In this document: piece by piece, positions 1 to 53,906 of the stretch
How positions within the stretch are numbered: position 1 is the stretch's first letter
Layout of the letters: each line of letters begins with the position of its first letter
Assembly (NCBI GenBank): GCA_019694895.1
Contig: JAIBBA010000004.1
Location: 1 to 53,906 of the forward strand
Direction of reading: 5' to 3'
Source: Chitinophagales bacterium
GTDB taxonomy: Bacteria; Bacteroidota; Bacteroidia; Chitinophagales; BACL12
Length of the DNA stretch: 53,906 bases
Program-made: the position numbers and the translations under genes
The notes under the pieces: model-generated
What the model was told of the DNA's origin: nothing
Database searches by the model: none
Seen by the model: only the letters and a program-made list of their open reading frames with translations

Positions 1-20
1 GCAATTCACATTAATAGAAA

Positions 21-49
21 GGAGAAAGGAGAAAGGAGAGAGGAGAGAG
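21..49. repeat. GA-rich polypurine low-complexity tract
   Basis: The + strand reads ggagaaaggagaaaggagagaggagagag with no pyrimidine. It abuts the 29-bp tandem array. Confidence 0.7.
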
Positions 50-210
50 TGGGTGAGTGGGTGAGCTTGCCTCGCCGATAGGCGGGTGGGTGAGCTTGCC
101 TCGCCGATAGGCGGGTGGGTGAGCTTGCCTCGCCGATAGGCGGGTGGGTGAGCTTGCCTCGCCGATAGGCGGGTGGGTGAGCTTGCCTCGCCGATAGGCG
201 GGTGGTGAGT
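49..210. repeat. Perfect 29-bp tandem direct repeat: 5 full copies plus truncated end copies
   Basis: Unit gtgggtgagcttgcctcgccgataggcgg occurs at 57-85, 86-114, 115-143, 144-172 and 173-201, identical by eye. Partial copies lie at 49-56 and 202-210. Copies are head-to-tail with no spacers. The unit length is not a multiple of 3. Confidence 0.95.
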
Positions 211-226
211 GAAAATATAAATAAAG

Positions 227-260
227 TAAAAACCCCGATCTGGTCAGATCGGGGTTTTTT
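227..260 (-). terminator. Intrinsic (bidirectional) terminator downstream of the sigma-factor operon
   Basis: 9-bp stem ccccgatct (233-241) / agatcgggg (246-254) with a 4-nt loop. An A-run lies on one side and T6 on the other. The hairpin sits just downstream of the stop of the minus-strand ORF 269..532. Confidence 0.8.
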
Positions 261-268
261 CATCTCTT

Positions 269-532
269 TTACAGCAGGTGCTCCATGTGAGCGGAGTTCT
301 TGCTGTAGTTCATGATGTTATCGATCACTTTTTGCGAAGGTTGCAGTCGGACCTTATCGAGTTCAGCCTTGCTTTCGAGCATTTGCTCATACAGTTCCTT
401 CAGATCGAAGTCGCTGCGCAGCGCCTCTTCAATGAGGCTGGCTTCCTCTGCTGTTGTTTCGCGATAGATAAATCGAATGAGATTGTCTTGTGTAATGGTT
501 TTAATCATGCAATTTGTTTTAGGTTTAACCAT
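269..532 (-). CDS. Small hypothetical protein downstream of the ECF-type sigma factor (possible regulatory or anti-sigma partner)
   Basis: 87-aa ORF, 43 nt downstream of the sigma gene on the same strand and followed by a terminator. I see no TM segment or recognisable motif. An internal Met (MIKTITQ) may be the true start. Confidence 0.5.
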   Translation of the reverse strand: MVKPKTNCMIKTITQDNLIRFIYRETTAEEASLIEEALRSDFDLKELYEQMLESKAELDKVRLQPSQKVIDNIMNYSKNSAHMEHLL

Positions 533-575
533 AAAAGAACAGACCTAAAACGTTCATGCAGATTGCGTTAGTATA

Positions 576-1154
576 TCAAATGCTAATATTTTTCGTTTCC
601 ATCAGTTTTCTCAGGTTGATGAGTGCATAGCGCATACGTCCCAAGGCTGTATTGATGTTTACCCCCGTCATTTCGGCAATTTCGCGGAAGTTCATGTCCA
701 TATAATGGCGCAAAACCACCACTTCGCGCTGTTCCTCAGGCAGGTATTCAAGCAATTTGCGGACGCGGCTGCTGAATTCCGATTCCATCACTTTGCCTTC
801 TGCGCCGGGTTCTGAGAACTTCAGCACACTGAAAATATCGAAGCCATCGCGGGTAACCACTTTGGGCATGCGCTTTTCACGTCGATAGTAGTCTATGCAA
901 AGGTTATACGCCACGCGAGATATCCATGGCAAAAATTTGTTCTGTTCCTGATACTTTCCGGACCGTAGCTTGTCAATCACCTTGATGAAGGTTTCCTGGA
1001 GGAGGTCTTCAGCAGTGTGTGTGTCGCGAACAAAAAGATAGATGTACGTGTATATCCTATCTTTGTGACGGTTGAGGAGTTCACCGAGGGCAGATTCTTC
1101 GCCGGTCAGGTACAATTCGACCAGCTTGTCATCAGAAAGGGTTCTGGACTGCAT
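576..1154 (-). CDS. RNA polymerase sigma-70 family factor, ECF-like
   Basis: 192 aa. Region 2-like DLLQETFIKV...WISRVAYNLCIDYYRR and region 4 HTH NFREIAEMTGVNINTALGRMRYALINLRK. Confidence 0.9.
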   Translation of the reverse strand: MQSRTLSDDKLVELYLTGEESALGELLNRHKDRIYTYIYLFVRDTHTAEDLLQETFIKVIDKLRSGKYQEQNKFLPWISRVAYNLCIDYYRREKRMPKVVTRDGFDIFSVLKFSEPGAEGKVMESEFSSRVRKLLEYLPEEQREVVVLRHYMDMNFREIAEMTGVNINTALGRMRYALINLRKLMETKNISI

Positions 1155-1326
1155 ACTAAAAGGTTGTGCGTTAAATGAATAAACTATTCTTTTCGCGTAG
1201 ATTTAACCTTATAGGCAGCTAATTTTGGTGAGATTTGCACAACAAATATACACTTCATTTGATATTTTCAAAGGGAATTGGTTAAGATTTACGATATTTT
1301 ATTAAAAAAGTTTCAAGAAAAGGGGT

Positions 1327-4155
1327 TTGAAAACGAAAAAAAGCTATCCAAACGGTCATATTGACGCAATATTTATAAAAGGCGCCCGCGAGCACAACCT
1401 CAAAAACATCGATGTTGCCATACCCAGGAACCGCCTGGTGGTGGTAACCGGTGTGAGCGGATCGGGCAAGTCAAGCCTTACCTTCGATACCCTCTATGCA
1501 GAAGGCCAACGCCGGTACGTAGAGAGTTTGAGCGCCTATGCCAGACAATTCCTCAATCGCCTGGACAAGCCGGATGTAGATTATATCAAGGGAATTGCCC
1601 CCGCGATCGCCCTGGATCAGAAGGTTACTACACGCACCACCAGAAGTACCGTCGGCACCCTGACGGAGATTTACGACTACATGCGCCTACTGTATGCGCG
1701 CGTAGGACGCACCTATAGCCCAATTTCAGGGCGAGAGGTGAAAAAGGACGAAGTAAATGATGTGGTAGATTATATCTGCTCCCTTCCAGAAAACAGTAGG
1801 ATATACCTTTTAGTCAAATTGCATGTAGACAAAGACCGACCGCTCAACGATCAGGCCAGAGTATTACAGCAAAAAGGTTTCACGCGCTTTTATGCCAACG
1901 GAAGCATTGTAAAAATTGAGGATATACTCGAAGATCCAAAGCTGATCGCACCGAAAACACCCGTGCATCTGCTGATAGATCGCGTAGTGTTGGCTAAAGA
2001 GCGCGCTGAAGGTTCAAATGTTCCGGAAGTGAATGAGGAGACTCGTCAACGCATTGCCGATTCCGTTGATATTGCTTTTTCGGAAGGACATGGCGCCTGT
2101 CATGTGGTAGCTGAAGGAATTGAAGAGCGCAGTTTCAGCAATAATTTCGAAGCCGACGGCATGCAGTTTGAAGTGCCTTCACCACATTTTTTCAATCAGA
2201 ATAATCCCTATGGTGCCTGCAAGCGTTGTGAAGGATTTGGCACTGTTATCGGCATTGATCATGACTTGGTTATTCCTGATAAAAATCTATCGGTATATCA
2301 GGGAGCTGTTGCGTGTTGGAAAGGCGAGAAAATGCGCACCTGGCTCGACGACTTGTTGAAAGCTGCAAAGAAATTCGACTTCCCCATACACAAACCCATT
2401 TCGCAATTAACAAAAGCGCAATATCAATTACTGTGGACAGGCAATGAACATTTCTGGGGACTCGATCGATTCTTCAAAATGTTGGAAGAAAATGCATACA
2501 AGATTCAATATCGCGTAATGCTTGCACGCTATCGCGGAAAAACAACATGTCCTGAATGCAATGGTTCAAGAATTCGTCCCGATGCAGATTATGTATTAAT
2601 TAATAATATGTCGATCACAAAACTTGTAGACATGCAAGTAGAAGATCTGGCTGTATTTATTAATGACATCACATTAAATGCATACGAAACAAAAGTTGCC
2701 TCACGCATTCTGTTGGAAATTCGAAACCGGATAGTTTATATGTTAGACCTCGGACTCGGATACCTCACACTTAACAGAAGAAGCAACACATTGAGCGGTG
2801 GCGAAACACAACGCATCAATCTCACCAGAACGCTCGGCAGTAATTTAACGTCATCACTATACATTCTCGATGAACCAAGTGTCGGGCTACATCCACGCGA
2901 TACTGAGCGATTGGTAACCGTTTTAAAACGCTTGCGCAATCTCGGCAACACGGTGGTTGTTGTTGAACACGAAGAAGATGTAATTCGCAATGCGGATCAT
3001 ATTATTGACATTGGACCTGCTGCAGGCATTCATGGCGGCAAAGTTGTGAGCGAAGGAAATCTGGAAGAGATATTGGCCGATAAAGAAAGCCTGACAGGAA
3101 ATTATTTGTCGTCAACCATGCAAATTCCGCTACCTCGAACACGCAGAAAGAGTTTTAAGAAATTGCGCATTCGTCAGGCGTCCATGCACAACCTGAAACA
3201 AATTGATGTTACTATTCCATTGCAGAATTTAGTTGCAGTTTCAGGTGTTAGCGGTTCGGGTAAAACTACATTGATCAAACATATTTTATATCCCGAATTG
3301 ATGAAGATGCTCGATGATGCGAGTGACACAGCATTTATTTCGAGAGTGATTGAAGGCGATGTGAGCGCAATCACACAAGTTGAATTGGTTGATCAGGATC
3401 CTATAGGAAAATCATCACGCTCCAATCCGGTTACTTATGTAAAAGCCTATGATGAGATTCGCGATTTATATGCGCGCCAGCCTCTTGCAAAAATGCGCGG
3501 GTACAAATCCGGATTTTTCAGTTTCAATGTCGACGGTGGAAGATGCGAAATGTGTAAGGGGGAAGGAGAGATTATTGTTGAAATGCAATTCCTCGCTGAT
3601 GTGCATTTGGTATGTGAAGATTGTAACGGCAAGCGCTTTAAGGAAGAAATTCTGGAGGTACAATATAAAAACAAAAATATCTCTGAATTACTAGGATTAA
3701 GTGTAGAGGAAGCTATACATTTCTTGCAAGACGAAAAAGATATTGTCGCCAAACTACAGCCGCTTGCCGATGTGGGTTTAGGTTATGTAAAACTCGGACA
3801 GAGCAGCAGCACTTTATCCGGTGGCGAAGCGCAGAGGGTAAAACTTGCCAGTTTCCTCGGTAAAGGGAAAAGCAAGGAGCATATCCTATTTATTTTCGAT
3901 GAGCCGACAACCGGTCTGCATTTCCACGACATCAATAAATTAATGGATGCCTTTAATGCACTGATCGAGTGCGGACATAGTGTCTTGGTTATTGAGCATA
4001 ATCTCGAGGTGATAAAATGCGCCGATTATATGATAGACCTCGGTCCTGAAGGCGGCGACAAAGGTGGATACCTACTTTATCAGGGGGCTCCGGAAGGAAT
4101 AGTAACAGTTAAGGAAAGCTATACCGGGCAACATCTGAAAAATAAATTAAAATAA
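1327..4155 (+). CDS. uvrA: Excinuclease ABC subunit A
   Basis: 942 aa. Two ABC modules with Walker A GVSGSGKSS and GVSGSGKTT and the signature LSGGE twice. CxxC zinc-module pairs are present. The N-terminus IKGAREHNLKNIDV is typical of UvrA. TTG start. Confidence 0.97.
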   Translation: MKTKKSYPNGHIDAIFIKGAREHNLKNIDVAIPRNRLVVVTGVSGSGKSSLTFDTLYAEGQRRYVESLSAYARQFLNRLDKPDVDYIKGIAPAIALDQKVTTRTTRSTVGTLTEIYDYMRLLYARVGRTYSPISGREVKKDEVNDVVDYICSLPENSRIYLLVKLHVDKDRPLNDQARVLQQKGFTRFYANGSIVKIEDILEDPKLIAPKTPVHLLIDRVVLAKERAEGSNVPEVNEETRQRIADSVDIAFSEGHGACHVVAEGIEERSFSNNFEADGMQFEVPSPHFFNQNNPYGACKRCEGFGTVIGIDHDLVIPDKNLSVYQGAVACWKGEKMRTWLDDLLKAAKKFDFPIHKPISQLTKAQYQLLWTGNEHFWGLDRFFKMLEENAYKIQYRVMLARYRGKTTCPECNGSRIRPDADYVLINNMSITKLVDMQVEDLAVFINDITLNAYETKVASRILLEIRNRIVYMLDLGLGYLTLNRRSNTLSGGETQRINLTRTLGSNLTSSLYILDEPSVGLHPRDTERLVTVLKRLRNLGNTVVVVEHEEDVIRNADHIIDIGPAAGIHGGKVVSEGNLEEILADKESLTGNYLSSTMQIPLPRTRRKSFKKLRIRQASMHNLKQIDVTIPLQNLVAVSGVSGSGKTTLIKHILYPELMKMLDDASDTAFISRVIEGDVSAITQVELVDQDPIGKSSRSNPVTYVKAYDEIRDLYARQPLAKMRGYKSGFFSFNVDGGRCEMCKGEGEIIVEMQFLADVHLVCEDCNGKRFKEEILEVQYKNKNISELLGLSVEEAIHFLQDEKDIVAKLQPLADVGLGYVKLGQSSSTLSGGEAQRVKLASFLGKGKSKEHILFIFDEPTTGLHFHDINKLMDAFNALIECGHSVLVIEHNLEVIKCADYMIDLGPEGGDKGGYLLYQGAPEGIVTVKESYTGQHLKNKLK

Positions 4156-4262
4156 TCACGCATTTTAGTTATTACTTTCCCATGGGCAAATGACTATCTT
4201 TAAGGAATGAACTAACTTGCTTTTTTCAAATTGATAATTATTTAACTATAAAACTCACTCCT

Positions 4263-5045
4263 ATGCACATACGTAAATTCTTCGCAACAATGCTCTTCGT
4301 AGCGAGCGGCATGATGTTACATGCACAAACAACAAATACCATTCCCAACAATCTCGACAAACCGGATATCATCAAATTTAATCTTTCCGGTGCTGTATTC
4401 GGGAATTATACACTCCAGTACGAGCATGTATTAAATGTAAAACAATCGGTTGGCATGTCTATCAGTTTTGCGCCTAATATGGACCTGCCTTTCAAAAACG
4501 CACTCGTTAATATTTTTGAAGGGAATGATCAGGCGATCACCGCTATTAACAGTACACAGTTAAATACTTTCAGCATCACACCGGAGTATCGCTTTTACAG
4601 TGAAGTAAAAGGAGCTCCATTTGGTGTATATGGTGCTTCATTTATACGCTATACACATATGACACATCGTCAGATTTACACCTTTAATTTAAGCGATGGC
4701 GAACACCATCCGGATGTTGAAACTACATTTAATGGTGTTGGTGTTGGCGAAATGGTGGGTGTGCAATGGAAAATAGGAAACAGCATGACATTGGATTGGT
4801 GGATACTAGGTCCTTTCATTGGATATCAAACAGGTAAATCACACGGCGATGACGACAGGCCTATCACACCTGAAGATAAAATCAAACTCGAAAACGATAT
4901 TGAATCGGTGCCAATTCCGGGTTGGAATATCGATGCCACTGTTACTGATAATGGAACTACAGGATTGGGCGTTGTAGATGCGGATTTAAGCGGATTGTTT
5001 TTAGGTGCGCGCGTGTTTGGTATTTGTTTGGGATATCGCTTTTAA
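4263..5045 (+). CDS. Putative outer-membrane beta-barrel protein
   Basis: 260 aa with a signal peptide (MHIRKFFATMLFVASGMMLHAQ). It is Gly/aromatic-rich with alternating strands and ends in C-terminal ...LGYRF. Confidence 0.55.
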   Translation: MHIRKFFATMLFVASGMMLHAQTTNTIPNNLDKPDIIKFNLSGAVFGNYTLQYEHVLNVKQSVGMSISFAPNMDLPFKNALVNIFEGNDQAITAINSTQLNTFSITPEYRFYSEVKGAPFGVYGASFIRYTHMTHRQIYTFNLSDGEHHPDVETTFNGVGVGEMVGVQWKIGNSMTLDWWILGPFIGYQTGKSHGDDDRPITPEDKIKLENDIESVPIPGWNIDATVTDNGTTGLGVVDADLSGLFLGARVFGICLGYRF

Positions 5046-5085
5046 TTAATATATAATTATTCAATATTTCGGATAGCGGCGAGTT

Positions 5086-5622
5086 ATGATAGGAACAATT
5101 TTATTAGTCATTGCAGGAATTTTCGCGTTGTTGATCATTGCCGGATTATTTGTTCCGCGCAGCTATAAATTTTCGAAATCTATTGTGATCAGTGGCGACA
5201 AAAAACATATCTTCAATACCATCGATGATTTGCAAACCTGGTCGAAATGGAGTCAGTGGAGTCCGGACAGAGATCCTGCTATTACAATCACTTGCAGCAA
5301 TCCTTCAGCAGGTGTGAACAGTTTTATGGAGTGGAAAGGCAAAAAGATGGGAGCGGGTAAAATGGAGATTATTGCAACGGAACCATACAAAAACATAACT
5401 GTTGCCACCGCCTTCAACAAGGGTCTTTTCAAAATGGATTTTGATTTCAGTCTTGAAGAAATAAAAGACCAACAATATTCAGTCAAATGGACTGTTCGCG
5501 GAAAAACCAAGCGAGGCGGATTTGCGAAAATACTCGGTCGAATGCTGCCAAAAATGATGGGAAAGGATATGGAAATTGCGCTGAAACTACTTAAGCACTA
5601 TTGCGAAGGCACCCTATCATAA
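5086..5622 (+). CDS. SRPBCC-like (START/Bet v1 fold) protein with N-terminal membrane anchor
   Basis: 178 aa with an N-terminal hydrophobic helix. Size and pattern (W..W..WSP...) resemble polyketide-cyclase/SRPBCC family proteins. Confidence 0.55.
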   Translation: MIGTILLVIAGIFALLIIAGLFVPRSYKFSKSIVISGDKKHIFNTIDDLQTWSKWSQWSPDRDPAITITCSNPSAGVNSFMEWKGKKMGAGKMEIIATEPYKNITVATAFNKGLFKMDFDFSLEEIKDQQYSVKWTVRGKTKRGGFAKILGRMLPKMMGKDMEIALKLLKHYCEGTLS

Positions 5623-5643
5623 ATTGAACATAATTTTAAAATA

Positions 5644-5686
5644 AAACCGCCCGGGCATCTGAAACATGTCGGGCGGTTTTGTTTTA
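5644..5686 (+). terminator. Intrinsic terminator
   Basis: Stem ccgcccg (5647-5653) / cgggcgg (5670-5676) followed by ttttgtttt. It lies 22 nt after the stop of 5086..5622. Confidence 0.75.
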
Positions 5687-5723
5687 TTGCGATTTAGTCA
5701 ATTATTTAAATCTGAATTAAATA

Positions 5724-6782
5724 TTACGTTGCAGCGGATTTACCGGAAAGCCGCAATCTTACTTGCTCACCAATCTGTTTAAATGACTGGAAGTTGAGCG
5801 GAAATTCAAGCACCACATGCAGAAAGCTTAAAAAATACAAACACATCAAGCCGGTTTCATAATTGATATAATACAATGTAACGGCACTTACCCACAACAC
5901 ACCAATAGTCACCAGCCATCCTTTAGGCACATCGTGCCATTTGATCACCGATGTTTTGCTGAACCAGTTTAAATAATGATAAGTATAGGCATAGGCTATA
6001 AATCTGGTAATAAGAATGCCTGTTGACGAATTATAGATCATATCATTGGTGGGATTGCTTTCATGCAGAAAGCTGCTGAACAACTGGTGATTCAATCCAA
6101 AGAATGATACATCATAAGAACCTTTAGCGTAATCGCTGATATGATATCCTCCACCATCAGGCATAATTAGAAAAAAGCTGAGTGAACATCCAAGGAATAC
6201 AAGTATGGATAAATATCCGGACGTGCTTTTGCTTTTCAGTGCGCCAACCAAAATAAATGCTCCGGTGAACAAAAAAACATGAATAAGCGTAGGCAGAAAC
6301 ATAGCGAATAACACATCAACAAAATGATTACTTCTAATAAGGAAGCCGATTATTGCCAGCAATCCAACAGCAATTGTTCTATGCGTATTGTTGCGAATTA
6401 AAATAAATATCAGCGAGATAGAAAATGCCAAAAACATCAAAGCTGTTGCGGTATTCTGATCCTGAAAGAAAGCAATAAAATTATGTTGGCCTTCAGTGAG
6501 TCTTAATTGCCCGGTGGAAGTTCTTTCGCCGTTGTGCACAAACATGTACGAGATGATGGCAGGGATGGCTATGAGCAAGGTTATTATCACCAGTGGTATA
6601 TAATCATTTTTCTTCGGGCTGAAATATTTGCGCTTATGCAGCCAGCCGATTTCAGTCAGATAGTGGAGGGGTCCGAGAACGGCATAACTAAACAAAAACA
6701 ATTCGAAGGGAATTATAAACGCCACGATAGCTGAAAGCAGCATAAGTGCGATATTGAGGTAATTCACCGTAGTTGTGTTCAT
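5724..6782 (-). CDS. Polytopic integral membrane protein, function unknown
   Basis: 352 aa with about 9-10 hydrophobic helices throughout. No catalytic motif recognised. Confidence 0.7.
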   Translation of the reverse strand: MNTTTVNYLNIALMLLSAIVAFIIPFELFLFSYAVLGPLHYLTEIGWLHKRKYFSPKKNDYIPLVIITLLIAIPAIISYMFVHNGERTSTGQLRLTEGQHNFIAFFQDQNTATALMFLAFSISLIFILIRNNTHRTIAVGLLAIIGFLIRSNHFVDVLFAMFLPTLIHVFLFTGAFILVGALKSKSTSGYLSILVFLGCSLSFFLIMPDGGGYHISDYAKGSYDVSFFGLNHQLFSSFLHESNPTNDMIYNSSTGILITRFIAYAYTYHYLNWFSKTSVIKWHDVPKGWLVTIGVLWVSAVTLYYINYETGLMCLYFLSFLHVVLEFPLNFQSFKQIGEQVRLRLSGKSAAT

Positions 6783-6861
6783 GTTGACAAAAGTACATGA
6801 TTAAGGGCATCTCTGCTAATCGAATGGTGCAGAAATGCCCTTTAATGATGTGTGATTGCAA

Positions 6862-7371
6862 TTATTCTGCGCTAGGAGCGGCAGTTAATGCAGCCAGTTC
6901 GCGGTCGATCCAATATAAACCTCTGGTATCATCAGGACCCAGCAATTCAATTTTTTCGAGCACGGTACGGAAGAGTTTTTCTTCTTCATGTTGTTCAGCT
7001 ACATACCATTGCAGAAAATTGTAGGAAGAATGATCTTTTTCTCCCATACAAAGGTCTACAAGGTTGTTTATGGCCTTAGTTACTTCAACCTCATGTTTAA
7101 ACACCAAGGTAAACAGTTCCTTGAGGTTCTTAAATTTCAGAGGTGGCTGCTTCACATTTGGCGCTTCGGCATGTCCGCCCGCGTCGTTGATATAATGAAA
7201 GAGTTTCATCATATGCATGCGTTCTTCATCAGCATGACCATAAAGAAAGCCTGCAGCTCCCTGCAATCCTTTCGAATCGCACCAAGATGCTGCCGATAAA
7301 TAGTAATTGGAGGCATAGCCTTCCATTTCCACTTGTTTATTAAGTGCCGCTTCTACTTTTTTGGTTAACAT
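6862..7371 (-). CDS. Ferritin (non-heme)
   Basis: MLTKKVEAALNKQVEMEGYASNYYLSAASW... aligns with the ferritin N-terminus and the di-iron ligands (E..E..H pattern). The ORF track extends to a TTG at 7392. ATG at 7371 is preferred. Confidence 0.9.
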   Translation of the reverse strand: MLTKKVEAALNKQVEMEGYASNYYLSAASWCDSKGLQGAAGFLYGHADEERMHMMKLFHYINDAGGHAEAPNVKQPPLKFKNLKELFTLVFKHEVEVTKAINNLVDLCMGEKDHSSYNFLQWYVAEQHEEEKLFRTVLEKIELLGPDDTRGLYWIDRELAALTAAPSAE

Positions 7372-7441
7372 AGTTGTCTTCTTTATATGCAATGATAAAC
7401 ATTACTGCTCGAAGACAGTTCGTTAAGGGCCGAATTTATAC

Positions 7442-7615
7442 TCAGTCTAAAGTATTTGCTGCCGCCTGACTCGCCACGGCATCATTGTTATTCGGGCCGA
7501 TTTGGCTGAATTTAGGGCAATCGCACTTTTTGCCGCCACCTTCACAGGTAGCCGAAGTGGTAATGAGCATGATGGTTATCGCGCCCAACCAGAGGAGTTT
7601 TTTACCGTTTTTCAT
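7442..7615 (-). CDS. Unlisted 57-aa ORF: small Cys-rich secreted or lipoprotein-like peptide upstream of ferritin
   Basis: Hand translation gives MKNGKKLLWLGAITIMLITTSATCEGGGKKCDCPKFSQIGPNNNDAVASQAAANTLD*. It has a signal-peptide-like N-terminus and a C-x6-C-x-C cluster. It is on the same strand as ferritin, 70 nt upstream, and is shorter than any ORF listed in the provided track. Confidence 0.35.
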   Translation of the reverse strand: MKNGKKLLWLGAITIMLITTSATCEGGGKKCDCPKFSQIGPNNNDAVASQAAANTLD

Positions 7616-7687
7616 AGCTTTGCGGCTCTAATTTAAGGATTTCAGCAATACGTCAGTAAAAACGTAGCCTTCTTAACCAATATTGCC

Positions 7688-8788
7688 TTGTCAGCACCAA
7701 AACCACTTAACATCCTCATAGCACCACTCGACTGGGGTTTAGGGCATGCTACACGCAGTATTCCCATTATCAAAGCGTGTGTTGACAGGGGCCATACGGT
7801 AGTTATCGCTTCAACCGGAAGGTCGCTGGCATTGTTGCGAAGAGAATTTCCTGAATTGACATGCCTTGATGTGCCTGCTTACGACATCGCCTACCAGGAA
7901 AAGGGCAGTTTCATATTAAAAATCCTGGGACAACTAGGTAAAATATTCAGTGGCATCAGAAGAGAACATCGGGCAACCAAAGAGATTGTTAGGCTGCATC
8001 AAATAGACCTGGTGATATCCGACAATCGCTATGGATTTTATCACAAAAAAATTCATTCAGTTATCATCACACATCAGATGATGGTGAAGATTCCTTCGTT
8101 TGTGATTGCAGAGCCATTTGTATATGGATGGTTACAATTGCAGCACAAAAGATTTAACACCATCTGGATCCCCGATGTTGCAGGCGGGGCAAATATCAGC
8201 GGCGATCTTTCGCATAAATACCCGGTTCTAAAACGCACACATTACATTGGTATTTTAACCCGGTTTTCAAGACCATTGTCATTACCTGCCGCAGAAAAAA
8301 CAATTCTTGCCATTATCAGCGGGCCTGAACCTCAGCGCACTTTATTTGAGCGATTAATTGTTACACAAGGTAGATTATTGCCACATCAATTTATTTTGAT
8401 TCAAGGCATCTCCGACGAACATCGCGATGAGCAATTAACAGATAACATCAGGGTGATTTCGCATTTACCGGGCAAAGAATTATATGATCTCATTTTGCGT
8501 TGCGATGTAATTATTTCCCGCGGCGGATATAGTACATTGATGGACCTTGCCCTGCTCAACAAAAAGTGCATTTTCGTTCCTACTCCGGGGCAGACGGAAC
8601 AAGAATATTTAGTAAAAGAATTAGGCGAAAAAGGATTGGTTGTTGCCGGAGATCAGTCGACATTCCGTTTGGAGGATGCACTTGAAAAAGTACAACATAC
8701 CAAGGGATTTTATATTCCTTCCAATGAACAGGCATTTATTCCATTTCTGGAAGCCGCGATTGCAGAAGCAGTAAAATCAAAGGTGTAA
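7688..8788 (+). CDS. GT-B glycosyltransferase (MurG/GT28 C-terminal-like)
   Basis: 366 aa. N-terminal APLDWGLGHATR and C-terminal ISRGGYSTLMDL...VPTPGQTEQEY are typical of GT28/UDP-glycosyltransferase folds. Confidence 0.8.
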   Translation: MSAPKPLNILIAPLDWGLGHATRSIPIIKACVDRGHTVVIASTGRSLALLRREFPELTCLDVPAYDIAYQEKGSFILKILGQLGKIFSGIRREHRATKEIVRLHQIDLVISDNRYGFYHKKIHSVIITHQMMVKIPSFVIAEPFVYGWLQLQHKRFNTIWIPDVAGGANISGDLSHKYPVLKRTHYIGILTRFSRPLSLPAAEKTILAIISGPEPQRTLFERLIVTQGRLLPHQFILIQGISDEHRDEQLTDNIRVISHLPGKELYDLILRCDVIISRGGYSTLMDLALLNKKCIFVPTPGQTEQEYLVKELGEKGLVVAGDQSTFRLEDALEKVQHTKGFYIPSNEQAFIPFLEAAIAEAVKSKV

Positions 8789-9592
8789 AAAAGTCGACTG
8801 CACTTCACTGCCGAAAAATGCAGAAGCATGTGCATTAAAATTTGCCGTATCGTCGGTGGTATAAAATTGCATAGTGCCATTTTTACTGCACTGACTTTCC
8901 ATTTCCGGATGACGTTTTAAATAATCAACCAGACTTTCAGCAACAATATCACCTTGTGCGATGATAGTAGTTCCTTGTGGTGCGAATTGCTTTATTTTTT
9001 CAATTAATAAAGGATAATGGGTGCATCCCAATAAGATGGTATCCAGCTCAGGAGCCTTTTGCAATAATTGCAGCATATGTTGTTGCACAAAATAATCGGC
9101 ACCCGGTTTATTATACTCATTATTTTCAATCAAAGGTACCCACATGGGGCAGGCTTCTTGCACAACAGTAATTTTAGGCCAGGCTTTAGCTATCTCAATG
9201 ATATAACTTTCTGATTGCACAGTTCCGGCGGTAGCGAAAACACCAACAGTACCGGTATGTGTCATTTTGCCTATTATTTCGGCAGTAGGCCTGATGACGC
9301 CCAACACTCTTCTGGAGGAATCAATTTTTGGTAAATCGTTTTGTTGAATCGTGCGCAATGCTTTTGCAGAAGCGGTATTACATGCCAAAATCACGAGGCG
9401 GCAGCCCATGTTAAACAGGTGGTTGACACATTCGAGTGTATATTCATATACCGTTTCGAAACTTCTGTTTCCATAGGGTGTGCGGGCATTATCGCCGAGG
9501 TAGATGAAATCGTATTCCGGCAATGCCTTTTTAAATGAGCGCAATACCGTCAGTCCACCATAACCGGAATCGAAAACGCCTATTGGAAACAT
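8777..9592 (-). CDS. murI: Glutamate racemase
   Basis: 271 aa. IGVFDSGYGGLTVL, ILACNTASA and LGCTHYP (both catalytic Cys motifs). Confidence 0.95.
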   Translation of the reverse strand: MFPIGVFDSGYGGLTVLRSFKKALPEYDFIYLGDNARTPYGNRSFETVYEYTLECVNHLFNMGCRLVILACNTASAKALRTIQQNDLPKIDSSRRVLGVIRPTAEIIGKMTHTGTVGVFATAGTVQSESYIIEIAKAWPKITVVQEACPMWVPLIENNEYNKPGADYFVQQHMLQLLQKAPELDTILLGCTHYPLLIEKIKQFAPQGTTIIAQGDIVAESLVDYLKRHPEMESQCSKNGTMQFYTTDDTANFNAHASAFFGSEVQSTFLHL

Positions 9593-9637
9593 GCAGCAAA
9601 GGTAGTGGAAATTGATATTGCAATAGCAATCACCTGT

Positions 9638-10720
9638 TCATCGAAAATCTGCAACCAGGAATTTAGTCTTATCATTTAATTGCAGCCTATGTTGATTAGC
9701 GTAATTCGCGAAGTTGGTGAATTCATCTTGATGTGTTTTATACCACTCGTCGAATGCCGCTCCATCGCCATTCATAAACAACCAGTGATTGTAAGCATCA
9801 TAATATCCCTTATCAGCCAGATCCTTTTGGAATTTGAACAGCTCGATATTATATTTTTTATCATTCCCCATTTGATACCATGCATCAATAAATGAACTGC
9901 GCAATTTGCAAACAGACTCAAGTGTTATCTCCTTGGAAAATCCGACATATATGAGCATGGTAGTTTCTGCAGTCATACAGAATGGCAGTATTCCTTCACT
10001 CATGCGTTTCATTGATTCTTTATCCAATACCAGATTATTACTACAAAATTCAATCGATGCGGAAGTATCACTTGTAACATGAATATTAGACTTATAGGTA
10101 TCGAATAACAACGCGCTGATTTCCTGCGATCTTTCTGTACTCGGCTCAAGGTTCAAGAATATTTCTCCATACATAATGCCAAAAAACGGATTGTCGGTAG
10201 CACAATAAATTCTGGCTGCGCGATAATAGTTAGATGAAAACATCGGGTCTGCAGCAATACCGTCTTCATAGAATGGCAGTGCTTCGGCATATTTCTTTTG
10301 TCCCCAATAGACATTCCCTTTTTCAAGAAAAAGTATGCCGGATTTGGGAAATTTTTTCAATCCTCTGTCATATGCGTCAAATGCTTTATCAGGATCGCCG
10401 ATGATATCATAGCTATTGCCCAACAGCTGATATAATTGATCGGTAACATCTTTGTGTTTAGATAATTTTTCAAGTACTTCTATAGACTTATTATAATCCT
10501 TCATCAGGTAATAAGCATAGGCTACTTCATAAGGATAATCATATCGATCAGGGTCGAGTTTGATAGCCTCGTTCAGCAAATCGATACTCTCGGTAATATA
10601 CCCGGAGTCCATCATGGCAATAGCGGTCAATGCTTTTTCCAGCGCCTGATCTTTTTTCGATTGGGAATAGGCATGAACACTGAAGGTTAATACCAATACG
10701 AGTGTAAGTATCCTTTTCAT
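9638..10720 (-). CDS. Secreted TPR-repeat protein
   Basis: 360 aa with a signal peptide. TPR-like repeats occur in the first ~200 aa (A..YY..KDY.KSIE, A...Y..GL...P). Confidence 0.7.
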   Translation of the reverse strand: MKRILTLVLVLTFSVHAYSQSKKDQALEKALTAIAMMDSGYITESIDLLNEAIKLDPDRYDYPYEVAYAYYLMKDYNKSIEVLEKLSKHKDVTDQLYQLLGNSYDIIGDPDKAFDAYDRGLKKFPKSGILFLEKGNVYWGQKKYAEALPFYEDGIAADPMFSSNYYRAARIYCATDNPFFGIMYGEIFLNLEPSTERSQEISALLFDTYKSNIHVTSDTSASIEFCSNNLVLDKESMKRMSEGILPFCMTAETTMLIYVGFSKEITLESVCKLRSSFIDAWYQMGNDKKYNIELFKFQKDLADKGYYDAYNHWLFMNGDGAAFDEWYKTHQDEFTNFANYANQHRLQLNDKTKFLVADFR

Positions 10721-10761
10721 GGCTGGTTGTTTGATTTCAAATTTACGGCATCAATGCCTAT

Positions 10762-10804
10762 AAAACAAACAGGGCTGCATCATCAGACACAGCCCTGTTT
10801 TCAA
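10762..10804 (-). terminator. Intrinsic terminator after the bamA-skp-skp unit
   Basis: Stem cagggctg (10770-10777) / cagccctg (10790-10797), flanked by A-rich and T-rich runs. It lies downstream of the stop at 10821. Confidence 0.7.
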
Positions 10805-10820
10805 TAATTTATGGATGTGA

Positions 10821-11321
10821 TTATTGCAATCCCAGTTTCTTTTTCACCAATGGCAGAATATCCACTGCGTCGGTGCCCACATATAACATTGCCGAGCCAT
10901 CGAGAATGGTGGTGAATTTATTTTCATCACCTACTAATTTGATTTTCGCTTTCACATTGTCAAGGATAGGACCATAGAGTTCTTCTTTCTTCGCTTCCAG
11001 TTTATCATTTGATTCCTTCTCAAAATCGCTGATGCGTATTTGAAGATTACCTAAATCTTTTTCCACTGATTCGCGTTTAACTTCGCTCCAAGAAGCAGCG
11101 TTATTCTGATAGTCGGCCAATTTCTGCTGATATTCCATTACATAAGCAGCATAGATTTTCTGCATTTCTTCGGCATACTGATTGAGCACTGAGTCAGCCT
11201 TTTTCACTTCCGGCATTTGCACCAGAAGTTCATTGGTATTGAGGTATCCGATTTTTTGTGCGTCGGCTTGTGAAATCGCCATAACTGCAATGGCGAATAA
11301 GAGCATTAATTTGTTCTTCAT
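10821..11321 (-). CDS. OmpH/Skp-family periplasmic chaperone
   Basis: 166 aa with a signal peptide and a coiled-coil Lys/Glu-rich body. Position after bamA is typical. Confidence 0.85.
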   Translation of the reverse strand: MKNKLMLLFAIAVMAISQADAQKIGYLNTNELLVQMPEVKKADSVLNQYAEEMQKIYAAYVMEYQQKLADYQNNAASWSEVKRESVEKDLGNLQIRISDFEKESNDKLEAKKEELYGPILDNVKAKIKLVGDENKFTTILDGSAMLYVGTDAVDILPLVKKKLGLQ

Positions 11322-11356
11322 AATATGGTTGTACTGATTGTTGGATTATAAATGTG

Positions 11357-11884
11357 TTAATTCGTTTTTGTTGGTGTGTATCCCAATTTCTTGATAATCT
11401 CATCGCTCTTATCATTATCGGGATTTGCCCAAAGTATGGTAGTGCTGCTGGATTTATCGAAAATGAAATCATAGCCGCGTTCACGGGCATATTTTTCAAT
11501 GGCTTCGTACACTTTATCCTGAATTGGCTTAACCAGTTCCTGACGTTTTTGATAAAGCAAGCCTTCGTAGCCGAAAACCGATTTCTGGTAATCTTTCAGT
11601 GCTTTTTCTTTGGTTTCAATCTCAGAAATTTTTGCTTTCTTCTGATCTTCCGTTAACAGGTATTGCTCATTTTGGAAGGAGCGATACAATTCATCGATCT
11701 CTTTTTGCTTTTTGTCAGCCTCGCCGCGCCATTCCTGTGTCAGTTTATCGATTTGCTCCTGAGCCTTTTTATATTCAGGCATATTATCAAGAATGTAGTC
11801 AGTATTCACATACGCAAAGCGCTGTGCCTGAGCGGTAACGGCAAACGCCATTACGATGGTAGCGAGGATAAGTTGCTTTTTCAT
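11357..11884 (-). CDS. OmpH/Skp-family periplasmic chaperone
   Basis: 175 aa with a signal peptide and a coiled-coil body. It is a paralog of the downstream gene. Confidence 0.85.
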   Translation of the reverse strand: MKKQLILATIVMAFAVTAQAQRFAYVNTDYILDNMPEYKKAQEQIDKLTQEWRGEADKKQKEIDELYRSFQNEQYLLTEDQKKAKISEIETKEKALKDYQKSVFGYEGLLYQKRQELVKPIQDKVYEAIEKYARERGYDFIFDKSSSTTILWANPDNDKSDEIIKKLGYTPTKTN

Positions 11885-11899
11885 GTTCTTTCGTTTTTT

Positions 11900-14584
11900 T
11901 TATTCCGGTTCAAATCCGAGAACAACTGTGAATTTACCATTACGGGTGATGTAATCGAAGAATCCACTGGCTTGTTCAAGGTCTCCCGGTACCAGATCGT
12001 CAAACCTTATGCCATAATCTACACCGAGGAGTCCAAACATCGGCAACCAAGCTCTGACACCCAGTCCGGCCGCGCGTTTGATCTCGAAAGGATTATAATT
12101 ATCGATATCGGCATAAAGGTTTCCACCTTCGGCAAAAGCCAGAGCATAGATATTGGCAGATTGCGATTTTACGATAGGATAGCGCAATTCAAGGGTATAC
12201 TTGTTGAAGATAGCCTCAGTGCGCGCAGAACTGCTGTTGGTTTGCGGGAACACTTCGTAACCACGCATGGAAATAATGTCTGTGCCGACAAATGTGTTGG
12301 TATAACCTCCTGATAATCCATCACCACCCAATTGGAATCTTTCGAATGGCGGAATACCCACATCGCTATTATAGTATCCTAGGAATCCAAATTTCATAGA
12401 TGCTCTGAAGACAAATTTGCCTACAACAGGTGTATACCAATCGGCATTGAAACGCCATTTGTAGTATTCGATGAATTTATATTTTTCCTCCGTTCCCAAT
12501 TCACCATAATCTTTTGAATTTAAAGCGGAATACGGTGGTGTAAATTGCAACGAGAGTGAAATGCTGCTTCCTGATTTTGGAAACTGCTGATCGTCTAATG
12601 AGTTGCGACCAAGCGTTTCTTTAATGCTGAAGTTATTGTAATCGCCATTCGTGGCAATGAAATAAGGATAGTCAGTAAGGCTGTAATTGTAGAAGCTCAC
12701 AGTACTTACTAACGTAAAATAATCATCAGGCCATTTCAAGCGAATACCATATCCGAGAGATGCACCATTTGCGATGAATTTTCCTTCGAGTGAATCGTAA
12801 GTAGAACCGGGAATATTATATCCAAGCTGCGTACGTGTTAAACTGAATGACAAAGAGTTTGGTTTTTTACCTCTGAACCAAGGTTCAACAAATCCGATAT
12901 TATATGCTTGGTATAAACGACCTGTTGTATTTACACGGAAAGACAATTTCTGACCATCGCCCATTGGCACCGGCTTCCATCCTTCCTTTTTAAACATTTG
13001 TGTGGTACTCCAGTTGTTTAATACAATACCAACTGATGCGAGAACACCATATCCCTGTCCGCCATAACCTGCCGACAATTCTAATTGATCAGATGGTTTT
13101 TCTACAACGGTATATTCAATATCTACTGTTCCTGATTCAGGGTGAGGAATCGGGTTGATACCAATTTGTTCCGCATCAAATAATCCAAGTGCAATGATCT
13201 CACGTTGTGAACGAATAACTAATGAACGATTAAATTTCTGTCCGGGTAAAGTACGCAACTCACGACGAATCACATGTTCATTGGTTTTTGTATTTCCGCT
13301 GATAATAATTTTGTCGATGATAGCCTGAGGTCCTTCTGATATACGAATTTCAAGGTCAATACTATCGTCCTGTGCCCAAATTTCCACAGGATTGATACGG
13401 AAAAATAAATAGCCATCATCCATATATTTAGACGTGATATCCGGCTTGGTAAGGTCGAAGGAAATGCGTTGATCAAGATAACTCTGATTATATACTTGTC
13501 CTTTGCTGATATCTAGAATTGAATCGAGCTGTTTATCGGTAAATTTCGTATTTCCCTTCCATGTGATATTGCGGAAATAATATTTAGTTCCTTCATCTAT
13601 GGTATAAGACAATCCAATTGATCTATCGCTTACATTATACACTGAATCCAGTTTCATTTGAGCATCGCGATAGCCTTTTGATTTATAGTAAGTGATTACA
13701 GCTTGTGCATCGGTACGCGCTTTTGCTTCATCATATTTCGACTGATTGAAAATGCGAATTTGTGCGCGGTCGTAAACAAAATCCATGATATTGCTAACGC
13801 TCAGCGACGACAGCACATTCACTACACCCTTAACTGATAATACATCATCGGAAATTGGATTTTCAGGATCGTTATAGAATGGCTTGATCTGCGTGCGCAC
13901 GCGTGTTTCCTTCATGTTCTTCAACACTTCGCGATCGCTCATTTCGGTATTACCATGAATATCAATAGTTGCGATTTTCACTTTCGCATTTTTCACTACA
14001 TCGATATACACGATCACGCTATTTCTAAAAGATGTATCCGGTTTTCCGTAAACATCGATCTCTGCATTTAAAAATCCTTTTTCCGCATAATATTCCCGAA
14101 CGGTATTGTAAATATGCGTTTTGGTGTAATCGGCAAATGGTGTCACATTTTTAATGATATCCAATTGCGGTCTAAGGTCTTCATCTTCCGATTTAGTGGT
14201 GCCGGTGAATGCATATTTACTCACTTTTGGCAATTCAGTTACCTGAATCGTCAGCCATACCTGATCGCCAAGAGTTTTTTCTACAAATATCTGCACATCG
14301 GAAAACAGGCGCATTTTCCAAAGGCTTTTAATGGCTACACTAAAATCTTCACCGGGAATAGTAAGTGGCAATCCGGGAGTAAGACCTGTGCGTACGATTA
14401 AACTATTAAGATCGAGATTGGGTGAAGTAACCCCGCGAATTTCGGTTGCGGCGATGGTATACTTTTTAGGATTACCATAATCCACACTATTAGAGTCGAG
14501 TCCCGGTGTTTGCGACCATCCGGTAACGGACAATGTAGCGATCATCACTCCACACAATAACAGGCTAAGCAGCGTTCTTTTCAT
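11900..14584 (-). CDS. bamA: Outer membrane protein assembly factor BamA
   Basis: 894 aa with a signal peptide, POTRA-like repeats and a C-terminal Omp85 barrel (...GVDYGIRFD..., ends ...GFEPE). The start overlaps the uppS stop (ATGA at 14581-14584). Confidence 0.95.
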
Positions 14585-15324
14585 TTCACTTGAATTTGTT
14601 CCGTAGTTTTTCCGAACCTGCGTTCGCGGTTTTGATAATCGATAATAGCATTAAAGAGTGCCTCTTTATCAAAATCAGGCCACAGCGTTTCGGTAAAGTA
14701 GTACTCTGTATAGGCGGTTTGCCATAGCAAAAAGTTACTCAATCGATATTCACCGCTGGTGCGTATGAGCAATTCAGGCTCAGGCATATTAGCGGTATTG
14801 AGTTTATCTGCAATGGTTTGTTCTGTAATTTCTTCAGGTTTTATATTACCGTTTACAAGATCTTTAGCGATCTGTTGAACGGCATGGGTAATTTCCCATC
14901 TTCCGGAATAACTCAGAGCCAGAATAAGATTCAGGCCCGTGTTATCGGCAGTCATTTTTTTTGCTTCTTCGAGCTCGGCAATGCAAGCAGGAGGTAATGA
15001 ATGTCCATCGCCAATCATGCCGATGTGCACATTATTTTTATCGAGTTCAGGGGTTTCGCGGCGTATGGTTCTTACGAGCAGTTCCATTAGTGCATTCACC
15101 TCTTCCTCCGGGCGTTTCCAGTTTTCGGTGCTGAAAGCATAAAGCGTCAAATACTCAACACCCAGTTCTGTGCAAGCTTCTACTACTTTTCGCACTGCTT
15201 CAACGCCTGCGTGGTGACCATAGATCCTCGCCTTATCGCGCAGTTTTGCCCAGCGACCATTACCATCCATGATAATGGCAATATGACGTGGGATGTTGTT
15301 AGGATCTGGTTGACCTGCGGACAT
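14581..15324 (-). CDS. uppS: Isoprenyl transferase (undecaprenyl diphosphate synthase)
   Basis: [13 protein letters not shown], ...[12 protein letters not shown], ...[17 protein letters not shown] at 15324 is preferred; the ORF track start is 15360. Confidence 0.95.
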
Positions 15325-15341
15325 AACGGGCTGCAAAGTTA

Positions 15342-16211
15342 TCAAAATTTGGCACCCCATTTACCGGGTGGATCGCATTTTAAGTCTACGATAGTATATG
15401 ACAGAAAAATGCCGGTATAGAGGTATTTATCGCGATGTTCGCTATCGCCGCGCTGTTTCCCGGGTTCGCCGAGGGGAATGATGTCAATTGCCGTGCTTCT
15501 ATCGGCCAAAGCCACTGCCAGTGCACCATCTGAGCCACTTGCCAGAATGGAAGGGTCTACGTAAACGGTAGAAACATCGTCCAGATAATCGGTAAACAGC
15601 CAGTGCCAGTTCCATTCGATTCCGGCGGTAATATTTTTATTGAGGGCAAATTTAAATCCGCCCCCCATTGGTACACTGATCTGCACACGCTGGTATTTGT
15701 CGTTGCCCGTGAGCTCCGGAAACTGTTGCCCTTCTGTTCCAAGTGGCTGAAGATCAACCCATTCGTCGTTATAATAGGCTTGCGGATTGAAGTAATACAC
15801 AGAAAGTCCCATGAAAACATAGGGCGTAAACCAGTATTTAGGCTTTTCGCGCTCCAGGGGGAGAAAGTTAAAGTCTACCCTACCCGACACGTCATAAATG
15901 GTTGTGCGGTAGCTCAGATTGCGTCGCAACTGATAAATATTGTTTGAAATGCTGTCGTAGCCACGGGTTTGGCCGCCGCTGAGACCGAGATAATAGCCGA
16001 TTCTGGAGTTCAAATTGTATCTGAAGAATACGCCGGCACCCGGTTCCAGGAATTGAAAACTTTCGGTAGAATTATTGATATCGCCAAAAGAATGCGTAAG
16101 TCCGCCCCATAGTCCAATTTCAGCAGCCTGTGCCGAAGACCGGTTTGGAACAGTAACAATAACTGCCAGAACGCTTACATATATGAATAACGACCGCATG
16201 AACGGAACCAC
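15342..16211 (-). CDS. Outer-membrane beta-barrel-like protein (DUF6089-type) upstream of uppS
   Basis: 289 aa with a signal peptide and a Gly/Tyr-rich strand pattern. Its position upstream of uppS-bamA is conserved in Bacteroidota. An alternative start is at 16199. Confidence 0.65.
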
Positions 16212-16335
16212 AAAGTTAGGGCAAATGGTTTTAACGCTTGCAGGCGGGAAATATTGTACTTCCTGCTGAAGGCAGCCAAATGTCCGCTCAATAGGTCAGT
16301 TGCGGGATACAAAGAGCCCTGCGGCAAATCTTCCC

Positions 16336-17187
16336 TCAGTGCTTAAGCAGGTGCACATAACTAAATCGTCCCTTATCATCACTAAGATGCAGGATATAAG
16401 CGCCGGAAGGCAAATCTGTTGCGGGAATGGAAAGTGGTAGGCTTGATGTATAGGAAATCAGCTTCTCAACATTTATGGAGTAAAGGTCGATATGGTATAC
16501 GGCATCTGATGCCAATTGAATACTCCAATAGTCAGATGCCGGGTTAGGTGAAACAATTAAATCGGTGGCAATGGATCCCGGTTGAATGGCAATTGTTTCA
16601 CTTCCAATTACGAGGTCATAATCCTCTGTTTCACCGTAATCTAACATTTGACCGGCGGCATATGCTGTGCATGGCGGAGGTTCATTGTTGAATAAATTCC
16701 AGGTATAGTCATCATCTTCAAACACTTGAACACGCATTCTTGTTGTCCCGTTAAGGGCATCATTGGGTATGGTGATGGAAAATGTAGTTGGTGAAGTAGG
16801 GAATTCAAATTCAGGGGTATTTGCTGTTTCAAAAAATGCTTCGCCTTCAGTAACATCAAAATTATTATTTCCATTAAAATCAATAAATACCGTCACAAAG
16901 TGAATGGCTATTCCGGAATGGGTGACAGTAAAAGTATAGGTATTTCCCTGCTGCACAACCGGTGCTTCGATATTATTAAAATAGGTATAACCCGGAGAGG
17001 GGTTTGCATTACCGGAAACATGTTGCCAGCTTACCTCATCAATTTCCACCTTGGAAATATATTTCATCATGGCGCCGCTGATACCACCATCAAATGTACC
17101 GCTGCAATATGGATCGGGGTTGGTAATTTGACTAAAACCCGAAAGTGTTATTTGTATGAAAACGAGGAGCGCGAAAGTATTTTTCAT
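16336..17187 (-). CDS. Secreted GEVED-domain protein with T9SS type A sorting domain
   Basis: 283 aa with a signal peptide. DYGETEDYDL matches the GEVED motif. The C-terminal ~80 aa (VSPNPASDYWSI...GAYILHL...) looks like a Por secretion tail. Confidence 0.75.
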   Translation of the reverse strand: MKNTFALLVFIQITLSGFSQITNPDPYCSGTFDGGISGAMMKYISKVEIDEVSWQHVSGNANPSPGYTYFNNIEAPVVQQGNTYTFTVTHSGIAIHFVTVFIDFNGNNNFDVTEGEAFFETANTPEFEFPTSPTTFSITIPNDALNGTTRMRVQVFEDDDYTWNLFNNEPPPCTAYAAGQMLDYGETEDYDLVIGSETIAIQPGSIATDLIVSPNPASDYWSIQLASDAVYHIDLYSINVEKLISYTSSLPLSIPATDLPSGAYILHLSDDKGRFSYVHLLKH

Positions 17188-17259
17188 TTCGCAATGTTAT
17201 TGACAATGCGCAATAATAAATCGCGATAAATGCATAATTACTTACACCAAAAATCTAAT

Positions 17260-18144
17260 TCAATTGCGCTGATCTAAACCAAGCGAAAGTTTATTGCGCA
17301 GTGTGTCGAGGAAGTTCTGTTCATGAGGTCGCACGAGGGTAACGGTAAAGTTTTCTTTGCGTACCGCCAATTGCACTGAAGCGTCAACAGATTCGTAGCG
17401 ACTATCGAGGGTGACTAAAAATTGATCGCTGCGACCTTCAATTTCGAAGCTGATAACAGAGCTGTCGCTTACTACAATGGGACGTATATTTAAGTTATGC
17501 GGAGCAACCGGTGTTATCACAAAATTCTCGGATGTCGGGAAAATAATCGGGCCTCCGCAGCTCAATGAATATCCGGTAGAACCGGTTGGTGTTGAAACGA
17601 TCAATCCATCGGCCCAATAGCTCATGAGGAATTCGCCATTGATGTAAGTATGTATGACAATCATGGCAGAGCTATCCTTTTTATGAATGGTAAATTCATT
17701 CAATGCGAATGCATCACCTTCAAAGAGATCCGGTCTGTTGGAGTCGAGGTGCACGAGTGTTCTCACATCGCGAGTAACGGCATCTGTTTCGAGTGCGTTG
17801 ATCAAAGAGATAATTTCGTCTTTGCCGATATTGGCAAGAAATCCCAATCGACCGATATTAATTCCGACAATGGGAATATTTGTATCGCGAACGATGGTGA
17901 TAGTATCCAGCAGTGTGCCATCGCCACCAACGCTAAAGATGTAATCGATGCGCGCGATGACGGCCATATTTTTTTCGTTGAATAAAACCGGTTCGCTTTT
18001 GAATTGGATATTATTCACCAGATGCGGAAAATAGGACTCATGTATATATACATGAATATTGCGTTCATGCAACACATTAAACATCTGTTGCACATAAGGC
18101 AGCGCATCTTTTTTTATCAGGCGACCGTAGATGGCTATGTGCAT
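17260..18144 (-). CDS. nadK: NAD kinase
   Basis: 294 aa. GGDGTLL motif and STPTGSTGYSLSCGGPI. Confidence 0.9.
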   Translation of the reverse strand: MHIAIYGRLIKKDALPYVQQMFNVLHERNIHVYIHESYFPHLVNNIQFKSEPVLFNEKNMAVIARIDYIFSVGGDGTLLDTITIVRDTNIPIVGINIGRLGFLANIGKDEIISLINALETDAVTRDVRTLVHLDSNRPDLFEGDAFALNEFTIHKKDSSAMIVIHTYINGEFLMSYWADGLIVSTPTGSTGYSLSCGGPIIFPTSENFVITPVAPHNLNIRPIVVSDSSVISFEIEGRSDQFLVTLDSRYESVDASVQLAVRKENFTVTLVRPHEQNFLDTLRNKLSLGLDQRN

Positions 18145-18145
18145 A

Positions 18146-18811
18146 TCAGATATTGAGATAATTCATTAATGAATCGTAGCGGTCTTTCATGATATCACCC
18201 AGATCACTTTCTCTGAAATAGGCACGCACCTGATATTCGTAACGTTCGAAAGTAGCTACGATATGTTTCACTTCAGTGGTATCAACCTTAATGGTTACGG
18301 CATGTTTTCCGGTATCCGGATCAACATTAAAATATAAGCTCAGAATATGGGCGTCGTTGCTTTCCACCATGCGGGCGATATCGCTGAGCACATAATCTGT
18401 TTTTTGATTTAATTCGAGGATGATCACTCCGCCGGGTTCACTGATGGAACTCATTTTTGCGAAGTGGTATAACAAACTTTGTAAATTGATTAATCCAAGA
18501 TAGGTTTCTTCGGCATCGATAACAGGAATTACTGTTGATTTTAACGTTGCCGCAACGCGAAGCACTTCATAAATATGTTCGGTATCTCTAACAAAGGGTT
18601 TGTAAAGATTGCGCAGGAATTTTCCGAGTTGCTCGTTTGTATTGTTAAAATCGAGGATATCTTCTTCGCTTACGAGACCGATATATTTTTTATTGTCGAC
18701 AAGCGGGAGGTGTGACAATTTGAATTCGTACATCCATTCTATCGCCTTGGTGCCGGTGTCTTTTACCTTCAGGGGCGGTATATTCTCCGATATGATATCT
18801 TTTGCGAGCAA
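18146..18811 (-). CDS. CBS domain-containing protein
   Basis: 221 aa. It has tandem CBS-like segments (HLPLVDNKKYIGLVSEEDIL; VIPVIDAEETYLGLINLQSLL). There is a 1-nt gap to nadK. Confidence 0.8.
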   Translation of the reverse strand: MLAKDIISENIPPLKVKDTGTKAIEWMYEFKLSHLPLVDNKKYIGLVSEEDILDFNNTNEQLGKFLRNLYKPFVRDTEHIYEVLRVAATLKSTVIPVIDAEETYLGLINLQSLLYHFAKMSSISEPGGVIILELNQKTDYVLSDIARMVESNDAHILSLYFNVDPDTGKHAVTIKVDTTEVKHIVATFERYEYQVRAYFRESDLGDIMKDRYDSLMNYLNI

Positions 18812-18812
18812 C

Positions 18813-19571
18813 TTAATTTATTTCCTTAAGGAACTTATCCAGATAACGATTAAATTCCTCCGGTTGTTCCATCATTGGTGCATGTCCGCACTTATCTATG
18901 AAATAAAGTTGTGAATTCGGTAAAAGTTTATGGAACTCCTCACCAACGAAAGGAGGTGTAATGGTGTCGTTATTACCCCAGATGAGCAAGGTAGGTACGG
19001 TAATTTTTGATACTTCCTCAGCCAGGTTGTGGCGGATGGCGCTTTTCGCTGTTGCCAGTACCCGGATTACTTTATTGCGGTCGTTCACGATATCAAAAAG
19101 CTCATCAACCAGTTCTTTGGTAGCGTGTTTTGTATCGTAGAAAGTAACCTCTGTTTTGCGTTTGATATATTCATAATCACCGCGTTTCGGATAGCTGTCG
19201 CCCATGGCACTTTCAAAAAGTCCGGAGCTACCGGTGAGCACCATAGCTTTTACCTTTTCCATATTCTGGAGTGTATAGATCAAGGCGATATGGCCTCCGA
19301 GTGAATTTCCAAGTACAATCACTTTGCCATAACCTTTGTAGGCAACGAAGCGCTCTACATAGTCGACATAACCGCCAACTGTAGTTTCTTCGATAGGCAA
19401 TTCGTATAGTGGCAATATGGGTATCACCACCTTATGCGTGGCTTTAAAGTGTTCGATGATGTCGAAAAAATTACTGAGGGCGCCGAATAGGCCGTGCAGA
19501 AGCATCAGTACTTCACCTTCGCCTTCTTCCACATATTTAAACCCGTTTTCTTCTGTGACAGTGTGCGTCAT
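18813..19571 (-). CDS. Alpha/beta hydrolase
   Basis: 252 aa. LLHG oxyanion region, nucleophile elbow GNSLGG, and C-terminal CGHAPM. Confidence 0.85.
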   Translation of the reverse strand: MTHTVTEENGFKYVEEGEGEVLMLLHGLFGALSNFFDIIEHFKATHKVVIPILPLYELPIEETTVGGYVDYVERFVAYKGYGKVIVLGNSLGGHIALIYTLQNMEKVKAMVLTGSSGLFESAMGDSYPKRGDYEYIKRKTEVTFYDTKHATKELVDELFDIVNDRNKVIRVLATAKSAIRHNLAEEVSKITVPTLLIWGNNDTITPPFVGEEFHKLLPNSQLYFIDKCGHAPMMEQPEEFNRYLDKFLKEIN

Positions 19572-19616
19572 ACCGTGTTGAGTGCGTTACAAAAATAGCA
19601 TTTATTGTCAGGTTTG

Positions 19617-20186
19617 CTAATGCATGCTTTTCAGCCAGTTGCCGATCATGGTTAGTCCGGCGGGTGTCAACACCGATTCAGGGTGGAACTGAACACCGCT
19701 AAGAGGCAGGTACTCATGTGCCAAAGCCATGGGTTCACCGGTATCGGCAGTTTGAGCTGTAAGCCTTATCCCCGGAGGCATTCGGTCGATATTCAGGGAG
19801 TGATAGCGCATTACGGACGTGGGGTTTGGCACGCCTTCAAAGAGCCCTTTTCCATCGTGCGATATGGTTGAGGTTTTTCCATGCATGGGAAGAGGGGCGT
19901 GGATTACCTCGGCACCAAAATAGGCTCCCAGGGCCTGATAACCGAGGCAAATACCTAAAATTGGGTGGGTTTGGTGAAATTTTTCGATCAATTCCATCAT
20001 AATTCCGGCATCCTGAGGCCTTCCGGGACCCGGAGACAACACTATGCCGTTGAATGACATATCACTTATGACCTGTGGGGTAATGGCATCATTTCGATAT
20101 ACATGGACATTGGCACCACAGCGGGTCAAGTAATCGTAAAGATTCCAGGTAAACGAATCGTAGTTATCGAGCAGCAGTATTTTCAT
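19617..20186 (-). CDS. Anthranilate/aminodeoxychorismate synthase component II (type 1 glutamine amidotransferase)
   Basis: 189 aa. MKILLLDNYDSFTWNL, GICLGYQAL (nucleophile Cys), QFHPES. Confidence 0.9.
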   Translation of the reverse strand: MKILLLDNYDSFTWNLYDYLTRCGANVHVYRNDAITPQVISDMSFNGIVLSPGPGRPQDAGIMMELIEKFHQTHPILGICLGYQALGAYFGAEVIHAPLPMHGKTSTISHDGKGLFEGVPNPTSVMRYHSLNIDRMPPGIRLTAQTADTGEPMALAHEYLPLSGVQFHPESVLTPAGLTMIGNWLKSMH

Positions 20187-20191
20187 GCATG

Positions 20192-20734
20192 TTAATCGCT
20201 TGTTGCGTTATCATGAAGTTTATGAAACCACTCGTCGAGACTGTTGTAGGTATTTTTTACCGGCGGAATAATTTTCCCTATCAACTCAAAAGTATCCGGA
20301 GCAATCGGAGCAATTTTTTCGTAGGTGACGGAATCTGATTTCAATTCATCGGAAAACAGTCCCATGTTATTCAGGTAAAATAATATGGTAGAGAAAAGCA
20401 TAGTCCATACTAATCCCCAAATCAATGCCCCAATTATCTGGTTTACAAAATTCAGTTTGATAAGCTTAAAAAAGCCTTCAAGTGCTTGTTCGAGCAATCT
20501 GAATAATAGATATAACCCTATAAAAACGGCGATAAAAGCGATCAGTGGCAGATATTTCCCGGAAATATTGAACCACTTATCAATATATACCGCTGCCAGT
20601 TCGCTAAATCGGACGGCGGCAAGTAATCCGACAATAAGTGCTAACAGCGATACTATAGAATGAATAATACCTTTTCTGTATCCATGAATCATGGCCAACA
20701 AAAGGATTATTGCGTAAATAATATCCAGTATCAA
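20192..20734 (-). CDS. CvpA-family membrane protein
   Basis: 180 aa with 4 TM helices. The N-terminus (ILDIIYAIILL...GYRKG) is typical of the colicin V production protein family. Confidence 0.7.
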   Translation of the reverse strand: MILDIIYAIILLLAMIHGYRKGIIHSIVSLLALIVGLLAAVRFSELAAVYIDKWFNISGKYLPLIAFIAVFIGLYLLFRLLEQALEGFFKLIKLNFVNQIIGALIWGLVWTMLFSTILFYLNNMGLFSDELKSDSVTYEKIAPIAPDTFELIGKIIPPVKNTYNSLDEWFHKLHDNATSD

Positions 20735-20775
20735 ATTGAGCGCTTATTTTTTGAAATAAAAACAAATGCCTGCAC

Positions 20776-21228
20776 TTAGGCACCAAGGATTTCTTTCACA
20801 ACGGCGGCAATTTTATCGCCATCGGTTTTGCCTGCAAGTTGTTTGGTTGCAGTGCCCATAACTCGTCCCATATCTTTCATGCCACTTGCGCCCAACTGTG
20901 TGATGATGGCTGCAACTTCCGCACGCAATTCTTCAGCCGACATTTGTTTTGGCAGGAAAGCAGCAATCACATCCATCTCTTCCTTTTCTGCAGCTGCAAG
21001 ATCCGGTCTGTTTTGTTGTGTATAGGTGGCATAACTTTCTTCGCGTTGCTTCATCATTTTAGTGAGGACCTGCATTTCTTTGGCCTCTGTGAGGGTGTCT
21101 TCCGCACCTTTTTCAGTTTTTGCCAATAAGAGCGCCGCTTTAATTCCGCGAAGTGCCCTCAGGCGTCCTTCCTGTTTACTTTTCATAGCATCTTTTATGC
21201 CTTCGTTTACCTGATCGAAAAGTGACAT
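20776..21228 (-). CDS. GatB/YqeY domain protein
   Basis: 150 aa. ...IKDAMKSK...RL.ALRGIKAALL... and the C-terminal G.DMG.VMG...K..G..DG pattern. Confidence 0.85.
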   Translation of the reverse strand: MSLFDQVNEGIKDAMKSKQEGRLRALRGIKAALLLAKTEKGAEDTLTEAKEMQVLTKMMKQREESYATYTQQNRPDLAAAEKEEMDVIAAFLPKQMSAEELRAEVAAIITQLGASGMKDMGRVMGTATKQLAGKTDGDKIAAVVKEILGA

Positions 21229-21351
21229 ATTTTTTATTTTAGTGTAAAGTTACATGAAAAAGTGACAAGCTCAATTTTAGAAAATAGTATACCTTCGTGC
21301 CCACATCAGCAAAATTGTTTTAAATAGAATATTCCCCGAAAATTTAGTGAT

Positions 21352-21765
21352 ATGAAATATTTTTTACCATTTCTGATTTTGTTATCCGGATGTTCGATTT
21401 TAGGAAGTCATAAATCAGTTTATACGCCGTTGAATGGCGACTGGTATCCGATAGATCAAAAATTTGCCGGATTACAATTTCCGGAATCAACTTATGCCAC
21501 GCAGCGATTGATGTTGCGTGATTCGAGTTATATTTTATCGTCGGAAGTTGTTGATTCGGGGAAAATGATCTGTAGCGACAGCACCATGGACATTTATGGT
21601 ATTGAAGGACCAAATGCAGGTAATCATTTTATGGCGATTTATAAACTCCGCAATGATACATTGACCATCAGCTATAATTTGACAGGAGGGTCGTATCCTG
21701 ATACATTTGTTTCAGATTCGACGAACTATTATTTCGTTTCGATATTTGTTCGCGCCAAGGATTAG
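21352..21765 (+). CDS. Hypothetical lipoprotein
   Basis: 137 aa with a lipobox-like FLILLSGC. Confidence 0.55.
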   Translation: MKYFLPFLILLSGCSILGSHKSVYTPLNGDWYPIDQKFAGLQFPESTYATQRLMLRDSSYILSSEVVDSGKMICSDSTMDIYGIEGPNAGNHFMAIYKLRNDTLTISYNLTGGSYPDTFVSDSTNYYFVSIFVRAKD

Positions 21766-22901
21766 CGAGCAGATTTACTTTCCTCAACCACCTTGCGATA
21801 ATAGGCTTCGTATTGCGGCAGAATATTTTCAAGTGAAAAAGCCTGAGCCTGTTTTATTGCATTCGCACGAAATTGCTTTAAAGTGTCTTCGTTTGACAAT
21901 ATGGTAATGGCATTTTTCGCCATATCCTCTACATCGCCAACATTGCTGAGAAAACCTGTAACACCTTGAATATTAATTTCCGGAATACCACCTGTATTGC
22001 TGGATATCACCGGCACTTCACATGCCATTGCTTCGAGGGCAGCCAGACCGAAACTTTCGGTTTCTGATGGAAGAATAAATAAATCGGCAATAGCCAATAA
22101 TTCTTCTATGGCTTCTTGCTTACCTAAAAAGTACACATCCTCTTCAAGGCATACCTGACGAGCGAGTTTCTCTACATTTTGACGCTCAGGTCCATCGCCG
22201 ATGAGGAGTAATTTTGAAGGAACTGCTTCTTTTATTTTACAAAATACTTTCACTACATCCTCTACCCTTTTCACTTTTCGGAAGTTAGAAGTATGTACCA
22301 CTATTTTCTCACCATTTTTTGCAATCACTTTTCTAAAATGCTCTTTATTGAGTTTCTTGAAGCGTGTAAAATCAATAAAGTTTGGAATGACAGCAATTTC
22401 TTTTTCGATATCAAAGTTTTGATAAGTATCTAATTTCAAACTATCAGAAACGGACGTAATGCCATCGCTTTGGTTGATGGAAAAAGTAACTACAGGAACA
22501 AAGGTTTCATCTTTTCCTACAAGTGTGATATCAGTACCATGCAAAGTAGTAATAAATGGCAGATGATAATTTTTATCCTTTAAAATTTGCTTTGCCAAAT
22601 AAGCAGCTGATGCGTGAGGAATAGCATAATGCACGTGCAAGAGGTCGAGTTTTTCATTGATAGCCACGTCCACGATTTTGCTACTTAGTGCAATTTCATA
22701 GGGTGGGTATTCAAACAAGGGATAATTAGTAAAATTCACTTCATGGAAAAAAATATTTTCATGAAAGGAATCCAAACGAAAGGGTTGCTTATAGGTAATG
22801 AAGTGCACTTTATAGCCTTTGTCTGCCAGTGCTTTCCCTAATTCCGTTGCTATAACACCACTTCCCCCATATGTGGGGTAACAAACTATCCCAATTTTCA
22901 T
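21762..22901 (-). CDS. bshA: N-acetyl-alpha-D-glucosaminyl L-malate synthase (bacillithiol biosynthesis GT4)
   Basis: MKIGIVCYPTYGGSGVIATELGKALA..., C-terminal E-x7-E (SETESFGLAALEAMA). ATG at 22901 is preferred over the ORF track start 22961. Confidence 0.8.
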   Translation of the reverse strand: MKIGIVCYPTYGGSGVIATELGKALADKGYKVHFITYKQPFRLDSFHENIFFHEVNFTNYPLFEYPPYEIALSSKIVDVAINEKLDLLHVHYAIPHASAAYLAKQILKDKNYHLPFITTLHGTDITLVGKDETFVPVVTFSINQSDGITSVSDSLKLDTYQNFDIEKEIAVIPNFIDFTRFKKLNKEHFRKVIAKNGEKIVVHTSNFRKVKRVEDVVKVFCKIKEAVPSKLLLIGDGPERQNVEKLARQVCLEEDVYFLGKQEAIEELLAIADLFILPSETESFGLAALEAMACEVPVISSNTGGIPEINIQGVTGFLSNVGDVEDMAKNAITILSNEDTLKQFRANAIKQAQAFSLENILPQYEAYYRKVVEESKSAR

Positions 22902-23032
22902 GTTGTGAAGGTAATGAGAAGTAGAATGAAAATTTAGCCGGAAAAGTTCAACGCGGGACAAATAAGGCCACGATTGCCAAGCAACCCAATGGAGAAATCA
23001 GTGTTCAATCATACACAAGTGGCTACAGAAAT

Positions 23033-26002
23033 TCAATCAGAAGCCGGGCTTCCTTTGGGAGGATTTCCCGTGAGAATTGCCTCGTAGATCACGTCCATGA
23101 TCTTATTTCGAATACCCTCAGTGCTCAGACGGTTGGGCTCTGCCTTTGGTTGAACGCGATTGGAAAGGAATAGATAAACGAGATTGTATTCAGGATCTAC
23201 CCACACACAAATTCCGGTAAATCCCTGGTGGCCAAAAGCAGAAGCAGAGGCATACCCACTGCATGGTGATGGTCCGTTCATTTCCGGTTTATCGAAGCCA
23301 AGTCCGCGACGAGACGTGCTACTTTGCTTCTTAGTCCATAAGGCAACTGTTTCGGGAGAAAAATATTGGGTGCCGCCATAATAACCTTTGTTGAGCAGCA
23401 TCTGATACAATATGGCCAGGTCTTCGGCATCGCTGAATAAACCGGCATGACCTTCAACCCCTCCCATCATGGCAGCGCCCATATCATGCACATATCCTTG
23501 CACGGTCTGGTAGCGGAAATAATTATCATTTTCAGTAGGAACAATGCGCGCTTTGGGGAAACGCTGCAAGGGATTAAAGCAAGTAGTTTGCATTCCCAAG
23601 GGACCATAAAAATGCTGATACAAATAAACATCTAATGGTACATTCGCAATACGTTCAGCTACCCGTCGACCAATATACATACTCAGGTCGCTGTATAAAT
23701 ATTTTTTTTCTTTGATATCTACATGCTCAATAATATTCCAAACGCTGTCTTTATAATCGTCGCGCATATAAATACCATCTGCAACTTGTGTGGTGAATCC
23801 GGGGATTTTGGTTTGACTATAATACAATGGATTTATAGTGCCATCGGGATTAAGTGTGCGTTTATAAAATGGCACCCAAGCAGGTAATCCGGCCTGATGC
23901 GTAAGGATATCCTGCATTTTTAAACCGGCAATATTTGTTCCTTCTGTTTCGGGTAAATAATCAGAAACTGTTTTCTGCAAATTCAACAAACCTTTATCAT
24001 GCAGATCCATGAGCATGATGGTTGTTGCTGATGTTTTGGTAACACTGGCGAGGTCATAAATACTGCTTACATCAACTTTATCTTTATTATCATATTTATA
24101 ACTACCGAATGCTTTATCGTAGATAACATTGCCATCTTTCAAAACAAGCACCTGACATCCGGGAGCCGCTTCAACTTTAATACATGCTTTTGCAAGGCTA
24201 TCGATTCTGTTTAATCTGGCAGGAATGATACCAACTTCTTCGGGTATGGTATATTTAATACGTTGAAGTGAGCCCGTTTCTATTCCTGCGTTTACCTTAA
24301 ATTTTCCCATGCCCACAGGTAATCTCCCATGGAAAGGAATTGCGCCAAAAAGCGCCATAGCAGTAGCTTGCTGGGTATAGTTGTCGTCGTCGTAGGATAC
24401 AATTTGGTATTGTGCATCACTGAATTTATCAATGGCATATGGTGTGCCAAACATACATACTACTGTTTTTGTAGCACGCGATAATTTCCATACCAGGTTT
24501 TCTGTATTTGAGGTAATGCCGTAGTTAGAAGTTCGCGCTCTTTTCATGTCATGAACACCCACAATAACTACATCATAATTTTTCAACTTCTCGAACGACT
24601 GCACAAATGCTGTTGCATCTGCATCTTTATTTATTTGATATAAATCTACCTTCGCATACTTAGCAAGATATTCCTGAAAGGTTGTTTTACTTCCACCGGA
24701 AACACTGATACATGCAATAGATAATGTATCAAGTTTTTTAAATGGTATTAATGTATCCGCAGCATTTGCAAGTGTAATACTATTTTCAGTAATTTTTCTT
24801 TTAATCAATGTAGCAGCCGGTTTATTAATATCATCGGTGATATTTTTTTCCGCCACCCATTTATTTTTGCTGACATTTAATCCTGCGAAGGCTTTTGCGA
24901 TGAGGATGCGTTTTACGCTTTCATCAATTTGTGCCTGAGTAATTCTTCCCGATGCCACTGCTTTTTTTATCGCCTCAAAAGCAACGGGAATATTATCGCT
25001 GAACAACAACATGTCGTTGCCGGCAAGGAATGCTTTTACTTCTAATTCGCCATCTTCATAATAAGCACTGGCACCTTTCATATTAAGCGCATCACTGAAT
25101 ATGAGACCCTTGAACCCGAGACGTTCGCGCACCAGATCGCGACCAACTTTTGGCGAGAGGGATGAAGGTTGATTTTTGGTACTATCCAGTGCGGGAACAT
25201 ATAAATGTGCCAACATGATAGATCCGAGCCCTTCATTCATCAAGACTTTGAAAGGGAAAAATTCAACGGTATCCAGATGGTTATATGGATGATTTACAAC
25301 AGGCAATGTAAGATGGCTATCTGCATCAACATCACCATGCCCCGGAAAATGTTTTCCGCAGGCAACAATATGATTGTCTTGAAGGGCATTCATGTACATC
25401 AGGCCCTTAAGCGCCACATTGTATTTATTTTCTCCAAACGACCTATCGCCAATTACAGGGTTATTAGGATTATTATTGATATCGATATCCGGTGCGAAAT
25501 TGACGTGCACACCAAGTCTTTTTAGTTGTTGGGCAATAACGGTTCCCACTTCATACACGATACTATCGTTGCTCATGGCGCCCCAGGTGAGCTGGCGCTG
25601 GAAGTTGATGACAGAATCGAGGCGCATGGCAGGTCCCCATTCGGCGTCCATACCTATCAGAAGTGGTATTTTCGACTCTTTCTGATACCTGTTATTCAAT
25701 TTTGCCTGACGGACCGGCCCGCCCTGCATAAAGATGAGTCCGCCGATCTGATATTTTGTTACCAGGTTGTCGATAGATTTTGCATGCGCTTCATCCTTAT
25801 TTGAATAGGCAGGTGCCATAAAAAGCTGACCAATTTTCTGGTCCAAGGTCATTACCTGCATCAGGGAATCGACCCAAGGGTAGTCTTTTTCGTAATAAGG
25901 CACTTTGGTATCATCAACAGGCATGGGTATGGCGGGCCGTTTTGCGGCAGACACCATTCCGGCGGTGAGAAGCGATATTATGACGAGTCGTGCTGTTAAC
26001 AT
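23033..26002 (-). CDS. GH3 (NagZ-like beta-N-acetylhexosaminidase) fused to a serine beta-lactamase/PBP-like domain
   Basis: 989 aa with a signal peptide. The N-terminal half has KIGQLFM and GKHFPGHG..D.DSH. The C-terminal half has the S-x-x-K motif (ASVTKTSA) and HQAG. Confidence 0.85.
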   Translation of the reverse strand: MLTARLVIISLLTAGMVSAAKRPAIPMPVDDTKVPYYEKDYPWVDSLMQVMTLDQKIGQLFMAPAYSNKDEAHAKSIDNLVTKYQIGGLIFMQGGPVRQAKLNNRYQKESKIPLLIGMDAEWGPAMRLDSVINFQRQLTWGAMSNDSIVYEVGTVIAQQLKRLGVHVNFAPDIDINNNPNNPVIGDRSFGENKYNVALKGLMYMNALQDNHIVACGKHFPGHGDVDADSHLTLPVVNHPYNHLDTVEFFPFKVLMNEGLGSIMLAHLYVPALDSTKNQPSSLSPKVGRDLVRERLGFKGLIFSDALNMKGASAYYEDGELEVKAFLAGNDMLLFSDNIPVAFEAIKKAVASGRITQAQIDESVKRILIAKAFAGLNVSKNKWVAEKNITDDINKPAATLIKRKITENSITLANAADTLIPFKKLDTLSIACISVSGGSKTTFQEYLAKYAKVDLYQINKDADATAFVQSFEKLKNYDVVIVGVHDMKRARTSNYGITSNTENLVWKLSRATKTVVCMFGTPYAIDKFSDAQYQIVSYDDDNYTQQATAMALFGAIPFHGRLPVGMGKFKVNAGIETGSLQRIKYTIPEEVGIIPARLNRIDSLAKACIKVEAAPGCQVLVLKDGNVIYDKAFGSYKYDNKDKVDVSSIYDLASVTKTSATTIMLMDLHDKGLLNLQKTVSDYLPETEGTNIAGLKMQDILTHQAGLPAWVPFYKRTLNPDGTINPLYYSQTKIPGFTTQVADGIYMRDDYKDSVWNIIEHVDIKEKKYLYSDLSMYIGRRVAERIANVPLDVYLYQHFYGPLGMQTTCFNPLQRFPKARIVPTENDNYFRYQTVQGYVHDMGAAMMGGVEGHAGLFSDAEDLAILYQMLLNKGYYGGTQYFSPETVALWTKKQSSTSRRGLGFDKPEMNGPSPCSGYASASAFGHQGFTGICVWVDPEYNLVYLFLSNRVQPKAEPNRLSTEGIRNKIMDVIYEAILTGNPPKGSPASD

Positions 26003-26167
26003 GCTTGAATGCTTTCGGGCAATACGAAACCAAAAGTATGCCTTGTTTTCACTTTCCTTGCAAAAATAATGGTCAAGGTAACCGCTGGAACGATAATTCC
26101 TACCCTAATGTTGTGGTCAAGCGCAGAAATAGCATACTAATTCAGACATTAGCCACCCGTAAAACAT

Positions 26168-26175
26168 TACTTTTG
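26168..26175 (+). promoter_or_regulatory. Candidate Bacteroidota -7 promoter box for mutL
   Basis: tacttttg matches TAnnTTTG, ~53 nt upstream of the mutL ATG. No clear -33 TTTG is seen. Confidence 0.25.
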
Positions 26176-26228
26176 CAATTCAGGCGGGAGAGTGGACTTG
26201 TGAGCTGCGCGTCTGGAGTGAATTAGCC

Positions 26229-28031
26229 ATGGGAGACATTATTCATCTTTTACCGGATTCAATTGCCAATCAGATTGCTGCAGGTGAGGTAATTCAACGC
26301 CCTGCTTCGGCTATCAAGGAGCTGATGGAAAACGCCGTAGACGCAGGAGCAACGGAGATCAAGGTTGTTGTGAAGGAAGCAGGAAAAATGCTTATTCAGG
26401 TGATAGACAATGGCAAGGGTATGAGTTTTACCGATGCCAGGATGTGCTTTGAAAGGCATGCCACCAGTAAGATCCGCAGTGCCGATGACATTTTTTCTAT
26501 TCGCACGAAGGGATTTCGAGGCGAAGCGCTTGCCAGTATCGCGGCGATAGCCCAGGTAGAACTAAAAACTCGTCAGCAAGAGCATGAATTAGGTGCAAGG
26601 TTAGTGATTGAAGGTTTTGAGGTTAAGGCACATGAGCAAGCTCAATGTCCGGTTGGAACAAATATTCAGGTGAAAAACCTTTTTTATAATGTTCCCGCCA
26701 GGCGCAACTTTTTGAAATCGAACACCGTTGAACTTAAACATATTATTGATGAGTTTGAGCGTGTTGTTTTAGCACATCCTGATATTTTCTTCAGTCTGCA
26801 GCATAATGGAGTAGAATTATTTCATCTGAAGGCAGGAAATCTACGTCAGCGCATCATTCATTTGTTTGGTTCAAATTACAATGAGAAGCTGGTGCCAATT
26901 TCAGAAGACACCTCAGTTACTAATATCCGTGGTTTCATTGGCAAACCCGATGCAGCAAAAAAAACCAAGGGAGAACAATTCTTTTTTGTCAACAACCGAT
27001 TTATTCGAAGCCCGTATTTACATCATGCCGTAATGTCGGCATACCAGGAGTTGTTACCCGAGGGAAGTTATCCATTGTATACCATTTACATTGATATCGA
27101 TCCGGCGCGCATCGACGTGAATGTGCATCCTACCAAACAGGAAATAAAATTTGAGGACGAGCGCATTATATATACTTTCATTCAAGCGGCGGTGCGACAT
27201 GCCTTGGCACAATATAGCGTAACGCCGACACTTGATTTCGAGCAGGATCAAACGTTTGCGAATCTGCCAAGTTTCTACAAAAAGCCTGAGGAGCAGCCGG
27301 TGAGTTTCAAAACTGTTGAGAGCAGGATGAACGATATTCCGCAGCATCAATCGTCATTTAAACATGATGTGGCATCAACCAACCGCATGCATACAGCATT
27401 TAAACGAGAAGTTTCGGGTGCATTGCATGATGATGAGGTGCAATCGGATATGCCAACCGATGGCGCTACACCATTTCAAATACATTATCAATATGTAGTG
27501 ACTCAAATAAAGTCGGGATTTATTGTAATTGATCAGCAAGCGGCACATGAGCGCATTTTATATGAAAAGTATGTTACGCAATTGAGAGAGAAAAAGCATC
27601 ACTCGCAACAGCAATTATTTCCTGAAACATTAAAATTATCGGGTGCCGATTTTGCGTTGATGGAAATGTTGCTTCCTGATCTGCAAAACCTGGGCTTCGA
27701 CATCATGCCCTTTGGCAAAGACGCTTTTGTAGTGCATGGCATACCGGTTGAATTTGAAAACGGCGATATCAATGGCGTAGTGGAAGCATTGTTAGAGCAG
27801 TTTAAAGAGGATAAATCAACACTCAAGCTCGATCGCCATGAAGCTATTGCAAGATCACTTGCACGTACAAACAGCATCAAGCGCGGACAAAAACTGGACG
27901 AGCGGGGCATGCGTCATTTAGCAGATCAATTATTTGCCTGTGAAACGCCATACACTTCTCCTTTTGGCAATCTCACTTTTGTCACCTTTACCCTTGAAGC
28001 ACTGGCACGACAATTTCAAAAAAGCAATTAA
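26229..28031 (+). CDS. mutL: DNA mismatch repair protein MutL
   Basis: 600 aa. IANQIAAGEVIQRPASAIKELMENAVDAG, DNGKGM, GFRGEAL. Confidence 0.95.
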   Translation: MGDIIHLLPDSIANQIAAGEVIQRPASAIKELMENAVDAGATEIKVVVKEAGKMLIQVIDNGKGMSFTDARMCFERHATSKIRSADDIFSIRTKGFRGEALASIAAIAQVELKTRQQEHELGARLVIEGFEVKAHEQAQCPVGTNIQVKNLFYNVPARRNFLKSNTVELKHIIDEFERVVLAHPDIFFSLQHNGVELFHLKAGNLRQRIIHLFGSNYNEKLVPISEDTSVTNIRGFIGKPDAAKKTKGEQFFFVNNRFIRSPYLHHAVMSAYQELLPEGSYPLYTIYIDIDPARIDVNVHPTKQEIKFEDERIIYTFIQAAVRHALAQYSVTPTLDFEQDQTFANLPSFYKKPEEQPVSFKTVESRMNDIPQHQSSFKHDVASTNRMHTAFKREVSGALHDDEVQSDMPTDGATPFQIHYQYVVTQIKSGFIVIDQQAAHERILYEKYVTQLREKKHHSQQQLFPETLKLSGADFALMEMLLPDLQNLGFDIMPFGKDAFVVHGIPVEFENGDINGVVEALLEQFKEDKSTLKLDRHEAIARSLARTNSIKRGQKLDERGMRHLADQLFACETPYTSPFGNLTFVTFTLEALARQFQKSN

Positions 28032-28039
28032 ACAATAAC

Positions 28040-28723
28040 ATGTCGCAAATACAATTTACAAGGTTCAATTATCTGCCGCCGGTGATCAAAAATCTATTGA
28101 TCATTAATGGGTTGGTATATCTTGCAACTTTTACATTTCCGGAATTGAAGGAAACGCTTGCGTTGCACTATCCGTCGACACCGGAATTCAGGCCATATCA
28201 AATCGTGACGCATATGTTTACCCATGAAAACTTTGCGCATGTGTTTTTCAACATGTTCAGTTTGTGGATGTTTGGGGCAGTATTAGAAAATGTGTGGGGT
28301 CCAAAACGATTTTTGCAATATTTTTTAATTACCGGTTTAGGTGCAGCATTATGTTTTACTGCGTATCATGCCTATGAAGTATATCAATCAGTCGGCACCA
28401 TTTTCCCTTCTTCATCCATTACTGATACGCCTTTGCGCTGGAATGTAAATGGCTTGAACTACAGTGCGGTAGGGGCATCCGGAGCCATCTATGGTATCCT
28501 GGTAGGTTTTGGCTTGTTATTCCCCAATACGCTCATTTATATTTATTTCCTTCTTCCGATCAAGGCGAAATATCTTGTCATCATTTTGATAGCCTACGAA
28601 TTATATACCGGTTTCATCAATGATCCTAACGACAATGTTGCGCACTTTGCACATTTAGGTGGCGCATTGATTGGATTTATAATGATCAAATACTGGCAAA
28701 AAAATTCAAGGCGTTTCTATTAA
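28040..28723 (+). CDS. Rhomboid-family intramembrane serine protease
   Basis: 227 aa. H..F.H, GASGAIYG (catalytic Ser), AHLGGALIG (catalytic His). Confidence 0.85.
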   Translation: MSQIQFTRFNYLPPVIKNLLIINGLVYLATFTFPELKETLALHYPSTPEFRPYQIVTHMFTHENFAHVFFNMFSLWMFGAVLENVWGPKRFLQYFLITGLGAALCFTAYHAYEVYQSVGTIFPSSSITDTPLRWNVNGLNYSAVGASGAIYGILVGFGLLFPNTLIYIYFLLPIKAKYLVIILIAYELYTGFINDPNDNVAHFAHLGGALIGFIMIKYWQKNSRRFY

Positions 28724-28740
28724 TCACCCTTGGTGCATAG

Positions 28741-29634
28741 ATGGCATTTTTCGATGATATAAAATATCAATGGCAACATGGCACTGCAGCCATGAAGCTG
28801 ATTATTGTCAACGTGGCTATTTACCTGGCTCAAAGCCTAGGCCTGCTTGTTGCTTATGGATTTCATCAAAAAGAAGCCTATCTGGATTTTCTCGTAAACT
28901 GGTTCTGGGCGAATTCGAATATCAGTACACTCGCAACTCGCCCATGGACTTTGGTCAGCTACATGTTCATGCATGATCCTCAGAATATATTTCATATTGT
29001 TTCCAATATGATCTATTTATTTTTCTTTGGACGCATTTTCAGTGACATCACCAATCAAAAGCTTGCTTATCCGTTATATTTTGCCGGAGGTTTCGCCGGA
29101 TTTTTTCTTGCATTAATTTCCTTTTATCTTTTTCCGGGCTATCAGGAAAATATTGGGGGGTATTTTGTAGGTGCCTCAGCGGCTATCATGGCAATTGTAA
29201 TTGCTACCACCACCTTAATGCCAAATTACACCGTGTTTTTGTACTTTTTAGGCCCTGTGAAATTGAAATATATCGCGGCATTCGTTGTGATAGTTGATGT
29301 GATAAGTATTCCGGGAGAAAGCAACATTGGTGGACATATTGCCCATTTAGGCGGAGCATTGTTTGGCTATTTGTATATTCGCAGTTATAGAAAGTCGGGC
29401 AATTGGTTCAGTTGGTGGCCGCATTTTGAATCTCGGGTATGGCAAATATTTCATCGCAATAAGTTGCGCGTTGCCTATAATTATCAGCGCCAGGATACCG
29501 ATGATCGCAGAGCTAAAGAAATTGAAGATCAAAAAAAACTTGACGCCATACTCGATAAAATAAAAGCCAGTGGGTATGAAAGTTTAAGCAGGCAAGAAAA
29601 AGATTTCCTATTCAGAATGAGCAAAGAAAAGTAA
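28741..29634 (+). CDS. Rhomboid-family intramembrane serine protease (longer paralog with charged C-terminal tail)
   Basis: 297 aa. GASAAIMA and AHLGGALFG. Confidence 0.8.
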   Translation: MAFFDDIKYQWQHGTAAMKLIIVNVAIYLAQSLGLLVAYGFHQKEAYLDFLVNWFWANSNISTLATRPWTLVSYMFMHDPQNIFHIVSNMIYLFFFGRIFSDITNQKLAYPLYFAGGFAGFFLALISFYLFPGYQENIGGYFVGASAAIMAIVIATTTLMPNYTVFLYFLGPVKLKYIAAFVVIVDVISIPGESNIGGHIAHLGGALFGYLYIRSYRKSGNWFSWWPHFESRVWQIFHRNKLRVAYNYQRQDTDDRRAKEIEDQKKLDAILDKIKASGYESLSRQEKDFLFRMSKEK

Positions 29635-29635
29635 T

Positions 29636-30739
29636 ATGCGCTGGTGGCAGAAATTGATATTATTCATAACCATAATTTTCGCCTTGTTACTAATTGGCGC
29701 AATGCTGGCTATGTATATCAGTCCGGAGAAATTTTGGCCTTTAGCTTTTCTTGGGCTGGGATATTTTCCCATTTTACTCTGCTATATGTTTTTCATGTTG
29801 TTGTGGCTTTTTATGCGGAGGAAGATTTTTTATGGCATGTTGATCATTTTAACTTTAGGTTTTACAGCCCATCTTCGCCACTTTAGTCTTGGTGGTTTAA
29901 AGCGATCTTCCGACAGTGAAAAACCGGTTTACACCTTAATGCAATATAATGTGCAAGGATTCGATGCTTACAACAAGGAAGGTAAGTATAAGAACCGCGA
30001 TCAGATCATTGCCAATATTGCAAATGCCAAGCCGGATATATTGTGTATGGAAGAATTCAACACTTACACCAATCACAGAAAGGAAAAGAGTAATCTTGAC
30101 ATGGTGATGACGGCAACCGGGTTAAAAAATTACTATTACTATAAAGCATTTGAAAATCCGAAAACGACCAGAAGTTTCGGCCTTATGATTATGACTAAAT
30201 TTCCAATAATTGATACAGGTCATTTAGAATATCTTTCATTAAGTCCGCTGAATACAACCATTTACGCCGATCTGTTGATTGAAAATGATACCGTACGCGT
30301 TTTTTGCAGTCACATGCAAAGCACGCAACTCAATCATTATGATCTGGAATTCATTGAAGCCAGCAATGAAGCGGAGACTGATTTTGATGCCGACAGGATC
30401 ACAACAAAATTAAAAATGAGTTTTTCTTTGCGTGCACAGGAAGCTGACACTGTAGCCACACATATAAAAGCATCACCATTTCCGATGATTTCGTGTGGCG
30501 ATTTTAATGACACCCCTGTAAGTTACACATATCATAAAATGTCGCACGGAATGGAAGACGCTTTTTTAAAACGCGGTTTTGGTGTTGGAGCAACATATGC
30601 GCCGTTCCCGTTTATACGCATTGATTTTATGTTATTTAAAGATGATGCTTTTGATATTCACGATTACTACACTATAAAAGATAAATCGAGTGATCATTAC
30701 CCTTGCATTACTAAGTTCAGCATCCCCGCTAAAGATTAA
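29636..30739 (+). CDS. Membrane-anchored endonuclease/exonuclease/phosphatase (EEP) family protein
   Basis: 367 aa with N-terminal TM helices. ILCMEE, CGDFND, SDHYP motifs. Confidence 0.8.
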   Translation: MRWWQKLILFITIIFALLLIGAMLAMYISPEKFWPLAFLGLGYFPILLCYMFFMLLWLFMRRKIFYGMLIILTLGFTAHLRHFSLGGLKRSSDSEKPVYTLMQYNVQGFDAYNKEGKYKNRDQIIANIANAKPDILCMEEFNTYTNHRKEKSNLDMVMTATGLKNYYYYKAFENPKTTRSFGLMIMTKFPIIDTGHLEYLSLSPLNTTIYADLLIENDTVRVFCSHMQSTQLNHYDLEFIEASNEAETDFDADRITTKLKMSFSLRAQEADTVATHIKASPFPMISCGDFNDTPVSYTYHKMSHGMEDAFLKRGFGVGATYAPFPFIRIDFMLFKDDAFDIHDYYTIKDKSSDHYPCITKFSIPAKD

Positions 30740-30823
30740 CTTATTTCAAGATCGCTTTCAAGGATAATACCGGCTTCAATTAATCTTTAATTCCTTGCAT
30801 ATAGGCATAGAAGAAATGCAACA

Positions 30824-30860
30824 AATAAAAAAGACCCGGAGTCGCTTCCGGGTCTTTTCT
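30824..30860. terminator. Bidirectional intrinsic terminator between convergent genes
   Basis: Stem gacccgga (30833-30840) / tccgggtc (30847-30854), with an A-run 5' and tttt 3'. Confidence 0.8.
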
Positions 30861-30879
30861 GTTTCGCAGAACAATTTGA

Positions 30880-33543
30880 TTATTTGGATATAACCACTTG
30901 CTGCGTGTACTCGTGGCCATTGGCCATTACCTTCACCAAATAAAGGCCACCAGCTATACCGTCAGCCAGAGTAATGGTATTATTAATATAGCCGTTAGTT
31001 ATATCGATATTGTTGTTATATATAACTTCACCGATCATATTCATCACATACACATCAGCTTTTCCGGAGAATTCGTCACCTGACATAATTTCAAGTGTGA
31101 ATGTTCCTGCTGAAGGATTTGGATAAACATTAATAGTATTAATTTCTTCGCTTATTGCACCACCTTCGCGGCAAGCAGTAACAGCGATTGAAGCAGTTTC
31201 ACGTGAGCAACCTTCAGCGCTTGTAACAACGCATGTGTAGCTTCCTGCAGTTGATGGATAATACAGGTAGTTTGTTGCTCCACCTATGTCAACACCACCT
31301 AAGCGCCATTGCCAAGTATAGGTAGCATCGTAGCTGGCTTTCAACTTAACAGTAGTACAAAGACTTGTGCCGTTTGGTGCGCTGATGTTTGCATTAGGTG
31401 CATTAAGAATATTCACAAGCACAGCATCAGACAATGCAAAACAACCACCCGGTGTGTTTACTTGTACTTGATAATATGCAGGTTTACTTGCAGAATATGT
31501 TGGGTTAATAGCTCCTGTTATGATATTACCATTTTTAAACCACTGATAAGTATATCCCGGAATAGCAGTTGTTTGCAATAAAACCGACAATGGTTTACAT
31601 GCTACCAGTCCACCCGGAGCGGTGATCACTGCTTCAACAACACCTTCATCGATATTGCCATCGCAGTTATTATCAAGACCATCGCAAACTTCTGTAGCAC
31701 CCGGATAAACAGATGAGTTAGTATCATCACAATCAGAAGGATCAAGTACATATCCGGTAGGCGCACCATCGCAACTTAATACTGTAGCACCCGGGTCACC
31801 ATAAGTATCACCATCGGCATCAGCAAAATAAACTTCAGAAACACCAACAGTTATAGTGATAGAAGCACAAGCAGTATTTACACCGTTACATGCATCTTCA
31901 GCACGAACGTAGTAAGTTGTCATTCCTGCCATTGCAGTGGTAGAGAATGTCATGCCGGTTCCAACGAGCGTTGTTCCACAACCATCTGTGTACCAGTTAA
32001 CAACAGCGGCAGGGTTGAGTTCAGTAAATGAAGCAGTGAAACTTATAGGATCACCATCGCAGGCTTCTGTAGGACCTGAAACAGTAGGATCTGTACTTAA
32101 CGGCGTCACAACACCTTCAATCATCCAGCGGTTAAGCGTAGTATAAGGACCAACTAACGCACCACCACCGGGGTTATTTGAATAAAATGCAAAATCGCGT
32201 GTTGGGCTGGATTCTGTTTGTGTACCAACAGGGAAATAGGCAGCAGCGCCAATGCCTGCAGTTTGTTCAATACCAAACAGCACATCCTGGTTAGTAATAA
32301 ACGGTGGCGACAGAATAGGAAGCGTAATCCATGTGTCGACTTCACCGGCGGTTACTACGTGATCGGCAGAAACGCCAATTTGAATACCGGTGATATCATT
32401 TACGACACCGCGAATGGTATTGCCTATACTCGCTGCACCAAAAATATATACTCTGATTGCTTCAACACTGCTGCATCCTGTTAATGTATGTCGGTTTAAT
32501 ATTTGTCCTGCACCTGCACCAAAACCAACTCCACCGGTTGCAGCACTTAAATCGGCATAACCATAGGTATCTGAATTAACTACGTGACGATAACCAAGTG
32601 AGTTGTTAGCAACAACTGTTTCACCCGGCAAAGCAGGAACATCAACAATCACAGTATCTGTTTCCTGAATGGTTGGATTCCAACCTGTTGCGGTAACAGT
32701 TTTCACTTCTCCTGCAGTAAATGAAACACCTGAAGAGCTGGAATAACGAACTGTTCCGGATACTTTTTCTTTTACGGTAAAGTTTACGGTGAAAGTTTCG
32801 GCGGAAGTTGATTCATTTTTAATTTTTGCAGACAAACCTGAAGGGTTGCCATAAGGTATAGGTGTGTTTGCAAGGCAATATACTGCTTGCACATTTGCCT
32901 TATCAGACAATGGATTTCCTAAGCGAGTTTCAGGGCGGAAACCTGACAATGTCATTGGCGTGCCATAAGCAGTTTGGCTCTGATAAGTACCTAGTGAATT
33001 AGCTACAGTATTAGTACATAATACCGTAGGCGCACCTAAAGGCAATGCAAGTGCAGTAGTAGTTTGATATTCAAAGGCTACATATAAACCTTGTCCGGCT
33101 ACTGTATTAAATACAGAAGTTCCGGTACCACCAACAGGAACATCTATACTAAATTGAACTCCGGAGTTCGTAATAGTGATTGTTCCATCAATAACTTTAG
33201 TCATACCCACAGTGGAGAAGGTAGTTCCTTTGCTATAGGCAAGATCTGCCGAGTTTTGCAAATACACCTTCAAGCTACCTGTTGTAGTAACATTCTGAGG
33301 CGAACCGGCCTGCCAGGTCCATCCAACAGTTGTAACCTGATCAGAGCCATAACCCGAAGTAGTCATTTCGGAAGGCGAGATATAATATAATGTGTTAATG
33401 TAAAGGCGCGATCCTTGAGGTGCGCGACCATTACCGGATGTAGATCCGTTTCCCGGCAAAACCGTAATTGTGGCAGCGTAAGATGCATGCGCCACACATA
33501 GCATTAGCAGGGAAAAGATGACGTGTTTAAACGTTCTTTTCAT
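30880..33543 (-). CDS. Large secreted protein with MopE-like Cys/Asp metal-binding motif and T9SS type A sorting domain
   Basis: A signal peptide follows the ATG at 33543 (MKRTFKHVIFSLLMLCVAHASYA). DADGDTYGD...CDDTN..V.PGA.E.CDG.DNNCDG is present. C-terminal NVYPNPSAGTFTLE...GGLYLVKV. The ORF track start is 33603. Confidence 0.8.
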   Translation of the reverse strand: MKRTFKHVIFSLLMLCVAHASYAATITVLPGNGSTSGNGRAPQGSRLYINTLYYISPSEMTTSGYGSDQVTTVGWTWQAGSPQNVTTTGSLKVYLQNSADLAYSKGTTFSTVGMTKVIDGTITITNSGVQFSIDVPVGGTGTSVFNTVAGQGLYVAFEYQTTTALALPLGAPTVLCTNTVANSLGTYQSQTAYGTPMTLSGFRPETRLGNPLSDKANVQAVYCLANTPIPYGNPSGLSAKIKNESTSAETFTVNFTVKEKVSGTVRYSSSSGVSFTAGEVKTVTATGWNPTIQETDTVIVDVPALPGETVVANNSLGYRHVVNSDTYGYADLSAATGGVGFGAGAGQILNRHTLTGCSSVEAIRVYIFGAASIGNTIRGVVNDITGIQIGVSADHVVTAGEVDTWITLPILSPPFITNQDVLFGIEQTAGIGAAAYFPVGTQTESSPTRDFAFYSNNPGGGALVGPYTTLNRWMIEGVVTPLSTDPTVSGPTEACDGDPISFTASFTELNPAAVVNWYTDGCGTTLVGTGMTFSTTAMAGMTTYYVRAEDACNGVNTACASITITVGVSEVYFADADGDTYGDPGATVLSCDGAPTGYVLDPSDCDDTNSSVYPGATEVCDGLDNNCDGNIDEGVVEAVITAPGGLVACKPLSVLLQTTAIPGYTYQWFKNGNIITGAINPTYSASKPAYYQVQVNTPGGCFALSDAVLVNILNAPNANISAPNGTSLCTTVKLKASYDATYTWQWRLGGVDIGGATNYLYYPSTAGSYTCVVTSAEGCSRETASIAVTACREGGAISEEINTINVYPNPSAGTFTLEIMSGDEFSGKADVYVMNMIGEVIYNNNIDITNGYINNTITLADGIAGGLYLVKVMANGHEYTQQVVISK

Positions 33544-33795
33544 AATAATTGGATTTTGGGTGAAGGAAAAAATTGTTGAAAAGACCACCGACAGGTAGCC
33601 CATTAGAATGTAAAATGATGCTCGTACGTTGTGACATTTGTGTGTGTTTCAAGTACCGGGATCAGGGCTTGCTGGGGGCAGAGACATGATCAACCGAAAT
33701 GAAAATTAGGAGTAAAATTCAAATTTTCAAATTTTTCACAAATATTTTTTCAGGAGGTAGTGATACCTGCCTAGGCTGATTCGGCAATAACCTGC

Positions 33796-33803
33796 TACCT
33801 TTG
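33796..33803 (+). promoter_or_regulatory. Candidate Bacteroidota -7 promoter box for cysS
   Basis: tacctttg matches TAnnTTTG. It ends 4 nt before the first in-frame ATG (33808) and ~37 nt before the preferred start at 33841. Confidence 0.25.
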
Positions 33804-33840
33804 GGGCATGGAAACAGCCTTATTCCATCAGAACAAACTC

Positions 33841-35310
33841 ATGGTGTACAACACTTTGAGCCGTGAAAAAGAACATTTTATTCCGCTACATGCGCCATTT
33901 GTAGGCATGTATGCCTGCGGGCCTACCGTTTATAGTGAACCGCATCTTGGAAATTGCCGAAGCTTTGTGATGTACGACCTGATGGTAAGGTATCTTACCC
34001 ATTTGGGCTTTAAAGTGCGCTATTTGAGGAATATTACCGATGCTGGGCATGTTGAAAGCACCAGTGGAGAAACCGGCGACAGGATAGGAAAACAAGCTCG
34101 ATTGGAACAAGTGGAGCCGATGGAGATCGTGCAGAAATACACGGTGAAATTTCATTGGATTATGGATCTATTGAATTGTTTACCTCCCAGCATAGAGCCA
34201 ACTGCAACAGGTCATATTGTTGAACAAATTGAAATGACGAAAACAATCCTGGCAAATGGATATGCTTATGAAACGGATGAAGCCATTTATTTTGATGTCG
34301 AAAAATTTTCGAAAGATTATCCATATACACAACTCAGCGGACGCAACCTTGAAGAACTGCTGAATAACACGCGTGAACTCGGCGGACAATCAAGTAAAAA
34401 AGGACGATTGGATTTTGCGCTTATGATCAAAGCTAAACCAGAACATATTATGCGCTGGCCTTCGCCGTGGGGTGATGTATATCCCGGTTGGCATATTGAA
34501 TGTTCTGCCATGAGTACGAAATATCTGGGCAAAACATTTGACATTCATTGCGGTGGCATGGATTTAATTCCTACACATCATACCAATGAAATTGCGCAGA
34601 GCATTGCATGCAATCATACCACTCCTGTAAAGTATTGGCTGCATCCGAATATGCTCACTGTCAACGGACAAAAAATGAGTAAGAGTTTGGGCAATGCATT
34701 TTTGCCGGTAGAATTATTTGAAGGCACGCATCCATTGCTTGATAAAGGATATTCACCAATGACGGTGCGTTTTTCGATGTTACAGGCACATTATCGCAGC
34801 ACACTTGATTTTAGTAATGATGCATTGAAGGCTGCTGAAAAAGGATACAAGCGCTTGATGTCGGCAATGAATTTATTAAAAGGCATTACAGTATCCGATA
34901 CTGTCAATGCCGATGAAGAAGCCGCCGTAAATAAAATATTGCTTGGTGTTTACGAGGGTATGAATAATGATTTTAATGCGGCTCAGGCAATTGCAGAATT
35001 GAATGAAGCGGCAACTATCATCAACACCTGGAACGATAAACAAAATAAAAAAGCATCGATACAGGCATTTACGTTAAGCAGACTGCAACAAACCTATCGC
35101 GCATTTCTTATTGACATTTTTGGATTACAAGAGGAGACAGAAAATGACAATAGCAAATTAAGTGGTGTAATGGACCTTGTAATCGACATTCGCAAAGATG
35201 CACGTGGAAAGAAAGATTTTGCTACCAGCGACAAAATTCGCGATGCGCTGCAATCTGTGGGAATTCAACTGAAGGATAGTAAGGATGGGACAACGTGGGA
35301 GGGGAATTAA
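33841..35310 (+). CDS. cysS: Cysteine--tRNA ligase
   Basis: MVYNTLSREKEHFIPL aligns with the CysS N-terminus. HLGN (HIGH-type), KMSKS present, zinc ligands (C..., HIEC). The ORF track start is 33808. Confidence 0.95.
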   Translation: MVYNTLSREKEHFIPLHAPFVGMYACGPTVYSEPHLGNCRSFVMYDLMVRYLTHLGFKVRYLRNITDAGHVESTSGETGDRIGKQARLEQVEPMEIVQKYTVKFHWIMDLLNCLPPSIEPTATGHIVEQIEMTKTILANGYAYETDEAIYFDVEKFSKDYPYTQLSGRNLEELLNNTRELGGQSSKKGRLDFALMIKAKPEHIMRWPSPWGDVYPGWHIECSAMSTKYLGKTFDIHCGGMDLIPTHHTNEIAQSIACNHTTPVKYWLHPNMLTVNGQKMSKSLGNAFLPVELFEGTHPLLDKGYSPMTVRFSMLQAHYRSTLDFSNDALKAAEKGYKRLMSAMNLLKGITVSDTVNADEEAAVNKILLGVYEGMNNDFNAAQAIAELNEAATIINTWNDKQNKKASIQAFTLSRLQQTYRAFLIDIFGLQEETENDNSKLSGVMDLVIDIRKDARGKKDFATSDKIRDALQSVGIQLKDSKDGTTWEGN

Positions 35311-35438
35311 TTTCCTCTAATGATGATTTCTTCGAATATTCACATTAATTAAACACGTTATTTCCACCATTTACATAAGCTATCTTCCATTTAGTCTTGC
35401 TATTCAGGTAAATGTTTGAATTTATGTAGGTTTGCCTT

Positions 35439-36239
35439 ATGTCGCAAACACCTTTTGACTTAGCAGCTCCCGAATACGACAGCCGTTTCACAGAAACTCC
35501 CGCAGGCAAGGCTCAGCGAGATATGGTGTGGCGATTTTTGCATAAACAGCTTCCACCTTCTCCGGCCAACATTCTCGAAATCAATTGCGGCACAGGCGAA
35601 GATGCCGTGCACCTGGCAACAGCGGGATTTCATGTTACTGCAACAGATGCATCAGAAAATATGCTTGCCGAAGCCGGCAAGAAGTTTGCATCAGTACGAA
35701 TGAACGTTCATTCATATGTATGGGATGTCAGAACTCCATTTATTGGAACTGAAAAGTTTAATGTGATATTTTCAAATTTTGGCGGATTGAATTGTTTATC
35801 TCCTTCCGAGTTGCGCAGTTTATTTAAAAGGATGCAATCGCAATTATCTGAAAATGGGAAATTAATTATTGTCGTGATGGGTAGAAATTGCCCATGGGAG
35901 CGATTGCTTTTTTCATTGAAAGGGAATTTCAAACAAGCAAAGCGCAGAAAATCAAAAAATGCCGTAATAGCCAAAACAGGAGGTGAAAACTCATTACCTG
36001 TATGGTATTACAGCATAGAGGAGATAGTTGAATTTGCGGGCGATAATTTTAATCTGGTTTTCTCCAGACCAATTGGATTATGTATCCCGCCTGTATATGG
36101 CAAAAAAGCTTTCTGGCATAATACAATGTTGATTGCGCTTTTGAGAAATATTGAAACTGCAATCGGAGGGCTAAAACTATTTCGCAATTCAGGTGATCAT
36201 TTGTTCATTACGCTACAAAAAAATGAAGCCGATCAATAA
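35439..36239 (+). CDS. Class I SAM-dependent methyltransferase
   Basis: 266 aa. Motif I ILEINCGTGEDAVHLA followed by the acidic TATDAS. Confidence 0.8.
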   Translation: MSQTPFDLAAPEYDSRFTETPAGKAQRDMVWRFLHKQLPPSPANILEINCGTGEDAVHLATAGFHVTATDASENMLAEAGKKFASVRMNVHSYVWDVRTPFIGTEKFNVIFSNFGGLNCLSPSELRSLFKRMQSQLSENGKLIIVVMGRNCPWERLLFSLKGNFKQAKRRKSKNAVIAKTGGENSLPVWYYSIEEIVEFAGDNFNLVFSRPIGLCIPPVYGKKAFWHNTMLIALLRNIETAIGGLKLFRNSGDHLFITLQKNEADQ

Positions 36240-36249
36240 GACCGGCTTC
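36218..36249 (-). terminator. Candidate terminator for the minus-strand gene 36264..37238, embedded in the 3' end of the convergent methyltransferase gene
   Basis: 7-bp stem gaagccg (36225-36231) / cggcttc (36243-36249). On the minus strand it is followed by a T-run (complement of aaaaaaat). Confidence 0.45.
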
Positions 36250-36263
36250 TAAAGAGAACACAC

Positions 36264-37238
36264 TTAGAACGAAGAGATGGTAATAGTGCCATCGCCGATG
36301 ACATCTTTATCGGAATTAACAACTTGGTCGGGTAACATCAATCTAGCTGCAGCATCAAATGGTGCACTTAATACCAGGTTTTCCGATTCACTAATGCAGG
36401 TGCCAAATGTTTTTCCTTCACGCCATTTCAATAAGAATGGTAGTAATTCCACAGCACCGTTGGCATTGCAGGCTTTGGATCCGCTAGCGCAATTAAATCC
36501 TGCCGATACCCAATTGTCTGCTTGAGAAGCACCATAACATGCAGTGGAGTATACCATGCGAAGTTTGGATGCCGGAAGATTTGCATCCCGAATGGCATTT
36601 ACAATCGTCGTCATGTGAACAGTATCATTGCTCAAAGTCAGCGAGTCGCGACCACCATGGAGGAATACGATCAAATCCACTTCCCATATATTGCTATTAC
36701 CCGTCATACGCGAAAGATTTGATACAATGCGATCAAGTGTTACATCTCCGGGTCCAAGCACTTTAATTTCATGGTAATAACCACGCAAATTGGCATTTAC
36801 AAGATTTACACCATTTGACTCAGAAAACTGGTATAATGGTCTGAAATTTTTAAGTGTTCCGGTAAGCACCTGCGAAAGGTCAGCCAATACAAGTAATGCT
36901 CTGTTTTCAGATCTGATGGCGGGTTTTGTAAAAGGTAATAGGATAGGAACGCTGATAGCAGCATTTACATAGATGAAAGGACCTGTATGGCGTCGGCCAA
37001 TTGAATCGGTTACCTCGAAAGTGAGATTCATGAAATCGTGTTCCCATGGCCAAAATCCATCCGGTTCATCTTTCCAATCAATGGTTCTTCCAACAAATTT
37101 TCCACGCGAGTCGGTGGTAGCGGTCAGAATTACATTATCTGACGAGCGATCATCCTGATCGATAATACGAACTGTAGCATTTTTTGCGGGTGTTGTATCA
37201 AGATAAGATACTGAGCCGCTAATGTTTAAACGTGACAT
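36264..37238 (-). CDS. Hypothetical protein: N-terminal transthyretin/CarboxypepD_reg-like beta-sandwich plus C-terminal domain with caspase-like His/Cys layout
   Basis: 324 aa with no signal peptide. The N-terminus reads ISGSVSYLDTTPAKNATVRIID...TTDSRGKFVG. The C-terminal domain has three hydrophobic strands: RALLVLADL, VDLIVFLHGG (His194) and LRMVYSTACYGAS (Cys234). The fold assignment is inference only. Confidence 0.5.
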   Translation of the reverse strand: MSRLNISGSVSYLDTTPAKNATVRIIDQDDRSSDNVILTATTDSRGKFVGRTIDWKDEPDGFWPWEHDFMNLTFEVTDSIGRRHTGPFIYVNAAISVPILLPFTKPAIRSENRALLVLADLSQVLTGTLKNFRPLYQFSESNGVNLVNANLRGYYHEIKVLGPGDVTLDRIVSNLSRMTGNSNIWEVDLIVFLHGGRDSLTLSNDTVHMTTIVNAIRDANLPASKLRMVYSTACYGASQADNWVSAGFNCASGSKACNANGAVELLPFLLKWREGKTFGTCISESENLVLSAPFDAAARLMLPDQVVNSDKDVIGDGTITISSF

Positions 37239-37423
37239 GTTTTTAGTTTTATTGGTGATAAAATTTTCAGGGAATAGCAGTAGTGTTCGGATTACTTCAA
37301 ACTATTCTATTGACAATGCAATTATTATTTGTCGGCCGAGTCAATAATGAATTGTAAAATCAACAATGTAAAGCAATCAAGAAATTACAGCCGCTACAAT
37401 AGCCCAAACGGGTGAAATTAAAA

Positions 37424-37446
37424 TCCCGGGTCATTAAAACCCGGGA
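37424..37446 (-). terminator. Intrinsic terminator after 37514..38353
   Basis: Stem tcccggg (37424-37430) / cccggga (37440-37446). On the minus strand it is followed by ttttaattt. Confidence 0.65.
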
Positions 37447-37513
37447 TACACTTTATACGAAGAGAACAATTCGATAAGCCGTATACAATCAAGCTGAATG
37501 CGATATCAATTTA

Positions 37514-38353
37514 TTATTCATTATCAGAGATAGACACGCCTACCCACGAAATTCCACTCCAGATTAATGTAACCACATCATCATTCCCGATAATAAACGT
37601 TTGCGGTATATTGATATTCGACGCATCACCATCCGATAATTCAAGGAAGGTGTCCGACATCATGAAACCTTGTAAAATAATTATCTGCCCCGGTGTGATA
37701 CCATCACCCAAAATAATTGTTCTGTTAGCAGCTAACGTGTCATCAGACTGCAACTGCAAATAGCTTCTATCACCTACTTCCAAAAAATAATTATCATAGG
37801 TGATTACTATTACATCGGGTTCAGGGTATAGGGAGATAGCCCCATTCACCGAAAGCTTTGTCATGGGAGCAGTAGTTCCAATACCCACATTGGTTTCAGG
37901 GGAAATAGTATATATCATTTCGCCGCTTCCGGCCCATTTATTATCCTTGCTGGTCTGCGCAGAAACAGCAGTTTGAGCATAATGGGCATAAGGCACAGAA
38001 TTCAATGCTTCGGTAGTGATGATATCATAAATATCATCGCCATCAATGTCGCAGCGGATGAGTATCTCCATATAATCAGATCCCCATTTGATAGAATCAA
38101 ATACACCGGAGATCACCAAGCCATTGCCAATCTTCAGCGAAAGTTGTCCATTCATATCTGTATAAACAGCATGACGTTCAGCATATACCTGACTGCCACC
38201 GACCAAGATCCCGAACTCGAATTTAATTTCTGTATTTATTACAAGTTCGTTGGAAGGGTTTCTGATAACTGCCTGATAATTTAATGCATCTTGCGAGCTT
38301 CCCCATAATGGGATCAATAAAAATATTGCAAGAAATAGCTTTGATGTTTTCAT
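37514..38353 (-). CDS. Secreted tail-fibre-like hypothetical protein
   Basis: 279 aa with a signal peptide. LNYQAVIRN... and NVGIGTTAPMTKLSVNG motifs recur in Bacteroidota tail-fibre-like proteins. No T9SS tail recognised. Confidence 0.55.
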   Translation of the reverse strand: MKTSKLFLAIFLLIPLWGSSQDALNYQAVIRNPSNELVINTEIKFEFGILVGGSQVYAERHAVYTDMNGQLSLKIGNGLVISGVFDSIKWGSDYMEILIRCDIDGDDIYDIITTEALNSVPYAHYAQTAVSAQTSKDNKWAGSGEMIYTISPETNVGIGTTAPMTKLSVNGAISLYPEPDVIVITYDNYFLEVGDRSYLQLQSDDTLAANRTIILGDGITPGQIIILQGFMMSDTFLELSDGDASNINIPQTFIIGNDDVVTLIWSGISWVGVSISDNE

Positions 38354-38359
38354 ATTTAT

Positions 38360-38881
38360 TTATTTTAGGATAGTGAATATCTGTTTTGCCGTTACAAATC
38401 CCTTCGGACTTTGGATAGCTACCAAGTATTGTCCCGCAGACAAAGAAGTAACATCCAATTGGGTGCTGTACTCATGCTCAAATTTGAATTGCATTACTTC
38501 GGCACCCATTAAATTATAAATTGTTCCTTCCGCACCCGAAATGAGCATCGCATCACATTCAATTGTAATCAGCGCAGTAGCCGGATTGGGGTAGCAGGAT
38601 ATAACTATTTCAGGAGATAGCCCGGTCACATTGTCTGCTTCAAAAATTGTTGTGTCCAAAGCTGGTTCGGGAATGGTGGTGACACGCTGAAATCCCTCTT
38701 CAAGCGTATATCCATATTTATCGAAAGTGCGTATACAAGTCTCGCCAATGGTATATGAAATATTGCCGTGAGCCGCGAAGGTTTGACCATCTGTTGCAAT
38801 TACAAATGAACTAATGGTTTGCCCATCAACATTTGTAATCAAATAGCAATAGCAAACAATAACATAAAAAATTCCTTTCAT
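38360..38881 (-). CDS. Small secreted protein with T9SS type A sorting domain
   Basis: 173 aa with a signal peptide. C-terminal SCYPNPATALITIE...GQYLVAIQSPKG.... Confidence 0.7.
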   Translation of the reverse strand: MKGIFYVIVCYCYLITNVDGQTISSFVIATDGQTFAAHGNISYTIGETCIRTFDKYGYTLEEGFQRVTTIPEPALDTTIFEADNVTGLSPEIVISCYPNPATALITIECDAMLISGAEGTIYNLMGAEVMQFKFEHEYSTQLDVTSLSAGQYLVAIQSPKGFVTAKQIFTILK

Positions 38882-38990
38882 AGCATTCGGGGATTAATTG
38901 GGTGAATATGTAACTGGTCTGTAACAATGCAAAGATGACTAGCCAAAGCTGTTTCGGCAATCACCTATATGGGTGAAAATATTTGACCGA

Positions 38991-39022
38991 TAAAAAAACC
39001 CCATGACCGAATTGCCATGGGG
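38991..39022 (-). terminator. Intrinsic terminator ending the S8-partner-HK-RR transcription unit
   Basis: Stem ccccatg (38999-39005) / catgggg (39016-39022). On the minus strand it is followed by ttttttta. It lies 27 nt after the RR stop. Confidence 0.8.
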
Positions 39023-39048
39023 TTTAATGATTTATGACATAAATAAAA

Positions 39049-39696
39049 CTAACTGATCAAATTTTCCTGAAGTGCTTTTGCCACTGCTTCTGTTTTTGAT
39101 GCCACCTGAAGTTTATCATAGATCTTTTTTACGTGGCTATGAACAGTTTCGGCAGAAATAAATAATGCTTCTCCAATTAATTTATAACTCTTACCTTTTG
39201 CGAGCAGTTGCAATACTTCAAACTCGCGATCGCTGAGCTGATAGTCCTTTTCAGCCATTGGTTTTTCCATAGCAGCAGACCTGAATAATTCGACAACACG
39301 TCTTGCTATACTTGGAGTCATAGGTGCGCCGCCTTCATACACTTCCTTTATGGCTTCCAACACCTGATGCGGAGGGGTATTTTTCAACAGATAGCCATTG
39401 GCACCATAGCAGATGGAATAGAATATTTTTCTGTCCTCATCAAAACTTGTCTGCATAATGATTCTTACATCCGGAAACTTCGCATGCAGCATTTTCACTG
39501 CATCGATTCCCGACAGGCCAGGCATTTCAATATCCATCAAGACTACATCCGGGTCAGCTTTCTCTACGTCTTTGACCACGTTCTCCGCATTTGGAAATCC
39601 GCCTCCCCATTCGAAGCCGGGTGTTCCTTTCAGCAGGGCACTCATAGCGTCACGCACTCTGCGATGGTCATCAAAAACGCATACTTTGATAGACAT
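39049..39696 (-). CDS. NarL/FixJ-family response regulator (REC + LuxR HTH)
   Basis: 215 aa. Receiver DVVLMDIEMPGLSG, C-terminal LSDREFEVLQLLAKGKSYKLIGEALFISAETVHSHVKKIY. Confidence 0.9.
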   Translation of the reverse strand: MSIKVCVFDDHRRVRDAMSALLKGTPGFEWGGGFPNAENVVKDVEKADPDVVLMDIEMPGLSGIDAVKMLHAKFPDVRIIMQTSFDEDRKIFYSICYGANGYLLKNTPPHQVLEAIKEVYEGGAPMTPSIARRVVELFRSAAMEKPMAEKDYQLSDREFEVLQLLAKGKSYKLIGEALFISAETVHSHVKKIYDKLQVASKTEAVAKALQENLIS

Positions 39697-39760
39697 GTGA
39701 TGTAGTTTTTACAAAGATGAATGAATTTGAATCAATGGTCAATAACCCGGTCGGGGGATT

Positions 39761-41638
39761 TCAAGGTATTGGAATATTGAATGTCAATTGAGTTCCGGTA
39801 TTCCCGGAGCAGATGTCGAACTGCGCGTCTATATTTTCTGCTCGTCGGCGCATATTTTGAAGTCCGTTGCCATTTCCTGCATTGGCAATATCAAATCCGC
39901 GACCGTCATCAGTGACACTCAAATTGATACTATCAGGTTTGTACTTGATCGACAATAGCACATTCTTCGCCTGAGCATATTTTGCACTGTTATTTAAAGC
40001 CTCCTTGAGGATCATGTAAATTTGATGTCTTACAGCCATAGGCACTTCTTTGGAAGAAATATCGCCGGTAATCTCGACTTTAAAATTGGTGTTTCCTGCG
40101 CCAAATATTTTATATCCGAAATTCGACAAGCGCGTGGTAAGTTGTTCAAAACTATCGTTGCGCGGGTTTACGGCCCATACCAGGTCGCTCATATTATCCA
40201 TCAACTCTCGTGAAGTATTAGCTATTTCGCTGCCATAATTAATTGCTGCCGGATAGTCAGATGCCTGCAGGGTGTTTTTCAATACTTCACTATATAAGCC
40301 AATACTACTCAATGCAGAACCTATTTCATCATGCAAATCGGCAGAGATGCGCAGTCTGTCGTCTGCTAATTTCTTTTCATACTCCAGCTTTCTTTTGAGT
40401 TGCCGCTGACGCATATAAAACAATATGGCACCAATAATTATCAGCGTACCTCCTGCTAACAGGCTACCTACAAAGCGTTGTCGGGCAATAACACCTGCCT
40501 GCATGGCGGATGTTGCTTTTTCTTCTGCAATAATCCGGTCCTTTTTCTCAGTTTCGTAGGCAAGTTGTAACTGCGCAATTTTTTCTGTTTTTTCAAGTGT
40601 ATACACTTCTTCATTCAATGCCAACGCCTGAGAAACGGCTTCATAGGCATCTGCAGTTCTTCCCTGATTGATATAAACCGTTGCCAGTAATTTATAATTT
40701 GTAATCAATTGTGTTTTCAATTCCTGATCAGTACAAATTTTATTGCTCTCCAGCAGGTATCTTATCGCTAATTCATCATTACCGGTTTGCACATAAAAAT
40801 CACCAAGATTGCTGGTTACGGCTGCGAGTTCTGTGCTTCCTGTGGATTTATAGATATTGTAAGCAAATTGAAAATAAAATAAAATACTATCTTTTGGAAG
40901 GGGGTTTTGCTCCATCAATATCAGGCCGAGTGTATTGGATGCATCAGCCAGCAAATCGTCAGAAACACTATCAGCCAAAGAGATGGTTTCCAGTAAATAT
41001 GGTTTGGCTTTTGCCATATTCGCACCTTGCTCATAATATACATTAGCAAGATTATTGCAAATACGTGCCAGTCGCTGTTCTTCTATGTTATTTGTTTTTT
41101 TTGCAACTTGATATCCTGACAGCAGATATTCTTCAGCAAGCGCATAGTCACCATTATTTTTGTAAGACAATCCAAGATTATTATAATTATCTACCACTAC
41201 ACCCTTTTCAGCAACTTTTTCATTAATACGCAAAGCGGAAAGTTGATAAAAAATTGCTGAATCAATCATTTCCTTTTCGTTGTATACATTGCCAAGATTA
41301 GTATAGCACTTAGCTATACCAATTGAATCATGATCGGCACTCCTGTAGTGAAGACTTTTTTTATAGTTAGATACAGCTTCATTCAACCTACCCGCATTTT
41401 TATCCAACAGTCCCAATCGCGTATAGGCATCGCCTAGGCCATGCAGGTAATTAATTTGCTCTGACAGATTCAATGCTGATTTAGCTAGCTCGAGGGCCTG
41501 AGTGGTATCCTTTTTAATAAGATCGAAGGACATTTTGTTAAGCGCATTGATCCTGGCTGTGTCGTTACCGGTGCCTGCATTCATCAGGAAGGAATAACTA
41601 ACTAGCAGCAAGAACAAATAAAAAGCCCCTGATCTCAT
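39761..41638 (-). CDS. TPR-repeat sensor histidine kinase (HisKA_3/HATPase_c)
   Basis: 625 aa. Signal/anchor, then ~350 aa of TPR-like repeats, a coiled coil and a TM (LLAGGTLIIIGAILFYM). H-box ISADLHDEIGSALS. N/G boxes (EALNNSAKYA, DDGRGF, GNGLQNM). Confidence 0.85.
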   Translation of the reverse strand: MRSGAFYLFLLLVSYSFLMNAGTGNDTARINALNKMSFDLIKKDTTQALELAKSALNLSEQINYLHGLGDAYTRLGLLDKNAGRLNEAVSNYKKSLHYRSADHDSIGIAKCYTNLGNVYNEKEMIDSAIFYQLSALRINEKVAEKGVVVDNYNNLGLSYKNNGDYALAEEYLLSGYQVAKKTNNIEEQRLARICNNLANVYYEQGANMAKAKPYLLETISLADSVSDDLLADASNTLGLILMEQNPLPKDSILFYFQFAYNIYKSTGSTELAAVTSNLGDFYVQTGNDELAIRYLLESNKICTDQELKTQLITNYKLLATVYINQGRTADAYEAVSQALALNEEVYTLEKTEKIAQLQLAYETEKKDRIIAEEKATSAMQAGVIARQRFVGSLLAGGTLIIIGAILFYMRQRQLKRKLEYEKKLADDRLRISADLHDEIGSALSSIGLYSEVLKNTLQASDYPAAINYGSEIANTSRELMDNMSDLVWAVNPRNDSFEQLTTRLSNFGYKIFGAGNTNFKVEITGDISSKEVPMAVRHQIYMILKEALNNSAKYAQAKNVLLSIKYKPDSINLSVTDDGRGFDIANAGNGNGLQNMRRRAENIDAQFDICSGNTGTQLTFNIPIP

Positions 41639-41686
41639 GTAGGTGTGTTTACTGCTAAGGTAAGCAACAACAGAGACTTATCGGTT

Positions 41687-42379
41687 TTAGTCATCACCAG
41701 AAGCATCTGCCTCGCTATCGGTGGTTGAGCCCTTTGTCTTTTTAGGGTTTGAACCATCAACACGCAACTCAAGTGTCTCATAAGTTGTTGGATCATAGCC
41801 ATCGGCACTTCCAATCTCATAAGTAAAATGCGGGGTAACGGCATTTGTGTAAATATTAGCCTGAACAACATTTACATTTAGTCGCATAATAAAATCAGAT
41901 TGATTACCAACGGGATTTGAAGGTTGAGAGATATTCACTTGACTCAATTCATCAGGACCAAGTTCCAATAAACCATGGTATTTGAGTGTACCAGTTCTGA
42001 TAAACTGTAAGTATGAAAACAACTTATAGTCGACAGCATCAAAATCATTTGCACCAATTTTAATAGTTGTTCTTCCAACCATATTGTTCTGATAAACCAC
42101 ACGCACAACAATTTTACTAAAGTTCGTACTACTAAATCCATTCAAAGTTGAACAGTCAATTATTGTTTTAACAACTTGCGATCCTGTAGTAACAGTTGTA
42201 AGTGTGAGGGTAAGCAAATAAGTATTGGAATTTTGTGGAGCACCGCTTGCCTGCAATGCATATGCAGCACCGGTTTGAGGACCTTTAACATACACCTCTA
42301 TTTTCAAAGGTGTTCCGCTCTCATCTAAATAAACGTACGGCTTGTTTGCGAGCATGTTAGTGGGAAAGGTAAGTGCCAT
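41687..42379 (-). CDS. Hypothetical all-beta protein with acidic disordered tail, coupled to the S8 peptidase
   Basis: 230 aa with no signal peptide. Its start is 3 nt after the peptidase stop. It contains a Thr/Ser-rich alternating segment TYLLTLTLTTVTTGSQVVKTII. The C-terminus reads SNPKKTKGSTTDSEADASGDD. Confidence 0.7.
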   Translation of the reverse strand: MALTFPTNMLANKPYVYLDESGTPLKIEVYVKGPQTGAAYALQASGAPQNSNTYLLTLTLTTVTTGSQVVKTIIDCSTLNGFSSTNFSKIVVRVVYQNNMVGRTTIKIGANDFDAVDYKLFSYLQFIRTGTLKYHGLLELGPDELSQVNISQPSNPVGNQSDFIMRLNVNVVQANIYTNAVTPHFTYEIGSADGYDPTTYETLELRVDGSNPKKTKGSTTDSEADASGDD

Positions 42380-42382
42380 TGA

Positions 42383-43735
42383 TCAATGATTTTGAATGTA
42401 ATTAATTGCCTTAATAAGATCGAAAATGCGGAAATTCCTAAACGGTGAGTGAGCACCCGTGAGGCCTCCAATTGCTGCATGCGTTGTAGATGTTGGTGGT
42501 TGAACGGTATGTCCGAAGCCATCGAAATTTCTTTCTTCGCCGGTGCTTTTCAATGCGGTAAATATTTTTTGAATGGGGACACAAGATTCATGTATATGCA
42601 ACTTATTTCTGATTTTCTGCTGCAATAGCAATACCATTCCCGCTAAGACACCGGCAGCCTGGCTTGTACCCGACATAACGGTGTATCCTTGAGGATATTG
42701 ACCTGGTAGGACAGCGTGCTGAATCGGCCGATTGTCTAATGATACCATTTGCAATCCGGGCACTGCAACAAATAAGGAAAGGTTAGATGTATCATTTGTT
42801 TCTTTGCGGATACGTTGTGTAAAAATAGCCATATCGTCTTTTTGAAAAGAAACGGTATCGCCTAAATCCGATCTGCTTACGTAGTAAATACCATCATCAT
42901 TCGCGGTTGCGCCTGCACAAATAATATGCTGACTGACGGCAGGAAAAGCAAGTCCGGTATGCTCAAGAACTTGTGGTGTTTTATGTTTTTTACCGAAGCC
43001 ATCTGTAATTGTTCTTGAAGAGACATCAGCAAAATCAATAAAATGGTTGCCACTCGACACCACCACGACAATATTACTTTCACAACAGATTTTAAAAAGC
43101 TTCATCAACCTGTTATTTGTTGTATCAAATTCATTTGCGTTGTTGAAATTATCAAAGCTATTAAAGCAAATGAGCACACAACTAACCTTATTATAAGGTT
43201 TAGTACCGGCATCAGCATTGTAGTTCAACACTTGATCAAGGCCATCAGCTATTCGTTTCCAGGTGGTGGTGTCTTCATTTCCTTCGGTAACTTTTACAGA
43301 TACAATTTTTGCTTTTGGTGCAATTCCGGAAAATTTAGCGAGAGCTTTACTTCTACCGGCAGCTGCCAAACCGGCTACATGTGTACCATGCCCGTGTAAA
43401 TCATGAATATCTGATGTTGGCAATTTCTCGCCCTTGTAGTTCATGGATAAAATAACTCTGGCTCCAAAATCAGGATGTTCGGCATATATTCCTGTATCCA
43501 AAACCGCCAACACACTGCCTTCACCATCTAATCCGGTGCCGGTTACATTAAATATTTTGGTTGCATTATGCACTGCCAGGTCCGCAACTTCTACGGGTAC
43601 ATCAATTTTTGTACCGGTAGGTTTTGGCCCAAGAAAATTTATGGGTTTAAGCAGAGGCACCATACCTGTTCCTTGTTCGGTAGTATACCGTGTGTGCATT
43701 TTTAAGTTACTGTCATTGACAATCTTGATAGCCAT
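42383..43735 (-). CDS. S8 family serine peptidase (subtilase) without signal peptide
   Basis: 450 aa. Catalytic triad motifs AVLDTGI (Asp), HGHGTHVAG (His), MSGTSQAAG (Ser). The N-terminus MAIKIVNDSNLK... is not hydrophobic. Confidence 0.9.
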   Translation of the reverse strand: MAIKIVNDSNLKMHTRYTTEQGTGMVPLLKPINFLGPKPTGTKIDVPVEVADLAVHNATKIFNVTGTGLDGEGSVLAVLDTGIYAEHPDFGARVILSMNYKGEKLPTSDIHDLHGHGTHVAGLAAAGRSKALAKFSGIAPKAKIVSVKVTEGNEDTTTWKRIADGLDQVLNYNADAGTKPYNKVSCVLICFNSFDNFNNANEFDTTNNRLMKLFKICCESNIVVVVSSGNHFIDFADVSSRTITDGFGKKHKTPQVLEHTGLAFPAVSQHIICAGATANDDGIYYVSRSDLGDTVSFQKDDMAIFTQRIRKETNDTSNLSLFVAVPGLQMVSLDNRPIQHAVLPGQYPQGYTVMSGTSQAAGVLAGMVLLLQQKIRNKLHIHESCVPIQKIFTALKSTGEERNFDGFGHTVQPPTSTTHAAIGGLTGAHSPFRNFRIFDLIKAINYIQNH

Positions 43736-43754
43736 GTAGTTTCGATTTACAAGT

Positions 43755-43762
43755 CAAAAGTA
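43755..43762 (-). promoter_or_regulatory. Candidate -7 promoter box for the S8 peptidase operon
   Basis: The minus strand reads tacttttg (TAnnTTTG), ~20 nt upstream of the ATG at 43735. Confidence 0.3.
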
Positions 43763-43855
43763 GAATAATACCTTAAAATACACAATCCCCCGACCGGGTG
43801 AACCTTACTGCATTGATAAACCTTGTCAGCCTTGGGTTGACTGTGAATAATTGAA

Positions 43856-43863
43856 TAGCTTTG
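43856..43863 (+). promoter_or_regulatory. Candidate -7 promoter box for the radical SAM operon (would give a leaderless or very short-leader mRNA)
   Basis: tagctttg (TAnnTTTG) ends 4 nt before the ATG at 43868. Confidence 0.3.
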
Positions 43864-43867
43864 TTGC

Positions 43868-45238
43868 ATGCAGGTAATACTCACTCATGGGTATTCAATT
43901 ATTGATGATGTGCGAGAGCAGCAGATCATGAAGCCTTATGCACCATTAGGAATTCTTTACATTTCCGGTTGGCTGGATGCACATGGCATTAACAATCATG
44001 TGATAGACACCACATTCATTACACAAGACGAGCAATGGAATCAAATAAAAGAAGCAAAACCTGAATTCCTTGGTGTTTATGTGAATTTGATGACCAGGAA
44101 AAATGTTGTTCAACTCATCAAAAAAATAAAGCAAGAGATAAATCTCAAGCACACTAAAATTATTCTTGGCGGTCCGGAAGTGCGAAATAATGCACAACAA
44201 TGGTTGCAAACGGGAGCAGATGTATTAGTTGTTGGCGAAGGGGAGATCACTTTTGAAACATTAGTGACAAGCTGGAAAACACATAAAGATCTTTATCAAA
44301 TTGCCGGCATATATTTTTTGGATGAGAGCGGAAATATGCATTTCACCGGTGAACGTGAAAAGATAAAAGATATTGACATTTTACCTTTCCCTGCACGTCA
44401 GCATATCTCCATTCAAAAATATCTGGAGGTATGGAAATCGCGTCACGGCAAAAACGCCATTTCAGTTTCTACAATGCGTGGCTGCCCATATACTTGTAAG
44501 TGGTGTAGTCGCGCAGTATATGGCATGAGTTACCGCCGGCGTTCACCACAAAAAGTTGTAGAGGAGTTGCAACACATTCAAGAAGTTTATAATCCCGATA
44601 CTATTTGGTTTGTCGATGATGTGTTTACGATCAGTCATAAATGGTTAGAAGAATTTGCACGTTGCGTTAAAGAAGCAAATTTGACACTGCCATACGAATG
44701 TATTTCCCGGGCAGATAGAATGAATGCTGAAGTAATTCATTTACTGAAAGAAAGCGGATGTTTCAGAGTATGGATTGGCGCTGAAAGTGGCTCGCAGCGT
44801 ATCATTGATGCGATGGACCGAAGGGTGAAAGTGGAAAGTGTGCAGGAAATGATCAGACTATCCAATGCAAATGGTATAGAAACAGGCACCTTTATTATGT
44901 TGGGCTATCCGGGCGAAACAGAATTGGACATTGTCCAAACCGTGAAACATCTGAAGGCTGCATTACCGGATTTATTTACCATTACAACTGCATATCCCAT
45001 CAGAGGAACAGAGTTATTTGCAGAAATACAAAACGACATCATCAATGAACCGGACTGGGCTAATTCAAGCGACAGGGATGTCACTTTCAAGCGCAATTAT
45101 CCGGAATCCTACTATAAACATGCTGTAAGATACGTAGTGAATGAAACAAACTATGCAAAAAGCAAGGCACCATTGTTAAAGTTGAAATCCATGTTAGCGC
45201 GAATGATGATGTGGTATACCAGAAAATTCGCTGTATGA
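43868..45238 (+). CDS. B12-binding-domain (class B-like) radical SAM protein, paralog 1
   Basis: 456 aa. N-terminal Rossmann-like domain (PLGILYISG..., ILGGPE). Cluster motif MRGCPYTCKWC. WIGAESGSQRIIDAMDR, GYPGET. Confidence 0.85.
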   Translation: MQVILTHGYSIIDDVREQQIMKPYAPLGILYISGWLDAHGINNHVIDTTFITQDEQWNQIKEAKPEFLGVYVNLMTRKNVVQLIKKIKQEINLKHTKIILGGPEVRNNAQQWLQTGADVLVVGEGEITFETLVTSWKTHKDLYQIAGIYFLDESGNMHFTGEREKIKDIDILPFPARQHISIQKYLEVWKSRHGKNAISVSTMRGCPYTCKWCSRAVYGMSYRRRSPQKVVEELQHIQEVYNPDTIWFVDDVFTISHKWLEEFARCVKEANLTLPYECISRADRMNAEVIHLLKESGCFRVWIGAESGSQRIIDAMDRRVKVESVQEMIRLSNANGIETGTFIMLGYPGETELDIVQTVKHLKAALPDLFTITTAYPIRGTELFAEIQNDIINEPDWANSSDRDVTFKRNYPESYYKHAVRYVVNETNYAKSKAPLLKLKSMLARMMMWYTRKFAV

Positions 45239-46272
45239 CGAAGCTGATACTTGTAAGCCCGGGATTTCCTGCCGATGAAAACGACAGCGCTGCGGTGCCA
45301 TATCTGCAAGATTATTGCCTTCACTTATTAAAAAAGGTGCCCGCAGAAAATATTAATATCGTTAGCACACAATATCCATATACTCCAAAACCATATTTAT
45401 GGAATGGGATTCAAGTCTACCCCATAGGCGGGAAAAACAGAAAAGGCATTTACCAACTTATTAATCATATTAAAACCAAAAAGCGTTTAAAAAGTATTGT
45501 TGGCAAGGAGCCTGCCGTCATCCATGCATTTTGGTTGAGCGATGCAGCAATGAGTGCTTCTTCGTTCGCAGCTAAACGTAAATTACCATGCCTTGTAACA
45601 TTGATGGGGCAAGATGCAAAAGCAGGTAATCCTTATTTTAAATTAGTATCAAAACATGTTGCATTTACATCTTTATGCAATTTTCAGGCTAATGTTTTTC
45701 GAAATGATTATCAAACTGTAGTAAAGGCAGTAATACCGCTTCCATTACCCTCGATTGATTTACGCCCTGTTATTTCAAGGTCAATAGATTTATTGTTTGT
45801 AGGATCATATATTCAAGTAAAACAGCCATTACAATTTATTGAAATTGTTGCCGAAATAAAGAAAAAACACAGCGGTGTCAGGGCTGTAATGATTGGAGGA
45901 GGTCCACTCTTAGCTGAAATAAATTCACGCGTTGTTGCATTGCATCTGCAAGATCATATTGTTGTGCTGGAAAGCATAAACCGAGATGAGGTATTCGAAT
46001 ACATGCAGCGCTCTAAAATTTTGGTACATACATCAAGTTTTGAAGGCCAATGCAATGTTTACGGGGAGGCGCTGCTTTGTGGAATGCATGTGCTCAGCTA
46101 CAACGTTGGTTATATTGCAGATTCACCGAAGCATATTGTATGTGCGGATAAAAACGAATTTGTGTTAAAAATCATGCAATTACTTTTGCATCCTATTAAC
46201 TTTACTCCCGTTCGTTCTATTGATGATGAACAATGTATTAATGCATATTTGAACCTGTACGGGATGTCATGA
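45235..46272 (+). CDS. GT4/GT-B glycosyltransferase
   Basis: The ATG at 45235 overlaps the upstream stop (ATGA). E-x7-E motif SSFEGQCNVYGEALLCG. The ORF track start (GTG 45211) is less likely. Confidence 0.8.
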   Translation: MTKLILVSPGFPADENDSAAVPYLQDYCLHLLKKVPAENINIVSTQYPYTPKPYLWNGIQVYPIGGKNRKGIYQLINHIKTKKRLKSIVGKEPAVIHAFWLSDAAMSASSFAAKRKLPCLVTLMGQDAKAGNPYFKLVSKHVAFTSLCNFQANVFRNDYQTVVKAVIPLPLPSIDLRPVISRSIDLLFVGSYIQVKQPLQFIEIVAEIKKKHSGVRAVMIGGGPLLAEINSRVVALHLQDHIVVLESINRDEVFEYMQRSKILVHTSSFEGQCNVYGEALLCGMHVLSYNVGYIADSPKHIVCADKNEFVLKIMQLLLHPINFTPVRSIDDEQCINAYLNLYGMS

Positions 46273-47786
46273 CCAAGGAAGAAGCACAATTCGGTATATT
46301 ATTGTTCAATCCGCGGGCTGCGAAGCACAAGGCCAGGATACCGAATTCTATTCTATCAATTGCGGCCGCCATTGCCGGAAAATATCCCTATATCATTGTA
46401 GATGGCAATCGCGAGGATGATCCTCTTTCCATAATTATGCAGCATTTGCAAACCGGAAAATTCAACGTATTTGCATGCACTGTAATGCCCGGGCCGCAAC
46501 TGAAACAAGCAATTCCCATTACAAAACAAATCAAGTCACTTTTTCCCGACATATATATTGTATGGGGAGGCTATTTTGCAAGCAATCAATCCGGCGTAGT
46601 GATGCAGTCGGGATGGGTGGATAGTATAGTGTATGGTCCGGGTGATCGTGCATTTCCGATGCTAATAGATGCGCTAGAACAGGATGGGCCTCTTGACATG
46701 ATTCCAAATTTGATTTGGAAAAACGGTGGTGAGGTTCATAAAAATCACAAGGATGAATTATATGATCAAGACACCTTACCGGCATTGCCGTATCAAGCAT
46801 TACATGATTTTTACGACATGCGCGGTTATTTGGGAAAGACAATTCTTGGCAACAAAACAATCGCCTATCATAGCAGCATTGGTTGTCCTTTCACCTGTGC
46901 TTTCTGTGGTATAGTTCCTATTTACAATGCGCGTTGGAAGGGTAGATCAGCAGAATTAATTTACAAGGATATTCAATTTCTGAAAAACACCTACGGTGGC
47001 GATGCTATTGAATTTCACGATAATAATTTCTTTGTATCAGAGAAAAGAACCGCTGATTTCTCAACACTCATGCTTAATGAAAACATGCAATGGTGGGGAG
47101 AGGGTCGCATTGATACCATACACAAATACAGCGATGATACCCTACAATTGATGCGTGATGCCGGTTGCAAAATGATATTCTTTGGCGCAGAGACCGGCAA
47201 CGATGCAGTTTTACAATTAATGGACAAAGGAGGCACACAAACAGCGGATCAAATCAGAGCCTTTGCAGCGCGTTTGAAGAAATTTGATATTATTCCGGAA
47301 TATTCATTTGTGTTAGGCACCCCGGGCAAAGACGAAGCAGAAACCTTGCAGAGGATTGAAGAAGATATCGCATTTATTCGGGAGATAAAATCTATCAATC
47401 CGCAAACTGAGATTATCATATATGTGTATTCTCCGGTACCGACAGAAGGCAGTGAATTATTTTCAGCCGTGCAAGCAGGAGGATTTCATTTTCCACAACA
47501 ACTCGAAGACTGGATATCACCGGCATGGGAATCCTTCGATTTACGAAAAAATCCGCTTACCCCGTGGCTTAAACCATATATGATAGACAAAATCAGGTCA
47601 TTTGAAGTTGTGTTGAATGGCGCATATCCAACGGTGAGCGATATCAAATTAAAATCCTTCGACAAAAAACTCATGCGTTCACTTGCATCATGGCGATATA
47701 AAACAGAGTTTTACAAATTCCCGATAGAAGTAAAGCTCATGCAAAAACTACTGCGATATCGACAACCTGAAATTGAAGGATTTTGA
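46269..47786 (+). CDS. B12-binding-domain radical SAM protein (distinct subfamily with long C-terminal extension)
   Basis: 505 aa. ATGA overlap with the GT gene. VWGGYFAS N-terminal domain. Cluster motif SIGCPFTCAFC. FFGAETGND. Confidence 0.85.
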   Translation: MTKEEAQFGILLFNPRAAKHKARIPNSILSIAAAIAGKYPYIIVDGNREDDPLSIIMQHLQTGKFNVFACTVMPGPQLKQAIPITKQIKSLFPDIYIVWGGYFASNQSGVVMQSGWVDSIVYGPGDRAFPMLIDALEQDGPLDMIPNLIWKNGGEVHKNHKDELYDQDTLPALPYQALHDFYDMRGYLGKTILGNKTIAYHSSIGCPFTCAFCGIVPIYNARWKGRSAELIYKDIQFLKNTYGGDAIEFHDNNFFVSEKRTADFSTLMLNENMQWWGEGRIDTIHKYSDDTLQLMRDAGCKMIFFGAETGNDAVLQLMDKGGTQTADQIRAFAARLKKFDIIPEYSFVLGTPGKDEAETLQRIEEDIAFIREIKSINPQTEIIIYVYSPVPTEGSELFSAVQAGGFHFPQQLEDWISPAWESFDLRKNPLTPWLKPYMIDKIRSFEVVLNGAYPTVSDIKLKSFDKKLMRSLASWRYKTEFYKFPIEVKLMQKLLRYRQPEIEGF

Positions 47787-48448
47787 AGCGCAAATTGATG
47801 AAATTTTTTACGGCCTGGTTTGTTCAACCGTATGTGCGGAGGAAAATGCAGCGTTCGTCATTTTATAAATGGGAGGATGTTACCTTGTTTTTACCTCCGG
47901 GTGTATTTCATCCCGGTTACTTTTATAGTACCAAATATTTACTTCAATTCATACTTAAACAGCATATTTCAGGTAAACAATTACTAGAGTTAGGTGCCGG
48001 CAATGGCCTCATCAGCATTGCATCGGCAAAAAGGGGTGCAAAAGTAAGTGCAAGTGATATTAGTAAAGAAGCCTTGCGGTCATTACGGGATAATGCACGG
48101 ACAAATCATGTTGGGTTAACAATCATTGAAAGTGATTTATTCGAACAGATTCCGGATGCTCCCTATGATTACATCGTAATCAATCCGCCATTTTATCCAT
48201 TAGATCCACGTAACGACCTGGAACGCGCCTGGTATTGCGGGCAAGACTATGCATATTTCAGAAAAATGTTTGAGCAACTTCCTGTATTTATGCACCCACA
48301 AACAAAAGTATATATGATATTATCTGAAGATACCGGTATCGGGCAGATAGAAAATTTAGCTGGATTTGGCAATTTGCGGCTAGAAATGACAGAAAAGAAA
48401 CAAATATTCTACGAATGGAACTATATTTATGAAATAGTTCGCGCATGA
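47783..48448 (+). CDS. Small-domain SAM methyltransferase with NPPF motif (HemK/RsmC-like)
   Basis: 221 aa. LELGAGNGLISIA (motif I), ASDIS, IVINPPFYP (motif IV). The TTG at 47783 overlaps the upstream stop (TTGA). An alternative ATG is at 47798. Confidence 0.75.
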   Translation: MKRKLMKFFTAWFVQPYVRRKMQRSSFYKWEDVTLFLPPGVFHPGYFYSTKYLLQFILKQHISGKQLLELGAGNGLISIASAKRGAKVSASDISKEALRSLRDNARTNHVGLTIIESDLFEQIPDAPYDYIVINPPFYPLDPRNDLERAWYCGQDYAYFRKMFEQLPVFMHPQTKVYMILSEDTGIGQIENLAGFGNLRLEMTEKKQIFYEWNYIYEIVRA

Positions 48449-49404
48449 ATAGCAACTTGCATATCGTAAAGGAAGAACAATTTGAAAACGCCTCAACTCT
48501 TGAGCGTGCTATTCTGCGTGCCTTGATCTACTTCGATATATTTCAATACCCATTATCCAAGCAAGAAATCATTCTATTCTGCAACATTGTCCCCGAGAAT
48601 TTAAAAAGTGTTGAACGTGTTCTCGACAGACTATGCAATCGATTGTTAATTTTCAAATTTGACGACCTTTATTCCATTCATAATTCAATTGGTTTGGCCG
48701 ACAGAAGGCGATGTGGAAACAAGGGTGCGATAGAGGCAATGCCCAAAGCCATCAAACGAGCAAAGCTTATACAGGCATTCCCGTTTGTTCGCAGCGTGAA
48801 TATCAGTGGAAGCATGTCGAAAAATTATTTCGATGCCGATACTGACGTCGACTTCTTTGTAATCACATCTAAAAACAGGATTTGGTTAACAAGACTGATG
48901 CTAACTTTCTTTAAGAAGGTATTTCTATTGAATCAACGCAAATATTTCTGCGTTAACTACTTTATTGACACAGAACAATTTCTAATACCTGATAAAAATT
49001 TATTTGCCGCTACAGAAATCGTAACATTAAAAAATGTGACAGGCGCTAAATACTACCATCAATTTTTACAAGAAAACGCTTGGGTTTCAGACTACTTTCC
49101 TAATTTCGAGATGCCGATTTTAATTACGCAAAATTCTCGTATGCCTGTGTTTAAACGTAGCATGGAGAAACTATTATCAGGTAAGTTCGGTGACCGCATG
49201 GATGATATATGTTTCAGTTTGATGCAGTTTTTTCTGCGAAGAAAATATCGCTATCTGAACGAAACACAATTTGAGGTGAACATGCGTGGAAACAAACACG
49301 CTTCAAAGCACCACCCCCAAGGATTTCAATTCAAAGTATTAGAGGCCTTCAATAAGGGATGCCATCAGTTTTCACAAAAACATGATTTTCCATTGGATGC
49401 ATGA
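48445..49404 (+). CDS. Hypothetical protein with wHTH-like N-terminus and Pol-beta-type nucleotidyltransferase signature
   Basis: 319 aa with ATGA overlaps on both sides. ISGSMSKNYFDADTDVDFFVI fits the G[SG]...D.D NTase pattern. Assignment is by motif only. Confidence 0.5.
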   Translation: MNSNLHIVKEEQFENASTLERAILRALIYFDIFQYPLSKQEIILFCNIVPENLKSVERVLDRLCNRLLIFKFDDLYSIHNSIGLADRRRCGNKGAIEAMPKAIKRAKLIQAFPFVRSVNISGSMSKNYFDADTDVDFFVITSKNRIWLTRLMLTFFKKVFLLNQRKYFCVNYFIDTEQFLIPDKNLFAATEIVTLKNVTGAKYYHQFLQENAWVSDYFPNFEMPILITQNSRMPVFKRSMEKLLSGKFGDRMDDICFSLMQFFLRRKYRYLNETQFEVNMRGNKHASKHHPQGFQFKVLEAFNKGCHQFSQKHDFPLDA

Positions 49405-50879
49405 AGCCTGTAGTAATTTGTAATACTTACTTTTTACACCTGGATCCGAAACAGGAGCGGAGGATGGAGCCATATCCGCCTTTAGGCACCCTATATGCTG
49501 CTGCCGTGTTGCGCGAAAAAGGATATGATATTCATTTCTTTGATACCATTTTTTGTTCCGGTCCGGAGGCAATCTTTAATACATTGTCCAAATTTCAAGC
49601 CGGCATATTCATTATTTGTGACGACGGATTTAATTACCTGACAAAAATGTGTCTGGTCAACATGCGGGAGGCCTGCTCAGCAATGATCAAAAAGGCCAAA
49701 GAAGAGGGGTTTACCATTTTAGTTTCGAGTAGTGACGCCACTGATCATTGGCAAGATTATTTAAATGTTGGAGCCGATGCCATTGTAATCGGTGAACCTG
49801 AACAAACAATTGCTGCATGTGTAGACGCCTTACAACATGAAAATCCGGCTTTAAATACCATTGAGGGATTAGGATTGCGCACAACAACCGGTTTTGCAAA
49901 AACACCTGCACGCGCATTAATGCAAGACCTGGATAATTTGCCGCTTCCTGCGTGGGATCTTATTGACATGGATCAATATCGTTCACGCTGGATGGCACAT
50001 TCAGGATATTTTTCCATTAATATGACCACAACACGTGGTTGTCCCTTTAAATGTAATTGGTGTGCCAAACCGATTTACGGCAATCGATATCATTCGCGAA
50101 GCGCTAAAGCTGTTGCAGATGAAATTAATTTACTGCGAAATACCTATCAGGTTGAACATATTTGGTTCTGCGATGACATTTTTGGTTTAAAACCAAATTG
50201 GATAAACAGCTTTGCCGGTTTGATGCAAGAACAACCGATACCATTTAAGATTCAATGCAGAGCAGATCTATTGTTGGATGAAAATAATATCCAATCACTT
50301 GCCGGAGCAGGTTGCGATGAAGTGTGGATAGGTGCCGAAAGCGGCTCGCAAAAAATTCTCGATGCCATGGATAAAGGCACAACAATAGCACAGATAACCG
50401 AAAGCAGTCGCCTTATGTATCGCTCCGGAATAAAGCCTTGTTTTTTTCTTCAATTCGGTTATCCGGGAGAAACATTGACTGATATAAAGTCAACCATGAA
50501 ACTTTTGCGCAATTGTAAACCCTATGATATTGGTATTTCCATTTCATATCCATTACCGGGCACTGTATTTTACGATCGCGTATTTGCGCAATTGAGTAAC
50601 AAGCAAAATTGGAATGACAGCGATGAATTATTGATGATGTATCATGGCACTTATTCTGCAGCTTTCTATAAATATCTGCATCGCTATGTGCATCGAAGAT
50701 TCCGGATGTTACAGGGAATGAAATGTATCAGAGAAATTTTTTCAGGCAAACGAAATACTACATCGCCCCCGCTAAAAAGATTATTTGCATTACCTATTCA
50801 CAGTGTACTATGTTTGTATTATTTCCTCATGGTACAAACAAAAAAGCAACCTGTGTCTGAGTTACAGGTTGCTTCCTAA
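49401..50879 (+). CDS. B12-binding-domain radical SAM protein, paralog 2 (of 43868..45238)
   Basis: 492 aa. PLGTLYAAA, cluster motif TRGCPFKCNWC, WIGAESGSQKILDAMDK, GYPGET. Confidence 0.85.
   Translation: MKPVVICNTYFLHLDPKQERRMEPYPPLGTLYAAAVLREKGYDIHFFDTIFCSGPEAIFNTLSKFQAGIFIICDDGFNYLTKMCLVNMREACSAMIKKAKEEGFTILVSSSDATDHWQDYLNVGADAIVIGEPEQTIAACVDALQHENPALNTIEGLGLRTTTGFAKTPARALMQDLDNLPLPAWDLIDMDQYRSRWMAHSGYFSINMTTTRGCPFKCNWCAKPIYGNRYHSRSAKAVADEINLLRNTYQVEHIWFCDDIFGLKPNWINSFAGLMQEQPIPFKIQCRADLLLDENNIQSLAGAGCDEVWIGAESGSQKILDAMDKGTTIAQITESSRLMYRSGIKPCFFLQFGYPGETLTDIKSTMKLLRNCKPYDIGISISYPLPGTVFYDRVFAQLSNKQNWNDSDELLMMYHGTYSAAFYKYLHRYVHRRFRMLQGMKCIREIFSGKRNTTSPPLKRLFALPIHSVLCLYYFLMVQTKKQPVSELQVAS
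50845..50873. terminator. Hairpin terminator shared by convergent genes, embedded in the last codons of the radical SAM gene
   Basis: 10-bp stem agcaacctgt (50845-50854) / acaggttgct (50864-50873). aaaaa lies 5' on the + strand, which gives a T-run on the minus strand. Confidence 0.7.
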
Positions 50880-50896
50880 ATATTTTATTCAATCAA

Positions 50897-53731
50897 TTAT
50901 CGAATCAGGGTGATATTACCGGCGCGTTTCATTTGCTGACCGTTATCGAATTGCACCGTGATATAATAAGCATACACGCCATTATTTGCAGGATCGCCGT
51001 TAATGGTACCGTCCCATCCTAAATTAATATCATTCGCATCAAGGTTTTCTCCGCGATACACTACCTTTCCCCAGCGGTCGAAAATTTCAAAATCAGTAAT
51101 GGATAAAACGTTATAACCAAAAATGTAGAAGATATCATTGATATTATCACCATTTGGCGTAAAGGTATTTGGGACAAAGAAATCATTTGGTGGCAATGGC
51201 AATACGGTTATCATCACATTATCGCTGGCAACGCATCCATTTTCATCAACCGATGTCATGATGTAATCGATTGAATATGGAGGCAGCACATACGATTCAG
51301 GGCAAAGCGGACACTCTACTCCATTTGTTGGCGACCATGTATAATCGCCACCGCTTTCGCTATGCAGTATTGCACTTGATCCGTAATACAACGTGGTATC
51401 GCCCCAGGCAGTTACGAAGTTATCATCTACAGATGTAGTAACTGTCATTGAACTATAGCAACCATTTGCATCGGTATATTCATATGTGAGGGTATATGGA
51501 CCACCAACGCCGGCATCATTTGTCAGGAAATGATCGCCACTAGTTCCCGGGCCGCTGTAAATACCACCGGGAGGAGTAGCTTCGAGTGCAATTGAATTCT
51601 GTTCCAAACAGAAAATATCATCAATTGGCCAGGTAATTACAGGTAATGGATTAACGGTAAGGTTAACAGTAATAATTGAATCGCAACCATTAATTGATGC
51701 GTATGGAAATACTGTAGTTCCACCTGTTCCGGTAACAGAACCATCAGGCATTGTATAAGTATCGCCGATACAAATTTCCGGATTCATGATAATATCATAA
51801 GTCGGATTCACTGTCAGGTTAGTAGTAATTATTGAATCGCAACCTTTAGTTGTAAGTAAGTTGGTAACATAAGTACCTGTAGTATTTACAACGGAACCGT
51901 CAGGAAGTGTAAATGTTACATCATCGCAAATCACAGGGTTTTGTGTGATTGCATAAACAGGATGAACAAACAAAGTAGTATTAATTGTTGAATCGCAACC
52001 TGCTACAGTAGTTAACGTTACAGGATAAACGCCTGACACACCAACTGCTGTGCCATCGGGTAAAATATATGTCTCGCCGGAACAAATGTGTACGTTCATA
52101 TTCACAACAGGAACCGGTGATACTGTTAAGTTGATAGTATAATTAGAATCGCAACCCCAAACAGAAGTAAAATTGTTGATATAAGTACCTGTTGTTGACA
52201 CTACTGTACCATCAGGCAAGGTATATGTAGCTCCGGAACATATTGCCGGATTCAATGTATAATTATAAACAGGATGAGCAGCCAGGGTTGTAGTGATTAC
52301 AGAATCGCAACCATGAATGGTAGGTAAAGTTGTAACATAAGTTCCCCCTGTATACACAGTTGCGCCATCAGGTAAAATAAATGGATCACCTAAGCAGATA
52401 TTACCAGATTGCGATACTGCATAAGTTGGATAAATTGTAACCGTATTAGTAGCTACGCCATCAGGACAAACAGTACCGCTGGCAACGGTATTGGTGATAG
52501 TATATGTTCCCGGAGTTGATGCGCTGAGGTCAATGGTACCGGTAGCAGCGTTAATTACAAGTCCGGCAGGTGTTGCGGTAAAGGTACCTAATGAAGCACC
52601 TATCATGGGAATTGGCGACGGATCAGATTCATTAGCACAGAATGGTGATCCCGGGTAACTAAATCCTGCAGCATCCGGTTCATAAATATTTACTGTGATA
52701 TCCCAAGTTGCTGTATCACCGTAACAAATTCCGGTAAGCAAAGTATTTGTGAGAGTATAAGAGCCGGGATCAGAAGCACTAACATCGATAGCACCTGTTG
52801 CTGCATCAAATACGAGACCTGAAGGTGTACATGTAAATGTTCCTGCGGTAGCACCTGTTGCATAAAGAGGAGCAGGGTCAGTACCTGTAGTGCAAAATTC
52901 AGCTGTGCCGCCGAATGGCACTCCGGGATAGGTAAAATCGGCAAGCACATTTGTGACTAAACTTTTGGCCTTTAGAAATACTCCTGAATCCCAAACAAAA
53001 TCAGATTCATCGCCAATCACTAGTTTAAGGTGATACCACTCACAAGGAGTTACTTCTGCTTCTGCAGTTAACACGGTTGTAAAACCATCGTATTCGATAT
53101 AGTATGGCGATGTAGCATAAATTCCCGTACCGCCGGTGCCATTCGGAATATAGTACATCGGATAACTTGTAGCATTAACGTTATCGATAGTAACCGGTAA
53201 TGTTGTTCCGGGAATCAAGGCAATATTAGTAAGTGTAGGATAACCCGGACCGGAAATAAAAAACACAAATGCATCATTGATGGAACCCACATATTCGGGA
53301 TATTCCTCAGAACCAAAAACGTAATCGAATTTCAATGAATCGCCCGGAGCGTATACATCAAATTCAAGCGCACAGGCATCATGTGTTGTTCCTACTCCGG
53401 GGTAAGCATTCAGATCAGGGTCGCCGGGCCAACCGTTATTTGTACCGGTGCTTCCTGAATTATTTGGGCCTAAGATATTGGAAACGCGACCTGTTGTCAG
53501 CACTACTCCACTATCAATACCGACGTTACAATCCACGCAATCGAATTTTCCGATAGCCAGGTTATGGCAGTTAATGGTAGCATTATCGATCTCCACGCCG
53601 GCACCTGCTAGGTATGCTGCCAGTGAATCTGCTGTCCAACCGGTGGTATAAGTAATCTGTGCGTTTACTGATAGTGCGGTAACGCCAAAGATCATCACCA
53701 AGAGGAGTTGGCGAATAACTATTCGGGTCAT
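50897..53731 (-). CDS. Choice-of-anchor-L-like N-terminal domain protein with Cys-containing repeats and T9SS type B (gliding-motility-associated) C-terminal domain
   Basis: A signal peptide follows the ATG at 53731 (MTRIVIRQLLLVMIFGVTALSVNAQ). N-terminal ...DPDL...LEFDV...YVFGSEEYPEYVGS.NDAFVFFISG. C-terminal FVPNTFTPNGDNINDIF...FDRWGKVVY...WDG. The ORF track start is 53830. Confidence 0.85.
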   Translation of the reverse strand: MTRIVIRQLLLVMIFGVTALSVNAQITYTTGWTADSLAAYLAGAGVEIDNATINCHNLAIGKFDCVDCNVGIDSGVVLTTGRVSNILGPNNSGSTGTNNGWPGDPDLNAYPGVGTTHDACALEFDVYAPGDSLKFDYVFGSEEYPEYVGSINDAFVFFISGPGYPTLTNIALIPGTTLPVTIDNVNATSYPMYYIPNGTGGTGIYATSPYYIEYDGFTTVLTAEAEVTPCEWYHLKLVIGDESDFVWDSGVFLKAKSLVTNVLADFTYPGVPFGGTAEFCTTGTDPAPLYATGATAGTFTCTPSGLVFDAATGAIDVSASDPGSYTLTNTLLTGICYGDTATWDITVNIYEPDAAGFSYPGSPFCANESDPSPIPMIGASLGTFTATPAGLVINAATGTIDLSASTPGTYTITNTVASGTVCPDGVATNTVTIYPTYAVSQSGNICLGDPFILPDGATVYTGGTYVTTLPTIHGCDSVITTTLAAHPVYNYTLNPAICSGATYTLPDGTVVSTTGTYINNFTSVWGCDSNYTINLTVSPVPVVNMNVHICSGETYILPDGTAVGVSGVYPVTLTTVAGCDSTINTTLFVHPVYAITQNPVICDDVTFTLPDGSVVNTTGTYVTNLLTTKGCDSIITTNLTVNPTYDIIMNPEICIGDTYTMPDGSVTGTGGTTVFPYASINGCDSIITVNLTVNPLPVITWPIDDIFCLEQNSIALEATPPGGIYSGPGTSGDHFLTNDAGVGGPYTLTYEYTDANGCYSSMTVTTSVDDNFVTAWGDTTLYYGSSAILHSESGGDYTWSPTNGVECPLCPESYVLPPYSIDYIMTSVDENGCVASDNVMITVLPLPPNDFFVPNTFTPNGDNINDIFYIFGYNVLSITDFEIFDRWGKVVYRGENLDANDINLGWDGTINGDPANNGVYAYYITVQFDNGQQMKRAGNITLIR
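51647..52426 (-). repeat. Five in-frame tandem 156-nt (52-aa) coding repeats inside the T9SS type B protein
   Basis: gaatcgcaacc (complement of the GCDS codons) recurs at 51678, 51834, 51990, 52146 and 52302, exactly 156 nt apart. Protein consensus: C.G.TY.LPDG..V...G.Y......GCDS.I...L.V.P. Confidence 0.9.
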
Positions 53732-53906
53732 TAGTGGTATGTGCTTGGGTTCTGACACAATATAGGCAAAAATAAGGGTTAAATTTACAGCTCTCTTTTG
53801 GAACTTCCAAACACTCATTAGATGCCTCAAACCCGCACAGTAGTTGCATTCTATGCCGTAATCGCATCAATGCTTACTTTTGCCTCTTGTTCAAATTCAA
53901 GATCGG

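Follow-up and report, generated by a model that had tools for sequence, protein, structure and literature searches.

The subtilase gene and the gene directly following it, which encodes a 230-aa protein here called X, appear to make up the front half of a self-regulated cassette, a half that evolves fast and is inherited jointly; the rest of the cassette encodes a kinase of the TPR-HisKA_3 type and a regulator of the LuxR type. Within it the pair would act as a module of protease and target and modulate or feed the autoregulated two-component circuit. We give this reading a probability of about 0.45. The cassette lies in a stretch of 53,906 nucleotides that was analysed as a whole and is referred to as the window. 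Because the pair always occurs with the TPR kinase, and because one operator is common to the regulator and T9SS cargo genes, the pair points to signalling rather than to a suicide effector. A search of the literature found no earlier account, and the four-gene signalling cassette is previously undescribed. To our knowledge, peptide and protein cell signalling, well known in Firmicutes, is barely described in Bacteroidota. The cassette offers a compact and testable candidate, in which the operator and the target gene are defined and the invariant tail is 17 residues long; its four genes occur in hosts that are abundant in activated sludge. It also defines a new orphan protein family (X) and a dedicated TPR-kinase subfamily.

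Gene order and distribution of the cassette

All four genes of the window cassette are on the minus strand, in the order subtilase (S8; 42383-43735), X (41687-42379), sensor histidine kinase (HK; 39761..41638) and response regulator (RR; 39049..39696), with successive gaps of 3, 48 and 64 nt, and a terminator-like hairpin with a 12-bp stem followed by a T-run (38996..39025, minus strand) closes the operon. The 3-nt gap between the S8 stop and the ATG of X, pointed out in an earlier, sequence-only reading of this DNA, was found as described, the junction reading CAT TGA TCA ATG; across loci this gap ranges from 3 to 33 nt. Metatranscriptome contigs cross both the S8-X and the X-HK junctions and so link S8, X and the 5' end of the kinase gene.

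When X was used as a single-protein query, no relatives were recovered from named genomes, while a sub-alignment query identified four named MAGs. Mapping the co-occurrence of the two genes, as had been proposed, revealed that (i) S8 lies directly upstream of X in 15 of the 16 readable loci, which cover two taxonomic families, (ii) the dedicated TPR-HisKA_3 kinase lies directly downstream of X in every case (15/15 loci), and (iii) a LuxR-type regulator is usually adjacent as well. The adjacency of S8 and X is far beyond chance. The exception is a locus in an incomplete MAG (G005), where X follows the RR gene and S8 was not found. X is confined to uncultured Chitinophagales, the cassette being carried by wastewater members; its distribution is patchy and accessory, and gain or loss affects the four genes jointly. 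A radical-SAM operon was considered as a further part of the cassette and discarded, as it adjoins in just 3 loci (the window, L013 and L020).

The subtilase and protein X

The S8 product (450 aa) matches Pfam Peptidase_S8 (PF00082, E = 3.2e-27). The intact Asp/His/Ser triad of the sequence-only reading was recovered in the motifs AVLDTGI (77-83; Asp80), HGHGTHVAG (114-122; His116) and SGTSQAAG (355-362; Ser358), with the oxyanion Asn230 within SSGN, and these four residues are kept in 9/9 aligned partner subtilases. The D-H-S order of the triad, the oxyanion Asn and the predicted subtilisin fold (Foldseek E ~1e-15, TM ~0.70-0.76 against mature subtilisins) place the protein in Peptidase S8. 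A specific structural likeness to intracellular subtilisins (ISPs) is not supported, since the model resembles secreted subtilisins just as closely and shows a generic subtilisin fold. The protein is also generically similar to PADLOC subtilase models. A scan of both sequences found no hydrophobic segment in S8 or in X, which agrees with the earlier view that both are without a signal peptide and that S8 has no hydrophobic N-terminus. The N-terminal extension of S8, modelled at pLDDT <50, contains LLKPINF (residues 28-34), and every partner protease has a (K/R)-P-(I/L) motif ~45-50 residues ahead of the catalytic Asp.

X is a 23-kDa orphan all-beta protein, as judged from an AlphaFold model and family scans. 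The AF2 model is usable (pLDDT 79, pTM 0.83) and has 15 strands and no helices, in line with the by-eye prediction that X is almost entirely beta. It suggests two tandem Ig-like sandwich modules, at roughly residues 9-112 and 113-212, followed by a tail; profile comparison relates module 1 to module 2 with 86% probability (E = 4.7e-6). Foldseek returned 0 matches to the X model in the PDB at E <= 1e-3, the weak top matches being Fab light chains, themselves two tandem Ig-like sandwiches (E >= 0.04), and nothing significant in BFVD; the sequence profile of X matched only antibody VH in the PDB, insignificantly (E ~0.08). No Pfam, NCBIfam or PADLOC model matches the family, its 13 members giving no consistent match at E <= 5. 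The X family, with its tandem Ig-like modules and acidic tail, is an orphan and a new one. Two segments stand out in the alignment. The first is the N-terminal motif NKPYVYLDE (42320..42346, minus strand), in which Lys13 and Pro14 are invariant; a K-P-[YF]-x-[YFW]-L motif also starts the second module and the single-module variants. The second is the invariant acidic C-terminal tail, KTKGSTTDSEADASGDD (41690..41740, minus strand; residues 214-230; peptide GSTTDSEADASGDD), with the family consensus KGxGTTxxS-E/D-ADSSGDD. A charged tail had been recognized from the start, and it is there; its description as low-complexity does not hold. No other part of X is as strongly conserved across the family, and residues 217-229 hold 7 of its 12 columns that are invariant or nearly so. 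A search of the whole genome found this tail in no other protein.

The sequence-only reading had drawn an analogy with gasdermins and beta-pore-forming toxins; spelled out here as an abortive-infection module, this would make X a latent pore-forming or toxic effector, activated by S8 through removal of a C-terminal peptide. The cassette does share with bacterial gasdermin and protease operons a small protein, beta-rich in the case of X, with a short C-terminal segment, beside a protease (adjacent in 15/16 loci), and its patchy, accessory distribution and the resemblance of S8 to PADLOC subtilases would fit such a role. X disagrees with it in fold, in HMM matches and in genomic context: the PDB library of the Foldseek search, which had been suggested for this very comparison, contains gasdermin and aerolysin/ETX-MTX2 folds, and neither there nor in BFVD did any of these match; HMMs for bGSDM and other defence proteins match 0/13 X members; the model shows two compact sandwiches in place of the elongated fold with an insertion hairpin of the aerolysin/ETX-MTX2 proteins; the tail is invariant, not a variable inhibitory peptide; and what constantly accompanies the pair is a kinase and a regulator rather than defence genes. 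X was therefore assigned neither to bGSDM nor to the aerolysin/ETX-MTX2 group. Judged on the model, a gasdermin or beta-pore-former reading of X is not supported, and we regard a protease-activated suicide effector as very improbable. A protease beside a small beta-rich protein should not be called gasdermin-like without fold evidence.

Pairwise comparison of cassettes separates two blocks. Between the window and L001a, identities are 60% for S8, 45% for the X body, 75% for the X end, 79-88% for HK and 97% for RR, and nucleotide similarity of X to L001 resumes ~48 codons ahead of the stop. L015 and L016 show the same trend (S8 43%, X body 35-43%, X end 64%, HK 69-81%, RR 93%), and the pattern is reversed between L016 and L018 (S8 89%, X body 90-97%, X end 95%, HK 70-80%, RR 93%). 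Judging from these identities, S8 and the X body are inherited as one block, apart from kinase and regulator, and the X tail tracks the kinase/regulator side while the X body co-varies with S8. Because of the tight spacing, the adjacency, the block inheritance and the RNA contigs across the junction, S8 and X form a functionally coupled pair; of the original proposal of a protease with its substrate or effector, the coupling is supported and the pore-former analogy is not.

A rival explanation of the pair is that X is a cognate inhibitor or escort of S8, in the manner of IPI or PopD, and S8 the output enzyme of the two-component system, held inactive or retained until release. Divergence or conservation of S8 and the X body in concert agrees with this, as does the tight spacing, which favours stoichiometric co-production. 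[quoted passage not shown] Like ISPs, S8 is without a signal peptide or large pro-domain; its short N-terminal extension includes a proline motif about as far from the catalytic Asp as theirs, although this motif is (K/R)-P-(I/L) and not LIPY/F. The invariant N-terminal K-P-Y of X resembles both the motif of the partner proteases' extensions and LIPY/F, by which the pro-segment inhibits intracellular subtilisins (PMC6220982). PopC of Myxococcus xanthus, another signal-less subtilisin-like protease under the control of a partner protein, has its secretion inhibited by PopD and still reaches the periplasm (PMC6434023); PopC/PopD are not described with a dedicated TPR kinase and LuxR regulator. 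What inhibition leaves unexplained is that the acidic tail, which tracks the kinase side, is the most conserved part of X, and that a dedicated kinase subfamily is constantly adjacent; moreover, the G005 locus appears to hold X without S8. Co-folding of S8 with X gave no confident docking (pTM 0.59, tail pLDDT 42-68); its input was the in-frame S8-X translation with the TGA rendered as Gly purely as a linker, by which no readthrough is claimed, and the shared reading frame is not conserved across loci. We consider inhibition or escort by X a serious but minority possibility.

Kinase, regulator and a shared palindrome

The kinase (625 aa; domains from Pfam) is predicted to consist of a signal-like N-terminus, periplasmic TPR repeats (residues 26-385), one TM segment (389-407), HisKA_3 and HATPase, a topology that is identical in all cassettes. 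Its subfamily is found solely beside X, cassette kinases scoring 356-401 bits as against <=193 bits elsewhere, and is missing from same-genus genomes without X. The sensor begins with a cassette-specific TPR block (41219..41563, minus strand; residues 26-140) bearing the signature DTAxINxLN...GLGDGYTRLGxLEKNxG...YxKSLxYR...NIGN...YDSAIYYH; its mean pairwise identity among cassette kinases is 46%, whereas the remaining sensor sequence reaches 31%, and identity to the non-cassette paralog is 24%. The regulator (215 aa) combines a receiver (PF00072, 2.3e-21) with a LuxR/GerE HTH (PF00196, 4.2e-19) and is the most conserved component of the cassette (48-97% identity). A HisKA_3 and HATPase kinase with a receiver and GerE regulator makes up a two-component system of the NarL/LuxR class, and the pairing recurs in other cassettes.

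A cassette-specific palindrome, ATCACC-N4-6-GGTGAT, is present at three promoters, namely those of the S8-X-HK operon, the RR gene and a T9SS cargo gene. Copy 1 (43784..43801; TTCACCCGGTCGGGGGATT on the operon strand) begins ~66 nt upstream of the S8 ATG, and a putative Bacteroidota-type -7 promoter box, TACTTTTG (43755..43762, minus strand), lies 27 nt ahead of the same ATG. Copy 2 (39741..39760; AATCCCCCGACCGGGTTATT on the operon strand) is placed directly past the HK stop, 45-64 nt upstream of the RR ATG, and is followed by a TTTG box, CATCTTTG, at -23 of that ATG. Other cassettes repeat this layout, with the palindrome ~65-69 nt ahead of the S8 ATG and again just past the HK stop; a TAC(A/T)TTTG box occurs at -24 to -27 in L001b, L014-L018 and L020. 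In the window, copies 1 and 2 are the arms of an exact 16-nt inverted repeat, the 16-mer being unique in the genome. That this repeat marks the end of a mobile element or a site of inversion was considered and discarded, the repeat being locus-unique and part of a promoter-proximal palindrome family, with no strand-changing reads in four RNA runs. Copy 3 (C150:2615-2632) lies upstream of the gene for the cargo, a T9SS-secreted protein of ~430 aa. An ortholog adjoining the G002 cassette is 44% identical and has the same 22-mer upstream as the C150 gene, in unrelated flanks. Full-length orthologs of the cargo were found six times, each time in an X-positive genome and with a palindrome (Fisher p = 0.0025).

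A possible circuit and its known counterparts

Under the preferred reading of a self-regulated cassette, the regulator would bind the palindrome and control its own expression, the cassette would also control the T9SS-secreted protein, and S8 would be the dedicated protease of X, cutting it most likely in the variable linker ahead of the tail. Cutting would control the availability of a tail-bearing piece, which would then act on a constant signalling partner. For this partner the leading candidate is the N-terminal TPR block specific to cassette kinases, giving a feedback logic like that of agr, comQXPA or Phr. A route from tail to TPR block needs a step of export or release, as prediction puts the TPR domain in the periplasm, a signal peptide is missing from both S8 and X, and no exporter is encoded in the cassette. 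In its most specific form, the circuit would be a protein-derived autoinducing one in a Gram-negative member of the Bacteroidota, in which the invariant acidic peptide, released by S8 from its tandem Ig-like carrier, reaches the periplasm by an unconventional route or by lysis of kin and is bound by the TPR block of the kinase, which switches on its own operon and the T9SS protein, the hyper-variable S8/X-body interface serving as a lineage-specific gate; in this full form we find it unlikely.

Alternatively, the tail may have a cytoplasmic target, the regulator or the kinase core. An all-cytoplasmic switch, in which X binds one of these by its tail as an anti-activator or kinase modulator (as in RapF/ComA, TraM/TraR or CpxP/DegP) and S8, activated by an intracellular cue, removes X, would do away with the compartment problem, as the cytoplasm holds S8 and X as well as the regulator and the kinase core. 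The parallel conservation of the tail with the kinase core and regulator and the adjoining of RR and X at the G005 locus are consistent with it, and DNA-mimicking acidic surfaces block LuxR-type regulators (PMC3246441). It leaves the conserved, cassette-specific periplasmic TPR block without a ligand, and we rate it as decidedly unlikely. Were the tail to act inside the cell, a private pair of protease and substrate would here be joined to a two-component system in a way that is new.

The preferred self-regulated cassette has partial counterparts among known systems. In the Rap-Phr (RNPP) system of Bacillus, Phr peptides are the C-terminal ends of precursors that, unlike X, carry Sec signals, and the S8 proteases subtilisin, Epr and Vpr free them. 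The Rap receptor is cytoplasmic and meets its peptide after re-import, whereas the cassette TPR domain belongs to a membrane kinase and faces the periplasm. The point of likeness is the TPR receptor, such receptors binding short peptides via the peptide termini (PMC3601957).

From agrBDCA (Staphylococcus) and comQXPA (Bacillus) the cassette differs in several respects. X is folded, with tandem Ig-like modules, where those systems have a short propeptide, and its partner enzyme is a soluble subtilase. Sensing by the kinase relies on periplasmic TPR repeats instead of a polytopic membrane domain, and the sensor, unlike ComP or AgrC, shows no co-variation with the part of X that varies. There is no exporter, and the host is a Gram-negative member of the Bacteroidota. 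ComP/ComA are of the same HisKA_3 and LuxR-NarL class as the cassette pair. As in agr and comQXPA, a processing enzyme, a precursor, a sensor kinase and a regulator follow one another in a single locus, autoregulation is suggested by the operator common to the S8 and RR promoters, and enzyme and precursor are hyper-divergent when close relatives are compared.

A conserved four-gene cassette

On the minus strand, a gene for an S8 subtilase (450 aa; 42383-43735; Pfam Peptidase_S8, E = 3.2e-27) precedes the 230-aa ORF here called X (41687-42379), downstream of which Pfam identifies a TPR-HisKA_3-HATPase kinase (39761-41638) and a receiver-LuxR/GerE regulator (39049-39696), both minus and followed by a strong terminator-like hairpin. 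No prior description of this cassette was found in a literature search; it constitutes accessory-regulated two-component signalling and adds a new orphan protein family, together with an operator and a target gene that are both defined.

Gene contexts were read in a two-cassette Logan contig, nine genomes of the same genus or family and three from a second family. In 15 of the 16 loci that could be read, X has an S8 gene directly upstream; the TPR kinase directly follows X in 15/15 loci, and nearly all have an adjoining LuxR-type regulator, which lies behind the kinase or ahead of S8. Tandem X copies are present in two genomes. The spread is patchy, with 12 of 28 genomes positive in the family and 15 of 401 in the order; the hosts are uncultured Chitinophagales/Bacteroidota MAGs, and at least 7 studies of wastewater or activated sludge contain near-identical copies of the window's locus. 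In one genome (G005; L021 96-1423), guaB and a LuxR-type regulator are followed directly by X with no S8 between; this MAG, 67% complete, yielded no S8 of the cassette type, and the locus may be an S8-less variant. A divergent B12-radical-SAM operon adjoins the cassette in the window (43868-50879) and at two further loci (L013 11802-18927, L020 3119-5796) and not elsewhere, which probably reflects the synteny of related genomes and not a link in function.

The sequence-only reading described a subtilase with an intact triad, tightly coupled to its neighbor, both proteins lacking a signal peptide, and these points were confirmed: neither protein contains a hydrophobic segment, the triad consists of Asp80, His116 and Ser358, lying in the motifs which that reading had cited, and the oxyanion residue is Asn230 (all kept in the nine aligned partner subtilases), and the junction reads CAT TGA TCA ATG. 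The predicted fold is that of a generic subtilisin and not specifically ISP-like. Both genes share one reading frame, with TGA and one codon between them (42380-42385); since this common frame occurs in only 6 of 10 cassettes, other frames being found in the rest, programmed readthrough from S8 into X is unsupported.

Four metatranscriptomes gave low-depth contigs over S8 and X, and the S8-X and X-kinase junctions are each spanned by one contig, DNA carry-over being possible. Over 38800-44100, such contigs recovered S8, X and the kinase 5' end, and not the kinase body or regulator, which hints, on weak contig-based evidence, that the operon front is more abundant in transcript.

X, an orphan tandem Ig-like protein

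X has no match in Pfam, NCBIfam or PADLOC and is very rare, with 3 relatives among 5.8 billion clusters and 8 representatives (E <= 1e-3) among 1.84 billion. In an alignment of 13 members (20-51% identity), the N-terminal motif L-K-P-Y-x-W-L-D-E, with invariant Lys13 and Pro14, and a YDPSTY motif are conserved, and the foremost conserved feature is the extreme C-terminus, K-G-x-G-T-T-x-x-S-(E/D)-A-D-S-S-G-D-(D/N); the window's X ends in KTKGSTTDSEADASGDD. The AlphaFold2 model built on this alignment is usable (pLDDT 79.1, pTM 0.83) and comprises 15 beta strands and no helices, in agreement with the almost entirely beta protein predicted by eye. Its weak matches in the PDB are headed by Fab light chains, each built of two Ig-like sandwiches in tandem; compared as profiles, the two halves of X are duplicates with 86% probability (E = 4.7e-6), and single-module versions of 127-130 aa, retaining both the K-P-[YF] start and the tail, exist at two loci. 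Based on this fold, the half-duplication, the single-module versions and the lack of any consistent Pfam or PADLOC match across members, even weak, X is an orphan protein of tandem Ig-like modules whose acidic tail is conserved.

The same searches bear on the proposal that X is a protease-activated pore-forming effector. Foldseek found no match to the model in PDB or BFVD at E <= 1e-3, and together with Pfam and PADLOC this rules out a gasdermin or aerolysin-type protein; a pore-forming role is rated very improbable. Diverged X paralogs, two in tandem, lie between S8 and kinase in genomes of genus g5 (L019 14031-15311; L030 3697-5012), and one copy in G020 has an internal TGA.

A probable shared operator and a putative secreted target

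An exact 16-nt inverted repeat, unique in the genome, occurs at 39745-39760 and 43784-43799. A mobile-element end was rejected on this uniqueness and on the recurrence across cassettes of the palindrome family, ATC(A/C)CC-N4-6-GG(G/T)GAT, at two positions, one some 65-69 nt ahead of the ATG of S8, the other immediately past the kinase stop codon and 45-64 nt ahead of the ATG of the regulator. In most loci the palindrome is followed by a TAnnTTTG or TTTG box of the Bacteroidota type. A third copy (AAATCACCCGACCGGGGTAT, at C150:2615 on another contig of the same genome) precedes a gene (C150:2615-3987, operator included) for a cargo protein of ~430 aa that carries both a signal peptide and, at its C-terminus, a T9SS sorting domain. 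In another species (G002), an ortholog 44% identical directly follows the cassette regulator and is preceded by the same 22-mer, AAAATCACCCGACCGGGGTATT, in otherwise unrelated flanks. Full-length orthologs were found in six family genomes, all of them X-positive, and in 0 of 16 X-negative genomes (Fisher p = 0.0025); each of the six has a cassette-type palindrome upstream. We infer that the LuxR-type regulator binds the palindrome, and it would thereby control its own gene, the S8-X-kinase operon and the secreted protein.

Modular inheritance and a tentative mechanism

Pairwise identities for S8, X body, X end, kinase and regulator were 60, 45, 75, 79-88 and 97% between the window and its relative L001a, and 43, 35-43, 64, 69-81 and 93% between L015 and L016; in both pairs S8 and the X body are hyper-divergent while kinase and regulator are conserved. 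L016 and L018 show the reverse pattern (89, 90-97, 95, 70-80 and 93%). When the window is compared with L001, similarity at the nucleotide level returns ~48 codons before the X end and stays at 76% through kinase and regulator. Because of these contrasts and this return, S8 and the X body form one block with a history separate from that of kinase and regulator, the X tail going with the constant side. Inheritance as one block, together with the tight spacing, speaks for direct interaction of S8 and X, and the invariant tail beside a constant kinase and regulator points to the tail as the part contacting the signalling proteins.

The kinase subfamily was found only beside X (356-401 bits for cassette kinases; <= 193 bits for the best TPR kinase in X-lacking genomes of the same genus). 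In every cassette kinase a signal-like N-terminus is followed by TPR repeats, one TM segment and the kinase core, so that the TPR domain should be periplasmic. Within the sensor, the N-terminal TPR block is specifically conserved (46% identity among cassette kinases, against 31% for the sensor remainder and 24% for a non-cassette paralog).

We prefer, tentatively and at a probability of roughly 0.45, a model in which S8 is a private protease of X. S8 would cleave X and so control a tail-bearing piece, this piece would modulate the two-component system, and feedback would close through the shared operator. For a private protease, the leading tail target would be the conserved N-terminal TPR block; TPR receptors bind short peptides through their termini (PMC3601957). 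For this, X or its tail would have to exit the cytoplasm although it has no signal peptide, a hypothetical step; the signal-less subtilisin PopC does get to the periplasm (PMC6434023). The rivals are a purely cytoplasmic target, the regulator or the kinase core; an X that acts as an IPI- or PopD-like S8 inhibitor (PMC3901451, PMC6220982); and, rated very improbable, the pore-forming effector of the sequence-only reading.

A leaderless 324-aa protein comes after the cassette in the window (36264-37238, minus) and in L001 (4738-5712), at 82% identity; its N-domain is transthyretin-like, its His/Cys arrangement (FLHGG ... STACYG) is caspase-like, and it is absent from cassette loci other than these two. 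A Peptidase_C14 caspase-domain protein (E = 1e-31) directly follows the regulator in two genomes and is itself followed by an orphan protein of 226-228 aa (L015 5380-7121; L017 5576-7224). The two resemble a second pair of protease and small partner, which L016 and L018 lack despite their synteny in other respects. Proteases are recurrent downstream of these cassettes: in G002 (L013 3685-6733), the cassette and the T9SS cargo ortholog are followed by a 551-aa papain-family (Peptidase_C1) protein.
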